Positions 1 through 64,000 are shown, counted from the first letter of the stretch. The stretch is 64,000 nt of DNA from Rhodobiaceae bacterium (GCA_965224185.1 OZ245042.1:804134-868133), one strand, 5' to 3'. Numbers and translations are program-made. Notes: a model not told the origin generated them from the letters alone.

Positions 1-231
1 TATATTTAAAGCCAATGCCGGCTCGTGTGTTAGAAGAGCCGAAGTCGCCGCGAGCATAGCTATGACTGCCGTCCGGCCATACCGGCAACTAGCCTGCAAA
101 TTTATATCTATGCTATTGTTATCAAACAAAAAAACATGATCAGGCAACCGGCCGCCGGTTGACATTGCCTGGTGCCAAACAATATAAGGGGAAGTGTAGG
201 ATCAAGAATTTTGAAACCCTGACTAGAAAGG

Positions 232-945
232 TTGCAAGTTCTGACGCCCTCCAACGAACCGCTACGCATTCTCCTGGCCGATGACCATGCCCTGGTCCGC
301 GGCGGCTTATCTTTGGTCATCAAATCAGCGCTCGTTGGCTCCGAGATCATTGAAGCGAGCGACTATCGGGAGACAATGGAGCGCCTGTCGGCCGATCCGA
401 ACCTGGACCTGCTTTTGCTGGACCTGAAAATGCCGGGCGTCAAAGGGCTGGAGGGGCTCAAATATATATGCGAATCCCACCCGGAAATTCCGGTGGCGGT
501 GATTTCGGTTGAAGAAGATGCCCGCACCATCCGCGCGGCCCTCGCCATGGGCGCTGTCGGGTACATTCCGAAGACCTCCTCGCCAAATGTCACCACGGGT
601 GCGATCCAACTGATCGTATCGGGCGGGATTTACGTACCGCCCCACGTCTTGGGCGAACCGCCGCGAGGCGAAGCCGGCGACGACATGTTCCTCACCCCCG
701 CGGGCGGTCCGCGGCCGACCGAGCCGGATGCCAAGGCACTCGGCGTGACGCGCCGTCAAAAGGATGTGCTCGACCTGTTGTCCACCGGTAAGTCGAACAA
801 GCAGATCGCTGCCGAACTGGGGCTAACGGCGGGTACGGTGAAAATGCACACTTCCAGGATATTCAAGCAGCTCGGCGTCTCCAACCGGACGCAAGCCGTC
901 GCCAAGTATACCCAAATGAAGCGCGACCTTGAGGGTATCTCCTAG
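232..945 (+). CDS. Two-component response regulator, NarL/FixJ (LuxR-type HTH) family
   Basis: Translation shows a REC domain (LLADDHALVRGGL...DLLLLDLKMPG) and a C-terminal LuxR-type HTH (TRRQKDVLDLLSTGKSNKQIAAELGLTAGTVKMHTSRIFKQLG). Confidence 0.85.
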   Translation: MQVLTPSNEPLRILLADDHALVRGGLSLVIKSALVGSEIIEASDYRETMERLSADPNLDLLLLDLKMPGVKGLEGLKYICESHPEIPVAVISVEEDARTIRAALAMGAVGYIPKTSSPNVTTGAIQLIVSGGIYVPPHVLGEPPRGEAGDDMFLTPAGGPRPTEPDAKALGVTRRQKDVLDLLSTGKSNKQIAAELGLTAGTVKMHTSRIFKQLGVSNRTQAVAKYTQMKRDLEGIS

Positions 946-1149
946 CGCGTTTAGCGGTAAAATGGAGCCACAATTCACACCACACAGTCATTGTTCATAG
1001 TGAACCCGACTAAACGCAACGGGCATTAATACCAAGGGCGGGCAAAAGATCATGGACCGCGGGGAATGCGGGACATGGGGGTTAGACTACGGAAAAACAC
1101 AGCAGGAAGCACAGGCGGCCGGGTAATCCCCGTTTCCCGGCTGACCGTT

Positions 1150-1224
1150 TGGCTGGGGCGGCAGGATTCGAACCTGCGAATGGCGGCACCAAAAGCCGCT
1201 GCCTTACCACTTGGCCACGCCCCA
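1150..1224 (-). tRNA. tRNA-Gln (anticodon UUG)
   Basis: The reverse complement reads TGGGGCGTGGCCAAGTGGTAAGGCAGCGGCTTTTGGTGCCGCCATTCGCAGGTTCGAATCCTGCCGCCCCAGCCA. It folds as a cloverleaf with a 7-bp acceptor stem, a GTTCGAATC T-loop, an anticodon stem GCGGC/GCCGC and a loop TTTTGGT (anticodon TTG), and ends in CCA. Confidence 0.8.
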
Positions 1225-1416
1225 AGATCAGCGGTCGGAGACCGGTCGCGGCGCTTCCTATAGCGCCTTCGGCGATGGTCGGCAAGCGCCGGCTCGACCT
1301 TGCCGGATCACCGCCGGAGAAAAACGGCCGCAAGCGGCGGCCGGTCGGGCGCCGGGCGGCACGATTCTGCCTTGCAGGGCCGCAAGGGTGGCGGTATAAA
1401 CCGCCGGCAATCACGG

Positions 1417-1493
1417 CGGAGTGTAGCGCAGCCTGGTAGCGCACCTCGTTCGGGACGAGGGGGTCGCAGGTTCAAATCCTGCCACTCCGACCA
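1417..1493 (+). tRNA. tRNA-Pro (anticodon CGG)
   Basis: CGGAGTGTAGCGCAGCCTGGTAGCGCACCTCGTTCGGGACGAGGGGGTCGCAGGTTCAAATCCTGCCACTCCGACCA. The acceptor stem CGGAGTG/CACTCCG and the anticodon stem CCTCG/CGAGG with loop TTCGGGA (anticodon CGG) are present, and it ends in CCA. The overall pattern matches bacterial tRNA-Pro. Confidence 0.8.
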
Positions 1494-1601
1494 GAATTGC
1501 CCGTTATCCCTCAATAGCTTATACCCTTCATCCGATGCCGGCGGCGGCTGGCGATGCGCCGGTTGCCGGGCATCCCAGCACAGCCGCGAGTGGGCATCGG
1601 A

Positions 1602-2063
1602 TCACTGACCGGCCGTCTTTCGGCCGAGTTCGTTGGGCTTGAAATCGTAGAACACGAAATCGTTGCGGCTGATGCCGCCGCGCTGTTTCTTGGCTTCGCC
1701 CATCTGGCCGATCCCTTTCTGCGCCCGTTTCTGGGCGCCGCGCAGAGCTTTTTTCTGCTCCTGGGTCGGATCGTCGATGGCGTAAATCCGCGGTTCCCGC
1801 TCGTCCTTGTGCAACACCGTGAGATAGACCGTCTTGCCGATTTCCACATGATGGACGTAGCGGAACTTTTCCTGCAGCCGGTCAAGCATGCCGGTTGGAT
1901 ATCCAAGGACGTCGTTCAGGCCGAACCAGGTGGTCAGAGCCAGGGTCAGCGCGGCCGGGATCACCGCGAACAGCCAGCGGCGCTCGCGCTGCCAGACCCG
2001 GATTGCCAGGATCAGGGCGAAGATGGTGAACAGCACACCGGCTATCGTGTAGATGGCAATCAT
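1602..2063 (-). CDS. Small membrane-anchored protein (N-terminal TM helix), third gene of the MotA/ExbB-like operon
   Basis: 153-aa ORF with an N-terminal hydrophobic helix (IAIYTIAGVLFTIFALILAI) and a charged C-terminal part. Its start overlaps the stop of the upstream gene by 4 nt, indicating translational coupling. Confidence 0.55.
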   Translation of the reverse strand: MIAIYTIAGVLFTIFALILAIRVWQRERRWLFAVIPAALTLALTTWFGLNDVLGYPTGMLDRLQEKFRYVHHVEIGKTVYLTVLHKDEREPRIYAIDDPTQEQKKALRGAQKRAQKGIGQMGEAKKQRGGISRNDFVFYDFKPNELGRKTAGQ

Positions 2064-2671
2064 TGTCCGTTGTTCCCATTGGTGTTCGGCGGTTGGTTTT
2101 GAGCGATCATGATTTCCGATTCATCCAAGTCGACCACATCGCCTCCCTCATCGATGGTGAAGGCGAGAAACGTGCGCTCCTGGCCGGCCTCGCTCAACGG
2201 TATGGTCTTGTCGTAGACGACCTTGAACGGATTGAGCTTCATCATCTGCACATTGACGTCGGTCAGGGCGCTGTCGCGCTTGGAATACATATGCAGATTG
2301 AACACGTATTCGCCCTTCTGCCAGCCGCGGAAGGTGGTGACTTCCTTGTTGATGTAGACGGTCTTTGAAGACCCGTCGGGCAGTTTGATCGTGTCGGAAA
2401 TGGCGCCCGTATCATCGCGATCCAGATGATAGATCTCGACCTCCCGATTGCGGAACGACAACAGCCGTCCCGACGGTGTGCGCAGCCAGGAATCCACGTC
2501 GTCCCGGCTCTTGGCGTCCCATTCCACGACGATCAGAAATTCCGCCTTGCGCTCCACTTCCGCCTTCTTCGCCACCGGGTTCATGTGCAAAAGCACCAGG
2601 AAGAACAGGACGACGAAGGTCATCAGGACGATCCACAGAAAGTCCAGATAGGACGTGAAGAGCCGGCTCAT
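2060..2671 (-). CDS. Single-pass membrane protein with an about 170-aa extracytoplasmic domain (no recognisable OmpA/MotB or ExbD motif)
   Basis: 203-aa ORF with an N-terminal TM (FLWIVLMTFVVLFFLVLL). It overlaps the neighbouring genes by 4 nt on both sides, giving operon structure with the MotA/ExbB-like gene. Confidence 0.55.
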   Translation of the reverse strand: MSRLFTSYLDFLWIVLMTFVVLFFLVLLHMNPVAKKAEVERKAEFLIVVEWDAKSRDDVDSWLRTPSGRLLSFRNREVEIYHLDRDDTGAISDTIKLPDGSSKTVYINKEVTTFRGWQKGEYVFNLHMYSKRDSALTDVNVQMMKLNPFKVVYDKTIPLSEAGQERTFLAFTIDEGGDVVDLDESEIMIAQNQPPNTNGNNGQ

Positions 2672-3099
2672 TTGAGGATCCGCCCCTGGACGGTCAGGAA
2701 CATGGAGCAGACCAGGCCGACGGCGGTGGTCGAGAGCGCGGTGCCCATGCCGGTCGCCAGGATCAAGACCAGCTTCTTGGTCTCCGACGGACTGGTGATG
2801 TCGACGCCGTTGGTGGCGACGGAGCCTAGGAGATAGACGAAGCCGATCAGCGTGCCAAGCATGCCCAGTTGCTGCATCAGGCCGGCAATGAACTCGATCA
2901 GGTCATGACGAACCGTTGCCGTGCGGAAATAGAGCTTGCCCTGATGCAGCGTGGTCAGAAAGTAGAGCGCGATGATGCCGAAGGAGATGAAGGTGATATC
3001 GGCCTGGTAGAGGTGGTAATGCAGGTCGAAATAGGCGGCGACCGCGAAGGCGAGAATGGTGATCCACGTCCACAGCCACCAATAGAGTTGTTTGGTCAT
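2668..3099 (-). CDS. MotA/TolQ/ExbB-family proton-channel-like protein (short, 143 aa)
   Basis: Three predicted TM helices. The C-terminal segment GMLGTLIGFVYLLGSVATNG...LVLILATGMGTALSTTAVGLVCSMFL resembles the conserved MotA_ExbB channel motif. Confidence 0.6.
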   Translation of the reverse strand: MTKQLYWWLWTWITILAFAVAAYFDLHYHLYQADITFISFGIIALYFLTTLHQGKLYFRTATVRHDLIEFIAGLMQQLGMLGTLIGFVYLLGSVATNGVDITSPSETKKLVLILATGMGTALSTTAVGLVCSMFLTVQGRILK

Positions 3100-3291
3100 T
3101 TTGTCCTCATGAACGATACCGGCGGTCGTTGCGCCGGGATTGTTGGGGCAAGGCGTGCTGACGGCGATCGGACTGGTCCGGATGAACCCGCTTTCCGTCC
3201 GCAGCGGCCGCGTGTCGATGCGCGATCATCGATCAGGCCGCGCGTCCGCGGGGCGGGCGAGATGCCGTGTGCACGCATTGCGCGTTGGAAA

Positions 3292-3807
3292 TCAGGAGAT
3301 AATGCCGGGCGCCGGAACGATCAGGCAGTTGCGCACATGCCAGGTGCCGTCCGCGGCCTTTTTGACCAGCAATGCCGCCCACCAAAGCCGCCCCTTGCGG
3401 TCGGTGATGTAGGCATATTGGATTGGCTCTTGCGGGTTCTTGACGCTCAGGCCGTCCATGCGCATGTCCTTGGCGATGGTGAACGGTCCCTGCAGCACGG
3501 AATAGACTTTGAGCATGTGCCCGGCATCCTGGAATTTCGACCGGATCTCCGGTGCCGCGAGGCGATAGAGGATGTCGGCATTGCGGGACGACATGGCCGC
3601 GACATGGGCCCGCGTGATGAACGAGATTTCTCGCCGGTCGGCCTCATTGAGCGGACGAACCGGTTGAGCCTCCTGCTGCTGCGGCACTGCCGCGCGATGG
3701 GGCGGAAACGCCTGTGCCGCGGTTACGCATGCGAGCCCGACCGCCGCTGCTATCGTCGTGATTTTGATGGAAGAAAGAATCGACTGGTACATCATGCACC
3801 TCCTCAT
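3292..3807 (-). CDS. Secreted hypothetical protein (signal peptide)
   Basis: The ORF carries a signal-peptide-like N-terminus (MRRCMMYQSILSSIKITTIAAAVGLACVTAAQA). No family assignment from sequence alone. Confidence 0.5.
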   Translation of the reverse strand: MRRCMMYQSILSSIKITTIAAAVGLACVTAAQAFPPHRAAVPQQQEAQPVRPLNEADRREISFITRAHVAAMSSRNADILYRLAAPEIRSKFQDAGHMLKVYSVLQGPFTIAKDMRMDGLSVKNPQEPIQYAYITDRKGRLWWAALLVKKAADGTWHVRNCLIVPAPGIIS

Positions 3808-4571
3808 GCCAGTCGAGGCCATTGATGTATCGATAGCGAGGGTGCGTGCGGTGTAGTCCCGGCATCAATCCAATGCGATCGAATTCGCACGTTACCGATG
3901 GTATTCCAAGATGGCCTCAGATCCCGGACACCGGTAGAACGTCGTATCTCGAACTCGAACTAAAGGTTTCCCGGGGTTTTCCGGAGCTGATTGCCACACC
4001 TAGCCCGGCGGTCACCGTGGAAAAACTATCATTGGAAAGCCGCGACTACTAATACCCTCGCCAAATCGCCGCTTACAAAGTTATATGTAAGTAAAAACCG
4101 AATTGCAATTCAATTTCGCGGATTAATTCGTTTTGTACGCAAAATGACGCATGGAACCTTTCGAATACAATGTAATTTCTTCTTAAGGTAATGGGAGTTG
4201 TGTTTTGTTCAATCTTTAATACGAAATTTACGTTGCGCCTTGTCCACAATACACTTACGGATGCCAGATAATACTATTGTAGAAATTTACAGTATCCAAT
4301 TGTAGTGGTGGCATTTTCCAGGCGTTTGTAAGTGAACCTGATTCGGCCCGGTCGGGACCGTGAATCGCTGTATCGGCAGCCCGGGATCGGCAGTGCGGCA
4401 AGGTCGATTGACAACGCCGCCGCCAAGCCCTTGGATATGGATCGGCCGGGAAACGGCTTGATGTGACGAAACAGGGTCCGGCGAATTGGGGGAAGTTAGG
4501 GTGGCGCCATTGTCGGTTGATGGCCCGGTTCAGACCGGTCGCGAGGCGCTCCGGCGCTGTCGTCAGCGCGG

Positions 4572-5660
4572 TTGACCATGGACGACCGGTCTCTCCAATT
4601 CCTGGAAACCATGGCCGTGATCGGGGCCATTGGCGCGGCCGCGTTCCTGGTCTACCTGGTGTCCCGCCACTTGATGCGACGGCAGCCGTCCGATGGATCT
4701 GAGACCGGGCACCCGGCGGAACCCCATTGGGCCGTGTTCCTGATTGCCGGGATCGCCCTGGCGGTGGCGGTCGCAGTGGTGATGTGGATCTTCTTCCGGT
4801 CCGGTATGGGGGGATCCCTGGCGGGCGATTCAAAGTCGGCGACGTTCCTGGCGGTCATGTTGGTGATCGCGGTTTTGGGGATCGTCGGCTTCGCGATCGG
4901 CCTTGCCGCCCTGGTCTATGGCGGAAAGGACCGAGACCCATCCGGTTTCGGCGGCCCGGTTGCGACCGGCGAGCCGCCTCCTGAACCATCCGCGCAGCCG
5001 GCTCCGGCACGGCACAGCCCCGCCAGGCTGCGGGTGATCGGCTTGTTGGCCATCCCCGTGGCCATTCTCATCCTGGGTTGGACGGCGTTATCCCATGACC
5101 GGCAATACGCGGTGCTTGCCGGCCTGGTCTATCCGGCGGCGTTTGCCGTGGCGGTGGTGTTGTTGTTCGACAAGGCGACCCGCGCCTGGAGCCAGAAGGG
5201 GGCGGCCGAAAGCTTCCGCGAGTGGCTGTTTTGCGACGGCATCGTGTTTCTCCTGGTGCTCGCCCATCTCAATCTGATCGCCTTCGCGCCGGCGGCCGCC
5301 TATCGGGCGCTGATCGTGGATATGATCGTCGTCGCCGGTTTTGTGCTGGTGTTTCTGGCGGTCGACCGCAGCCGCGCCCGGCTGCGCTTTCTGCTCGCCT
5401 ATCTCTACCTCATCGCATTACCGATCCTCTTGATCATCTGGCAGATGGTCCATGTGAGCGACGACGCCGAGGCGCCGGTGGAGGCGGGGTCGTGGTGGGA
5501 GACGGCATGGCCGGTCTTTTTCCTGTCGATCATATTCGCGGTACTGGAGGTCATCGCCCTGATTGCCGCCCGCGGCAATGACAATCACGGGCTTCCGGCG
5601 GCAAAAGATGCCATCTTTGTCGCCCTTTACGCGATTTTACTGTTGATCGCCATTCCCTGA
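4572..5660 (+). CDS. Polytopic integral membrane protein, function unknown
   Basis: 362-aa ORF with at least 8 hydrophobic helices and GC3-rich codon usage typical of the host. Confidence 0.55.
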   Translation: MTMDDRSLQFLETMAVIGAIGAAAFLVYLVSRHLMRRQPSDGSETGHPAEPHWAVFLIAGIALAVAVAVVMWIFFRSGMGGSLAGDSKSATFLAVMLVIAVLGIVGFAIGLAALVYGGKDRDPSGFGGPVATGEPPPEPSAQPAPARHSPARLRVIGLLAIPVAILILGWTALSHDRQYAVLAGLVYPAAFAVAVVLLFDKATRAWSQKGAAESFREWLFCDGIVFLLVLAHLNLIAFAPAAAYRALIVDMIVVAGFVLVFLAVDRSRARLRFLLAYLYLIALPILLIIWQMVHVSDDAEAPVEAGSWWETAWPVFFLSIIFAVLEVIALIAARGNDNHGLPAAKDAIFVALYAILLLIAIP

Positions 5661-5881
5661 CCGCCTGCTTATCGGCGCGGCACGCCATGCATGCCTTTGA
5701 TGGTTAAAATTCCGATCTTATATAGAATGGGTTGTATCGTTGGCGTTGATTCCGTGGCGGCAATGCGCGGCCACAGATCGATTTTTGCGATTTTTCGTAG
5801 CTCAAATATTGAAAATGTGATTCATATGTATTACATATAAATACAAATGACACATGGATGATTTCGCGGAGTTGCCGCCTC

Positions 5882-6409
5882 ATGCCTGGAAAATCGGTCG
5901 CGCTGAGTGTTCGCCTGTCGCAGGAGGAAGCCTCGTTTCTTGCCACCTGGAATCCGTCCGGCGTCACGTCACTTAGCGAGAAAGTGCGCATGATCATCAA
6001 GGAGGCCGCCCAACGGCAATCGGGAACGGCGGGGTATTCGGAGCTTCTAAGCTTCTGGGAAAACACGCTTTCCGGGCCGATGCACCAGTTGCGCGAGGCG
6101 GAAGCGGAAAACGATGTTCATTCCGAATTGATGACCCAGTTCGGGCATTGGCTGCCGGATGCGGCCGCCCTGTTGATGGCGCGCATTCCCCAGCCGGACA
6201 GCGACGAGGCGACCGAAGACCTGAAGGCGTTGGAGGCGGTCATCGTCGACCGCATCCTATCGCTCATGGATCAGGTCCTGCGCATGGGCATTACCCGCGA
6301 GGGACCCTGTTATGATCCCGGTGTCGTCAACCGCAAGGCGCGGCGGGTTGCGGACGTGGCATCATTGTTGAAACGCTCATACGAAGAAGAAGGAGAGAAA
6401 CATGGCTGA
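5882..6409 (+). CDS. Putative ribbon-helix-helix (CopG/Arc-like) N-terminal domain protein, translationally coupled to pspA
   Basis: The N-terminus KSVALSVRLSQEEASFLAT...SLSEKVRMIIKEAAQ has a beta-strand plus two-helix pattern typical of RHH DNA-binding proteins. An AT-rich promoter-like region lies upstream (5700-5880). Its stop overlaps the pspA start (6402-6409). Confidence 0.45.
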   Translation: MPGKSVALSVRLSQEEASFLATWNPSGVTSLSEKVRMIIKEAAQRQSGTAGYSELLSFWENTLSGPMHQLREAEAENDVHSELMTQFGHWLPDAAALLMARIPQPDSDEATEDLKALEAVIVDRILSLMDQVLRMGITREGPCYDPGVVNRKARRVADVASLLKRSYEEEGEKHG

Positions 6410-7082
6410 GACACTTGCCTCCCGGGTCGGACGCCTGATCAGCGGTACCGCCAACAGTCTGGTCGATGCAATTGAGAATGCGGCGCCGGAAATCGTGATG
6501 GAACAGGCACTGCGCGAGATCGATCAGGCGATCGACGACGTGCGGGCCGAATTGGGCACCGTCGTTGCGCGAAATCACATGGCGACACGCCGGCTGGTGG
6601 ACGAAAACCGCAAGCATGGCGACCTGACCGAAAAGACCAAACTGGCGCTCTATGAAGGCCGGGAGGACCTGGCCAAGACCGCCGTGTCCCAAATCCTGGA
6701 TATCGAAGGCCAGATCCCGATCCTGGAAGCGACGATTTCGGAGACCAAGGATGAGGAAGCCAAGCTTGAAAGCTATATCGTGGCGCTTCAGGGCCGGCGG
6801 CGGGAAATGAAGGACGAGCTTGGCGCCTTTCGTGCCGCGCAAACCGCATCCGCGCGCTCCGAGAGCGCGGGGAGCGCGACGCCAGCGGCCTCGGGCGGCG
6901 TGGCCGGCACGGTGCGCGACGCGGAACGGGCTTTCGAACGGGCCATGGAGGGCGGTGGCGGCATCGCCGGAACGCCCCTGCCCGATCCGGACACCGCCGC
7001 CAAGCAGGCGGAGCTTGATGATCTCGCCCATCAAAAGAAAATCACCGATCGGCTGGCGGCCATACGAAAGGAGATCGACTGA
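6402..7082 (+). CDS. pspA: PspA/IM30 (phage-shock protein A, ESCRT-III-like) family protein
   Basis: Heptad-rich coiled coil. Segments such as KLALYEGREDLAKTAVSQILDIEGQI...EEAKLESYIVALQGRRREMKDEL align with the PspA consensus (ALLKEREDLARAAL...). Length 226 aa. Confidence 0.7.
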   Translation: MAETLASRVGRLISGTANSLVDAIENAAPEIVMEQALREIDQAIDDVRAELGTVVARNHMATRRLVDENRKHGDLTEKTKLALYEGREDLAKTAVSQILDIEGQIPILEATISETKDEEAKLESYIVALQGRRREMKDELGAFRAAQTASARSESAGSATPAASGGVAGTVRDAERAFERAMEGGGGIAGTPLPDPDTAAKQAELDDLAHQKKITDRLAAIRKEID

Positions 7083-7084
7083 CT

Positions 7085-7855
7085 GTGATTGATTTTATCC
7101 TCGCACCGGAAAATCTGCCCTTTGCCGTGGCGCTCGGGCTGATGCTGGCCATCGCCGTCCTGGAAGGCGCGATGACCCTGGTCGGGGCCGGCCTGTCGGA
7201 GGCCATCGACAACATGCTGCCCGGCGCGCCGGACTTGGATGCCGATTTAGATATCGCCGACGGGCCGGAATTCGACGCCGATCTTGATATCGGTGACGGC
7301 CCGTCCGCCGGTGATTTGGCGGACGCCGACGGTCCTGATGCCGGCGGCGTGGAGGCGCAAGACGGCGGGCTTACCCCGCTAACCAAGGTGCTCGGCTGGT
7401 TGCAGATCGGTAAGGTGCCGTTCTTGGTTCTCCTGGTCTGCTTCCTGGCCGTGTTCGGTCTGGCCGGGTTCATCATCCAGAACCTGGTGCAGATGGTAAC
7501 CGGCGGATTGCTGCCGTCGGTGCTGGCGGCAATCCCGGCGCTCGCGGTGGCCATTCCATCGATCCGCGTCATCGGCGGCGGGCTGGCGAAGCTGATCCCC
7601 AAGGACGAAACCTCGGCGGTTGCCAGCGGCAGTTTCATCGGGCGGATCGCGACGATCACGATCGGCACGGCAAAAACCGGGCAACCTGCGGAGGCCCGGC
7701 TGACCGACCAACACGGCCAGGTCCACTACGTGATGGTGGTGCCGGACAAGGCGGAAGACAGCCTGGAGACCGGCTCGGCAGTGCTGCTTGTCTCAAAGGA
7801 CGGGCCGAATTTCCGGGCGATCGCGAACACCAATCCGCATCTGGTCGACGACTGA
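7085..7855 (+). CDS. YqiJ-like inner-membrane protein with a C-terminal NfeD-type OB-fold (flotillin partner)
   Basis: Acidic D-rich repeats (DLDADLDIADGPEFDADLDIGDGP), two TM helices, and a C-terminal beta-rich segment (GSFIGRIATITIGTAKTGQPAEARL...GSAVLLVSKDGPNFRAI) are typical of the NfeD/YqiJ (DUF1449) family. The gene lies directly upstream of a flotillin, as yqiJK does in E. coli. Confidence 0.6.
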   Translation: MIDFILAPENLPFAVALGLMLAIAVLEGAMTLVGAGLSEAIDNMLPGAPDLDADLDIADGPEFDADLDIGDGPSAGDLADADGPDAGGVEAQDGGLTPLTKVLGWLQIGKVPFLVLLVCFLAVFGLAGFIIQNLVQMVTGGLLPSVLAAIPALAVAIPSIRVIGGGLAKLIPKDETSAVASGSFIGRIATITIGTAKTGQPAEARLTDQHGQVHYVMVVPDKAEDSLETGSAVLLVSKDGPNFRAIANTNPHLVDD

Positions 7856-7955
7856 CTTGATCCGTGGGACCACCGGGGACCCGGGCAATGATCCGACCCC
7901 GCGCCGGTAACGGGCAAACACTGTTGATATCAACAATAATTAGAGGAGAAAAACC

Positions 7956-16582: not shown

Positions 16583-18105
16583 GTCCCCTGTGAAGAATTC
16601 CCATGCTGCTGCCTGGATTGGTGTTTTTCACCGGTTGCAGTATTCGGTTTTGCAAGGATTGTTGGTTTTGACGGTCGGTTTCTTGCGTTTTTGGGTTCGT
16701 TTTTGTGAGCGAATATGATTCCCTGGTCGTTGTGATTTTGGGGGATTTCGATGCGCCCGAAGAAGCCGAAGACAACCGACCACGGCGACCTTTTCAAAGC
16801 CCGTCTCGATCAGATCATCAACATGAAGCACGAACTGGTTCTGCTGGCTGACCGGGTCGATTGGGACTGGATCGACGAAGAACTGGCGCCGTTTTTCTCC
16901 GACTGGGGCCGGCCGGGGGAACCGGTCCGGTTCATGATCGGCATGTTCCTGTTGAAGGCCACCTACGGCTTGTCGGATGAACAAGTCTGGGAACGCTGGG
17001 TGCACGATCCGTATTTTCAGTACTTTACCGGCGAGGCATTCTTCCAGCATGAACTCAGGCACGAGCGCTCAGGCATGAGCCATTGGCGCAAGCGCATCGG
17101 TGACAAGCTGGATATTCTGCTCGCCGAGACGTTGCGCATTGCCCACGATGTCGGCGCTCTGAAGAAGAGCGACCTGGCGCGGGTGACCGTTGACACCACC
17201 GTGCAGCCGAAGGCAATCACCTTCCCGACCGACGCCAAGCTCATGCTGGTGGCGATCGAGCAGTTGAACCGGCTTGCCAAGGCGCATGGGGTCGAGGTGC
17301 GCCAGTCCTATCTTCGGGTCGCCAAAAAGGCCGCAATCATGGCCGGACGCTATGCCCATGCCAAGCAGTTCAAGCGCCACAACCGGCAGCTCAAGTTCCT
17401 GCGCACCCGGCTCGGGCGGCTGATCCGCGATATCCGTCGCAAAACCGAAGCGCACGAGGATCTGAGAGCCGTCTTCGCCTTGCCGCTGTCAAAGGCCGAC
17501 CAGATCCGAGGACAGAAGCAGCGCCAGCGGGGCTGGAAGCTCTATTCATGGCATGCGCCGGAGACCGAGTGCATCGGCAAAGGCAAGGCGCACAAGCCGT
17601 ACGAATTTGGCTGCAAGGTCTCAATCACCACCACCAACAAGCGCTGCAAGGGCGGCCAGTTCATCCTTCATGCCAAGGCGTTCCATGGAAACCCATATGA
17701 CGGCCATACCTTGGGGAATGTGATCGAGGAAACGGAGTTGCTGACCGGCAGGGAAATCGAACGGGTCTACGTCGATAAAGGGTATCGAGGCCACGACGCA
17801 CCGCATCCGCGCCGGGTCTTCAGATCCGGACAAAAACGCGGCGTCCATGGCCAGATCAAACGCGAACTCAGACGGCGATCCGCTGTCGAGGCCGTCATTG
17901 GCCATTGCAAGACCGACGGCCATCTGGGACGAAACTACTTGCATGGCCGTCTCGGGGATCGCATCAATGCCACAATGAGCGCCGTCGGATACAACATCCG
18001 ACGCATCCTCAGGTGGTTGAGGATACTCTTAAGCAAAACCCTCAAAACAATCCTGGGAGCAATCGCCGGTCAATCAGCCCTCAAAGCCGCTTCTTAACAT
18101 TCGAC
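16583..18105 (+). mobile_element. IS5/IS1182-family insertion sequence with TATA(TA) target duplication and imperfect terminal inverted repeats
   Basis: Relative to copy 1, the flanks read cttatata|IS|...ctatata accggg. The ends gtcccctgtgaagaa and (reverse complement) gtcgaatgttaagaa form an imperfect IR. It encodes a 448-aa DDE transposase. Confidence 0.75.
16751..18097 (+). CDS. IS5-family DDE transposase
   Basis: N-terminal InsH-like domain (LVLLADRVDWDWIDEELAPFFSDWGRPGEPVRFMIGMFLLKATYGLSDEQVWERWVHDPYFQYFTGE) and a C-terminal DDE region (VYVDKGYRGHD...). Confidence 0.85.
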   Translation: MRPKKPKTTDHGDLFKARLDQIINMKHELVLLADRVDWDWIDEELAPFFSDWGRPGEPVRFMIGMFLLKATYGLSDEQVWERWVHDPYFQYFTGEAFFQHELRHERSGMSHWRKRIGDKLDILLAETLRIAHDVGALKKSDLARVTVDTTVQPKAITFPTDAKLMLVAIEQLNRLAKAHGVEVRQSYLRVAKKAAIMAGRYAHAKQFKRHNRQLKFLRTRLGRLIRDIRRKTEAHEDLRAVFALPLSKADQIRGQKQRQRGWKLYSWHAPETECIGKGKAHKPYEFGCKVSITTTNKRCKGGQFILHAKAFHGNPYDGHTLGNVIEETELLTGREIERVYVDKGYRGHDAPHPRRVFRSGQKRGVHGQIKRELRRRSAVEAVIGHCKTDGHLGRNYLHGRLGDRINATMSAVGYNIRRILRWLRILLSKTLKTILGAIAGQSALKAAS

Positions 18106-18437
18106 TATATAACCGGGATGATCCTGCATCCCGCCTCTCCGCTCCGCCGGCATTTACATTTGACCGGCGCCGGCTATGGTAGCCGCCGGACCGGCAGCCG
18201 TCGGTCCTCGGGGTCTGATAGCCCCACCAACAGCGTTTGGCATCAGACGCATTGATGCCTCCTCGCACCTTTCGGTCGGGGAGGCAATGGCGTATGTCCA
18301 GGGCCCCGGCCTAAAGGTCATTGCGGCCGACTGTTGGCGGTCTATCAGCTCCCCGGCTACCAGGGTTAAGCCCTGGTGGCCGTTTTCTTTTCCGGCCACG
18401 GGAGCGCGCCATGGAGACCGCCGATTTCTAGACATCA

Positions 18438-18770
18438 TTGTTCAACGCCTATCTCGCCTCGCCGGACTGGATCAAGGGGCTTGCCGTCATTCTCGCCTTC
18501 GCCGCGCCGTCGGCGGTGCTGATGGGTCTCGCCTGGCTCGCCTTCGGCCAAAGGCGCGGCGACAAAACGGCCGGAGACCGCTTAACCGACCCGCCCGATC
18601 CGGCCTGCCCCCTGGTCTATTCCGTCCAACGCGCTCCGGACGGCACCCTGCGCCGGTTCATGCATCCAGGCAATGGCAGCCCGGTGGAACTCCCGGCTGC
18701 GGAAGGCGTTGCTGCACTGGAACGGCCGGCGGACGGAGGGCGGCGCGGCGTGGCGGATGCGGCTGGGTAG
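18438..18770 (+). CDS. Copy-2 paralog of the small single-TM protein (possible TTG start; the upstream ATG frame has acquired a stop)
   Basis: MFNAYLASPDWIKGLAVILAFAAPSAVLMGLAWLAFGQRRGD... aligns with the 10667-10981 product. The METADF* frame is stopped by tag at the position corresponding to copy 1's tgg. Confidence 0.4.
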   Translation: MFNAYLASPDWIKGLAVILAFAAPSAVLMGLAWLAFGQRRGDKTAGDRLTDPPDPACPLVYSVQRAPDGTLRRFMHPGNGSPVELPAAEGVAALERPADGGRRGVADAAG

Positions 18771-18877
18771 GTGGGGATTGGGGGTGGCGCGGGGAAGCGG
18801 ATTGGGAGGTATTTATCCAGATCGGTCATTCTTTTGACGGCAGCGGTGGTGTTTTCGAGCTAAGTTTGCCGCATTAC

Positions 18878-19765
18878 TTAGTCCAACACCTCAGTTACCC
18901 TTACATGCTCATAGCGGCTGTTAAGGTACTCCCACTCATCCTTTGTTACACGAAGGCCATCCAGCCAAATCCGCTTGAGTGATTTGATTTTTTGCAACCT
19001 TGGCAGCGTTCCCTCGGCTGTAAACTTTGTTTGCTCCTCATGCCCGCCAATCGACAAGTATTCCAAATTGGGGAGTGATGACAACATGTCAATTTCCTGT
19101 TCCCCGGTGGAGGTGGCCCAGATATCCAATTCCTTGAGCTGCTTCATTGAGCAGATATTCTTCAGCCCCTTTCTTGTAATTTCGGTTCCACCAATCTCCA
19201 GTTTGGTAATTCTTTTTGATTGTGAGACGACATACGCAAACTCGTCATTGAAATTCGAACTTTCGAAATCGAGGCTGGTCAATGAAGGCATTTCAAGGAG
19301 CAGTTCAAGCGCTTTTACTGTGATTTCGGCATATTGTGCTCCAAGTGTTGTAAGAACTGGAAGCTTAGCCAATTCAATTAAATCAGCTTCACGTAAGTCG
19401 AAGTCGCAGCGCAGATCGGTCAAACACTCTGCATCCTTGCAACCTGCTAATTTCCCAGGGGGCTTGAGCCCAAATATGAATAGTTTTTGTAAATTGGGCA
19501 GAGAAATCACATACCGCGCTGCCGCACGAGTTATATCGCACCACAATTCCATGCTATGAACCGAATGAATTGTATTGAATTTTTTTGCAACTCTTTCGGT
19601 GATCAATTTTTCATTTCTTATGTATATCTCATCAAAATGTGGATACTTGGAGAATTCATCTATATGATTTTTGCTTATTGATCCTTCAATTCTCAATTTG
19701 CATTCAGATTGATCGCTGTTTTTGTCAATCACCAAGTCATCCTTATTTTCAAATCTCAATTCCAA
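18878..19765 (-). CDS. Leucine-rich-repeat protein of the RNI-like (cysteine-containing LRR) type, in a low-GC islet
   Basis: Repeats such as ITKLEIGGTEITRKGLKNICSMKQLKELDIWATSTGEQEIDMLSSLPNLEYLSIGG. The surrounding DNA (about 18780-19900) is roughly 42 % GC, against about 64 % for the locus. Confidence 0.6.
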   Translation of the reverse strand: MELRFENKDDLVIDKNSDQSECKLRIEGSISKNHIDEFSKYPHFDEIYIRNEKLITERVAKKFNTIHSVHSMELWCDITRAAARYVISLPNLQKLFIFGLKPPGKLAGCKDAECLTDLRCDFDLREADLIELAKLPVLTTLGAQYAEITVKALELLLEMPSLTSLDFESSNFNDEFAYVVSQSKRITKLEIGGTEITRKGLKNICSMKQLKELDIWATSTGEQEIDMLSSLPNLEYLSIGGHEEQTKFTAEGTLPRLQKIKSLKRIWLDGLRVTKDEWEYLNSRYEHVRVTEVLD

Positions 19766-19918
19766 TTCAAGATGGGTTATTATCGATCACTGTTCGCGCG
19801 CAACAATTCCATTCCTATTAGAAATTGGAAACCGACCAACGAATGCTCGCAATAGTTTGCACGACTTAAGGCGGTCTCATACGCGCATCTCTGCGCAAAT
19901 CAACTGCACGCGCGCCCC

Positions 19919-21325
19919 TCACCGTGCGCCCCGATACATGCCCCCATAGGCGCCGCGCTTGACGAATTCTCCGTCGCCGGCCTGGCCTATATAATTGCCC
20001 TTGTCGATGACCACCTTGCCGCGGCTTAAGACCGTCTCCGTCATGCCTTTCACCGGCATGCCCTCAAAGGCGTTGTAGTCGATATTCATGTGGTGGGTGT
20101 GGGAATTATAGTAGCTTATCGTTTCCTCGCGCTCGGTATCGAAGATGACGATATCGGCGTCGGAGCCGACCGCGATTGTGCCTTTTTTCGGGAACAGGCC
20201 GAAAATCTTGGCCGGCGCGGTGGAGGTCAGGTCGACGAAACGGTTGATGTCGAAATGGCCGCCGCCGACGCCATAGTGATAGATCAGGCTCATGCGGTTT
20301 TCGATGCCCGGCCCGCCATTGGGGATCTTGGAAAAGTCGTTCTTGCCGATCTCCTTCTGCTCCTTCAGGCAGAACGGGCAATGGTCGGTGGAGATGGAAT
20401 TGAGCGCGTCGCCGCGCAGGCCGTTCCATAAGTGATCCTGGTTCCACTTTTCCCGCAGCGGCGGCGTCAGCACATATTTGGCGCCGTCGAAGCCGGGCTC
20501 GTCATAGGCCTTGACGTCGAGCAGCAGATATTGCGGGCAGGTCTCGCCATGGGCCATGACGCCGCGCGCCTGGGCAAGCCGCAATTCCTGCAAGGCGTCG
20601 TAGCAGCTCAAGTGCACGATATAGACCGGTGACTTGGCAACCTCGGCGATGGCCAGCGCCCGGTGCGTGCCCTCGGCTTCAAGCCGCGTCGGCCGGGTGA
20701 GCGCGTGGTATTTCGGTTCGATATGGCCCTCAGCCAGGGCGATCTTGATCAATTCGTCGATGACGATGCCGTTTTCGGCATGCATGCAGACCAGGGTGCC
20801 GTCCTCGCCGGCCTTGCGCATGGTGCGGAAGATGGTGGCGTCGTCGGAGAGCATGGCGCCCGGATAGGCCATGAACAGCTTGTAGGAGGTCACGCCGGCA
20901 TCGGCGAGCATGCGCATTTCGTTGGTGCGGTCTTCCGGCATGTCGGTGATGATCATGTGAAAGGCGTAGTCGATCGCCGTCTTGCCGGCCGCCTTGGCGT
21001 GCCAGGTGTCGAGGGTTTCCAACGTCGAGGTGCCGCGGGTCTGCACCGCGAAATCGATGATGCAGGTGGTGCCGCCATGGGCCGCGGCGCGGGTGCCGGT
21101 CTCGAACGTATCGGAGGTGACCGTGCCGCCGAATGGCAGTTCCAGATGGGTGTGCGGGTCGACGCCGCCGGGAATGACCAGCTTGCCGGCGGCATCGATG
21201 ACCGTGTCGGCCGGGATATCCAGGTTGCGGCCGATCAGATCGACCTCGGACGTGTTGATAAAGATATCGGCAATATAGTCATCGGCGGCCGTAACGATGC
21301 GGCCATTCTTGATCAAGACGCTCAA
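19919..21325 (-). CDS. Dihydropyrimidinase / D-hydantoinase
   Basis: VLIKNGRIV...GKLVIPGGVDPHTHLELPFGG...HGGTTCIIDF... are cyclic-amidohydrolase hallmarks. The likely TTG start at 21325 is preceded by a GGGAGGG Shine-Dalgarno. The supplied ORF extends to 21442 with a low-complexity N-terminus. Confidence 0.8.
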   Translation of the reverse strand: MSVLIKNGRIVTAADDYIADIFINTSEVDLIGRNLDIPADTVIDAAGKLVIPGGVDPHTHLELPFGGTVTSDTFETGTRAAAHGGTTCIIDFAVQTRGTSTLETLDTWHAKAAGKTAIDYAFHMIITDMPEDRTNEMRMLADAGVTSYKLFMAYPGAMLSDDATIFRTMRKAGEDGTLVCMHAENGIVIDELIKIALAEGHIEPKYHALTRPTRLEAEGTHRALAIAEVAKSPVYIVHLSCYDALQELRLAQARGVMAHGETCPQYLLLDVKAYDEPGFDGAKYVLTPPLREKWNQDHLWNGLRGDALNSISTDHCPFCLKEQKEIGKNDFSKIPNGGPGIENRMSLIYHYGVGGGHFDINRFVDLTSTAPAKIFGLFPKKGTIAVGSDADIVIFDTEREETISYYNSHTHHMNIDYNAFEGMPVKGMTETVLSRGKVVIDKGNYIGQAGDGEFVKRGAYGGMYRGAR

Positions 21326-21459
21326 TTGTCCCTCCCGGGTGATCCCCTGTTCCCTCGTTTCAAAGCTTAATGTATCATTTTCCCGATTGCATGATGAAAA
21401 CAATAAGGACTGAATGTGATCCGCACACTTGCGAGACAGCATAAAACGGGAGCATAAGC

Positions 21460-22734
21460 ATGGCCAAATCGATCAAGGTAAATCTCAAAAACGGGGTATC
21501 CCGCCGCGCATTCGTGGCCGGGTCGGCGAGCCTGGCTGCGGCAGGCGCGGTCACCGGATTTCCGAATATCGTGCGGGCGGCCGATCCGGTGCGCACAGTC
21601 GGCCTCGGGGTGAGCATCATCAACGAGATCCAGGGCCAGGCCTCCACCGATCTCGGCTTTCCGGTGCGCGGCCAGGCGCTCGGCTATGGCGCCATGTTCG
21701 GCAAGATGCTGAACCAGAACGATCAATATGAGGTCGCCGAAGGCTATTACAACGACATGGACGTGATGGGCCCGGCGAAGGTGTGGCAGCCGATCGACAC
21801 GAGCCGTATCAAGGACTGGGACAAAGTCTCCGATCTGTGCAAGACCGGGCGGCTGACGCCGGAATCCAATATCGGCCAGGGCGACGCACCGGTGCATCAT
21901 CTGTGGGTGGACGAGAACGGCAACAAGACCGACGGTCCGTCGAAATATATCTCCATGGTGCCCGGATGGCACAATGCGGATTCCATCGGCTACAATCCGG
22001 ACGAGACCGGCCGGCGGATCGAGAGCTGGGCGGATCTGTTCCACGAGGACTTCAAGGGCCGCATCGCGCTGTTGAACGTGCCGCAGGTCGGCACCATGGA
22101 TGCCGCGCTCGCCGTGGAGGGCCTCGGGCTTTACAAGTTCAAAGACAAGGGCAACATGACCCGCGAGGAGATCGATTTCCTGATCAACTTCCTGATCGAA
22201 AAGAAGCAGGAAGGCTATTTCCGGGCCTTCTGGGAAACCTTCGGGCAGTCGGTCAATCTGATGGTCTCCGGCGAGGTGGCGCTGGAAAGCATGTGGTCGC
22301 CGGCGGTGACCGCGGTGAAGGCGGAAGGTGTGCCGTGCGTCTATGCGAGCCCGAAAGAGGGCATGCGCGGCTGGCATGGCGGCCTGGCGATTTCCGCCAA
22401 GGTTTCGGGCAAGATGCTCGACCAGTGTTATGACTACATCAACTGGTGGCTCTCCGGCTGGCCCGGCGCCTTCGTCGCCCGGCAGGGCTATTACATGTCG
22501 GTGCCCGACAACGTGAAGACGGCGCTGGAGCCGGAGGAATGGGACTTCTGGTATATGGGCAAGCCGGCAGCGAAGGAACTGCCCGACCCGTTCGGCACCA
22601 TCATCGTCGAAAAAGGCGAAACCCGCGACGGCGGCTCCTATTGGGACCGCTTCAAGAATATCGCGGTGTGGAACTCGCTGATGGACGAAAACGACTATCT
22701 GGTCAAACGCTGGACGGAGTTCCTGAGCGCCTGA
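21460..22734 (+). CDS. ABC transporter periplasmic substrate-binding protein (PotD/PotF-like family 1), Tat-type signal
   Basis: N-terminal signal SRRAFVAGSASLAAAGAVTG. 424 aa. The same locus carries PotB/PotC-like permeases and a PotA-like ATPase. Confidence 0.6.
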   Translation: MAKSIKVNLKNGVSRRAFVAGSASLAAAGAVTGFPNIVRAADPVRTVGLGVSIINEIQGQASTDLGFPVRGQALGYGAMFGKMLNQNDQYEVAEGYYNDMDVMGPAKVWQPIDTSRIKDWDKVSDLCKTGRLTPESNIGQGDAPVHHLWVDENGNKTDGPSKYISMVPGWHNADSIGYNPDETGRRIESWADLFHEDFKGRIALLNVPQVGTMDAALAVEGLGLYKFKDKGNMTREEIDFLINFLIEKKQEGYFRAFWETFGQSVNLMVSGEVALESMWSPAVTAVKAEGVPCVYASPKEGMRGWHGGLAISAKVSGKMLDQCYDYINWWLSGWPGAFVARQGYYMSVPDNVKTALEPEEWDFWYMGKPAAKELPDPFGTIIVEKGETRDGGSYWDRFKNIAVWNSLMDENDYLVKRWTEFLSA

Positions 22735-22758
22735 GGACCACTTGAGCGGACCAAACGG

Positions 22759-22794
22759 AGCAGCGGCCGCGGCATTTCGCGGCCGCTGTTTTTT
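22759..22794 (+). terminator. Rho-independent terminator (bidirectional position between convergent genes)
   Basis: agcggccgcg-gcatttc-gcggccgct followed by TTTTTT. Confidence 0.7.
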
Positions 22795-22860
22795 ACTGGG
22801 GGATTCCGTCTGTTGAGGAAAACCAGGATGTCCTGGCCTGTCGAATTCGCTGGTTACGCT

Positions 22861-23796
22861 TCAATTCTTCACCACCACACACGCCGCCCCCCGCGCTCTG
22901 AGCCGCTTGCACAGCGCAAGGGCCTTGGCCCGGCTCGGGGCGCCCAGTCTTACGGTGTAGATCGGCCGGCGGCCGCGGCTCTTGTTGACTTTGCGGACGA
23001 TCATGGGAGCACGGTTTTTTATGATTGCCCGGTGTCTGGCGCGGATGCGGGCATAGAGCTTCAGGGCGACGCCGCGGCGGAAATTCGCCGCCACCTGGAC
23101 GCCCCAGGGCTGCCAGTTCGCCGTCGGCTTGGCCGCCACCTTGAAGCCCGCCGGGCGCACCGGCAGCTTGCGGCAGGCGGCCTGGAACGAGGCCTTTTTA
23201 TCGAGGCGGTAATCGGGCTTTTCAGCCTTTTTGGCCTTCCAGTCCTCCGCGGTGAATCCGGTGATTGAGGCCACATAGTCGCGGGTCTCGTAGGGCAGAC
23301 CGGTGGCGCCGGCAAGCCAGCGGCTGACCCGGTTTTCCCCGGCATTGTAGGCGGCGGCGGCAAAGCCGAGATTGCCGAATTGCGCCTTCAGGTCGGCCAG
23401 ATAACGCGCCGAGGCGGCGATCGCCGTCTGCGGATCGAACGGATTTTCCAGGCCGCGCAACTTCGCCGTGCCGGGCATGAACTGGGCAATCCCTTGTGCC
23501 CCTTTGGGGCTTACCGCGTTCGGATTGAAGCGGCTTTCCTTCCAGATGAGGCGCGCCAGAAAACCTTTCGGAAGGCCGGTCCGCACCGCCTCCTGCTCCA
23601 ACATTGTGCAAACCCGGTGGATGAAGGGCCGTTTTTTCGCCGATTTCTCCGGATGCGGAATGGTATCGCGGTTGGCGATGGAATCGTGGCTGGTCCCGCC
23701 GGGTGCGGCATGGCCTTCGGCCACCGGCATAAGCATGATCGCCATGGCTGCGATGACCGGCAACAAGGCCACCGGCCGGGGGTCGCTACGGGTCAT
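22861..23796 (-). CDS. Lytic transglycosylase (SLT domain) with C-terminal SPOR-like domain
   Basis: An SLT motif set is present: ...ESRFNPNAVSPKGAQGIAQFMPGTA...AAAYNAGENRV... There is a signal peptide and the C-terminus YTVRLGAPSRAKALALCKRLRARGAACVVV is SPOR-like. Confidence 0.75.
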   Translation of the reverse strand: MTRSDPRPVALLPVIAAMAIMLMPVAEGHAAPGGTSHDSIANRDTIPHPEKSAKKRPFIHRVCTMLEQEAVRTGLPKGFLARLIWKESRFNPNAVSPKGAQGIAQFMPGTAKLRGLENPFDPQTAIAASARYLADLKAQFGNLGFAAAAYNAGENRVSRWLAGATGLPYETRDYVASITGFTAEDWKAKKAEKPDYRLDKKASFQAACRKLPVRPAGFKVAAKPTANWQPWGVQVAANFRRGVALKLYARIRARHRAIIKNRAPMIVRKVNKSRGRRPIYTVRLGAPSRAKALALCKRLRARGAACVVVKN

Positions 23797-23969
23797 GGAC
23801 TGTGTGATCGGCACAGATCGCAATTCCGTCGGAACCGGGCGAGACCCGATCCATGACGGCAACCATGTTCGGGCGGGACCGGCATCATCGGTTTTCAAAA
23901 ATTTCACGGCCGCAATCATTCGACCGGTTGGACCACCATGTCTACACTTCGGATTCGGTCAAAATAGCG

Positions 23970-24386
23970 TCAACGGAACCGACAGCAAAAATCGGCGACC
24001 CGGCCGTCGAAACCCGGAACGGATTGCGTGACATGGTGGAAATCGAACATGCGATCACTTTCGTCCTGGCAGCCGCCGGGTGTGTGAGTGATCGTACCGG
24101 CAATGCCGTGGCTGGTCCGGTAGCGCCATGGGTCCTCGCCGGAAAATTCCACGCTGCCCGGGGTCCGGGTGATCGCATCGCCGGAAAATGCATCAATGAA
24201 AGTCGACTGCATGCCGGCGCCGCCACAGGTGAATTCGACCGCCCAGTTGGGTTCGAAACCGGCGCAAATCATGGTCGTGCCCGGCGGTACCAGGCCGTTG
24301 CAGGACAGGTCCGCCGCAACGCCAGGCGCGGTTGCCATGGTGAGGCAAATCGGCAGCGCGATCATGGGTCGCCAAAACGGGGTCAT
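23970..24386 (-). CDS. Secreted hypothetical protein / lipoprotein candidate
   Basis: Signal peptide MTPFWRPMIALPICLTMATAPGVAADLSC. 139 aa. Confidence 0.45.
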   Translation of the reverse strand: MTPFWRPMIALPICLTMATAPGVAADLSCNGLVPPGTTMICAGFEPNWAVEFTCGGAGMQSTFIDAFSGDAITRTPGSVEFSGEDPWRYRTSHGIAGTITHTPGGCQDESDRMFDFHHVTQSVPGFDGRVADFCCRFR

Positions 24387-24672
24387 GGCTGGCTCTCCTG
24401 AAATGGAGCGGGTTGAACCCGCCCGGTTACGCAATGAATAATCGATAAATCGCGGTTAAGTTGGATTGCCGGACGACTATACGCCTCATAGCGATGTCAC
24501 TCAACACAAGCCGGGGCAACGCGAAGGCGTTCGGGACGGGGCGATGCCTCAGCGGCTCGTCGGGCACTTTACCGGCCGGCCCGGCGGTACAGATTTTAGC
24601 CTGTCAATCCCGGCCCGCTTTGCCATAATGCGGACTGCGATCAAGGGACCCAATAGCGGCGAAGAGGGGGGC

Positions 24673-25653
24673 ATGGCGGAGACGACCGAGCATTATCACC
24701 CCGGACTAATCGGCGATCAGCCGATCCCGTCCGGCCAGGTATCCGGCGGGAAGGCCTCCAACCGGGACCAGGGCTTCTCCGCCGGCTGGCTGATCGCGCC
24801 GGCCGCGCTTTGGCTGTTGGTCTTCCTGGTCATTCCGCTGGTGTCGATCGTGGTATTCAGCCTGGTGGAGGTTTCGAGCGGCGGCGAGGGGCGACAGTTC
24901 ACGCTTTCCTTTTATGCAGAATACTTCACCAATGAGGGCTTTTTCGATCCCGAATCCCGCCGCTTCCTGACCTTGAGCGTGTTCATGCGCACGCTCGGCA
25001 GCACGATCTACTTCACCGGCCTGGTGATGATCCTGTGCCTGCTGATCGGCTATCCGATCGCCTATTTCCTGGCCATGCAGGTGCAGTCCTTCAAGTGGCA
25101 GATGTCGCTGTTTCTGCTTGCCATGGTACCGTTCTGGACGAGCTACCTGATCCGCGCGGTGGCCTGGCTGCCGATGCTCGGGCGGCGCGGACTGCTCAAC
25201 AAGGCGCTGGTCAGCATGGGCATAATCGATAAGCCCATGCAATTCCTGCTCTATTCGGAATTCGGTTATGTGATGGCCCTGGTTCAGCTCTATGTTGTGC
25301 TGTCGATCGGGCCGATCTTCTTCTCGCTCGCCAAGATCGACCGGGGGATTATCGAGGCGGCGAAGGATATGGGGGCAACGCCGTTTCAGATCTTCCGCGA
25401 AATCATCGGGCCGCTGTCGCTGCCGGGCGTGGCGATCGGCATGATCTTCATCTTCGTCATGCTGATGGGCGAATTCGCCACCGCCGTCGTTGTCTATGGC
25501 GGCAAGACCAGCACGGTCGGCACGGTGATCCTCAATTACTATGCCATTGCCAATTACCCGTTCGCGGCAGTCAACGCGCTGATGCTGATGGTGGCCATGA
25601 TGATCGGCGTCATCATCATCCTGCGCATCGTCGATATCCGAAAGGAATTGTGA
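24673..25653 (+). CDS. ABC transporter permease (PotB-like)
   Basis: Six TM helices and the EAA loop IIEAAKDMGATPFQIFREIIGPLSLPG. Confidence 0.8.
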   Translation: MAETTEHYHPGLIGDQPIPSGQVSGGKASNRDQGFSAGWLIAPAALWLLVFLVIPLVSIVVFSLVEVSSGGEGRQFTLSFYAEYFTNEGFFDPESRRFLTLSVFMRTLGSTIYFTGLVMILCLLIGYPIAYFLAMQVQSFKWQMSLFLLAMVPFWTSYLIRAVAWLPMLGRRGLLNKALVSMGIIDKPMQFLLYSEFGYVMALVQLYVVLSIGPIFFSLAKIDRGIIEAAKDMGATPFQIFREIIGPLSLPGVAIGMIFIFVMLMGEFATAVVVYGGKTSTVGTVILNYYAIANYPFAAVNALMLMVAMMIGVIIILRIVDIRKEL

Positions 25654-25691
25654 CGATGGTGCCAGTAATTGACCTCAATAGGCCATCGGCA

Positions 25692-25775
25692 GTCATTCCC
25701 GCGAAAGCGGGAATCCAGGGCCAATTGGCACCGAGTTGCTTCGTCGCCCTGGATTCCCGCTTTCGCGGGAATGAC
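25692..25775. repeat. REP family 1 doublet between the permease genes
   Basis: gtcattcccgcgaaagcgggaatccagggcc...gccctggattcccgctttcgcgggaatgac. Confidence 0.8.
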
Positions 25776-25828
25776 AGTAAATATCTTAGACGGCCTTCCG
25801 TGTATTTTCGGCCAGTGGCGGGTCGGCC

Positions 25829-26659
25829 ATGAAACGGCGCTGGACCCCGGAACGGCGACGCAATGCCGCGGTGAAGACCGGATTTTCGATCTATTACGCG
25901 ATTTTCATCGTGTTTATCTACGGGCCGATGATCGCCATGTTCATCCTGTCGTTCCAGGGACGGCGGGGCGGCACGTCGTTTCCCATGCGCGGGGTCAGCC
26001 TTTATTGGTGGAACAAGCTGATCGAGCCGTCGACGGTGGGCGACATGCAGGGCGCCATCGGCCGCTCGATCGTGCTCGCGCTGATCGTCATGGTGATCAC
26101 GGCGATCTTTTCCACCATGCTCGCCATGGCCTTCCGGCAGAAATTCCGCGGCTCCAACGTGTTATTTTATACGATCATGTCCGGGCTGATGGTGCCGGGC
26201 ATCCTGCTCAGCCTGGGGCTTGCGACGCTGCTAAAACAGCTCAACATCACCCCGGCCTGGTATTCCTCGGCGTTGGGCGTCCATGTGGTGTGGACCCTGC
26301 CCTTCGGCTTTCTGGTGATGATGGCCGTCTTCAACCGCTTCGATTCCAGCCTTGAGGAGGCGGCCCGCGACATGGGCGCCACCGAATGGGTGGTGTTCAA
26401 GGAGGTGACCCTGCCCCTGATCACGCCGGGCATCGTCGCCGCCGGCCTGTTCGGTTTCACGCTCTCCTATGACGAATTCGCCCGCACCACCCTGCTTGCC
26501 GGCGAATACAACACGCTGCCGCTCGACATCAATGCCTCGATGACCCAGCGGGTGCGGCCGACGCTGTTCGCGCTCGGCACCGCGTCGACCATCTTTTCGC
26601 TGTTCATGATCGGGCTGTTCCTGGTGATCTACACGATATTATACCGGCGCTCGCGGTAG
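25829..26659 (+). CDS. ABC transporter permease (PotC-like)
   Basis: EAA loop LEEAARDMGATEWVVFKEVTLPLITPG. 276 aa. Confidence 0.8.
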   Translation: MKRRWTPERRRNAAVKTGFSIYYAIFIVFIYGPMIAMFILSFQGRRGGTSFPMRGVSLYWWNKLIEPSTVGDMQGAIGRSIVLALIVMVITAIFSTMLAMAFRQKFRGSNVLFYTIMSGLMVPGILLSLGLATLLKQLNITPAWYSSALGVHVVWTLPFGFLVMMAVFNRFDSSLEEAARDMGATEWVVFKEVTLPLITPGIVAAGLFGFTLSYDEFARTTLLAGEYNTLPLDINASMTQRVRPTLFALGTASTIFSLFMIGLFLVIYTILYRRSR

Positions 26660-26739
26660 CGGCGTGTCATTTGCCTAAAAGTAGCGATTGGACTCCTGAT
26701 GCGTATGGCGGATAGATGGATTTACAAGTCAGCCATTCA

Positions 26740-26765
26740 ATCATTCCCGCTTTCGCGGGAATGAC
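26740..26765. repeat. REP family 1 single copy
   Basis: atcattcccgctttcgcgggaatgac. Confidence 0.7.
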
Positions 26766-26899
26766 TGGTTCATGGTTCGAATTGAACCGCATTGAACGTA
26801 ATGTGCATTGGCCTTGCGAGAGACACCGAACACCCCTGCCAATCGGCGAAAAAGCCTGTAGGATTTCGCCGACCGAATATCGATGACTACGAGATCCCG

Positions 26900-28153
26900 A
26901 TGTTGCCGACCAGTCCCGCCCTCGACGCCGCCCGAGCCGAAGCGCTGGCGATGCCGATTGATCAAATCGACGTCTCCGATTCCATGCTTTTTCAAAAGAA
27001 CGTCCATTGGCCCTATTTCGACCGCCTGCGCGTCGAGGATCCGGTTCATTATTGCGCTAATAGCGCGTTCGGCCCTTACTGGTCGGTCACCAAATGGAAT
27101 GACATCATGACGGTGGAGACCAATCCCAAGGTTTTCTCCTCCTTTCCCAATATCCTGATCGGCGACGCCGACGACAATATGCGGCTGCCCAGTTTCATCG
27201 CCGCCGACGAGCCCTGGCATTCGCGCTGGCGCAAGCCGGTCCAGCCGGCGGTCGGCCCGGATCGTCTCGACGAACTGAGTTCGCTCATTCGCTTACGGGT
27301 CGGGCGGATCCTCGACGATTTGCCGCGCGGCGAGACCTTCAACTGGGTGGAGCGTGTGTCGATCGAATTGACGACGCAGATGCTGGCCACCCTGTTCGAC
27401 TTTCCTTTCGAGGACCGCCATCTGCTCACCTATTGGTCGGACATGACGACGGCGGCACCGGGGGCCGGTGCGGCGGTAATGCCGGAGGACGAGCGCCGCG
27501 CGATCCTATTTGAATGCCTGGAATACTTCACCACGCTATGGCACGAGCGCAAGGCCGCCAAGCCCGCCTTCGATTTCCTGTCCCTGATGGCGCATCACGA
27601 GGACACCCAGGAATTGATGGAAAAGCCCTACAAGCTCCTGGGCAATCTCCTGCTCCTGATCGTCGGCGGCAACGACACGACCCGCAATTCCATCTCCGGC
27701 GGCCTGGTGGCGCTGAATGACAATCCCGACCAATATCAAAAGCTGCGTGATGATCCGTCGATCATCCCGACCATGGTGTCGGAGATCATCCGCTGGCAGA
27801 CGCCACTCGCCCATATGCGCCGCACCTGTACGACAGACTTCGAACTTGGCGGCAAGACCATCCGCGCCGGCGACAAGGTGGTGATGTGGTACATTTCCGC
27901 AAACCGCGACAGCGACAAGTTCGACGCCCCCTACGCCTTCAATATCACCCGCGACAACGCCCGCAACCACATATCCTTCGGCTTCGGCATCCATCGCTGC
28001 ATGGGCAACCGTGTGGGGGAAATGCAATTGCGCATTTTATGGGAAGAGATCCTGAAACGCTCCGACCGGATCGAAGTGGTCGGCGAGCCGGTACGCACCC
28101 GATCGAATTTCGTGATGGGGTTTACCGATGTGCCGGTGCGGATTGCGGAGTGA
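26900..28153 (+). CDS. Cytochrome P450
   Basis: Heme-binding loop FGFGIHRCMGNRVGEMQL, an EIIRW (ExxR) motif, and a GGNDTT I-helix. Confidence 0.85.
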   Translation: MLPTSPALDAARAEALAMPIDQIDVSDSMLFQKNVHWPYFDRLRVEDPVHYCANSAFGPYWSVTKWNDIMTVETNPKVFSSFPNILIGDADDNMRLPSFIAADEPWHSRWRKPVQPAVGPDRLDELSSLIRLRVGRILDDLPRGETFNWVERVSIELTTQMLATLFDFPFEDRHLLTYWSDMTTAAPGAGAAVMPEDERRAILFECLEYFTTLWHERKAAKPAFDFLSLMAHHEDTQELMEKPYKLLGNLLLLIVGGNDTTRNSISGGLVALNDNPDQYQKLRDDPSIIPTMVSEIIRWQTPLAHMRRTCTTDFELGGKTIRAGDKVVMWYISANRDSDKFDAPYAFNITRDNARNHISFGFGIHRCMGNRVGEMQLRILWEEILKRSDRIEVVGEPVRTRSNFVMGFTDVPVRIAE

Positions 28154-28191
28154 TTTGGGGGGATGGTGGCGAATTGCCCTGCCTGGCGCCG

Positions 28192-28935
28192 TCACTTATA
28201 GGCGGCGACGACGATCCGCTTTCCCGTCGCCAGTTGCTCATACGCGCCGTCCGGCGTTGGGAGGACCTTGACCTCGTGGAATCCAAGCCTTTTGAGCAGC
28301 CAGACCAGGCCGTTTCGGCTGGGGACCAGCGCCAGGCCGGTGACGCCGGTTTCCCTGTCGGAGCCGCCTGATTCGTCGATCAGGCCGAACACGCCCTCAA
28401 TGGGCTTGACGCTTGAATGGCTGCCCCAGTCGATGCCCGCCGTGACGTCGAAATTCATCACCTGGGTTTCGACGAACAATGCCCGTCGCGTCAGCCGGGC
28501 GGCCTTGCGCAATGCACCGATCGGATCTTCCAGGTGGTAGATCAAGCCCAGCATCAAGACGATATCGCGGGCGTCGAGTTCATCGGTGATGGTGTCGTTG
28601 ATGTCCATCTGCTGGAAGCTCAGATGCTCAAGGTTGGCGGCCTCCTGGATTATCCTGGCCTGGCTTAGGTTCTCATTGCGGGCGTCGACGCCGAGCACAT
28701 CGCCCATGCCGCGCCGCGCCAGTTCATAAGCGTACCAGCCCTGATGGCAGGCGATATCGAGACAGGACAAGGTTGCCCAATCAGCGCCTAAGGTCCGCTC
28801 GATGTCCGAAACGACCATGTTCAGGCGGTCATCATGCAGTTTCTGAGGACCATAGGGCACCGTTTCGCGGCCATCCGGCAACACGAATCGGTAAAACCAC
28901 TGAGATCCGGAAAGGTCTGTATTTGCAGTGCCCAT
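28192..28935 (-). CDS. Class I SAM-dependent methyltransferase
   Basis: Motif I-like LDIACHQGWYAYELARRGMGDVLGVD and a post-I acidic residue. 247 aa. Confidence 0.65.
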   Translation of the reverse strand: MGTANTDLSGSQWFYRFVLPDGRETVPYGPQKLHDDRLNMVVSDIERTLGADWATLSCLDIACHQGWYAYELARRGMGDVLGVDARNENLSQARIIQEAANLEHLSFQQMDINDTITDELDARDIVLMLGLIYHLEDPIGALRKAARLTRRALFVETQVMNFDVTAGIDWGSHSSVKPIEGVFGLIDESGGSDRETGVTGLALVPSRNGLVWLLKRLGFHEVKVLPTPDGAYEQLATGKRIVVAAYK

Positions 28936-28991
28936 TGCGTATTACTCGGCCTGGTGATCCAATTGAATGCGGGTCTTGGTGCTGGCCCCCC

Positions 28992-30080
28992 TCAAGGCCG
29001 ATCCAGCAAGATCGCCGCTTCCGCCGTCCAGCTGATCATTTCCCGCTCGCCTGCCCCATAGACCCGGTCCGATAATTTCCGGTGCTGCTCGACCTTGACG
29101 TAGTGGCCGTCGGCCACCTCAAACACATCCGTTTCCAGCGTGCCCAGGAATTCGGTCGTGATGTAGGCGCCCTCGATCTGGTTGGCCATGTCCGGGTGGC
29201 GGCCGGTATGCATTAAATCGGCGCGGACGGAGAAGTAGACGTCTTCATGCAAGCGCACCCGGGCGATATCCGCCGGTTTGCGGACATAGAACAGGCCTTC
29301 TTCGGATTCCACGAAGACGATGGAGCCGGATTGGGACTTGATGCGGCCCTTGAAGAGGTTGTTGTTGCCGATGAATTCGGCGACGAATTTGGTGCGCGGA
29401 TTTTCGTGGATCTCGCGGCTCGGGCCGATCTGCTGGACCAGGGCGTCGCTCATGACCACCACCATATCGGCCATGGACATGGCCTCCTGCTGGGAATGGG
29501 TGACCATGATGAAGGTGATGCCGAGGTCGCGCTGGATCTTTTTCAGCTCCACCATCATGGTCTGGCGCAGGTTGAAGTCCAGCGCGCCGAGCGGCTCGTC
29601 CAAGAGCAGCAGCGTCGGCTTGGAGATCAGGGCGCGGGCGAGCGCCACACGCTGCTGCTGGCCGCCCGACAGATCGTGGGGCCGGCGGTCGGCAAGTTCG
29701 GTCAATCCCACCATCTCGATCATCTCGGCCACCTGGCGGTCGCGAATCGCCTTGTCGATGCCCTTCATTTTCAGGCTGAATTCCACATTCTGGGTGACCG
29801 TGCGGTGGGGGAAGAGGGCGAAGCTCTGGAACATCATCGCCGTGTCGCGCTGGGACGGCGGCAGGTCGGTGACGTCGTTGCCCTTGATGTAGATCTTGCC
29901 CTCGGTGACCTCCTCCAGGCCGCCGATCATGCGCAAGGTGGTGGTCTTGCCACAACCGGACGGCCCGAGCATGGCGACGAAATCGCCGTGCTTGATCTCG
30001 GCATTGAAATCAATCACCGCCCGGACGCCGCCGGGAAAGGTCTTGTTGACGTTTTCCAGGACCACATCATAGTCGTCCAT
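28992..30080 (-). CDS. ABC transporter ATP-binding protein (PotA-like importer ATPase)
   Basis: Walker A GPSGCGKTT, signature LSGGQQQRVALARAL, Walker B LLLLDEP, and a C-terminal TOBE-like extension. Confidence 0.85.
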   Translation of the reverse strand: MDDYDVVLENVNKTFPGGVRAVIDFNAEIKHGDFVAMLGPSGCGKTTTLRMIGGLEEVTEGKIYIKGNDVTDLPPSQRDTAMMFQSFALFPHRTVTQNVEFSLKMKGIDKAIRDRQVAEMIEMVGLTELADRRPHDLSGGQQQRVALARALISKPTLLLLDEPLGALDFNLRQTMMVELKKIQRDLGITFIMVTHSQQEAMSMADMVVVMSDALVQQIGPSREIHENPRTKFVAEFIGNNNLFKGRIKSQSGSIVFVESEEGLFYVRKPADIARVRLHEDVYFSVRADLMHTGRHPDMANQIEGAYITTEFLGTLETDVFEVADGHYVKVEQHRKLSDRVYGAGEREMISWTAEAAILLDRP

Positions 30081-30179
30081 GGGCGGGGTCCATGGTAGGG
30101 TCGAGGCTCGAATTCAGCCGATGGAATGTGGCGCATCCCCCCCTCCCTAACCCTCCCCCTCCAGGGGGGAGGGAATTGT

Positions 30180-30335
30180 GGGGCGATGGCCCTCCCTCAC
30201 CCGCCAGGTGGGAATAATGGGGCGATGGCCCTCCCTCACCCGCCAGGTGGGAATAACGGGGTGATGGCCCTCCCTCACCCGCCAGGTGGGAATAACGGGG
30301 TGATGGCGCTCCCCCACCCGCCAGGTGGGAATCTT
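30180..30335. repeat. Tandem repeat, 4 x 39 bp (ggggcgatggccctccctcacccgccaggtgggaataay)
   Basis: Four head-to-tail copies, the last degenerate. Flanked by the G/C palindromes ccctccccctccaggggggaggg (30150-30173) and cctcccccctggagggggagg (30361-30384). Confidence 0.8.
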
Positions 30336-30510
30336 GCAGCCAGCGGCGACAATTCTTTTCGCCTCCCCCCTGGAGGGGGAGGCCGGCGCGTAGCGACGGG
30401 AGGGGGGGATCGGCGGTTGCGCCCGTCTCCGTGTATTGGTCGCGAACTAAGGTCAGCGTCAAATGGGCGGTCGCCACGCGCGCTTCGGACAAGATCGCCT
30501 CAACCCCTCC

Positions 30511-30595
30511 GTCATTCCCGCGAAAGCGGGAATCCGGGGTTCCAGGCGACGACCTATCGTTCGCGGCCCTGGATTCCCGCTTTCGCGGGAATGAC
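30511..30595. repeat. REP family 1 doublet
   Basis: gtcattcccgcgaaagcgggaatccggggtt...gccctggattcccgctttcgcgggaatgac. Confidence 0.8.
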
Positions 30596-30635
30596 TGGCG
30601 CGTGATGGTGCGGTCCTTGTCGACCACGACGCGTC

Positions 30636-33365
30636 CTAATCCGCCGCCTTGGCCGTCGCCTGCAAGAGCGACCAGACCTTGTCGAACTCGACCGCGTCGA
30701 ACACGCCGCCTTCATTGGCGTCGCGCAGTAAGGCGAGCGCTGATTCCTGGGTCTCGTTGCCCTTGGCGGCATCCTCCAGAAGGCCAACCGCCTCGCCGAA
30801 GGGGATTTCGCGGGCCTTTTTGGAGCCCATCTGCTGGCGTACCAGGGCGGCCAGCGTATCGGCCATCTGCTTGAATTCGCCGGAGCGATAGGGCCGGCCG
30901 AAAATGCCGCGAATGCCGTTCTTGGCGAAGCGTTCGCGCAGGCCCGCCGGCAGCGATTGGGCGACACCTTCCAGGATCTCGCCCATGGCGAAGCCGGAGG
31001 TGAACATGCCGCGAATGGTGTCGACCGTGCCGTCGCCGCCGCCATACATGCGGATCTGGGCCTCCGACAGGGCGTGGCCCATGGCCTTGGCCTGGTCGAT
31101 ATGGACGTCGCGCTCGGCCTCGATCTGCATCTTGGCGAGTTCCAGGAAGGTGGCCGCTTCGTTGTATTTCTTCAGCGCCTCGGCCTTCGCCTCGATGCCC
31201 GATGCTTCGGCCTCCAGCATGCGCTGGGTGTTTTTCACGCGCAAAGATTCAATTTCCATTTCGGCGCGGCCGCGGGCGCCGGCCTCGCGTTCGATGCCCT
31301 CGGCGGAGATCTTCTGGGCCTCCGAATTGGCGCGGGCGCGGGTGAGCACGGCTTCCGATTCGTTCTCCGCCGATTCCTTGCGCGCTTCCGATTGCACGAC
31401 CAGGTGCAGACGGGCGATATCGGCCTGCGCCTGTTCGTTGATGCGGGCGGCGTCGGCGGCCTCTTCCGCGCCGATGCGGGCGACTTCCTTCTGCTGCTCG
31501 GCCTCCGAGATCGGCACCACGGAAACCACGTCCTGTTCCGCCTTGGCCATTTGCCGGCTGGCCTTCAGGCGATCGGCTTCGGCCTCCTCCAGTTCCTTGG
31601 TCTTTTGCGCATAGGCGATTTCGCGGTCGCGTTCCTCCGCCTCGCGGGAGCGGAAGCGGATAATATCGGCCTTTTCGCGCTCCTGCTCTTTGGCAATGAT
31701 GGCGATTTCGCGGTCGCGCTCTTCCAGTTCGACGACCGTATCGCGCTTGATCTCGGCCTGGCGCACCGCCTCGTCTTTTTCGGCCAGCGCGATCCGGCGG
31801 TCGCGTTCCTCCTGCTCGCGGGCGAGTTGGCGTTTGATCTCGGCGGCCTCGCGCAGACGCATGGTGTTGGCGACTTCGGCATCCTTCTGGATGCGGCTTT
31901 TTTCCAGTTCCAGTTCCTTTTGAATTTCCTCGTTCTGGATTTCCAGGCGCCGCTCCAGGATGATCTTCTGGCGCTCGCTTAAGACAATGGCTTTTTCGTC
32001 GGACACTTCCTTGTCGTGGCGGACCACGGCGAAGGCCTCGTCCTTTTCGATATTCAGCATGGCGAGTTTGGTTTCCAACGCCCGTTTGCGCACGGCGACG
32101 GCTGCTTTTTCGGCGGCCTCATGGCGCAGGTCTCGGGCCTCCTCCTCGGCCGCGGCGACTTCGGTTTCGCGGGCGATCTCGGCGCGGCGGCGATCGCGTT
32201 CGGCGGCGGCAAGTTCAGCCTCGCGCTGCTTATCGGCCTGTTCCACCGCGAGGCGCTTATTCGTTTCGGCGAGCGCTTCCTGCTTGGATTTCTCGATGAG
32301 CTCGATTTCCTTGTCTTTTTCGGCCTTTTCGAGCGCCAGCCGGCGTTGCACTTCGGCCAGTTCCTCTTCGCGGGCCTTGCCGATCAGTGCGATCTCCTTG
32401 TCGCGGCGCTCCTGTTCAAGTGCCAGTTCCCGCTGGATGTCGGTGGATTCGCGCTTTTTTGCTTCCTCGGTGATGGCCACCTCGCGCTCGGTGCGCATGC
32501 GCTCCAATTCGACCTCGTTGGCAAGTTCCTTTTCTTCCACATCCTTGCGCTGGTCGAGCATGTATTTCTGTTTCTCGCCCAATTGGCGGGCCTGTTCGTT
32601 GGAGATCTCCTTGTCCTGAGTCACCCGGGCGACCGCCTCGGTGCGCTCGATGTCCAACATTTCCAGTTCGGTATCCAGATCCTTCTGGCGGATGGCGACG
32701 GCGGTGCGTTTTTCGGTATCGTGCACCTTCTTGCGGGCATCCGACGTGATCTCGGTGATGATCTTCAGGCCCTCGGCGTCGAACACGTTGTCGGTGCGGA
32801 AGAATTCCTTGGCGGTCTGTTCCAGGGTGACGATGGTCGCCTCTTCCAGTTCCAGGCCGTTGGCCTTGAAACTGTCCTTGACGGTCTCCTTGATCTGCCC
32901 GGCGAAGGCGTCGCGGTTTTCGTGCAGTTCCTTCAGCGTCTTGGTGGCGGCATAGGAGCGGATGGCGCTGACCACCTTGGCTTCCAGGAGGTTGCGGACC
33001 TTTTCCGCGTCGAACGTCTTTTCGCCGAGACTGCGGCTTGCCGTTAACAGATCGTCCTCGGTGCGACCCACATGGGTGTAGAGTTCGGTGACCACATCGA
33101 CGCGGATATTGTCGGCGGTCAGCACCGCCTGGTCGCGGGTGCGGCCGACGATCAGCTTGATCGATTCCAAAGAAATCCAGGAGACCTCGTGGAAGACCGG
33201 CAACACGATCGCGCCGCGTCCGAGACAGACCTTGGTGCCCCGCCAGCCGGTGCGGATGAAGCCCATATTGGCCGGCGCCCTTTTGTAAATCCATATGGAA
33301 ATGATGTAGAGGATCGCGATGATGACGATCGCGGTGATGATCAATCCGATCCAAACTTCAAGCAT
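30636..33365 (-). CDS. Giant flotillin-like SPFH protein (about 910 aa) with expanded coiled-coil repeats
   Basis: MLEVWIGLIITAIVIIAILYI TM, then an SPFH core (ANMGFIRTGWRGTKVCLGRGAIVLPVFHEVSWISLESIKL) paralogous to the 7956 gene. This is followed by about 550 aa of E/R/K/A heptad repeats and a unique C-terminal domain. The start is uncertain: the ORF runs to 33428 (GTG), but the ATG at 33365 sits just before the TM as in the paralog. Confidence 0.75.
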   Translation of the reverse strand: MLEVWIGLIITAIVIIAILYIISIWIYKRAPANMGFIRTGWRGTKVCLGRGAIVLPVFHEVSWISLESIKLIVGRTRDQAVLTADNIRVDVVTELYTHVGRTEDDLLTASRSLGEKTFDAEKVRNLLEAKVVSAIRSYAATKTLKELHENRDAFAGQIKETVKDSFKANGLELEEATIVTLEQTAKEFFRTDNVFDAEGLKIITEITSDARKKVHDTEKRTAVAIRQKDLDTELEMLDIERTEAVARVTQDKEISNEQARQLGEKQKYMLDQRKDVEEKELANEVELERMRTEREVAITEEAKKRESTDIQRELALEQERRDKEIALIGKAREEELAEVQRRLALEKAEKDKEIELIEKSKQEALAETNKRLAVEQADKQREAELAAAERDRRRAEIARETEVAAAEEEARDLRHEAAEKAAVAVRKRALETKLAMLNIEKDEAFAVVRHDKEVSDEKAIVLSERQKIILERRLEIQNEEIQKELELEKSRIQKDAEVANTMRLREAAEIKRQLAREQEERDRRIALAEKDEAVRQAEIKRDTVVELEERDREIAIIAKEQEREKADIIRFRSREAEERDREIAYAQKTKELEEAEADRLKASRQMAKAEQDVVSVVPISEAEQQKEVARIGAEEAADAARINEQAQADIARLHLVVQSEARKESAENESEAVLTRARANSEAQKISAEGIEREAGARGRAEMEIESLRVKNTQRMLEAEASGIEAKAEALKKYNEAATFLELAKMQIEAERDVHIDQAKAMGHALSEAQIRMYGGGDGTVDTIRGMFTSGFAMGEILEGVAQSLPAGLRERFAKNGIRGIFGRPYRSGEFKQMADTLAALVRQQMGSKKAREIPFGEAVGLLEDAAKGNETQESALALLRDANEGGVFDAVEFDKVWSLLQATAKAAD

Positions 33366-33460
33366 GATTTTTGTTCCATCCTCTAACGCATCTGCCATTG
33401 AGCAGTATCTAAAATCTTCCCGGTGCACCGGCGCAAGGCCGGGTCAAAAGCATTGTCCGA

Positions 33461-35785
33461 TCACACCGTATCATTTGACGGAACCGCGCGGCGCCGGCCG
33501 CGCTGATCGCCGAAATCGAACAGGTCGGGCGGTTTTCTCGTCGAAAGCAGCGATTGCCGCAGGTCCTGGGTTGCCCGTTGGTCCAAGGCGATTTCCGCCC
33601 CCATCAGCACGACGCCATAATCCTCGCGGGCCTTATCAATCGTCAACAGGCGCCGGGCGACATCGTTGCGCACGCGCATCGGCTCCCGTTCCAGGGGATC
33701 GCCCCAGCCGCCGCCGCCTGCGGTGCGAAAGATGATGCGGTCGCCGGGTTGCACCTTGATGCCGTCGATCTTGGAGGGCAGCGGCTCCGGTTGGCCATTG
33801 CCGCGGCGGATCCATTTATCGGAACAGGCGCCGGGCTTGCCGCCGAGAATGCCCCAGGGTTGGGTGACGCCGCGATCGTCGTGGATCGACACGGTACCAT
33901 CGGCGAGCAACCGATAGACCTTCTCCACCCCGTTGCCGCCGCGATGCAGTCCGGCGCCGCCGGAATCGGCAATACTGGCATAGCTTTCCACGATCATCGG
34001 GTAAAAGCTCTCCAGGTATTCGGTGGGAATATTCTCAAAGAGCGGCCACCAGGAATGGCCGTCCATGCCATCGCCGACCGGGCGGCCGGGAATGCCGCCA
34101 TAAAGGATCTCCATAAGCTGATAGGGCCGGCCCTCCGGATCGACGCCGGAATACAGGAAATAGGGGCTCGACCCATAACCGGCGGCGGTCGCCATTTCGG
34201 GCGCATTGTGGCTGAGCGCGCCGCCGAGCACGTCGAATTGCCGTGACAATGCATGAGTGCGGCAGCCGAGGGCGGCCGGAAATTCCGGATGCACCAGCGA
34301 CCCTTTGGGCATGGTGACGTGGATCAAATCATAGAAGCCGTCGTTGAACAGGATCTGCGGATCGAAGACCATGATCATGTAGACGCCGATGAACATCTTG
34401 AACATGCCTTCATGGAGATAGAAATTGATCGGCCCGGGCGCCTGATCGGATGTGCCGGTCCAGTCGAAATAGGCGTGATCCCCTTCCCGCCAGACCGTCA
34501 GTTTCATCTTGAACGGGCCGTTGCCGAGACCATCATCATCGAGATAATCCTCAAAATATTGCGGCTCCTCCGGCAGGTTCTGGACGATCAGTTGGCGCAT
34601 GGCGCGATTGGTGCGCTCCAGCAAGGCTTCGCAGGCCCGGTGATAGGTGGGCGCGCCGAAGCGGTCGCAGATTTCGATGACCCGCTTTTCGCCGGCACGG
34701 CAGCCGGCAATGATCGCCATCATGTCGGAATAGTTCATTTCCGGGGTGCGGGTATTGTTCATCAACAGGTCGAGAGCGGCCTGGTTGAGGGTCCCGCGGG
34801 CAAAGATCTTGATCGGCGGAATGCGGATGCCCTCGCCGAAAATGGAGGTCGCCGCCGTCGGCATGGATCCGGGAACCGGCCCGCCCACATCCATCATATG
34901 GCCGAACATGGAGGTGAAGCCGATCAGTTCGTCGCCGTAGAAGATCGGCACCATCACCATCCAGTCATTGATGTGAGAAATGGCGCCGCCGCATTTATAG
35001 GGATCCGATTGCAGGATCACATCGCCGGGCTCGACATCGAAATCGGCATCTTTCAGCATCTCCGCGATGTACGAGCCGAATTGGCCGACGATCATGCGCC
35101 CCTTTGCATCGGTGATCATCGGGAATTCGTCATGCTGTTCACGGATCACCGGCGACATGGCGGACCGGAACAGCACCGCGTCCATCTCGTGACGGGCATT
35201 GCGCAAGGCGTTTTCGATAAGGTCGAGGGTGATCGGGTCGAGCTTGCCGGAGGCGGACGGCGCGCGCTGGGCCGCCGGTGCCGGCGCGGGGGCACGCTCG
35301 GGACTTTGGACTTTCGCTTCGGCCGGGGCCGGCCTCTCGACGGCGGGCGCCGTTTTTGCTACCGCCGGCGCCTCGCCGGTCGTCGCGGACCCGTTCAATT
35401 GTTCCGCGCATTTTAAGAGCGCCCGATCGGTGGCGATCTGCAGGGCCTCGCCTTCGTCGCCATTGATGCGGGCGGTCCCGAATTGCATGGTCGAAGCTGA
35501 TCCGACCGTCAATTTGCACAGCACCCGGGCCCGGCCGCGCTCAATCCCGTGTTCGACGATTTCGCTCGACCAATCGGCGCCGAACCGGGCGCCGAGAATG
35601 TCGGCGGCCGACACGGGCGGCGCAGCAACAGTGGCCGGCCGGCGCTCGGTGGCGGGGCTCGGCTGTGGCGTCTCAAAGCCACGCGATCGGCCAAGCTGGG
35701 TTTCAAACAGGGAATCGAACTGAGCCTTGTTGGCGGCCAGCAGGTCGTCCAGGGATACCGGTTTTGAGGTCGTTCCTTCGGTCAT
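33461..35785 (-). CDS. hyuB: Hydantoinase B/oxoprolinase (HyuB-type) with an unusual about 180-aa N-terminal extension
   Basis: The HyuB core starts at DPITLDLIENALRNARHEMDAVLFRSAMSPVIREQHDEFP (residue about 182). The N-terminal part is homologous to ORF 43513-44082. Confidence 0.75.
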   Translation of the reverse strand: MTEGTTSKPVSLDDLLAANKAQFDSLFETQLGRSRGFETPQPSPATERRPATVAAPPVSAADILGARFGADWSSEIVEHGIERGRARVLCKLTVGSASTMQFGTARINGDEGEALQIATDRALLKCAEQLNGSATTGEAPAVAKTAPAVERPAPAEAKVQSPERAPAPAPAAQRAPSASGKLDPITLDLIENALRNARHEMDAVLFRSAMSPVIREQHDEFPMITDAKGRMIVGQFGSYIAEMLKDADFDVEPGDVILQSDPYKCGGAISHINDWMVMVPIFYGDELIGFTSMFGHMMDVGGPVPGSMPTAATSIFGEGIRIPPIKIFARGTLNQAALDLLMNNTRTPEMNYSDMMAIIAGCRAGEKRVIEICDRFGAPTYHRACEALLERTNRAMRQLIVQNLPEEPQYFEDYLDDDGLGNGPFKMKLTVWREGDHAYFDWTGTSDQAPGPINFYLHEGMFKMFIGVYMIMVFDPQILFNDGFYDLIHVTMPKGSLVHPEFPAALGCRTHALSRQFDVLGGALSHNAPEMATAAGYGSSPYFLYSGVDPEGRPYQLMEILYGGIPGRPVGDGMDGHSWWPLFENIPTEYLESFYPMIVESYASIADSGGAGLHRGGNGVEKVYRLLADGTVSIHDDRGVTQPWGILGGKPGACSDKWIRRGNGQPEPLPSKIDGIKVQPGDRIIFRTAGGGGWGDPLEREPMRVRNDVARRLLTIDKAREDYGVVLMGAEIALDQRATQDLRQSLLSTRKPPDLFDFGDQRGRRRAVPSNDTV

Positions 35786-35837
35786 GGTTCGATCCGCTGC
35801 TTACGTCCAGTTTGGCCAGTAGAAACCAACACATGCT

Positions 35838-35976
35838 CCGTCATCCCGTGCGCGCTGCAGCATGCAATGCTGCTGTGCAGACACGGGATCTCGACCTCGG
35901 TTAACCCGTGTGTAACCGTGAGATCCCGTGTCTGCAGCGCATCACTTCGTGCTGCGCGGCGCACGGGATGACGCGG
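35838..35976. repeat. REP family 2 element (nested palindromes gcgtcatcccgtgcgc ... gcgcacgggatgacgc)
   Basis: Outer inverted repeat plus inner tgcagacacgggatctc/gagatcccgtgtctgca. Related copies at 41217 and 56041. Confidence 0.75.
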
Positions 35977-36010
35977 CAAGGGAGTCAAGAGAGATTCGAC
36001 AATCACGACA

Positions 36011-38065
36011 CTAGCGCCCCGTTTCCGGATGGATGAGAATGTTCAAATACTCGTCCACCTCGCCCACATGGCCGGTGTGGATGACGGTGGTGGAATCTTT
36101 TTGCGTCACGATTGCCGGGCCTGGAATGCGGTTGCCGGCCTTCAAAAGATCCCGGTCGTAAATATTGGTGTTGACGAACGTGCCGCCGAAATAGACTTGA
36201 TGGCGGTCGATTACCGCCGGTGATGCGTCCGGGCCCTCGCGGTCGAAGCGGGGGAACTGGACCTTGGGCACCCGGCCGGTGCCGACGGCGCGAACATTGA
36301 CCAGTTCTACCGGCTGGTCGAGCCTGAACCCATATTGACGCTGATGGGCGGCGCCGAATTGCTCGGCGAGCGCCCGCAAGCCTCCCTGGCCCAACGATTC
36401 GGGCTGCATATCGAGCGTGAATTCGTAGCCCTGGCGGAAATAGCGGACATCGGCCTGGAAGCGCAAATCCTGGTCGGCGGCGTCGATCCCCTCCTCCTGC
36501 AGCCAGGCGCGGGCCTCGCGGGCCAGCCGCTCCACGATTTCGGCGACCTGTTGCGGCGTGACCTCGTCGAGCGTGCGGGCGAGGGTTTGGGCAAACTCGT
36601 TCTTGACGTCGGAATAGAGGAAGCCAAGCGCCGACAGGACGCCCGGGGTCGGCGGCACGATCACCGGGTAGCATCCGGCGAGGATGGCCATTGCATTGCC
36701 ATGCAACGGCCCGGCGCCGCCAAAGGCGACAATGGCGAAGTCGCGCGGATCGAGGCCCTTTTGCACGGTGACCAGGCGCAGGGCGCCGAACATGTTCTCG
36801 TTGACGATATCGAGAATGCCTTCCGCCGCCTGGTAGACATCGAGGCCGAGCGCGGTGCCGATCTTGGAGACGGCGTGCTCAGACGCCGCCACGTCAAGCT
36901 GCATGGTGCCGCCCAAGAGGCTCGGCGGCAGGCGGCCGAGCACCACATTTGCATCGGTCACCGTCGGTTGATCACCGCCGCGGCCATAGCAGGCCGGGCC
37001 CGGGACGGCGCCGGCACTTTCGGGCCCGACACGGAGCGCACCGGTCATCGGCACATGGGCGACGGACCCGCCGCCGGCGCCGACCGAATGGACCTCCACG
37101 GACGGTATCTTGATCGGGTAATAGCCGAGTGCGGTCTCTCTTGAAATCGTCGGCTGGCCGTCCTGTATCAGCGAGACATCGGTGGACGTGCCGCCCATAT
37201 CAAAGCCGAGCGCGTCCGGGTGGCCGGCAAGCCCGGCGAGGAAAGCGGCGCCGGAAACGCCGCCGGCGGGTCCGGAAAGCATTGTGTAGACCGGCGACTC
37301 CGATGCCCGCGCCACGCTCATCAGGCCGCCGTCGGAGCGGATGATATTGACGTGCGGGTCGAACTGGATGTTGTGCAGCTTTTCCTCAAAGCCCTGCAGG
37401 TAGCGGCGCATCAAGGGACTGACATAGGCGTTCATGACCGTCACCAGAGCGCGTTCATATTCGCGGAATTCCGGCAGGATATCGGAGGAGAGCGAAACCG
37501 GAATCGCCGGGTCGATTTCGTGCACCAAATCGCGCAGGCGGCGCTCATGATCCGGATTGGCATAGGAATGCAGGAGCGAGATGGTGATCGACTCGGCGCC
37601 GGCCTCGACAAGATCGCGGATGGCGGCCCGCGCACCGTCCTCATCTAGTGCCGTGATCACCTCGCCGCGGGCGTTGATGCGTTCGCCGATGCCCCGGGTG
37701 AATTCCAGGTCGGCGAGCGGATCGGGCTTTTCCATGATGATCCAGCCGGCGAGTGGCCCGGGGGTCTGCGAGCGGGCGAGATGCAACACCTGTTCGAAAT
37801 TCTCGGTCACCAGAAGGCCGACCTTGGCGCCCTTTTCCTCCAAGACGATATTGGTGGAGACCGTCGTGCCATGGAGCACCGCTTCGATTTGTGACGGCGC
37901 GGTGGCCGATTGGGCGATAATCGCTTCCGTCCCGGTCAGAATTCCCACCGACTGGTCCTCCGGAGTGGACGGTGTTTTCAGGAGCTGCATATCACCGGTG
38001 GTGCTGTCGAACAGCAACAGATCGGTGAATGTTCCGCCGACATCGATGCCGAGCCGCTTGGACAT
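36011..38065 (-). CDS. hyuA: Hydantoinase A/oxoprolinase (HyuA-type)
   Basis: N-terminal RLGIDVGGTFTDLLLFD ATPase motif. 684 aa, adjacent to hyuB. Confidence 0.85.
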   Translation of the reverse strand: MSKRLGIDVGGTFTDLLLFDSTTGDMQLLKTPSTPEDQSVGILTGTEAIIAQSATAPSQIEAVLHGTTVSTNIVLEEKGAKVGLLVTENFEQVLHLARSQTPGPLAGWIIMEKPDPLADLEFTRGIGERINARGEVITALDEDGARAAIRDLVEAGAESITISLLHSYANPDHERRLRDLVHEIDPAIPVSLSSDILPEFREYERALVTVMNAYVSPLMRRYLQGFEEKLHNIQFDPHVNIIRSDGGLMSVARASESPVYTMLSGPAGGVSGAAFLAGLAGHPDALGFDMGGTSTDVSLIQDGQPTISRETALGYYPIKIPSVEVHSVGAGGGSVAHVPMTGALRVGPESAGAVPGPACYGRGGDQPTVTDANVVLGRLPPSLLGGTMQLDVAASEHAVSKIGTALGLDVYQAAEGILDIVNENMFGALRLVTVQKGLDPRDFAIVAFGGAGPLHGNAMAILAGCYPVIVPPTPGVLSALGFLYSDVKNEFAQTLARTLDEVTPQQVAEIVERLAREARAWLQEEGIDAADQDLRFQADVRYFRQGYEFTLDMQPESLGQGGLRALAEQFGAAHQRQYGFRLDQPVELVNVRAVGTGRVPKVQFPRFDREGPDASPAVIDRHQVYFGGTFVNTNIYDRDLLKAGNRIPGPAIVTQKDSTTVIHTGHVGEVDEYLNILIHPETGR

Positions 38066-38247
38066 GGGCCGTTCGCCCCCTTCCCTGTCGTTTTCGACAG
38101 CCTATCCGTATCGCGTGGTGAATCAATCCCCGTGCGCCGGCAAATGCGTCGAATGGCGATTTGACCGGCGACCATTTTTCTATACGATCCGATCAATGGT
38201 GCCGGGCTCCGCTCGGCAAACACTCACCAAGAAGGGGCAAGGCCGAT

Positions 38248-38757
38248 ATGGCTCAAGAGGGTGCGCGACCGGTCCGCTATCGCTTCTGGTTCTGGCTGAT
38301 CGCCATCGTTATCTTTTTGATTTTTCTTTATTTCTATGCGCCGTTCGAAAAGTATCTGGTGGCCAGCATTCCCAATATTCACTTTTCGAATGTGCTGTTC
38401 TGGTTCGCCTCCCTGATCGGCATTCTGGCCTTCATCGTCGCCCATTGGCAGTCCTTCCGGCAACATATTTTCGGCAGCGGCAGCGAGCTGGACGTCAACG
38501 GGCTGGTCTTCGACACATTGCAGACCGCAATCCTGGTGGCGGTGATCTTCTGCGCCGGCGCGACGTTGCAGGCCGTCGAAATGCTGGCGGAGCACTTAAT
38601 GGGGCACGGCAATATTATCGACGGCGCTTTCGGCAGCACCTTGGTGTCGATCGTGATCCTGGTGATCCTGACGGTGCTCTTCTACCTGCTGCACTACGTC
38701 GTGCGCGCCTTTCGCGACGGCTGGCACACAAGGCGGCCACCGCCGAGCGTGCGTTAG
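38248..38757 (+). CDS. Polytopic membrane protein, paralog of 11158-11655
   Basis: AAGGGGCAAGG Shine-Dalgarno before the ATG. Shares the FLYFY(Q/A)PFE motif and TM layout with the first paralog. Confidence 0.55.
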   Translation: MAQEGARPVRYRFWFWLIAIVIFLIFLYFYAPFEKYLVASIPNIHFSNVLFWFASLIGILAFIVAHWQSFRQHIFGSGSELDVNGLVFDTLQTAILVAVIFCAGATLQAVEMLAEHLMGHGNIIDGAFGSTLVSIVILVILTVLFYLLHYVVRAFRDGWHTRRPPPSVR

Positions 38758-38876
38758 GTCGCCAAGGCGCTCTTGGCAACAAGTTTTCTATCGGCGACAA
38801 CTATGCATGTTGAGCTAGTCCCGGGCAATTGGACAGGATGTTAAGGTGTGTTCCTCGGGCAAGGGAGGGATACCGA

Positions 38877-39215
38877 ATGGTGATGCGACGCCCATCCACA
38901 GCTGATTTCAAGGCATATGTAGCGCTTGAAGCGCTGCGTGGCGACAAGACGATCCTGGAGATCGCGTCCCGGCATGGGCTCACCCAAGCCAGGTTGGCGT
39001 TTGGAAGAACCAAGCTCTGGAAGGGTAGGATTTGATCTTCGAGAGCGGTGCCGGTCTCGGCGATGATCGTGAGCGCGAGGTTCGCGACCTGCACGCCAAG
39101 ATCGGCGGGTTGAAGGTGCAGAACGATTTTTTATCGAAAGCGCCCATGCATAAAGCCAGGAGGAGAGGAAATCGATGATCGACCGTTCTCACCCGAGGCC
39201 AAGCCTGAGCGCATG
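38877..39215 (+). pseudogene. Truncated IS3-family orfA/orfB remnant
   Basis: The orfA HTH segment is FKAYVALEALRGDKTILEIASRHGL. After a frame change comes DDREREVRDLHAKIGGLKVQNDFLSKAP, then the start of orfB (MIDRSHPRPSLS). The remnant terminates abruptly at the GC drop. Confidence 0.65.
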
Positions 39216-39323
39216 AACTGAGTGCGTTGGAAACTACCAACCTAAGAAGGATCCGCGGTCGGTTGTCTGCAATCTCAATTGATTTATAGCTGACTAATTA
39301 CGCGGCAAAAGGAACCAAAACGA

Positions 39324-39980
39324 ATGGCCAAAGATGTTTGCTTGCTGCATATCGGCAAGACTGGCGGCACTTATTTGAAATCCGTCCTTAAGCACAATCA
39401 GTCGATGCTGCCGGCAACGTTGCGCTTGCTGGGCCATGGCAACACGTTACGGAGCACACGCAGGAAGTTCGGCGCTAAACGGCAGATCGCATTTGTGTTT
39501 CGGGACCCGACCGAGCGTTTCATATCCGGGTTCGACAGCCGTATGCGCCAAGGCCGTCCCACATACCAGAGCCCTTGGTCTGCAGAGGAGGCGATCGCTT
39601 ATCTGTGGTTCGCTTCACCCAATACATTGGCAGAGGCTCTTTACAGCGAAGACGAACGGTTGCGCTCAGCAGCAATCTTCACGATGGAGAACGTCCGTCA
39701 CCTGAGACGCGGTTACAAATTCTACCTCGGCAGCGTTCGCCAGTTACGCCAGGAAGATAGCCGGATTCGCTGCTGTGTAGATTTAAAGGACCTTGATCGG
39801 TTGCTGCCAGAGGTAATGCGCAACCTAGGCGTAGAACAGTGTGAGATGCCGCCGAATCCGAAGCGCCACAAGAGCGCGAACCGAATTTCGCTTTCAGAAT
39901 TGGCAGTCCGGAACTTGCGCAAATATTGGGAAACTGAATACCAGATATACGAATACTGCCAGAGCATCCAGCGCACATAA
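39324..39980 (+). CDS. Sulfotransferase-family protein in a lower-GC islet
   Basis: PAPS 5'-phosphosulfate-binding-like HIGKTGGT and FVFRDPTERFIS motifs. Local GC is about 50 %. Confidence 0.6.
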   Translation: MAKDVCLLHIGKTGGTYLKSVLKHNQSMLPATLRLLGHGNTLRSTRRKFGAKRQIAFVFRDPTERFISGFDSRMRQGRPTYQSPWSAEEAIAYLWFASPNTLAEALYSEDERLRSAAIFTMENVRHLRRGYKFYLGSVRQLRQEDSRIRCCVDLKDLDRLLPEVMRNLGVEQCEMPPNPKRHKSANRISLSELAVRNLRKYWETEYQIYEYCQSIQRT

Positions 39981-40141
39981 GCGACCACGCGATCCACAAA
40001 CCAGGTCTCGCTTTCATGTCGGTCAGACCGGTCAGCCTCTCAGACAGTGCAAACATTTCTAGATCATGCCTACGCCGTCCACAGTGAAGAATGCGCATAA
40101 TATAAAAAGTATGGTTGTACCCTACACAATAAAATTCCAGT

Positions 40142-41176
40142 TCAACTGTAATCCACCAGCAAATTAAATGCGTCCAGCGAGCGTTCGATGCGGTCCTGCT
40201 CGATCCCGTCGGCGATGAAAATCAGGCGCGACCGACGGTCTTCGTTGGGCCAAGCCGCGAGGTGATCGGGGGCATGGACGACGTGCTGGACGCCGTTAAT
40301 GAGGACCGGGGCCGGTAGGCCCTCGACGTTCAATAGGCCCTTGATGCGCAGCACCCGGTCGCCATGGCAATGCAGTAGCATGGTCATCCAGACGCCGAAG
40401 GCGGTCCAGTCCAGTGGCCGGTCATAGGTCACAGTGAAGGATGTAACGGAACCGGTGTGGCTATGGTCCAGGGCGGCCGCCGAACCGGTGTCGACAGCCT
40501 CGTGATCATCAGCAATCCAAGCCGAGGCCGCCGATTGATCCATGCCTTCACGGGTGCTTTCTGCGGCGAACAGGATGTCCGGGTCCAACGGGTCACGGGC
40601 ACCGTCGATGATCTGCGCCGCGCCGTTCAGGCGTCGCAAGGCGGCATGCAGGCGAGCGACTTGGTCATCCGTGGCAATGTCGGATTTGGTGACGATCAGA
40701 CGATCGGCAATGGCCGCCTGTTTGACCGATTCGGCATAGTGTTGGAGTTGACTTTCGCCGCTCACGGCGTCGACCGCCGTGACGATATTGCCGAGGCGGA
40801 AATGGTGGCGGATCACCGGCTCCGATTGCACCGTGTAGGCGATCGGGACCGGGTCGGCGAGCCCTGACGTTTCTACGATCACCCGGCGAAAGGGCGGAAT
40901 TTCGCCGCGAGTCAATTGCGAGAACAGGTCGCGCAGACCGTCTTTGAGGTCGCCGCGAATGGCACAGCACACGCAGCCATTTTCCATGAGCAGCGTGGAT
41001 TCCGCCAGGCCCTGATAGAGGTGATGATCAAGGCCGATTTCGCCGAATTCGTTGACCAGAACCGCGGTCTCCTCAAGGCGCGGCGAGGCCAGCAATCGCT
41101 GGATTATGGACGTCTTGCCACTGCCGAGAAAGCCGGTGACGATATTGACCGGAATGCTGGACGGATAGGCGCTCAT
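40142..41176 (-). CDS. COG0523 (CobW-like, G3E-family) GTPase
   Basis: P-loop GFLGSGKTS, a GCVCC metal-binding motif, and a C-terminal CobW_C-like domain. Confidence 0.8.
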   Translation of the reverse strand: MSAYPSSIPVNIVTGFLGSGKTSIIQRLLASPRLEETAVLVNEFGEIGLDHHLYQGLAESTLLMENGCVCCAIRGDLKDGLRDLFSQLTRGEIPPFRRVIVETSGLADPVPIAYTVQSEPVIRHHFRLGNIVTAVDAVSGESQLQHYAESVKQAAIADRLIVTKSDIATDDQVARLHAALRRLNGAAQIIDGARDPLDPDILFAAESTREGMDQSAASAWIADDHEAVDTGSAAALDHSHTGSVTSFTVTYDRPLDWTAFGVWMTMLLHCHGDRVLRIKGLLNVEGLPAPVLINGVQHVVHAPDHLAAWPNEDRRSRLIFIADGIEQDRIERSLDAFNLLVDYS

Positions 41177-41216
41177 GGCCTCGTGAGCAGTGCGTAATAC
41201 GTAACTCCACGCGTCT

Positions 41217-41275
41217 GTGCGTCATCCCGTGCGCTGCGCATCACTGTGTGCTGCGCAGCGCACGGGATGACGCGG
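41217..41275. repeat. REP family 2 element (short form)
   Basis: tgcgtcatcccgtgcgctgcgcatcactgtgtgctgcgcagcgcacgggatgacgcgg. Confidence 0.75.
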
Positions 41276-41301
41276 GGTTCTTGTGTTCGGGCGTTCATAA
41301 C

Positions 41302-41622
41302 CTAGGCCTTAAGATCGTCAAGCAGGCCGTCATCCAATGGATTTAAGGGGCGGCCGAGGATCGTCTCCGCCGCCGCCCAGACCTCAGAGATGTTCTCCGC
41401 GATTGCCGTCTTGCCGGTTGGCGATCGGATGATGAAGGCGTTGCCGGTCCAATCGCTGGCCTTCAGGCGGTAATGGGCGAGCACTTTGTTGACGAGCCGG
41501 GTCTGGTCCTGGCGTTCGCGATGCCACGTGCGGGTGTCGGCGCGGCGCGTAAAGACCGCCGGGTTACTGGCCGGGTCAACCCAATGGCTCTGACCGCCAA
41601 GAATGCCGCATAAACTGCACAT
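41302..41622 (-). CDS. Small hypothetical protein with N-terminal CxxC
   Basis: A strong GGAGG Shine-Dalgarno lies 6 nt before the ATG at 41622 (MCSLCGILGG...). 106 aa. Overlaps the end of the upstream deacetylase gene. Confidence 0.45.
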   Translation of the reverse strand: MCSLCGILGGQSHWVDPASNPAVFTRRADTRTWHRERQDQTRLVNKVLAHYRLKASDWTGNAFIIRSPTGKTAIAENISEVWAAAETILGRPLNPLDDGLLDDLKA

Positions 41623-41633
41623 GACCGCCTCCG

Positions 41634-42575
41634 TTAACCGGCGGTGACTACACTGGTTTTCTCTCGCGGGCAACGCCGGGCGAAATCGTCGGCAATATCG
41701 TCGAAGGTGGTGAAGCGGACGCCGTCATGGCCGGAAATGTAGTCGAAGATGCGTTCCAGCATCAAAAGCACCTGGGGCCGGCCGGAGACGTCGGGATGGA
41801 TGGTCATGGTAAAGACCGCGTAATCGTATTCGCGATAGACCCAGTCGAACTGGTCGCGCCACAGGTCCTCGATATCGCGCGGATTGACGAAGCCGAAACT
41901 GTTCGGCGCGCTCTTGATGAACATCATGGGGGGCAGGTCATCGAGATACCAGCTTCCGGGAATGTCGATCAGGTCGGTTTCCACGCCGCGCACCAGGGGC
42001 GTCATCCATTCGTCGGGATGCTTGGAATAGTCGATCGGCGTCCAGCTGTCGCCGACCCGCACATAGAACGGATGGAAATCGTCATTCATCAGGCTGTGGT
42101 CGTATTTGATGCCCTTTTTCAGGAGCAGTTCATTGGAAACCGGCGAGAACTCCCACCACGGCGCCACATAGCCGGTGGGTCGGCGGCCGGCGACCTTCTC
42201 GATCAGTTCGATGCATTTATCCATCACCCGCTCTTCCTGTTCCGGAGTCATGGCGATGGGATTTTCGTGGGAATAGCCGTGCATGCCGATTTCGTGACCG
42301 GCATCGACGACCATGCGGGTAGTGTCGGGAAAGGTTTCGATGGAATGGCCGGGAATGAACCAGGTGGTTTGGATGTCGAACTTCCTGAACAGGTCGACCA
42401 GGCGCGGCACGCCGACCTCGCCGGCGAACAGGCCGCGCGAAATGTCGCAGGGCGAGTCCTCCCCGCCATAAGAGCCAAGCCAGCCGGCAACCGCGTCCAC
42501 ATCGATGCCGAAGGCGCAGAAAATCTCCTTCCTGCCGCTGCTGATCGCCGGCCGTTTCGGCATGCGCGACCGCAT
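41634..42575 (-). CDS. Polysaccharide-deacetylase-family hydrolase (PuuE allantoinase-like)
   Basis: [12 protein letters not shown]...[32 protein letters not shown]... is a NodB-fold motif set. Alternative start at 42563. Confidence 0.7.
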
Positions 42576-42820
42576 GGCCAGATTGGTGCGTGATTCAATT
42601 GGGCGCGGCCGATAGCGTTCGCCAATCGTGTTCGGTGTCGCATGATAGCGGTCGTCGGATGTCACTGGAGCGCCTCCCTCGGCGTTAACTGCCTCTTCCC
42701 GATCGTGCCAATGTCGCGACAAAAGCGCAATATCTGCCCGCAGGTTAGATTTTCCGAACTGTCACAGATTTGCCGGAGCGCCACAATGGCTTATGATCCC
42801 GGGCGACCAAAAGACAGGAG

Positions 42821-43537
42821 GTGGTGATGGTGCACGACTGGCAGGACCGGACACTTGCTCAATATCAGGAAAAGGGATTCGCCGCGCGTTCGGGCTATGG
42901 CAAGCGCCCTGCCCTGTTGATCGTCGATTTCATCGTCGGCTTCACCGATCCGTCGTCGCCGCTCGGCGGGGACTTTTCATCCGAACTGAAAGTGACCGGC
43001 CGGATTATCGACGCCTTCCGCGCCGCGTCCTTGCCGATCGTCTATACGGTGATTGAGTATGAGCCCGATTTCCGCGATGCGGGTGTATTTATCAAGAAGG
43101 TGCCGTCATTGTCGGTGTTGGTGCGCGGCTCGCCGATGTGTGACATCGACGAGCGCATCCGTCCGGCGGCCGGCGACTATATCGTAACGAAAAAATACGC
43201 CAGTTCGTTTTTCGGCACCAATCTGGATACCCATTTGAAGAACCAGGGCGTCGATACGCTGGTGATAACCGGCTGCACGACCAGCGGCTGCGTGCGCGCA
43301 TCGGCCGTGGATTCCCTGCAATCGGGTTACCAGACGATCGTAGTGCGCGACGGGGTGGGCGACCGGGCGCAGGGGCCGCATGAGGCCAATCTGTTCGACA
43401 TCGACGCCAAATATGGCGACGTGGTGCCATCGGAGGCGGTACTGGCGTATATTGACGGCCTGTCGGGATCGGGTAACGGCAAGGCGGCGGCCGCGGCGGC
43501 GTCGATCACCGGATGGTGGAACGAGAAGACCGGCTGA
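42821..43537 (+). CDS. Isochorismatase-family (cysteine) hydrolase
   Basis: RPALLIVDFIVGF (Asp), ...KKYASSFFGTNL (Lys), ...LVITGCTTSGCVRASAVD (Cys) is a catalytic-triad pattern. Confidence 0.75.
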   Translation: MVMVHDWQDRTLAQYQEKGFAARSGYGKRPALLIVDFIVGFTDPSSPLGGDFSSELKVTGRIIDAFRAASLPIVYTVIEYEPDFRDAGVFIKKVPSLSVLVRGSPMCDIDERIRPAAGDYIVTKKYASSFFGTNLDTHLKNQGVDTLVITGCTTSGCVRASAVDSLQSGYQTIVVRDGVGDRAQGPHEANLFDIDAKYGDVVPSEAVLAYIDGLSGSGNGKAAAAAASITGWWNEKTG

Positions 43538-44082
43538 ACGGATTTGGGAGTCAGGCCATGGGCAGCCGCGACAAGGAATCGATATCGGCATTCGATGCCA
43601 TGCTGACGGAAACCCGGCGGCAATTTGACGCGCTGGTGGGTGACAGCGCGCTGCCACGATCTGCGCCGCCAACCGACTTGGATCGGCCGGCGCCGCCCGC
43701 GAGCACGTCATCAGAACCGGCCAGATCCGTCGGCCGTGCGGAAGATGCCACCATTTCGCCAGCGGTCGCCAAATCATTGTTTGAGCGTTTCGGCCATTCC
43801 TGGCGCCACGAAATCCTGGAACGCACACGGCAGGGGGACGAGCTTTCCGTCACCTGCCGCTTGATTGTCGACGATATGGATGACGTCACGCCGCAAAGGG
43901 GTTCGGCACGGCTCGGTGGATCGGCCGCCGGCGCAACGGCGATCGCCGGATCGATCAACGGCAGGCCGTTCGAATTCGATCCGGCCCCGGCGGACGGCGG
44001 CGCGAGACGGTCGGTAAGCGAAGAGGATGCCCTGCGCGAAGCCGTGGGTATCGCCCTGATGAAGTGCCTGCAGACGATCTGA
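43513..44082 (+). CDS. Hypothetical protein sharing an about 100-aa domain with the N-terminal extension of HyuB
   Basis: LFERFGHSWRHEILERT...VTCRLIV...EEDALREAVGIALMKCLQ aligns with ILGARFGADWSSEIVEHG...RVLCKLTV...EGEALQIATDRALLKCAEQ. The start may be the internal ATG around 43558. Confidence 0.45.
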   Translation: MVEREDRLNGFGSQAMGSRDKESISAFDAMLTETRRQFDALVGDSALPRSAPPTDLDRPAPPASTSSEPARSVGRAEDATISPAVAKSLFERFGHSWRHEILERTRQGDELSVTCRLIVDDMDDVTPQRGSARLGGSAAGATAIAGSINGRPFEFDPAPADGGARRSVSEEDALREAVGIALMKCLQTI

Positions 44083-44395
44083 CCATTGCCGCCGGGGCGG
44101 CATCAAATTTCCGAACGCATAGTCGCAACCCGGCAAGGCGGTGCGGGCGGTCCGGTCGATGAAATCCACGCGCTATTGCTCACGCTTCGAGAGGCAATTG
44201 GGCGCGGTGGTCAACAAGGAATTCGACAAATGCAATGCCAAGCATGTCGCCTTCGACAAGAAGGAAGCGCGCAACTTGAAGAATGAGCCGCTGATCAAGC
44301 AGGCCTTGCTGGAAGCCAAAAAAAGGAAGACCAGGACCAGCGCGACGGCGACCAGAACGATTTTGCGGGGCTGGACCCTGGACCGCTGACCAGCA

Positions 44396-45325
44396 TCATT
44401 CGGCAGCCGCCGGCCGAGCGGCCTCGGGAAACAGTCCGGCCTTCATGACCTGGCCCGGCAGTGGCGCGTCGAAGAAGGATTCCGCCCAAATGGCGACATC
44501 GATCAAAGCATCGAGATCGATACCCGTTTCATAGCCCATATTGCGCAACATGAAACACAGATCCTCCGTGGCCACGTTGCCGGTGGCGCGCGGCGCGAAA
44601 GGGCAGCCGCCAATGCCGCCGATTGAGGCATCCAGATAGTCTGCGCCCGCCTGCGCCGCCGCCGCCGCGTTGGCAAAGCCGGTATTGCGGGTATTGTGCA
44701 GGTGGCAGCCGAGGGTGATGCCGTCGCCAACCGCGTCTGTCACGGCATGAAGGCGTTCGGTGATCTGGGTCGGCACGCCGGCTCCGATGGTGTCGGCGAG
44801 GCTGAGATCGGACGCGCCCATATCGACAACCCGGCGGGCGATCTCGACGACCTTGGAAAGCGGTACACGGCCCTCAAACGGGCAGCCAAAACTGGCTGCG
44901 ATAACAACCGACAAGACCGGCCCGGCCGCTTGGACTTGGGGTGTCATCATCTGCAGTTCGCGCAAGGTTTCTGCAATCTCACGGCCCTGGTTGCGCTGAT
45001 TGAAGGTTTCGCTGGCCACGACCACATAGCGCACCTCGTCGACCCCTGTGGCAATCGCTCTTTCAACCCCACGGCCATTCAGCGCCAAGCCGACGAACCG
45101 GCAGCCCGGGCGACGGGTGATCCCGGCCATTACCTGTTCCGCATCGGCCATTTGCGGCACCCGTTTCGGATTGACGAAACTGACGGCTTCCAAACGCTTG
45201 ACGCCGGTAGCGGTCAAGCGGTCGATCAGGTCGATGCGCTCGGCGACGCTCCACATACGCTTTTCGCTTTGCAAGCCGTCGCGCGGGCCGACCTCGCAGA
45301 TTTCGATGGATTTCGTCATGGTCAT
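44396..45325 (-). CDS. HMG-CoA lyase-like (DRE-TIM) family protein
   Basis: EVGPRDGLQSE...LEAVSFVNPKRVPQMAD... N-terminal motif. 309 aa. Confidence 0.75.
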   Translation of the reverse strand: MTMTKSIEICEVGPRDGLQSEKRMWSVAERIDLIDRLTATGVKRLEAVSFVNPKRVPQMADAEQVMAGITRRPGCRFVGLALNGRGVERAIATGVDEVRYVVVASETFNQRNQGREIAETLRELQMMTPQVQAAGPVLSVVIAASFGCPFEGRVPLSKVVEIARRVVDMGASDLSLADTIGAGVPTQITERLHAVTDAVGDGITLGCHLHNTRNTGFANAAAAAQAGADYLDASIGGIGGCPFAPRATGNVATEDLCFMLRNMGYETGIDLDALIDVAIWAESFFDAPLPGQVMKAGLFPEAARPAAAE

Positions 45326-46554
45326 ACCACTCCCTCCGCAGCCAGGGCTTCGATTTCGGCACCTGATAGGCCGAGTAGCGACCCGTAGACCTCATCATTA
45401 TGTTGACCGGGTTCGGCGGGGCCGAGCCAGGCGACATCGCCGGGGGTTGTGCTCAACTTCGGAGCAATGCCGGGGACTGCGATGGACCCGAAGAACCCGT
45501 CCTCCATGCGCTTTATCATGCCGCGGGCCTGGAATTGCGGGTCCTCTGCAATGTCGGCGATGGAGTAAATCGGGCCGACAACGACGCCATGGCTGTCCAA
45601 GGTCTCGTCGAGGTCGTTCGCCGTCAGTGTTTTCGTCCAGTCGGCGACCAGATTGTCCAGTTGCTCGGCGTTTTCGCCGCGCGCCTTGTGGGTGGCGTAG
45701 AGCGGGTTGTCGGCCAGGTCCGGGTCACCCATGGCGGCGCAGAGACGGCGGAACATGGTGTCCAGATTGGCGGCGATCACCACCCATTTGCCATCCTTGG
45801 TGGGAAAGATGTTCGACGGCGAGACATTGGCAAGCCCGGTGCCGCTCGGAGCCCGCACCACGCCGAGCTTGTCATATTCCGGCAGCGCGCTTTCCATCAT
45901 GGAAAAGCAGGATTCCGTGATGGAGGCGTCGACCACCTGGCCTTTGCCGCCATTGGCCTGGCGCCAATAAAGGGCCATCAGGATGCCCTGCACGGTGAAC
46001 AGGCCGGTCAGGGTATCACCCAGCGATACGCCGGTGCGCGGCGGCGGCTGGTCCGGATAGCCGTTGATATGACGCAGGCCTCCCATGGCCTCGCCGACGC
46101 TGGCAAAACCCGGACGGTCCGAATAAGGCCCGGTCTGGCCGAATCCCGACACGCGTGCCACGACGAGACCGGGATTTTCGGCATGGAGGTCATCCGGGCC
46201 GAGGCCCCATTTTTCCAGAGTCCCCGGCTTGAAGTTCTCGATCAATACATCGGCCCGCATGAGCAGCCGGCGAACCAGGTCCTGACCGCGGGGATCACGC
46301 AGATTGGCCGTGACCGATTTCTTGTTGCGGGCCAGAACCGGCCACCACAGGCCCTTGCCCTTGTAACGATGATGCCCCCATTCGCGCATGGGGTCGCCGG
46401 TGACCGGCGCTTCGACCTTGATCACCTCGGCGCCGAAATCGGCCATGCGCGCGGCTGTGAACGGTCCGGCCAGCAATTGGCCCATTTCAATCACGCGCAA
46501 GCCGGCGAGCGGCCCGTCAAGGCGCGGATCACGATCCTTTTCGGCAATCGGCAT
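45322..46554 (-). CDS. CoA-transferase family III (CaiB/BaiF-like)
   Basis: LAGLRVIEMGQLLAGPFTAARMADFGAEVIKVE N-terminal signature. 410 aa. The 4-nt overlap with the downstream lyase gene suggests an operon. Confidence 0.8.
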   Translation of the reverse strand: MPIAEKDRDPRLDGPLAGLRVIEMGQLLAGPFTAARMADFGAEVIKVEAPVTGDPMREWGHHRYKGKGLWWPVLARNKKSVTANLRDPRGQDLVRRLLMRADVLIENFKPGTLEKWGLGPDDLHAENPGLVVARVSGFGQTGPYSDRPGFASVGEAMGGLRHINGYPDQPPPRTGVSLGDTLTGLFTVQGILMALYWRQANGGKGQVVDASITESCFSMMESALPEYDKLGVVRAPSGTGLANVSPSNIFPTKDGKWVVIAANLDTMFRRLCAAMGDPDLADNPLYATHKARGENAEQLDNLVADWTKTLTANDLDETLDSHGVVVGPIYSIADIAEDPQFQARGMIKRMEDGFFGSIAVPGIAPKLSTTPGDVAWLGPAEPGQHNDEVYGSLLGLSGAEIEALAAEGVV

Positions 46555-46854
46555 CGGTCCTCCAATTTTTTCACTGATGCTCCAGGCAGTGTATAGAATA
46601 ATTCCTCCGGCGAGAACGGACCATGGCCGGTAATATGCGACGCGGGTCCGCGGCCGCGCCTGCCTGGGCGCGATTCAGCCGGTGGACAGTGCTGCTTCGC
46701 CGCCGAAATTCCGCATGCCGCCGCTGGAGCGGGTGATTGACACGGACGCATTTTTGGCACGGGATTACCAGGTGGACGATCCGGTCCCCGGCAAGGCTGC
46801 CGACCGGTTTCCTGTCCCGGATCGGATCCATGCAAGCGAAAACAGGTTCCAACG

Positions 46855-47931
46855 ATGAAACGACACCCCTATGTCGGTCTGCCGGACACCCAGTTCTGGA
46901 CAAACGATCCGGGGATCGAGACGCCCGGCCAATTCGATCCGGTCGGCGAAACGCCCTTCAAGATCGGGCGGGCCGATCCGGTGGTCACGGCCGGCAGTTG
47001 CTTCGCCCAGCATGTCGCCCGTTACCTCACCAAGCTCGGATTCAACCACCATATCACCGAGCCGGCGCATCCGATTTTCGATGACAAGACCGCGCAATTG
47101 TTCAATTACGGCGCTTTTTCCGCGCGCTATGGCAACCTCTATACCGCCCGCCAACTCAAGCAGTTGCTCCTGCGCGCTTACGGCCTGTTCGAGCCGATCG
47201 AACAGGCCTGGCCGCGGGGCGATGACGGCCGGGTGGTCGATCCGTTCAGGCCGCAGATCCAGCCCGACGGCTTCGTGTCTGACAAGGAATTGCAGGCCGA
47301 TCGACGCCATCATTTCGCGGCAATCCGCCGGGCGGTGGAAGACATGTCCGTCTTCGTCTTCACCCTGGGGCTCACCGAATGCTGGGCCGATACGCGCGAC
47401 GGCGCGGTGTTTCCGCTCGCCCCCGGTGTTGCCGGCGGCACCTATGATCCGGCGATAGTGGAGTTTTTGAATTTCGGCCTCGACGAAACGTTGGACGACC
47501 TCCTGTTTTCGCTGAATTTCATTCGCGAAAAAAATCCCGGCGTACGCTTCATTGTGACGGTTTCACCCGTGCCGCTGAATGCGACCATGGTGCCGCGCCA
47601 TGTCTTCGTGTCGACCACCTGGTCCAAGGCGGTGCTGCGGCTGGCGGCGGAGGAAGCGCAGAATGTATTCGCCGACTGCGCCTATTTCCCGTCCTATGAA
47701 ATCATCACGAGCCCGCATACGCGCGGGCTTTATTTCGGTCCGGACCGGCGGGCGGTAACCGAGACGGGCGTGGCGCATGTGATGCGGTTGTTCTTCAAGC
47801 ATTTCGGCGACGGGACGGCGGCGCATCCGACGGCGCCGCAAAAGCGGGACCAGGCGGCGCAGCAGCATATGAAACAAATGGAGGAGATCGTCGAAGTATT
47901 GTGCGACGAGGAGATGATCTCCAACAGGTAA
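46855..47931 (+). CDS. GSCFA-family protein
   Basis: Contains the eponymous motif VVTAGSCFAQH and a conserved TLGLTECW segment. Confidence 0.6.
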   Translation: MKRHPYVGLPDTQFWTNDPGIETPGQFDPVGETPFKIGRADPVVTAGSCFAQHVARYLTKLGFNHHITEPAHPIFDDKTAQLFNYGAFSARYGNLYTARQLKQLLLRAYGLFEPIEQAWPRGDDGRVVDPFRPQIQPDGFVSDKELQADRRHHFAAIRRAVEDMSVFVFTLGLTECWADTRDGAVFPLAPGVAGGTYDPAIVEFLNFGLDETLDDLLFSLNFIREKNPGVRFIVTVSPVPLNATMVPRHVFVSTTWSKAVLRLAAEEAQNVFADCAYFPSYEIITSPHTRGLYFGPDRRAVTETGVAHVMRLFFKHFGDGTAAHPTAPQKRDQAAQQHMKQMEEIVEVLCDEEMISNR

Positions 47932-48011
47932 CCTTCTTTGTTGTCGGCTCTTGCGGCCGCGCTTTGCCGCTTGCACTATGATGGGCGGCGAGTCGGCGGT
48001 TAGGGCGCTTC

Positions 48012-49751
48012 ATGAAGCCTTCGAAAAAATCCTATCAGGATCTGCGCAGCCATCGATGGTTCGGGGTTGACGACCTGCGTTCCTTCGGCCATCGGTCGCG
48101 GGCCATGCAAATGGGCTACGATGCCGAGGACTGGCAAGGCAAACCGATCATCGGGCTCATCAATACCTGGTCGGATCTCAATCCCTGCCATGCCCATTTC
48201 AAGGAGCGGGTGGAGCAGGTCAAGAACGGGATCCTGCAGGCCGGCGGCTTTCCGGTCGAATTGCCGGCTTTGTCGCTATCGGAGCCGATCGTCAAGCCGA
48301 CAACGATGCTTTACCGCAATCTGCTTGCAATCGAATGCGAGGAATTGCTGCGCAGCCATCCGATCGACGGGGCGGTGCTGATGGGCGGCTGCGACAAGAC
48401 CACGCCGGGTCTGCTGATGGGTGCCATCTCCATGGACCTGCCGGTGATCTTCTTTCCGGCCGGACCGATGCTGCGCGGCAATTGGAAGGGCAAGGTGCTC
48501 GGCAGTGGCTCCGACGTTTGGAAATATTGGGACGAACTGCGCGCCGGCACGATCAGCCGGGACGATTGGCGGGACATGGAACAGGGCATCGCCCGCAGCT
48601 ACGGCCATTGCATGACGATGGGCACGGCGAGCACCATGACGGCGGTCGCGGAGACATTGGGATTCTGCCTGCCCGGCGGATCCTCCATTCCGGCGGCCGA
48701 TGCCAATCATATCCGCCTGGCAAAGGCCAGCGGCCGGCGGATCGTCGACATGGTGTGGGAAGACCTGAAGCCGAGCGATTTTCTGAGCGCGGGCTCTTTC
48801 CGGAACGCGATTGCCGCTGCCATGGCGATGGGCTGTTCCACCAATGCCATTATCCACGTGGTGGCGCTGGCGCGACGGGCGGGCTTCGACATCGGACTGG
48901 AGGATTTCGACGCAATCGGCCGGGAAGTTCCGGTTATCGCCAATATCCGTCCCAATGGCGACACCTATCTGATGGAGGATTTCTATTATGCCGGCGGTCT
49001 GCCGGCCATGCTGCGGCGCATGGACGTCCATCTGGACCAAGCCTGCCTGACTGTAAACGGCCAGACGCTTGGCGCAAATATCGCCGGCGCCGATGTCTAT
49101 GACGACGATGTCATTCGCCCACTTGAAAACCCGATCTGCCAATCGGGCGCGCTTGTGGTTTTGCGCGGCAATATCGCCCCGGACGGATGCGTGATGAAGG
49201 TTTCGGCCCTCGACGAGCGGTTCTTGAAACATTCCGGACCGGCCATGGTGTTCGACGATTATCCGTCGATGAAGGCGGCGATCGAGGACGAAGACCTCGA
49301 CGCGACCGCCGATACGGTATTGATCCTGCGTAATGCCGGACCCCTGGGCGGCCCGGGCATGCCGGAATGGGGCATGCTGCCGATCCCGAAAAAGCTCGTG
49401 AAACAGGGCGTGCGCGACATGTTGCGCATTTCCGATGCGCGCATGAGCGGCACCAGCTACGGCGCCTGTGTGCTGCATGTGGCGCCGGAGGCCTATATTG
49501 GCGGTCCGCTGGCGGTGGTGGAAACCGGAGATGTGGTGACGATCGACGTGGAACGACGGCTTTTACAGGTCGCGGTCAGCGATGCGCAATTGCAGCAGCG
49601 GCTGGCCGACTGGTCGCCGCCGGCCAAACGCTACGAACGGGGTTACGGATATATGTTCTCCCGGCACATCAACCAGGCGCCACAGGGGTGTGATTTCGAT
49701 TTTCTGACAACGGCGTTCGGAAATCCGGTAAAAGAACCGGATATCTTCTGA
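48012..49751 (+). CDS. IlvD/EDD-family dehydratase (sugar-acid dehydratase-like)
   Basis: 579 aa. N-terminal pattern RSFGHRSRAMQMGY...PIIGLINTWSDLNPCHAHF, a CDKTTPG cluster-binding motif, and a C-terminal SGTS...GG region. Confidence 0.8.
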   Translation: MKPSKKSYQDLRSHRWFGVDDLRSFGHRSRAMQMGYDAEDWQGKPIIGLINTWSDLNPCHAHFKERVEQVKNGILQAGGFPVELPALSLSEPIVKPTTMLYRNLLAIECEELLRSHPIDGAVLMGGCDKTTPGLLMGAISMDLPVIFFPAGPMLRGNWKGKVLGSGSDVWKYWDELRAGTISRDDWRDMEQGIARSYGHCMTMGTASTMTAVAETLGFCLPGGSSIPAADANHIRLAKASGRRIVDMVWEDLKPSDFLSAGSFRNAIAAAMAMGCSTNAIIHVVALARRAGFDIGLEDFDAIGREVPVIANIRPNGDTYLMEDFYYAGGLPAMLRRMDVHLDQACLTVNGQTLGANIAGADVYDDDVIRPLENPICQSGALVVLRGNIAPDGCVMKVSALDERFLKHSGPAMVFDDYPSMKAAIEDEDLDATADTVLILRNAGPLGGPGMPEWGMLPIPKKLVKQGVRDMLRISDARMSGTSYGACVLHVAPEAYIGGPLAVVETGDVVTIDVERRLLQVAVSDAQLQQRLADWSPPAKRYERGYGYMFSRHINQAPQGCDFDFLTTAFGNPVKEPDIF

Positions 49752-49976
49752 TCCCGGTCAATCGCCAATAATGGCTTTTGAAAAACGGACATTATTCTGT
49801 AAAATATTTTACCAAAGGGGCACACGAAAAATTGATTAAACATCCATTCCGAATAACACAAGTGTGTAGAACAATGCGTCCGTTCGATTGTTGATCGATT
49901 GGTCAATACCTGAACCGTGTCGATGGATACACTGGTTAAAAGTTGTCTTTTACCTACTCAATTCTAAATCTGTATT

Positions 49977-52451
49977 ATGCTAGCAGATCTACAAGTTGAA
50001 GAAAGACGTATCAGGGAGTTGAAGCGGCTATCGATTTTGGATACAGCCGCCGACCCCCGTTTCGATCGTCTGACCAAGACGGCCGCTAAGGTCCTGGACG
50101 TTCCGGTTGCCATGATTTCCATGGTCGATCGCGACCGGATCTGGATCAAGTCCGCCTTCGGCGTCAGCGCGGTTGACGAAGTGCCGCGCAAGCATGGATT
50201 TTGCGCAACGACCGTGGAACAGGGCACGACTCTGGTGGTCGAAAACGCCGCGCAGGACCCGCGTTTCAACACCAATCCCCTTGTCCGGCAGAAAAATGGC
50301 TTCCGGTTCTATGCCGGTGCGCCGGTCACAACCGAAAGCGGATGTGCGGTCGGAACGTTATGTGTGTTCGACTACGCGCCGCGGCAGGCAGACGACCATT
50401 TCGTCGATCTGCTGCAATCGCTTGCCGAACTGGTGCCGGACATTTTGGATCGTCACCGCCTGGACACGGAGCTCGGTCGACGCCAAACGGAGATCAACGC
50501 TGCCGAACAGGAGACGCAGTCCTTCAAAAAGCAACTTATGGCGGCTTCCACGCCGCGGGAATCAGTCCTCGAACTGACTATGGACAGCGTCATGAAGCTT
50601 GACCCTGTCCGCAATAGCGACGGTGAGATCCGCGATTTCATCATCGCCGAGATCAACCAGTCGGCGTTGCGGTTTACGAAGAAACGGCGCGAGGAGGTTA
50701 TTGGTACAAGCCTGACTAAAACATTTCCCAGCACCGCCAAAACCGATGTTGTCGATATATATGGCAGGGTGGTCGCAACGGGTGTTCCGGCCCGGTTCGA
50801 CTTGGAATATGTGGCTTCGACCGGCACCTCCCACTGGTTTCGTGTCACGGCCATCAAATCTGGCGACGCGGTCACGATCACCTATTCGGACATTACAGAG
50901 TTTTGCCGGCAGCAGGAGGAACTGGCGCGGGTCAACGATGCGTTGTCGGCCGAGCGCGGGCATTTCCGGATGCTGTTCCGGCGTTCGCCGGCGGCAATTT
51001 TTTCCATAACCCGGTCACGGGAGCTGATCGATGCCAGCGACCGGTTTTTCGATCGTCTTGGCTATAGCCGCGAGGAAATGATAGGCCGCGACATGGGCGA
51101 GTTTCTGACACCGTCCTCCCTGCGCCAGACGGAGAATGATATTCTGCCGCGCTTTTGGCATGCGGGATATATTGTCGACGAGCCCTATGAATTCATTACC
51201 ACGGCCGGCAAAAGGATTGAGATCGAACTGTCGGCGGTACTTGAGGAGCCTTCCGACCCGGAATTGGAGCCGTCCATTCACGTGGCCTGTGTCGATGTGA
51301 CGGCGCGCAATCGGGCGCAATTCGAAATCTCCAAGCGCGAACAGGACTATCGGCTGCTGGTGAGCCGTATTCCCGACATGCTGACCCGCGCCCTGCCGGA
51401 CTGCACCTTGTTCTTCGTCAACGATCACTTTGCACGATTCCATGACAGGCGGCCTGAGGAGCTTCACGGGGTCTCGTTTCTCGATCTGGTTCCCGAGGAG
51501 GAGCGGGACGCGATCGTCGAGCGGATTGCCGGGTGCACGCCGGAAAATCCGACCGTGATCTCCGAACAGAAAAATATCGATCGGGCGGGCAATCTGTATT
51601 GGTTCCAATGGTCGAACACGGTCTTGTTCACCAAGGCCGGCGATCCGTACGAAGTGCTCTCAATCGGCCGCGACCTGACCGACCTCTACGAGGCCAATCA
51701 GGAGATCAAAATACAGGCCCAGGCGGTGGAGGACATGAATGGCGACCTGGAACGCGCCAACGAGAATTTGCGGCAATTCGCCTATGTCGCCTCCCATGAT
51801 CTGCAGGAGCCTTTGCGCAAGATCCGATCCTTCGGTGAATTGCTCAAAGAGGCCCTGGAAGAAGGCGACCGGGACGATATCGACCTGGCCTTGAACGTTA
51901 TGACCAGCGCGTCGGAGCGGGCGAGCCGTCTGGTTAAGGACCTGTTGATTTACTCGCGCACCTCGAACCGCGAATTCGACCGCGGAAAGGTGGATTTACG
52001 GCAATCGATCGATATGGTCTTGTCCACCTTGATGATGGCGATCAAGGAAAATGATGCGACGTTCGCCATCGAAATGGATCCGACCATCGTCAGGGGCGAT
52101 CGTACGGCGATCGAGCAATTGCTGTTGAACCTGATCTCCAATGCCATCAAATACCGCCATCCGGACCGGGCGCCGATTATTGAAATCCGCTGTCGACGCG
52201 ATGCTTCGGGCAATGGCTTATTGGACATTGCCGACAACGGCATCGGGTTCGACCCGAGTTTCAGCGAGACCGTGTTCGAGCCCTTCAAACGCCTGCATAC
52301 ACGCACCGAGTATCCGGGGACCGGCATCGGCCTGGCGATTTGCGCGCGGGTGGCGGACCGCCTCGGCTGGCGGCTGTCGGCCGACAGCATCGAGGGCACG
52401 GGATCGACCTTCACCGTCGAAATTCCGGCCGCGGACCTTTTCGAATCCTGA
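49977..52451 (+). CDS. Sensor histidine kinase with GAF and PAS domains
   Basis: N-terminal GAF (RLSILDTAADPRFDRLTKTAAKVLDVPVAMISMVD), PAS-like segments, an H-box ASHDLQEPLRKI, and a C-terminal HATPase (DNGIGF...GTGIGLAIC). Confidence 0.85.
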   Translation: MLADLQVEERRIRELKRLSILDTAADPRFDRLTKTAAKVLDVPVAMISMVDRDRIWIKSAFGVSAVDEVPRKHGFCATTVEQGTTLVVENAAQDPRFNTNPLVRQKNGFRFYAGAPVTTESGCAVGTLCVFDYAPRQADDHFVDLLQSLAELVPDILDRHRLDTELGRRQTEINAAEQETQSFKKQLMAASTPRESVLELTMDSVMKLDPVRNSDGEIRDFIIAEINQSALRFTKKRREEVIGTSLTKTFPSTAKTDVVDIYGRVVATGVPARFDLEYVASTGTSHWFRVTAIKSGDAVTITYSDITEFCRQQEELARVNDALSAERGHFRMLFRRSPAAIFSITRSRELIDASDRFFDRLGYSREEMIGRDMGEFLTPSSLRQTENDILPRFWHAGYIVDEPYEFITTAGKRIEIELSAVLEEPSDPELEPSIHVACVDVTARNRAQFEISKREQDYRLLVSRIPDMLTRALPDCTLFFVNDHFARFHDRRPEELHGVSFLDLVPEEERDAIVERIAGCTPENPTVISEQKNIDRAGNLYWFQWSNTVLFTKAGDPYEVLSIGRDLTDLYEANQEIKIQAQAVEDMNGDLERANENLRQFAYVASHDLQEPLRKIRSFGELLKEALEEGDRDDIDLALNVMTSASERASRLVKDLLIYSRTSNREFDRGKVDLRQSIDMVLSTLMMAIKENDATFAIEMDPTIVRGDRTAIEQLLLNLISNAIKYRHPDRAPIIEIRCRRDASGNGLLDIADNGIGFDPSFSETVFEPFKRLHTRTEYPGTGIGLAICARVADRLGWRLSADSIEGTGSTFTVEIPAADLFES

Positions 52452-52589
52452 CGCTTTGTTTGGTTGAACCAGATTATGTGCGGGTTCCGCCAACCGATCA
52501 ATCGTGTTTGCAATCCCCCATTGAGGGCGCAGCCGGTCAGCGCTACATTTTCAGCAACATAGCACGCATCATTTCCCGGGAGGACATAA

Positions 52590-54218
<1,629 letters not shown>

Positions 54219-54261
54219 AGCGGATTGAGGATTATGATTGCGACCTTCGGCGTCGCCGTGA

Positions 54262-55065
54262 ATGGGTGCGGATCCTGATTTCGTGGCGTTCCCCGACCCC
54301 TATTCGGAACAGGATTTGCGGCGTGCGGTTTGGAGCCTGCGGCTGTCGACCGTGGCCGTTCCCGTTCTGACCCTGGCCGGGCTCGGCCACCGGTACGGGT
54401 ATTTCGACACCAATGCCCTGTTCGGATTGCTGATCGTGGGCTTTGGGCTGGCCTTCGCGTCGTTGATATTGTCGATTTCGGCGCTGGTAGCGATCTGGAA
54501 TGAGGGCTATCGCGGATTTTCGGCCGCTTTGCGTGGTGGCCTACTGGCGCTCATCGCATTGGCGCCCGCATGCGCCGGGGCGATCGGCGTCTTCCTTTAT
54601 CCAAGAATTACCGACATAACCACCGACGCGATCGATCCGCCGGCAATCAGCGGCGCTGCCAACTATGACGCGACGACGGTCGACCTGCAGCAGGTGGCCT
54701 ATCCGGATATTGTGCCGCGCCGGTTTACCGCCGATACCGTGGAACTCGCCGACGCGGTGCTGAAAACCATGCCACGGGTCGGTTGGACGATCGGGCGGGC
54801 TGAACACCCGTCAGCGGAGGACGAGCCGGCGACCATGACCGCCATCCGACGGTCCTTGTTGTTTGCCTTTGTCGACGACGTGACCGTGCGGATAACCGCC
54901 GATCCCTTGGGGTCGCGGTTGGACATCCGATCGAGATCACGGGTCGGCAAGCATGATTTGGGCGAGAATGCCCGGCAGGTCCGCGCATTCCTGACGGAGC
55001 TTGACGCGGTGCTCATCGAATCACTTGGGGAATCCGAACCGGCTTCCAACGGGCAGTCGGAATAG
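54262..55065 (+). CDS. Membrane-anchored hypothetical protein (DUF1499-like)
   Basis: Two N-terminal TM helices, then a soluble domain. The family assignment is from memory of its pattern, not verified. Confidence 0.4.
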   Translation: MGADPDFVAFPDPYSEQDLRRAVWSLRLSTVAVPVLTLAGLGHRYGYFDTNALFGLLIVGFGLAFASLILSISALVAIWNEGYRGFSAALRGGLLALIALAPACAGAIGVFLYPRITDITTDAIDPPAISGAANYDATTVDLQQVAYPDIVPRRFTADTVELADAVLKTMPRVGWTIGRAEHPSAEDEPATMTAIRRSLLFAFVDDVTVRITADPLGSRLDIRSRSRVGKHDLGENARQVRAFLTELDAVLIESLGESEPASNGQSE

Positions 55066-55080
55066 GTAGCGGGCCGACCG

Positions 55081-55989
55081 TCAGGCCAGTTTGTAGGTGC
55101 CCGAAATCGACGGCGCGCCATGGGTCAGCACTTCGCCGCGAGCCACCAGGTCCTCAAGATGCGCAAGCATGGACAGGCCGGCCGCCGGGTGCAGGGTTTC
55201 GGGGATTTCGGCGTAGATCACCTTGACCATCTCGACGATGCCCTGTTCGCCGGCGGCGAGACGGTCGCGGATCGCCTGTTCGCGGCCGAGGCGATGGGCT
55301 TTGAGTTCCTCAAGATAGTGCGATACCCGGTCGACGGGCCCGCCATGGGCCGGGATCAACCGCCCGTCCGATCGGGTCATCAGCCGCTCAAGGGAGGCCA
55401 TATAATCGGACATGGAGCCGTCCGGCGGGGCGACGATGGAGGTCGACCAACCCATGACGTGATCGCCGCTGAAGAGGACTTCCTCATCTTCGAAAGCAAA
55501 GCACATATGGTTTGCGGTGTGGCCCGGGGTGGCCACGGCTTCCAGCGACCAACCGGCACCGTCGATCCGGTCGCCGTCGGCGAGAACGACATCGGGCGCA
55601 AAATCGGAATCACTGGAGGCGTCGAAGGGATTGATTTCGCCGATGAAGAGATCCCGCGCCGGACGATGCGCGCCTTCGCCATAGGTGGTCGCGCCGGTCA
55701 TGTCCTTGATGGCCGCGGCCGCAGGCGAATGGTCGCGATGGGTGTGGGTGACCAGGATATGGGTCACCTGGGCGTCGCCGACCGCGCGCATGACGGCATC
55801 CACGTGCTCGGCATCATCGGGCCCCGGATCGATGATCGCCACCGCGTCGGTACCGATGATGAAGGTATTTGTGCCATGAAATGTGAACGGGCCGGTATTG
55901 CGCGCTGTCACACGGCGCACCTGATCGGACACACGGACCGGCTCGCCGTGGTTGGCATCGAATTCGAGATTGAAAGACGGTCCGCTCAT
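55081..55989 (-). CDS. MBL-fold metallo-hydrolase
   Basis: ILVTHTHRDHSPAA metal-binding HxHxDH motif. 302 aa. Confidence 0.8.
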   Translation of the reverse strand: MSGPSFNLEFDANHGEPVRVSDQVRRVTARNTGPFTFHGTNTFIIGTDAVAIIDPGPDDAEHVDAVMRAVGDAQVTHILVTHTHRDHSPAAAAIKDMTGATTYGEGAHRPARDLFIGEINPFDASSDSDFAPDVVLADGDRIDGAGWSLEAVATPGHTANHMCFAFEDEEVLFSGDHVMGWSTSIVAPPDGSMSDYMASLERLMTRSDGRLIPAHGGPVDRVSHYLEELKAHRLGREQAIRDRLAAGEQGIVEMVKVIYAEIPETLHPAAGLSMLAHLEDLVARGEVLTHGAPSISGTYKLA

Positions 55990-56040
55990 TGCTGGGATTT
56001 GTCCTATGACTGTGATCGATGAGCGTGTATCACATCACTC

Positions 56041-56177
56041 TGCGTCATCCCGTGCGCATTGCAGCATGGAATGCTGCTATGCAGATACGGGATCTCTTAA
56101 AGACCTTAGGCCGCATTCGACAGATCCCCTGTCTGCGGCGCATCACTGCGTGCTGCGCAGCGCACGGGATGACGCGG
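56041..56177. repeat. REP family 2 element
   Basis: tgcgtcatcccgtgcgc...tgcagatacgggatctc...gatcccctgtctgc...gcgcacgggatgacgcgg. Confidence 0.75.
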
Positions 56178-56310
56178 AGTATTTCCAATGAGGTGTTTTG
56201 ATCCGCGATAGTACCTTGCTCTTTAGATGTCGGCCCAAAGATATGGTATCTGCCCCGCAGTGACAACGCGGTGGGGTTGAGCCGCCGTGGCTGATTCAGA
56301 ATCTTCGAAT

Positions 56311-57029
56311 TTAATCAATCACCGTGTCGGCGACGGCGTTGATCTGGTCGAGAACCAGCCGGCCATAGGCGCGGTTGCCATGGGTGGCGTTGCCGATGAA
56401 TCCCCGCGCCAGCAAACCCCGGCGATCAAGTGCGGCTTCGGGGGGCTCCAGGAGCGCGATATCGAGCTTACCGCAGATATCCGCATAGATGTCGCATTGC
56501 AGGCGGTAAATATCCATTCGCAAGCGATCCGGCGCCAAACCAAGATGAATTTTGCTTTGAAACACGCCCGGCTGCTTGGTGATCCGCTGCCGGTTCGCGG
56601 TCGGCGGAGGCGCCAGAATATGATATTTGGCGGTCCCGCGGAAATGGGAGGCAAGCTGGTTCAATGTAAAGGTCGTTCGCTCGTGAGCGGTCTCCAGGTG
56701 AAGGCGCATCATGTCGCGGGGAATGAAGCGGCGTTTGCCGCCATCTGGAACCAGGCCGTTATCCGCACTACCGACGGCAAATGTGACCGGATTTTCTATC
56801 AAACCGACGATGTTGTGGGCATTGCCGTCGATCGACAACACCACCAGCTTCGGCCGGCTCAGGGCAAGGTACCGAAACAACACCGCTTTCGGCCGGCCGA
56901 GCCGGTAGATACGCGACCGATTGAGATTGACGAAGTGATAGCGCCGCTTTTCCTCATCGGTCATGGCCTGGCGCAGGCATTCGATATGGCTCATGCCGAT
57001 TACCAGAATATCCTTGCCGAAGCCCGCCA
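56311..57029 (-). CDS. Hypothetical protein, last gene of the HAD-HAD operon
   Basis: Protein-like composition on the minus strand; the opposite-strand ORF is R-rich. 17-nt spacing to the upstream HAD gene. Start uncertain. Confidence 0.4.
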
Positions 57030-57046
57030 TCACCAACCGCGCCCGA

Positions 57047-57763
57047 TCAGTCAGCCTGAGTGCCGAGCAACGATGGCAACTCGTCCAGTCTGGAAATGAT
57101 CGCATCGGCATGGGGCGCAAGGTCGTCCGGTCCCATGGCGCCGGTGGTTACTCCAATGGCAAGTGCTCCGGCGGCCTTGGCGGCGATCAGGTCGTGGGAC
57201 GAATCGCCGACCATGACAACCGATCCGGCATCAATGCCCAAAAAGTCCGCGAAAGCCGAAACCTGTCCCGGCTCCGGTTTCGATCCATGGCCGGAATCGT
57301 AGCCGGCGACGAAAGCAAAGAACGGGTCGAAGCCGCTGACTTGCAGGTGGTCTCTTGCGCCTGATTCTGAATCGTTCGTGGCCAGGCCCAGCGGGTAACC
57401 GGCATTCGAAAGATGATCTAAGACCGACCGCGTAGATTTGAACGGGGCCAAGTGGCGCCGGGAATGATCCTGGAACAGCCGGTCGATACGGGCGGCGAAT
57501 GACCGGTCGAACTCGATGCCGATCATTTGCGCAAGGGCGCGGCCGAAATGGTCTGTCGAATCGGATATAACCACCGAATGCGGCGCGATGGTTTTTGTTT
57601 CCAGGTCAAAACCGGAATAGGCGGACATTTGCCGCAGGAGATCCCGGTCGCCGGCGGCAAGGTCAGTCAGCACCACACAAAGCGCCGGGCCGAAAGTGGC
57701 GAAAAAATCGAACAGGGTCCCGTCCTTGTCGAACAGCACCGCCCTGGCCCGTTCGGCAATCAT
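57047..57763 (-). CDS. HAD-superfamily hydrolase (phosphatase-like)
   Basis: Motif I VLFDKDGTLFDF. 238 aa. Confidence 0.75.
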   Translation of the reverse strand: MIAERARAVLFDKDGTLFDFFATFGPALCVVLTDLAAGDRDLLRQMSAYSGFDLETKTIAPHSVVISDSTDHFGRALAQMIGIEFDRSFAARIDRLFQDHSRRHLAPFKSTRSVLDHLSNAGYPLGLATNDSESGARDHLQVSGFDPFFAFVAGYDSGHGSKPEPGQVSAFADFLGIDAGSVVMVGDSSHDLIAAKAAGALAIGVTTGAMGPDDLAPHADAIISRLDELPSLLGTQAD

Positions 57764-58542
57764 GGGCGCAGATCCCGACCGCCATACAGGAGGCCCGGCA
57801 ATTCGGCCAGACTGTCGATGACGGCGTCAGCATGGGGGTCCAGCCGGTCGATCCCGAGAGTACCGGTGGTGACGGCAATTGCCCGGGCGCCTGCGGCTTT
57901 CGCGGCATGCATATCGTGCAGGGAATCGCCGACCAGCGCGACCTGTTGCGGCACCACGCCGCAATGGTCGGCGAAAGCGTGGATCTGGCCCGGACCGGGT
58001 TTTTGGCCGAACCCGGAATCGTAACCGGCGACAAAAGAAAAGCAATCGTCCACCGACATGGCCGCAATCTGCTTGCGGGCGGAGGATTCGGTGCCGTTGG
58101 TGGCAATGCCCATGGGCAGGCCGCACCCGGCGAGATGCCGCAGCGTGGCGATGACGCCCGGAAACGGTGTCACCGACAAGGCGCAGCCTTCCAACAGCAA
58201 GGCATCGACCTCACCGGTGAAGGCATCGTCGAAGGGGCGACCCAGGATGTCGGCCCATTGCGGCCCGTAATCGGCGAGGGATCCGGTCAGGACCACCGAA
58301 TCGGCCGCATAGGTCCGGGTTTGCAGGTCGAAGCCGGCAATCGCGGCGACCATTTGGACCCGCTCGGGATCATTGTCGCACATGCGCCGGATGACGTGAT
58401 CGCCGCAAGCGCCCCAAGTGGGATTGAAGTCGATCAGCGTGCCATCGCGATCAAACAAAATGGCCCGGATCACATCACCTTCCCCCTTTACTTCCCGGAC
58501 GGTTCCCGGCCATATCTGAAAATGGTTATTCATCCGGCGCAT
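57760..58542 (-). CDS. HAD-superfamily hydrolase, tandem paralog
   Basis: Motif I ILFDRDGTLIDF. Its stop overlaps the start of the downstream paralog. Confidence 0.75.
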   Translation of the reverse strand: MRRMNNHFQIWPGTVREVKGEGDVIRAILFDRDGTLIDFNPTWGACGDHVIRRMCDNDPERVQMVAAIAGFDLQTRTYAADSVVLTGSLADYGPQWADILGRPFDDAFTGEVDALLLEGCALSVTPFPGVIATLRHLAGCGLPMGIATNGTESSARKQIAAMSVDDCFSFVAGYDSGFGQKPGPGQIHAFADHCGVVPQQVALVGDSLHDMHAAKAAGARAIAVTTGTLGIDRLDPHADAVIDSLAELPGLLYGGRDLRP

Positions 58543-58556
58543 CGCAGGAGTTCCAA

Positions 58557-59939
58557 ATGCCCCTCACCAATCAGCAAGTCCGGGATATTGAGTCCGTATT
58601 GCATCCCTATACACCGCTGCACAAGCTGCGCGAAACCGGCACGTTGGTGCTTGAAGACGGCAAGGGTGTATTCGTCTATGACAGCCAGGGCAATGAATAT
58701 ATCGAGGGTCTTTCCGGTTTGTGGTGCGCCGGCCTCGGATTTGGCGATGAGGAACTGATCGAGGCGGCGACCGAGCAGTTACACAAACTACCCTATTACC
58801 ATTTGTTCGGCGCCAAGAGCACGGAGCCGGCAATCGCACTTGCCGAAAAGCTGAAAGAGATCGCGCCGGCGCCGATCGGACGGGTGTTCTTCGCGTGCTC
58901 CGGTTCGGAGGCCAACGATACCCAGGTCAAGCTTGCCTGGTACTACAACAATGCGCTCGGCCGGCCGAAGAAGAAGAAGATCATCAGCCGGATGAAGGCC
59001 TATCACGGCGTGACCATCGTCTCCGCGTCGCTGACCGGCTTGCCGCCCAACCACCGGGAGTTCGACCTGCCGGTCGACGGTGTATTGCATACCGACTGCC
59101 CGCATCATTACCGCTTCGCCGAGGACGGCGAGACGGAACAGGAATTCGTCACCCGGCTGGCCGACAATTTGAGGACGCTGATCGAGCGTGAGGATCCGGA
59201 CACCATTGCGGCGATGATCGCCGAACCGGTGATGGGCGCCGGCGGCGTACTGATCCCGCCGGCCGGTTATTTCGAGGCGATCCAGCCGATCCTTAAAGAA
59301 CACGATATTCTGCTGATTGACGACGAGGTGATCTGCGGCTTCGGGCGCACCGGCAATATGTGGGGCGCGCAATCATTGGGCATGGAACCGGACACGGTGT
59401 CGTGCGCCAAGCAGTTGACGGCGGCCTATGCGCCTTTATCGGCGGTGATGGTGCCGCAATACATGATGGACGCGTTCGAGGCCAATGCGGCAAAAGTCGG
59501 GACATTCGGCCACGGCTTCACCTATGGCGGCCATCCACTGGGAACGGCTGTCGGGGTCAAGGCGCTGGAGATTTACGAAAAACGCGACATTGTCGGCAAG
59601 GTGCGGGCGCTGACGCCGCTCTTCGCGGAGCGAATGGCACGGATCGGAGACCATCCGTTGGTCGGGGAAGCGCGCTGTATCGGTCTTGTCGGCGGGGTCG
59701 AACTGGTTGCGAACAAGGCAACAAAGCAGCCCTTCGATCCGGGCCGGACGGTGGGCCTGACCTGTTCCGGCTTTGCCGAGAAACACGGCCTGATTTCCCG
59801 CGCTATCGGTGACACGATCGCCGTCTGCCCGCCGATGATCATATCGGAAAGCGAGCTCAACGCGTTGTTCGACCGACTTGAAAAGGCGCTCGACGACACG
59901 GAGGCCTGGGTGGCGAAGAACGATATGCGGGCGGCCTGA
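58557..59939 (+). CDS. Class III (omega) aminotransferase
   Basis: 460 aa. ...LIDDEVICGFGRTGNMWG... PLP-lysine region and an N-terminal YHLFGAKSTEPAIALAEKL pattern. Confidence 0.8.
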   Translation: MPLTNQQVRDIESVLHPYTPLHKLRETGTLVLEDGKGVFVYDSQGNEYIEGLSGLWCAGLGFGDEELIEAATEQLHKLPYYHLFGAKSTEPAIALAEKLKEIAPAPIGRVFFACSGSEANDTQVKLAWYYNNALGRPKKKKIISRMKAYHGVTIVSASLTGLPPNHREFDLPVDGVLHTDCPHHYRFAEDGETEQEFVTRLADNLRTLIEREDPDTIAAMIAEPVMGAGGVLIPPAGYFEAIQPILKEHDILLIDDEVICGFGRTGNMWGAQSLGMEPDTVSCAKQLTAAYAPLSAVMVPQYMMDAFEANAAKVGTFGHGFTYGGHPLGTAVGVKALEIYEKRDIVGKVRALTPLFAERMARIGDHPLVGEARCIGLVGGVELVANKATKQPFDPGRTVGLTCSGFAEKHGLISRAIGDTIAVCPPMIISESELNALFDRLEKALDDTEAWVAKNDMRAA

Positions 59940-60501
59940 GGGAACTTTCAGCGACCCTTTGAACCTTTCTCGATCCTGCGATCACTCATGCGTAAGAATG
60001 CCGGCGACCAGGGGTCGCACCCTTATCACCGGTTTTTCACAATGAAACAGTCGGCCACCACAATCCGGCCTCAATCGCGCACCAACTGGGCGTTTGGTCA
60101 CGACAACCGGCCTCACGAATGATCACAGGCCGTTATTGAATGTGATTATGGTTAATGATTATCGGCAATACGCCGATAACCGAATTGGATTAGGATTTGT
60201 GTGGTTGTGTCATGAAACTGGCACATTCCCTGCATGGTGGCGATCAATGAGACGCTTGATCGGAGTAGGTCGGATGAGTGATGAAAAATCGACCAAAACA
60301 GACGTGAAACCGGAAACGGAAAAGCCGGATCTGGACAGCCTTTACAAACCCGTAGGCATCCAGGCCATAACTGCCGCCGCTATTTGCAAGGGTACCGGCA
60401 TTAAGAAAACGAAGCCGGCGTCCTGACGCCGACCGGTTGTTTTCGCGGCTTGCAATCACACCGATGGCGCGTCGGGAGCGTCCGACCGCCCGTGGGTTGT
60501 A

Positions 60502-61137
60502 TCAGATGACGTCGGCGACGAGCCGTGCGGCGATCCCCCACATGACGATACCGATCAAGACATCGAGCACCCGCCAGGCGATCGGCTTGCGAAACAGCGG
60601 CGCCAGCAGGCGCGCCCCATAGCCCAATCCGTAGAACCAGACGACGGATGCCAGCGAGGCTCCGACAGCAAAGAAAACGCGGCTTTCCGTTGGATAGCGG
60701 CCGGAAATGCTGCCGAGCAGGACGATTGTGTCGAGATAGACATGCGGGTTCGCCCAGGTGAATAACAGGCTGGTGGCGATCACCGTCCATAAAGCCAGGC
60801 CGGCGCCGTCCTCCGCCGCCTTCAACACCTCCGGTTTCAATGCCCGATAGAACGAAATCAGGCCGTAGAGGAACAGGAATATGGCGCCGCCGACCGCGGC
60901 GACGGTCAGCAGCACCGGAGACGAACTGACCAAAGTGCCGACACCGGCAACCCCGAGCACGATCAAGATCATGTCCGATACCGCGCAGATGGTGGCAACG
61001 ACGAAGACGTGCTCGCGCAACAGGCCGAGCCGCAGCACATAGGCGTTCTGCGCGCCAATGGCGATGATCAGGCTGGCGCCGAGCAGGAAGCCGGAGGCAA
61101 AGGCGGAAAGATTTGCCGGGTCGGATATTTCGGTCAT
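60502..61137 (-). CDS. LysE/ArgO-family amino-acid exporter
   Basis: FASGFLLGASLIIAIGAQNAYVLRLGL N-terminal signature. Six TM helices. Confidence 0.75.
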   Translation of the reverse strand: MTEISDPANLSAFASGFLLGASLIIAIGAQNAYVLRLGLLREHVFVVATICAVSDMILIVLGVAGVGTLVSSSPVLLTVAAVGGAIFLFLYGLISFYRALKPEVLKAAEDGAGLALWTVIATSLLFTWANPHVYLDTIVLLGSISGRYPTESRVFFAVGASLASVVWFYGLGYGARLLAPLFRKPIAWRVLDVLIGIVMWGIAARLVADVI

Positions 61138-61163
61138 GCCAAGCGCATTAGGAACATGCCGGA

Positions 61164-62240
61164 TTACGGCATGCAGTCGGCCGAGGGCGGCCTTAATTTG
61201 GTCTTCGATAGATAAGCGAGGCGGCCATCCACGAGGACGAAGGCAACGACGAACGGATCTATGCCGGCGTCAAACAAAACCGCCATATCCGAGCCGATCT
61301 TGGAGGGTAACCCAACTCTGTGAAACTCTTCAATTTGATTGCCGACTTTTAAGAATCGCAACTCCCACCGGCCTTGATCGGGAACGATGATCTCCGCTCG
61401 CCCGTCGCCGTCCACATCTCCGATCGCGGATACTGCCAGATCCCTGGAACCAATCCAGTGATTGGAATAGCCGGACTTCGACCGGGTGCGCTTCAGCTTG
61501 CCATCGCGAAAGCTCCAGATTTCCAGGATGCCGCCGATATGCGGCGTGCGCACGATTGCAATATCCACCGCGCCGTCGCCATCGAAATCCGCGATACCGA
61601 CCGGATTGAGCCATCGATAGCCTTGGCCGATTGGCTCGGAAGCGGCGAGCCTTTGGAGCGTGCCGTCGCGCAGGCCGAAGACGACAATACGGGCCCCGTT
61701 ATGGGGATCAGACTGGACCACGACCGCTTCATCGCCCGGACGGCCATCAATATCGGCAAGGCGGGGATAGCGATCTTCGAAGACGGCCTCACCAGATAGG
61801 GTGTAGGCATGGACTTTGCCAGCGCCATCGATGGCGCGGAGGCCCGCGGCCTCGACATCATCGCCAATCACGCCGTGGCGATAACGCCGTGTCGGCTCGG
61901 CAAGCCAGGCCGTTCTTATCCCGCCTGTATGGCTCGACCGGACCACCTCGCCATCGGTCAGTTTGTCATTCGCGAATGGTTGGTCCGCGATGGGATTGGA
62001 TGATGGCGCCAGGCACAATCCACTCCCCGACAGCGTGACACGAAACCATTTCGGCCCCGATCGAACGAAAACAGCCGATGACCTGCGGTCCTCCGTGTCC
62101 GTATACGTCCGATTCTGCGAGTGGAGCTCCTCAAACGACAATTCGCTGGTCGCGATGCCAAGTCGCCAATCATTGGCACTTGCTCCATAAGGCAGCGCCA
62201 ATGCCGCCGCCAACCCGATCACCCGGAGCGCGGTCGTCAT
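61164..62240 (-). CDS. Secreted FG-GAP/VCBS-repeat protein
   Basis: Signal peptide and repeated [11 protein letters not shown] / [12 protein letters not shown] calcium-binding FG-GAP motifs. Confidence 0.65.
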
Positions 62241-62857
62241 GGATAAAGCCGTTCCTTGGCCCAGCCGTCAGCTTCTGAATCGCGGTAGAACCGGATGCGG
62301 TCGTGCAGCCGGAAAGCGCCATCCTTCCAGAATTCGATGGAAATCGGACGGATACGAAATCCCGACCAGTAGTCCGGCCGCGGGATCTCGCCGACCGGAT
62401 ATTTGGCCGTGTAGCGGGCGACCTCCTTTTCCAGGGCGAACTTGCTTTCCAGGGGGCGCGACTGTTTGGAGGCCCAGGCGCCGAGCCGGCTGCCGCGCGG
62501 GCGCGACCGGTAATAGGCATCCGCCTCCGCGTCGCTGACGATTTCCACCGGCCCGCGCACCCGCACCTGGCGGCGCAGGCTCTTCCAATGGAAGCCCATG
62601 GCCGCCTGGCGGTTGGCGAGCAGTTCGCGGCCCTTGTCGCTTTCGAAATTGGTGTAGAACACGAAGCCGTTCTCGTCGTGTCTCTTCAACAGCACCATGC
62701 GCACATTCGGCAGGCCGTCGGCATTGGCGGTGGCCAGCGAAAAGGCGGTCGGATCGTTGATCTCCGACTGCTCGGCCTCGGCCAGCCATTCGCGGAACAG
62801 GGCCAGCGGCTCCTCGGCGAGCGTGAAGTCTGTTTGCGTTAACTCAATCTTTGGCAT
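62237..62857 (-). CDS. pdxH: Pyridoxamine 5'-phosphate oxidase
   Basis: PNVRMVLLK...GFVFYTN...GFHW...RQVRV...PDYWSGFRI...EFW are PdxH signatures. ATG at 62857; the ORF extends to a TTG at 62923. Confidence 0.85.
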
Positions 62858-62917
62858 ATCGGCGGATTCTGGTTGCGGGTCCACATTGATATCGCATTGC
62901 AACACTATATCGGATTT

Positions 62918-63355
62918 GTGCAAGAATTAGTTCGACATATCAGTATTGCATTCGTCTTTGTTTCGGCAATCGCGCTTGGCGGCTGCGGCGTATCCATGCC
63001 GCTTGACGACTTGGCGAGCGCGGGCGGATTCCTGGGCGGATCATCGACCGTTGCCGACGGAGAAGACACCATCGAACCGTCGGATTGGAAGATGGTGCGC
63101 GACGTGGTTGCCGCTAGCCCGGCGCAAGAAGGCGCCGACGCAGTCGACTGGGCCAATCCGGCCACCGGCACCACAGGCACCATTCAGCCGCTATCTTACG
63201 TCCAGCCTCGGGACGGCCAGCCCTGCCGCACTTTCGAAGCGACCATGACCAAATTCGACGGGGTGCGCAAATATCGCGGCGAGGCCTGCCGGTTGGCGAA
63301 CGGTCAATGGGCGCTTTTTGAGATCCGCGCCCTCGACAAGGAACTCGACGAGTAA
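62918..63355 (+). CDS. Putative lipoprotein
   Basis: Lipobox-like AIALGGCG after a hydrophobic segment. A GTG start is inferred because the ATG at 62873 overlaps the divergent pdxH start. Confidence 0.4.
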
Positions 63356-63403
63356 TATTGCAGCGTGCTGCGAAAAAGGCGGATTCACAAATCAATTTAC
63401 GCA

Positions 63404-63487
63404 GTCATTCCCGCGAAAGCGGGAATCCAGGGTTGTTGACGAATGCTTCGGTTTTAGGCCCTGGATTCCCGCTTTCGCGGGAATGAC
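63404..63487. repeat. REP family 1 doublet
   Basis: gtcattcccgcgaaagcgggaatccagggtt...ggccctggattcccgctttcgcgggaatgac. Confidence 0.8.
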
Positions 63488-63660
63488 TGTCTCATATGTC
63501 ATACCAAATCCGTTTTGACGCAACGCGCAATAGGTCACGCCGGGCGATTGCACGACCCCCTATTTATGGGCTGGCAATTATCAACACGGTTGGCATTATT
63601 TTCCTGCAGTTCCCATATTGGTTGAGAATTCGGCGTATCTTGCTACGCTCCTCACCAAAA

Positions 63661-64000
63661 TGATGGCATCCATGCGTAACCCATACGACATTCTCGGCGT
63701 CGCCAAATCGGCCAGCGAAGCGGACATCAAAAAGGCGTTTCGGCGGCTCGCGAAGACGCATCATCCGGATCAAAATGCCGGCGACCCGAAGGCGCAGGAA
63801 CGCTTCGCCGAGGTCAACTCGGCCTATGAAATCCTTGGCGATGCCGACAAGCGCCGCAAATTTGATCGCGGCGAGATCGATGCGGAAGGCAAGCCGCGCT
63901 ATCAGGACTTCGAGGGTTTCGGCGATATGGGCGGCTTTCGCCGCCGCCAGGGCGCCCATCCCGGGGCCGGGGGTTTCGGCTTTTCCACCGGCGGCTCGGG
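63661..64000 (+). CDS. DnaJ (J-domain) protein, 3' end outside the window
   Basis: YDILGVAKSASEADIKKAFRRLAKTHHPDQN contains the HPD motif, followed by a G/F-rich region. Confidence 0.8.

What the first reader, a model, noticed from the sequence alone, without database searches (positions are those of the whole stretch)
1150..3099. MotA/ExbB-like proton-channel homolog in a tightly coupled three-gene membrane operon beside a divergent tRNA-Gln/tRNA-Pro pair
- The channel is a 143-aa MotA/TolQ/ExbB-family protein, much shorter than canonical MotA, TolQ or ExbB.
- It is translationally coupled (4-nt overlaps) to two single-TM proteins that lack MotB/OmpA, ExbD/TolR or TolA signatures.
- The operon sits next to two tRNA genes, a classic integration hotspot.
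- It may be a minimal ion-driven stator for an unknown envelope function; the partner proteins are unassigned.
Basis: partly seen in the sequence, partly recalled or inferred. Interest (0 to 1): 0.55.

Follow-up and report, generated by a model that had tools for sequence, protein, structure and literature searches.

The report
Phage-type three-gene proton motor module
The three overlapping membrane genes are real and belong to an undescribed, strictly conserved three-gene relative of the flagellar-stator / Tol / Ton proton motors, found mostly in bacteriophage genomes and, in some phages, fused to a cell-wall-cutting lysozyme.

Summary
Three minus-strand genes, A 3099-2668 (143 aa), B 2671-2060 (203 aa) and C 2063-1602 (153 aa), overlap by ATGA beside tRNA-Pro(CGG) and tRNA-Gln(UUG).

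- **A** is a minimal MotA/TolQ/ExbB-type channel. It scores just above the Pfam threshold and keeps the two channel threonines.
- **C** has two membrane helices, a small periplasmic domain, a variable flexible linker and a conserved C-terminal motif.

A-B-C is a self-contained module, adjacent in about 121-126 of 128 fetched loci. Its main reservoir looks viral: 264 IMG/VR contigs, plus 29 GenBank phage records that all infect Rhizobium or Sinorhizobium, including phage 16-3, which integrates at tRNA-Pro(CGG). It also occurs in Alphaproteobacteria and candidate-phyla-radiation (CPR) genomes.

In 12 viral loci C is fused to a phage lysozyme, which points to the cell wall as the target.

The window's copy is viral-type but long resident: its codon use matches the host, it is present in an 88%-identical relative, and dN/dS is 0.03-0.07.

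No Pfam, PHROG, PADLOC entry or paper describes the module. The function is unproven.

The parts
2668..3099 (-). Gene A, 143 aa. A minimal MotA/TolQ/ExbB-type channel subunit with four hydrophobic helices: about 5-24 (Trp-rich), 33-51, 67-96 and 108-137. The cytoplasmic loop is only about 14 residues and there is no cytoplasmic tail.
   Evidence: Pfam MotA_ExbB scores 24.5 bits against a gathering score of 22.9. There are weak ZorA N-terminal hits. The family profile A4 matches solved MotA (E 1.4e-4), TolQ (9e-4), PomA, ExbB and ZorA over the last two helices. Hydropathy and loop charges are. dN/dS is 0.029.
2851..2853 (-). Codon of A Thr83, in the invariant G79-x2-G82-T83-x2-G86 motif of helix 3.
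   Evidence: It is invariant in 42 family members. It aligns with the GLFGTVWG motif of solved TolQ chains. From my own knowledge, that position corresponds to the channel-lining Thr145 of E. coli TolQ.
2725..2727 (-). Codon of A Thr125, in the invariant A121 / T125 / G128 motif of helix 4.
   Evidence: It is invariant in family alignment A4. It aligns with the ALIATAIGL motif of solved TolQ chains. From my own knowledge, that position corresponds to TolQ Thr178.
2060..2671 (-). Gene B, 203 aa. The MotB/ExbD/TolR-equivalent subunit. It has a short cytoplasmic N-terminus, one membrane helix (residues 2-30), a linker of about 14 residues, and a TerD-like beta-sandwich (45-183) with an invariant acidic cluster (D58, D60, D86, D87, D93, E110).
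2642..2644 (-). Codon of B Asp10, near the cytoplasmic end of the membrane helix. This is the putative proton-binding aspartate.
   Evidence: It is invariant in 69 of 69 family members, within the motif FxDxLFNxLL.
1602..2063 (-). Gene C, 153 aa. It has two membrane helices (1-19, 31-49) joined by a basic cytoplasmic loop (RVWQRERRW). A G(W/Y)PT motif follows, then a small periplasmic beta/alpha domain, a basic flexible linker and a C-terminal FVFYDFKPNELGRK motif (family consensus FYxLPPxxLPxK).
   Evidence: Family alignment A3 has 63 members. C lies directly downstream of B in 124 of 128 loci. In 12 viral loci the whole C module is followed by a Pfam Phage_lysozyme domain, E 6e-50. There is no Pfam, PDB or PHROG match. 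The AlphaFold2 model is poor, pLDDT 48. dN/dS is 0.073.
2668..2671 (-). ATGA overlap where the stop codon of A overlaps the start codon of B.
   Evidence: Read directly from the sequence. Overlaps of -4 or -1 nt are the commonest junction type across the family.
2060..2063 (-). ATGA overlap where the stop codon of B overlaps the start codon of C.
   Evidence: Read directly from the sequence.
3104..3108 (-). GAGGA ribosome-binding-site-like motif, 4 nt upstream of the ATG of A.
   Evidence: Read directly from the sequence.
1417..1493 (+). tRNA-Pro(CGG). This is context, not part of the module. Its 3' end lies 108 nt from the stop of gene C.
   Evidence: ARAGORN and Rfam at 66.5 bits. tRNA-Pro(CGG) is the attachment site of phage 16-3 (PMC5537653), which carries an A/B/C module. 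No second copy of the tRNA 3' end exists in the window.
1150..1224 (-). tRNA-Gln(UUG). This is context. Synteny with the related contig L129 ends exactly at its outer end.
   Evidence: ARAGORN. The blastn alignment of L129 ends at window position 1149.

Best explanation
The operon encodes a self-contained, ion-driven motor of the MotAB / ExbBD / TolQR / ZorAB superfamily. It belongs to a distinct three-gene family, A-B-C, that has not been described.

Shown here:
- A is a minimal MotA/TolQ/ExbB-type subunit that keeps the two channel threonines (T83, T125).
- B is the partner subunit, with an invariant membrane-helix aspartate (D10). It carries a TerD-like, probably Ca2+-binding, beta-sandwich on a linker of only about 14 residues.
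- C is a two-helix membrane protein whose periplasmic part ends in a flexible linker and a conserved terminal motif.
- The three genes always travel together.
- The family is abundant on phage contigs and in cultured rhizobiophages.
- In some phages C is fused to a periplasmic lysozyme.

Inferred:
- A and B assemble like their relatives, as five A around two B.
- Proton flow through the Thr/Asp pathway turns A relative to B.
- A has almost no cytoplasmic domain, so the work must be delivered on the periplasmic side, through B's membrane-proximal domain and the reaching arm of C. C would play the role TonB or TolA play for ExbBD or TolQR.
- The target is at the peptidoglycan layer. In phages this would control or position a cell-wall hydrolase, for lysis or wall remodelling.

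The window's copy is of the viral type but has been domesticated. It is long resident beside tRNA-Pro(CGG) and kept by selection for a host function that is still unknown.
For: Subunit A:
- Pfam MotA_ExbB is above threshold.
- The family profile matches solved MotA, TolQ, PomA, ExbB and ZorA over the last two helices.
- GxxGTxxG and AxxxTxxG align with the TolQ motifs.

Subunit B:
- Asp10 is invariant in 69 of 69 members, in an ExbD/MotB-like helix motif.
- A few members give weak ExbD or MotB_plug hits.

Module:
- A lies directly upstream of B in 121 loci and C directly downstream in 124, out of 128. Junctions are mostly -4 or -1 nt, and no fourth gene is conserved.

Phage reservoir:
- 264 confirmed relatives occur on IMG/VR contigs of up to 527 kb.
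- Neighbours include terminase, ClpP and ribosomal protein S21 (Pfam or BLAST), and ORFs that look like RNR and PhoH by my reading of their sequences only.
- 29 GenBank phage records carry it, all Rhizobium or Sinorhizobium phages.
- RHph_I1_18 has the same 147/198/146-aa overlapping trio.
- Phage 16-3 proteins p038, p040 and p042 are A, B and C.
- For each of A, B and C the best single-sequence phmmer E-values are on viral contigs, and the concatenated tree places the window among viral contigs only.

Cell-wall link:
- C is fused to Phage_lysozyme in 12 loci.
- Peptidase_M15_3 abuts A in L066 and L070. Separate GH24 lysozymes lie within about 2 kb in L047, L064 and L122.

Functional in this host:
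- dN/dS is 0.03-0.07, GC3 is host-like, and the locus is conserved in relative L129.

Precedent:
- Asp-bearing 'transpore helices' attached to non-canonical periplasmic domains (vWA) have been described, PMC12204202.
Against: - Assembly, stoichiometry, ion flow and rotation are all inferred by homology. No multimer model could be run.
- The A match to known families is weak: 24.5 bits, with PDB profile E-values of 1e-4 to 1e-2.
- The TerD relation rests on predicted structure only. There is no Pfam TerD hit and 10-13% identity. Ca2+ binding is untested.
- The lysozyme fusions come from what looks like one viral lineage, so they count as roughly one evolutionary event.
- Most viral neighbourhoods are heterogeneous and are not lysis cassettes.
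- The window's own C has no hydrolase domain and a short linker.
- The module also occurs in CPR bacteria, which lack an outer membrane, and is stably inherited next to ORFs I read as otsA/otsB-like (not checked against a profile library) in Geminicoccaceae-type genomes. It is therefore not exclusively a phage function.
- The structure of C could not be predicted (pLDDT 48).
- The NJ tree distances are all large (0.68 against 0.72), so the viral placement is only moderately supported.
Confidence: 0.55

Rival explanations
1. It is a phage-derived exclusion or defence device. The A-B channel, with C as a sensor of envelope damage, would detect an incoming phage, as Zorya's ZorAB does. It would then block entry or dissipate membrane potential, causing abortive infection. 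Phages and prophage remnants would carry it to exclude competitors, and the bacterium would keep it as immunity.
For: - The best profile hits of A in NCBIfam and PADLOC are to ZorA N-terminal regions.
- The module is carried by lytic and temperate phages.
- In 16-3 it lies downstream of the immX immunity genes, among genes mostly annotated only by number.
- The window copy is of the viral type and is kept by selection in a bacterial chromosome.
- From my own knowledge, small membrane modules on phages often act in superinfection exclusion.
Against: - The ZorA scores are far below the family cut-offs: 21.5 bits against 700.
- There is no ZorA tail, no ZorC, ZorD or ZorE-type effector, and no PADLOC hit for B or C.
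- Stable vertical inheritance in free-living Alphaproteobacteria and CPR next to housekeeping genes is unusual for defence islands.
- No defence genes were seen beside it in the window.
- The lysozyme fusions are not explained by this reading.
Confidence: 0.2
2. It is a host-type envelope energiser, a third Tol/Ton-like system. It would use the proton motive force for a housekeeping envelope task such as wall or outer-membrane maintenance, division or uptake. Phages would copy it as an auxiliary gene to keep the infected cell working.
For: - It has a three-component architecture of channel, Asp-helix subunit and reaching membrane protein, like TolQRA and ExbBD-TonB.
- It is syntenic and vertically inherited in several alphaproteobacterial lineages, and is present in CPR.
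- It is under strong purifying selection here.
- Marine viral contigs that carry it also carry classic auxiliary genes such as S21, PDF, SufB-like and GDP-mannose dehydratase.
Against: - No TolB, Pal, TonB-box receptor or other envelope partner is conserved nearby.
- C has two helices and none of the Pfam TonB or TolA domains.
- The window's version groups with the minimal viral forms, not with the longer cellular A subunits.
- The pattern scan returned no relative above 44% identity among 185,579 species representatives, so the window's own species either is not represented or its representative lacks the gene. The module is therefore not a core gene there.
Confidence: 0.2
3. It is a passive, gated ion leak that does not rotate. 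In effect it would be a holin or pinholin-like depolarising channel used to time lysis, with B and C only as a plug or regulator.
For: - From my own knowledge, unplugged MotAB-type channels leak protons and arrest growth.
- The module is associated with endolysin domains in some phages.
- A is very small and lacks any cytoplasmic domain.
Against: - The module is maintained in non-viral genomes under purifying selection, where a lysis trigger would be harmful.
- Conservation of the full Thr/Thr/Asp set and of an elaborate B domain and C arm is more than a leak needs.
Confidence: 0.05

Closest known systems
TolQ-TolR-TolA and ExbB-ExbD-TonB (proton-driven envelope energisers)
   Same: - A channel subunit with the conserved GxxGT and AxxxT helices.
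- A partner with a single helix carrying the essential Asp.
- A third inner-membrane protein that reaches into the periplasm.
- The genes are adjacent and translationally coupled, and the output is on the periplasmic side.
   Different: - A probably has four helices and a cytoplasmic loop of about 14 residues, instead of three helices and a large cytoplasmic domain.
- B carries a TerD-like beta-sandwich instead of the ExbD/TolR fold.
- C has two helices and no TonB_C or TolA domain.
- There are no TolB, Pal or TonB-dependent receptor genes.
- The family is largely phage-borne.
Flagellar stator MotAB / PomAB
   Same: - The four-helix topology of A.
- The best solved-structure match is MotA 8gqy, E 1.4e-4.
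- The Asp sits at the cytoplasmic end of the B helix.
   Different: - A has no cytoplasmic torque-generating domain.
- B has no OmpA-like peptidoglycan-binding domain and no long plug-linker.
- No flagellar genes are nearby in the stretch annotated (window 1-21442).
Zorya ZorAB (anti-phage motor)
   Same: - A is a distant MotA-like homologue, and its top hits in NCBIfam and PADLOC are ZorA N-terminal regions.
- Both have a link to phage biology.
   Different: - There is no ZorA tail (143 aa against 400-700 aa).
- There is no ZorB peptidoglycan-binding domain.
- There are no ZorC, ZorD or ZorE effectors.
- Scores are far below the curated cut-offs.
TolQ-like motors paired with 'transpore-helix' vWA proteins (PMC12204202)
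   Same: The principle is the same: an Asp-bearing helix that inserts into a TolQ-like pentamer is attached to a non-canonical periplasmic domain.
   Different: Here the attached domain is TerD-like rather than vWA. There is a dedicated third subunit C, and the family is phage-associated.
TerD-family Ca2+-binding beta-sandwich proteins (2qz7, 2kxt)
   Different: - Sequence identity is only 10-13%, with no Pfam TerD hit.
- From my own knowledge, TerD proteins are soluble and cytoplasmic. This domain is membrane-anchored and predicted to be periplasmic.
Membrane-tethered (SAR-type) phage endolysins
   Same: In 12 viral loci C-lysozyme is a muramidase held at the inner membrane by N-terminal helices. 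From my own knowledge, this resembles signal-anchor-release endolysins, whose activity depends on membrane energisation.
   Different: - The anchor is a conserved two-helix subunit of a motor module, not a weakly hydrophobic releasable helix.
- The window's C has no lysozyme domain.

Membership tests
MotA/TolQ/ExbB superfamily (Pfam PF01618) | Profile score above the curated threshold | tested here: met
   24.5 bits against a gathering score of 22.9, E 2.4e-5, residues 66-141. The margin is narrow.
MotA/TolQ/ExbB superfamily (Pfam PF01618) | Conserved channel-lining Thr in each of the last two helices | tested here: met
   T83 and T125 are invariant in 42 members. They align with the GLFGTVWG and ALIATAIGL motifs of solved TolQ chains.
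MotA/TolQ/ExbB superfamily (Pfam PF01618) | An adjacent gene for a single-helix partner with a conserved Asp near the cytoplasmic end of the helix | tested here: met
   B Asp10 is invariant in 69 of 69 members. B lies directly downstream of A in 121 loci.
MotA/TolQ/ExbB superfamily (Pfam PF01618) | Pentamer-dimer (5:2) assembly and ion-driven rotation | not testable with these tools
   No multimer prediction tool was available. Structure prediction handles single chains only.
Flagellar stator MotAB/PomAB | An OmpA-like peptidoglycan-binding domain and a plug-linker in B | tested here: not met
   There is no OmpA or MotB hit for the window protein. The fold is TerD-like. One of 69 members gives a weak MotB_plug hit, E 0.02. 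The linker is only about 14 residues.
Flagellar stator MotAB/PomAB | A large cytoplasmic domain in A that contacts the rotor | tested here: not met
   The cytoplasmic loop is about 14 residues and the C-terminal tail about 6 residues.
ExbBD-TonB / TolQRA | An ExbD/TolR periplasmic domain (PF02472) in B | tested here: not met
   The window protein gives no hit. Three of 69 members give weak hits, best E 0.005. The model shows a different fold.
ExbBD-TonB / TolQRA | A TonB/TolA-type third protein (single helix plus a TonB_C or TolA domain) | tested here: not met
   C has two predicted helices and no Pfam, NCBIfam or PDB match. Only the overall layout of anchor, linker and terminal motif is similar.
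ExbBD-TonB / TolQRA | Genomic context with tolB/pal or TonB-dependent receptors | tested here: not met
   No such neighbour was seen in the annotated part of the window or among conserved neighbours in 128 loci.
Zorya (ZorAB plus effectors) | A ZorA with a long C-terminal tail, scoring above the family cut-off | tested here: not met
   ZorA2 scores 21.5 bits against a cut-off of 700. A is 143 aa.
Zorya (ZorAB plus effectors) | Presence of ZorB and of ZorC/D or ZorE | tested here: not met
   PADLOC gives no hit for B, C or the upstream gene.
TerD family (Pfam PF02342) | TerD beta-sandwich fold | tested here: met
TerD family (Pfam PF02342) | Sequence-profile membership | tested here: not met
   TerD is absent from the 25 most-matched of 32 Pfam families at E<=0.1 across 69 members, the last of which matched a single member, so at most one member could match. 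There is also no TerD chain in the PDB profile search at E<=10.
TerD family (Pfam PF02342) | Ca2+ binding | not testable with these tools
   Only an invariant acidic cluster is seen: D58, D60, D86, D87, D93 and E110.
Phage lysis cassette / tethered endolysin | A peptidoglycan hydrolase domain in or next to the module | tested here: not met
   The window's C has no hydrolase domain, and the flanking genes I scanned (DUF4864 and the LuxR-type regulator) are not hydrolases. The feature is met only in relatives: 12 C-lysozyme fusions, and M15 or GH24 genes nearby in 7 more loci, L047, L060, L064, L066, L068, L070 and L122.
Recently integrated genomic island at a tRNA | An integrase, a direct repeat of the tRNA 3' end, atypical composition, and strain variability | tested here: not met
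   There is no repeat of the tRNA-Pro 3' end in 64 kb. No integrase was seen in the flanks. GC3 is 0.79-0.85 against a window mean of 0.76. The locus is present at the same site in an 88%-identical relative. Wider strain sampling was not possible.

The most novel reading that the evidence does not exclude
Tailed phages widely encode their own proton-driven rotary motor, whose periplasmic arm (C) positions or gates a tethered peptidoglycan hydrolase. This would be a new, motor-based way to time lysis or cut the cell wall. Bacteria, including this one, would have domesticated copies of it for envelope work or for excluding phages. It would be the first 5:2-type motor family whose main home is viral genomes.
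Probability: 0.2. Interest if true: 0.85.

Novelty: new variant of a known kind. Interest (0 to 1): 0.68.

Why it matters
Only a handful of functional classes of these pentamer-dimer ion motors are known: flagellar, Ton, Tol, gliding/T9SS, Zorya and SiiAB. Each new class has revealed a new way that cells use the proton gradient outside the cytoplasm.

This module would add several things:
- A compact, experimentally tractable member, with a 143-aa channel and three genes in 1.5 kb.
- A new kind of axle domain (TerD-like) and a new output subunit.
- The first family that is mainly phage-encoded.

It is present in cultivable systems: Rhizobium phages RHph_I1_18 and P10VF, and the classical temperate phage 16-3. 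The question of what phages do with a proton motor, and whether it controls a cell-wall hydrolase, can therefore be tested directly.

It would also give a provisional family assignment to roughly 1,500 cluster representatives at 50% identity that currently have no Pfam or PHROG family.

Tried and rejected
- **Word-index protein searches.** They found almost nothing beyond the window's own proteins. The exhaustive HMMER search was needed.
- **Alignment A1 for locus finding.** It was too diverse. The reduced A2 worked.
- **Structure of C.** A 3-sequence alignment gave an unusable model, pLDDT 48, so no fold search was run on C.
- **AFDB fold search.** The library was unavailable. The BFVD search gave no informative hit.
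- **A fourth conserved gene.** I looked for one upstream of A, since signal-peptide proteins precede A in the window, L047 and L128. They are unrelated, so the DUF4864 gene is not part of the module.
- **Prophage remnant or island at tRNA-Pro.** There is no att repeat, no compositional anomaly and no decay. I rejected this as a recent event. An ancient phage origin remains plausible.
- **The 346-aa A-B fusion in L129.** It is explained by one extra G in a G-run on a 2x-coverage contig, so I did not treat it as biology.
- **Organism identification from plasmid searches.** This gave only a Rhizobiaceae-leaning hint.
- **Literature searches.** None found a description of this module.
- **PHROGs and PADLOC.** Neither has a family for B or C.
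Full report
**1. The observation**

- A at 3099..2668 (143 aa)
- B at 2671..2060 (203 aa)
- C at 2063..1602 (153 aa)

Both junctions are ATGA overlaps, and a GAGGA precedes the first ATG. tRNA-Gln(UUG) at 1150-1224 (-) and tRNA-Pro(CGG) at 1417-1493 (+) lie just beyond the end of C.

The genes are real. Against an 88%-identical relative (locus L129), dN/dS is 0.029, 0.064 and 0.073 at dS about 0.33.

**2. What each protein is**

*Protein A.* It passes Pfam MotA_ExbB narrowly, 24.5 bits against 22.9. It gives weak hits to ZorA N-termini. A profile of 42 family members matches solved MotA (E 1.4e-4), TolQ, PomA, ExbB and ZorA over the last two helices. Its invariant G79-G82-T83-G86 and A121-T125-G128 motifs align with the GLFGTVWG and ALIATAIGL motifs of TolQ. 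A has four hydrophobic segments, a basic cytoplasmic loop of about 14 residues and no tail. That makes it much smaller than any characterised relative.

*Protein B.* It has no Pfam, NCBIfam, PADLOC or PHROG family. An exhaustive search nevertheless finds 1510 cluster representatives, the best at 44% identity. Asp10 in the single membrane helix is invariant in 69 of 69 sequences, within FxDxLFNxLL. This is the hallmark of MotB, ExbD and TolR. A few members even give weak ExbD or MotB_plug hits.

*Protein C.* It has two helices joined by a basic loop. After them come a G(W/Y)PT motif, a small domain, a Gly/Glu/Lys-rich linker of very variable length, and a conserved terminal FYxLPPxxLPxK motif. 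Nothing known matches it, and its model is unusable.

**3. The module and where it lives**

Using B as bait I fetched 46 loci from species-representative genomes and 80 of 264 confirmed loci from IMG/VR viral contigs. I added two annotated phage regions.

Clustering all ORFs gave these counts out of 128 loci:

| Gene | Loci | Position |
|---|---|---|
| B | 126 | bait |
| C | 124 | directly downstream of B |
| A | 121 | directly upstream of B |

Junctions are mostly -4 or -1 nt, and there is no conserved fourth gene.

The viral contigs look like genuine phages. They encode a terminase large subunit, ClpP, ribosomal protein S21, peptide deformylase and Hsp70, and reach 527 kb. ORFs that look like RNR and PhoH were recognised only from their sequences.

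Among 50,697 deposited phage records, only 29 have the module, and all infect Rhizobium or Sinorhizobium. RHph_I1_18 has the same overlapping trio of 147, 198 and 146 aa, annotated as hypothetical. In the temperate phage 16-3, p038, p040 and p042 are A, B and C.

Cellular copies occur in marine Alphaproteobacteria, Geminicoccaceae- and Rhodospirillaceae-type MAGs and two CPR genomes. In Geminicoccaceae they sit next to ORFs I read as otsA/otsB-like, not checked against a profile library. In CPR the neighbouring ORFs look like housekeeping genes, again by my reading.

**4. A functional clue**

Long C variants of about 300 aa, in 12 viral loci, are complete C proteins followed by a Pfam Phage_lysozyme domain, E 6e-50.

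Other cell-wall hydrolases lie close by in further lineages:
- Peptidase_M15_3 abuts A in L066 and L070.
- Separate GH24 lysozymes lie within about 2 kb in L047, L064 and L122.

This places the C-terminus of C in the periplasm and ties the module to peptidoglycan.

The caveats matter. The fusions look like one lineage. Most viral neighbourhoods are unrelated to lysis. The window's C carries no hydrolase.

**5. The window's own copy**

For each of A, B and C the best single-sequence phmmer E-values are on viral contigs; the best viral B match is 47% identical, against 44% or less in genomes. A concatenated neighbour-joining tree puts the window inside a clade of 32-41 viral contigs. All distances are large, so this is moderate evidence.

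It is not a recent insertion:
- GC3 is 0.79-0.85 against 0.76 +/- 0.055 for other genes in the window.
- There is no integrase and no repeat of the tRNA 3' end.
- The same order, tRNA-Gln, tRNA-Pro, C, B, A, DUF4864, is kept in a relative at 87.8% nucleotide identity.

The link to the tRNA is indirect. tRNA-Pro(CGG) is the attachment site of phage 16-3 (PMC5537653), which carries the module. An ancient phage origin followed by domestication is plausible but not shown.

**6. Mechanism**

Shown: the Thr/Thr/Asp set, the obligatory three-gene unit, the near-absence of a cytoplasmic part in A, the short B linker, and the reaching architecture and lysozyme fusions of C.

Inferred: a pentamer-dimer assembly, rotation driven by proton flow, and output on the periplasmic side through B's membrane-proximal sandwich and C's arm, aimed at the wall layer.

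The rival readings cannot be excluded. They are phage exclusion or defence, a housekeeping Tol/Ton-like energiser copied by phages, and a passive depolarising channel.

**7. Comparison and novelty**

The module works like TolQRA or ExbBD-TonB, but it fails their membership tests. It has no ExbD/TolR domain, no TonB/TolA domain and no matching genomic context. It also fails those of MotAB (no OmpA domain, no rotor interface) and Zorya (no tail, no effectors).

The nearest concept in the literature is the pairing of TolQ-like pentamers with Asp-bearing transpore helices attached to vWA domains (PMC12204202).

I found no paper, Pfam, PHROG or PADLOC entry for this module. I rate it a new variant of a known kind of machine, with above-average interest because of its phage reservoir and its tractable hosts.

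Noticed in passing
window 13027-13109, 16289-16371, 25695-25777, 30515-30597, 63407-63489: A family of about 83-nt intergenic palindromic elements. The arms read ATTCCCGCGAAAGCGGGAAT ... GGATTCCCGCTTTCGCGGGAATGAC. There are 5 full copies and further half copies, resembling REP/RIME-type repeats.
   Followed up: no
window 30151-30345: About five head-to-tail copies of a 39-nt unit (CCCTCCCTCACCCGCCAGGTGGGAATAACGGGGTGATGG). They lie just downstream of the 362-aa minus-strand ORF 28992-30080 and about 290 nt beyond the stop of the 930-aa flotillin-like gene at 30636-33428.
   Followed up: no
window 16751-18097; 9906-10961 versus 16347-18708: An IS5-family transposase, 483 bits. The roughly 1 kb around it is duplicated, at 81-99% identity, about 6.4-7.7 kb upstream. 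This suggests a second, partial IS copy or a rearrangement.
   Followed up: no
window 6402-9821: A membrane-stress cluster lies about 3.3 kb from the operon: a PspA-like gene (6402-7082), a YqiJ_N-type membrane protein (7085-7855) and a 621-aa flotillin (7956-9821). The PspA and part of the YqiJ gene are syntenic with the operon in relative L129. The flotillin is not.
   Followed up: partly
window 11772-12980: A GGDEF diguanylate cyclase gene with strikingly low GC (0.48, GC3 0.56) against a window mean GC3 of 0.76. It is probably foreign DNA.
   Followed up: no
window 1317-1395 (-), hairpin 1325-1343: Between the two tRNA genes, on the minus strand, there is a strong terminator-like hairpin (7 G-C pairs followed by TTTTT). 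There is also a sub-threshold Rfam match to the Hfq-regulated sRNA Hrs13, 25.6 bits against a gathering score of 52. It could be the operon's terminator or a small RNA.
   Followed up: no
L129 8964-10004 (ENA ERZ25072999 ctg298705): In the related contig, A and B are called as one 346-aa protein (P0156). The join comes from one extra G in a G-run near the 3' end of A, on a contig labelled 2x coverage. It is most likely an assembly error and not a natural A-B fusion.
   Followed up: partly
window 3823-4571: An AT-rich spacer (GC 0.51 overall, 0.44-0.48 in its core at about 3800-4400) separates the DUF4864 gene from the next gene, a 362-aa polytopic membrane protein with no family match. It holds two promoter-like sites on the plus strand, at 4144-4171 and 4243-4272.
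   Followed up: no
window 35836-35976, 41220-41275, 56040-56177: A second family of GC-rich palindromic repeats (…CATCCCGTGCGC…GCGCACGGGATG…), with 2-3 copies each.
   Followed up: no
L116 6477-7499; L095 5392-7281: Viral contigs that carry the module also encode unusual cargo directly upstream of A: a SbmA/BacA-like inner-membrane transporter (E 2e-78) and an Hsp70.
   Followed up: no
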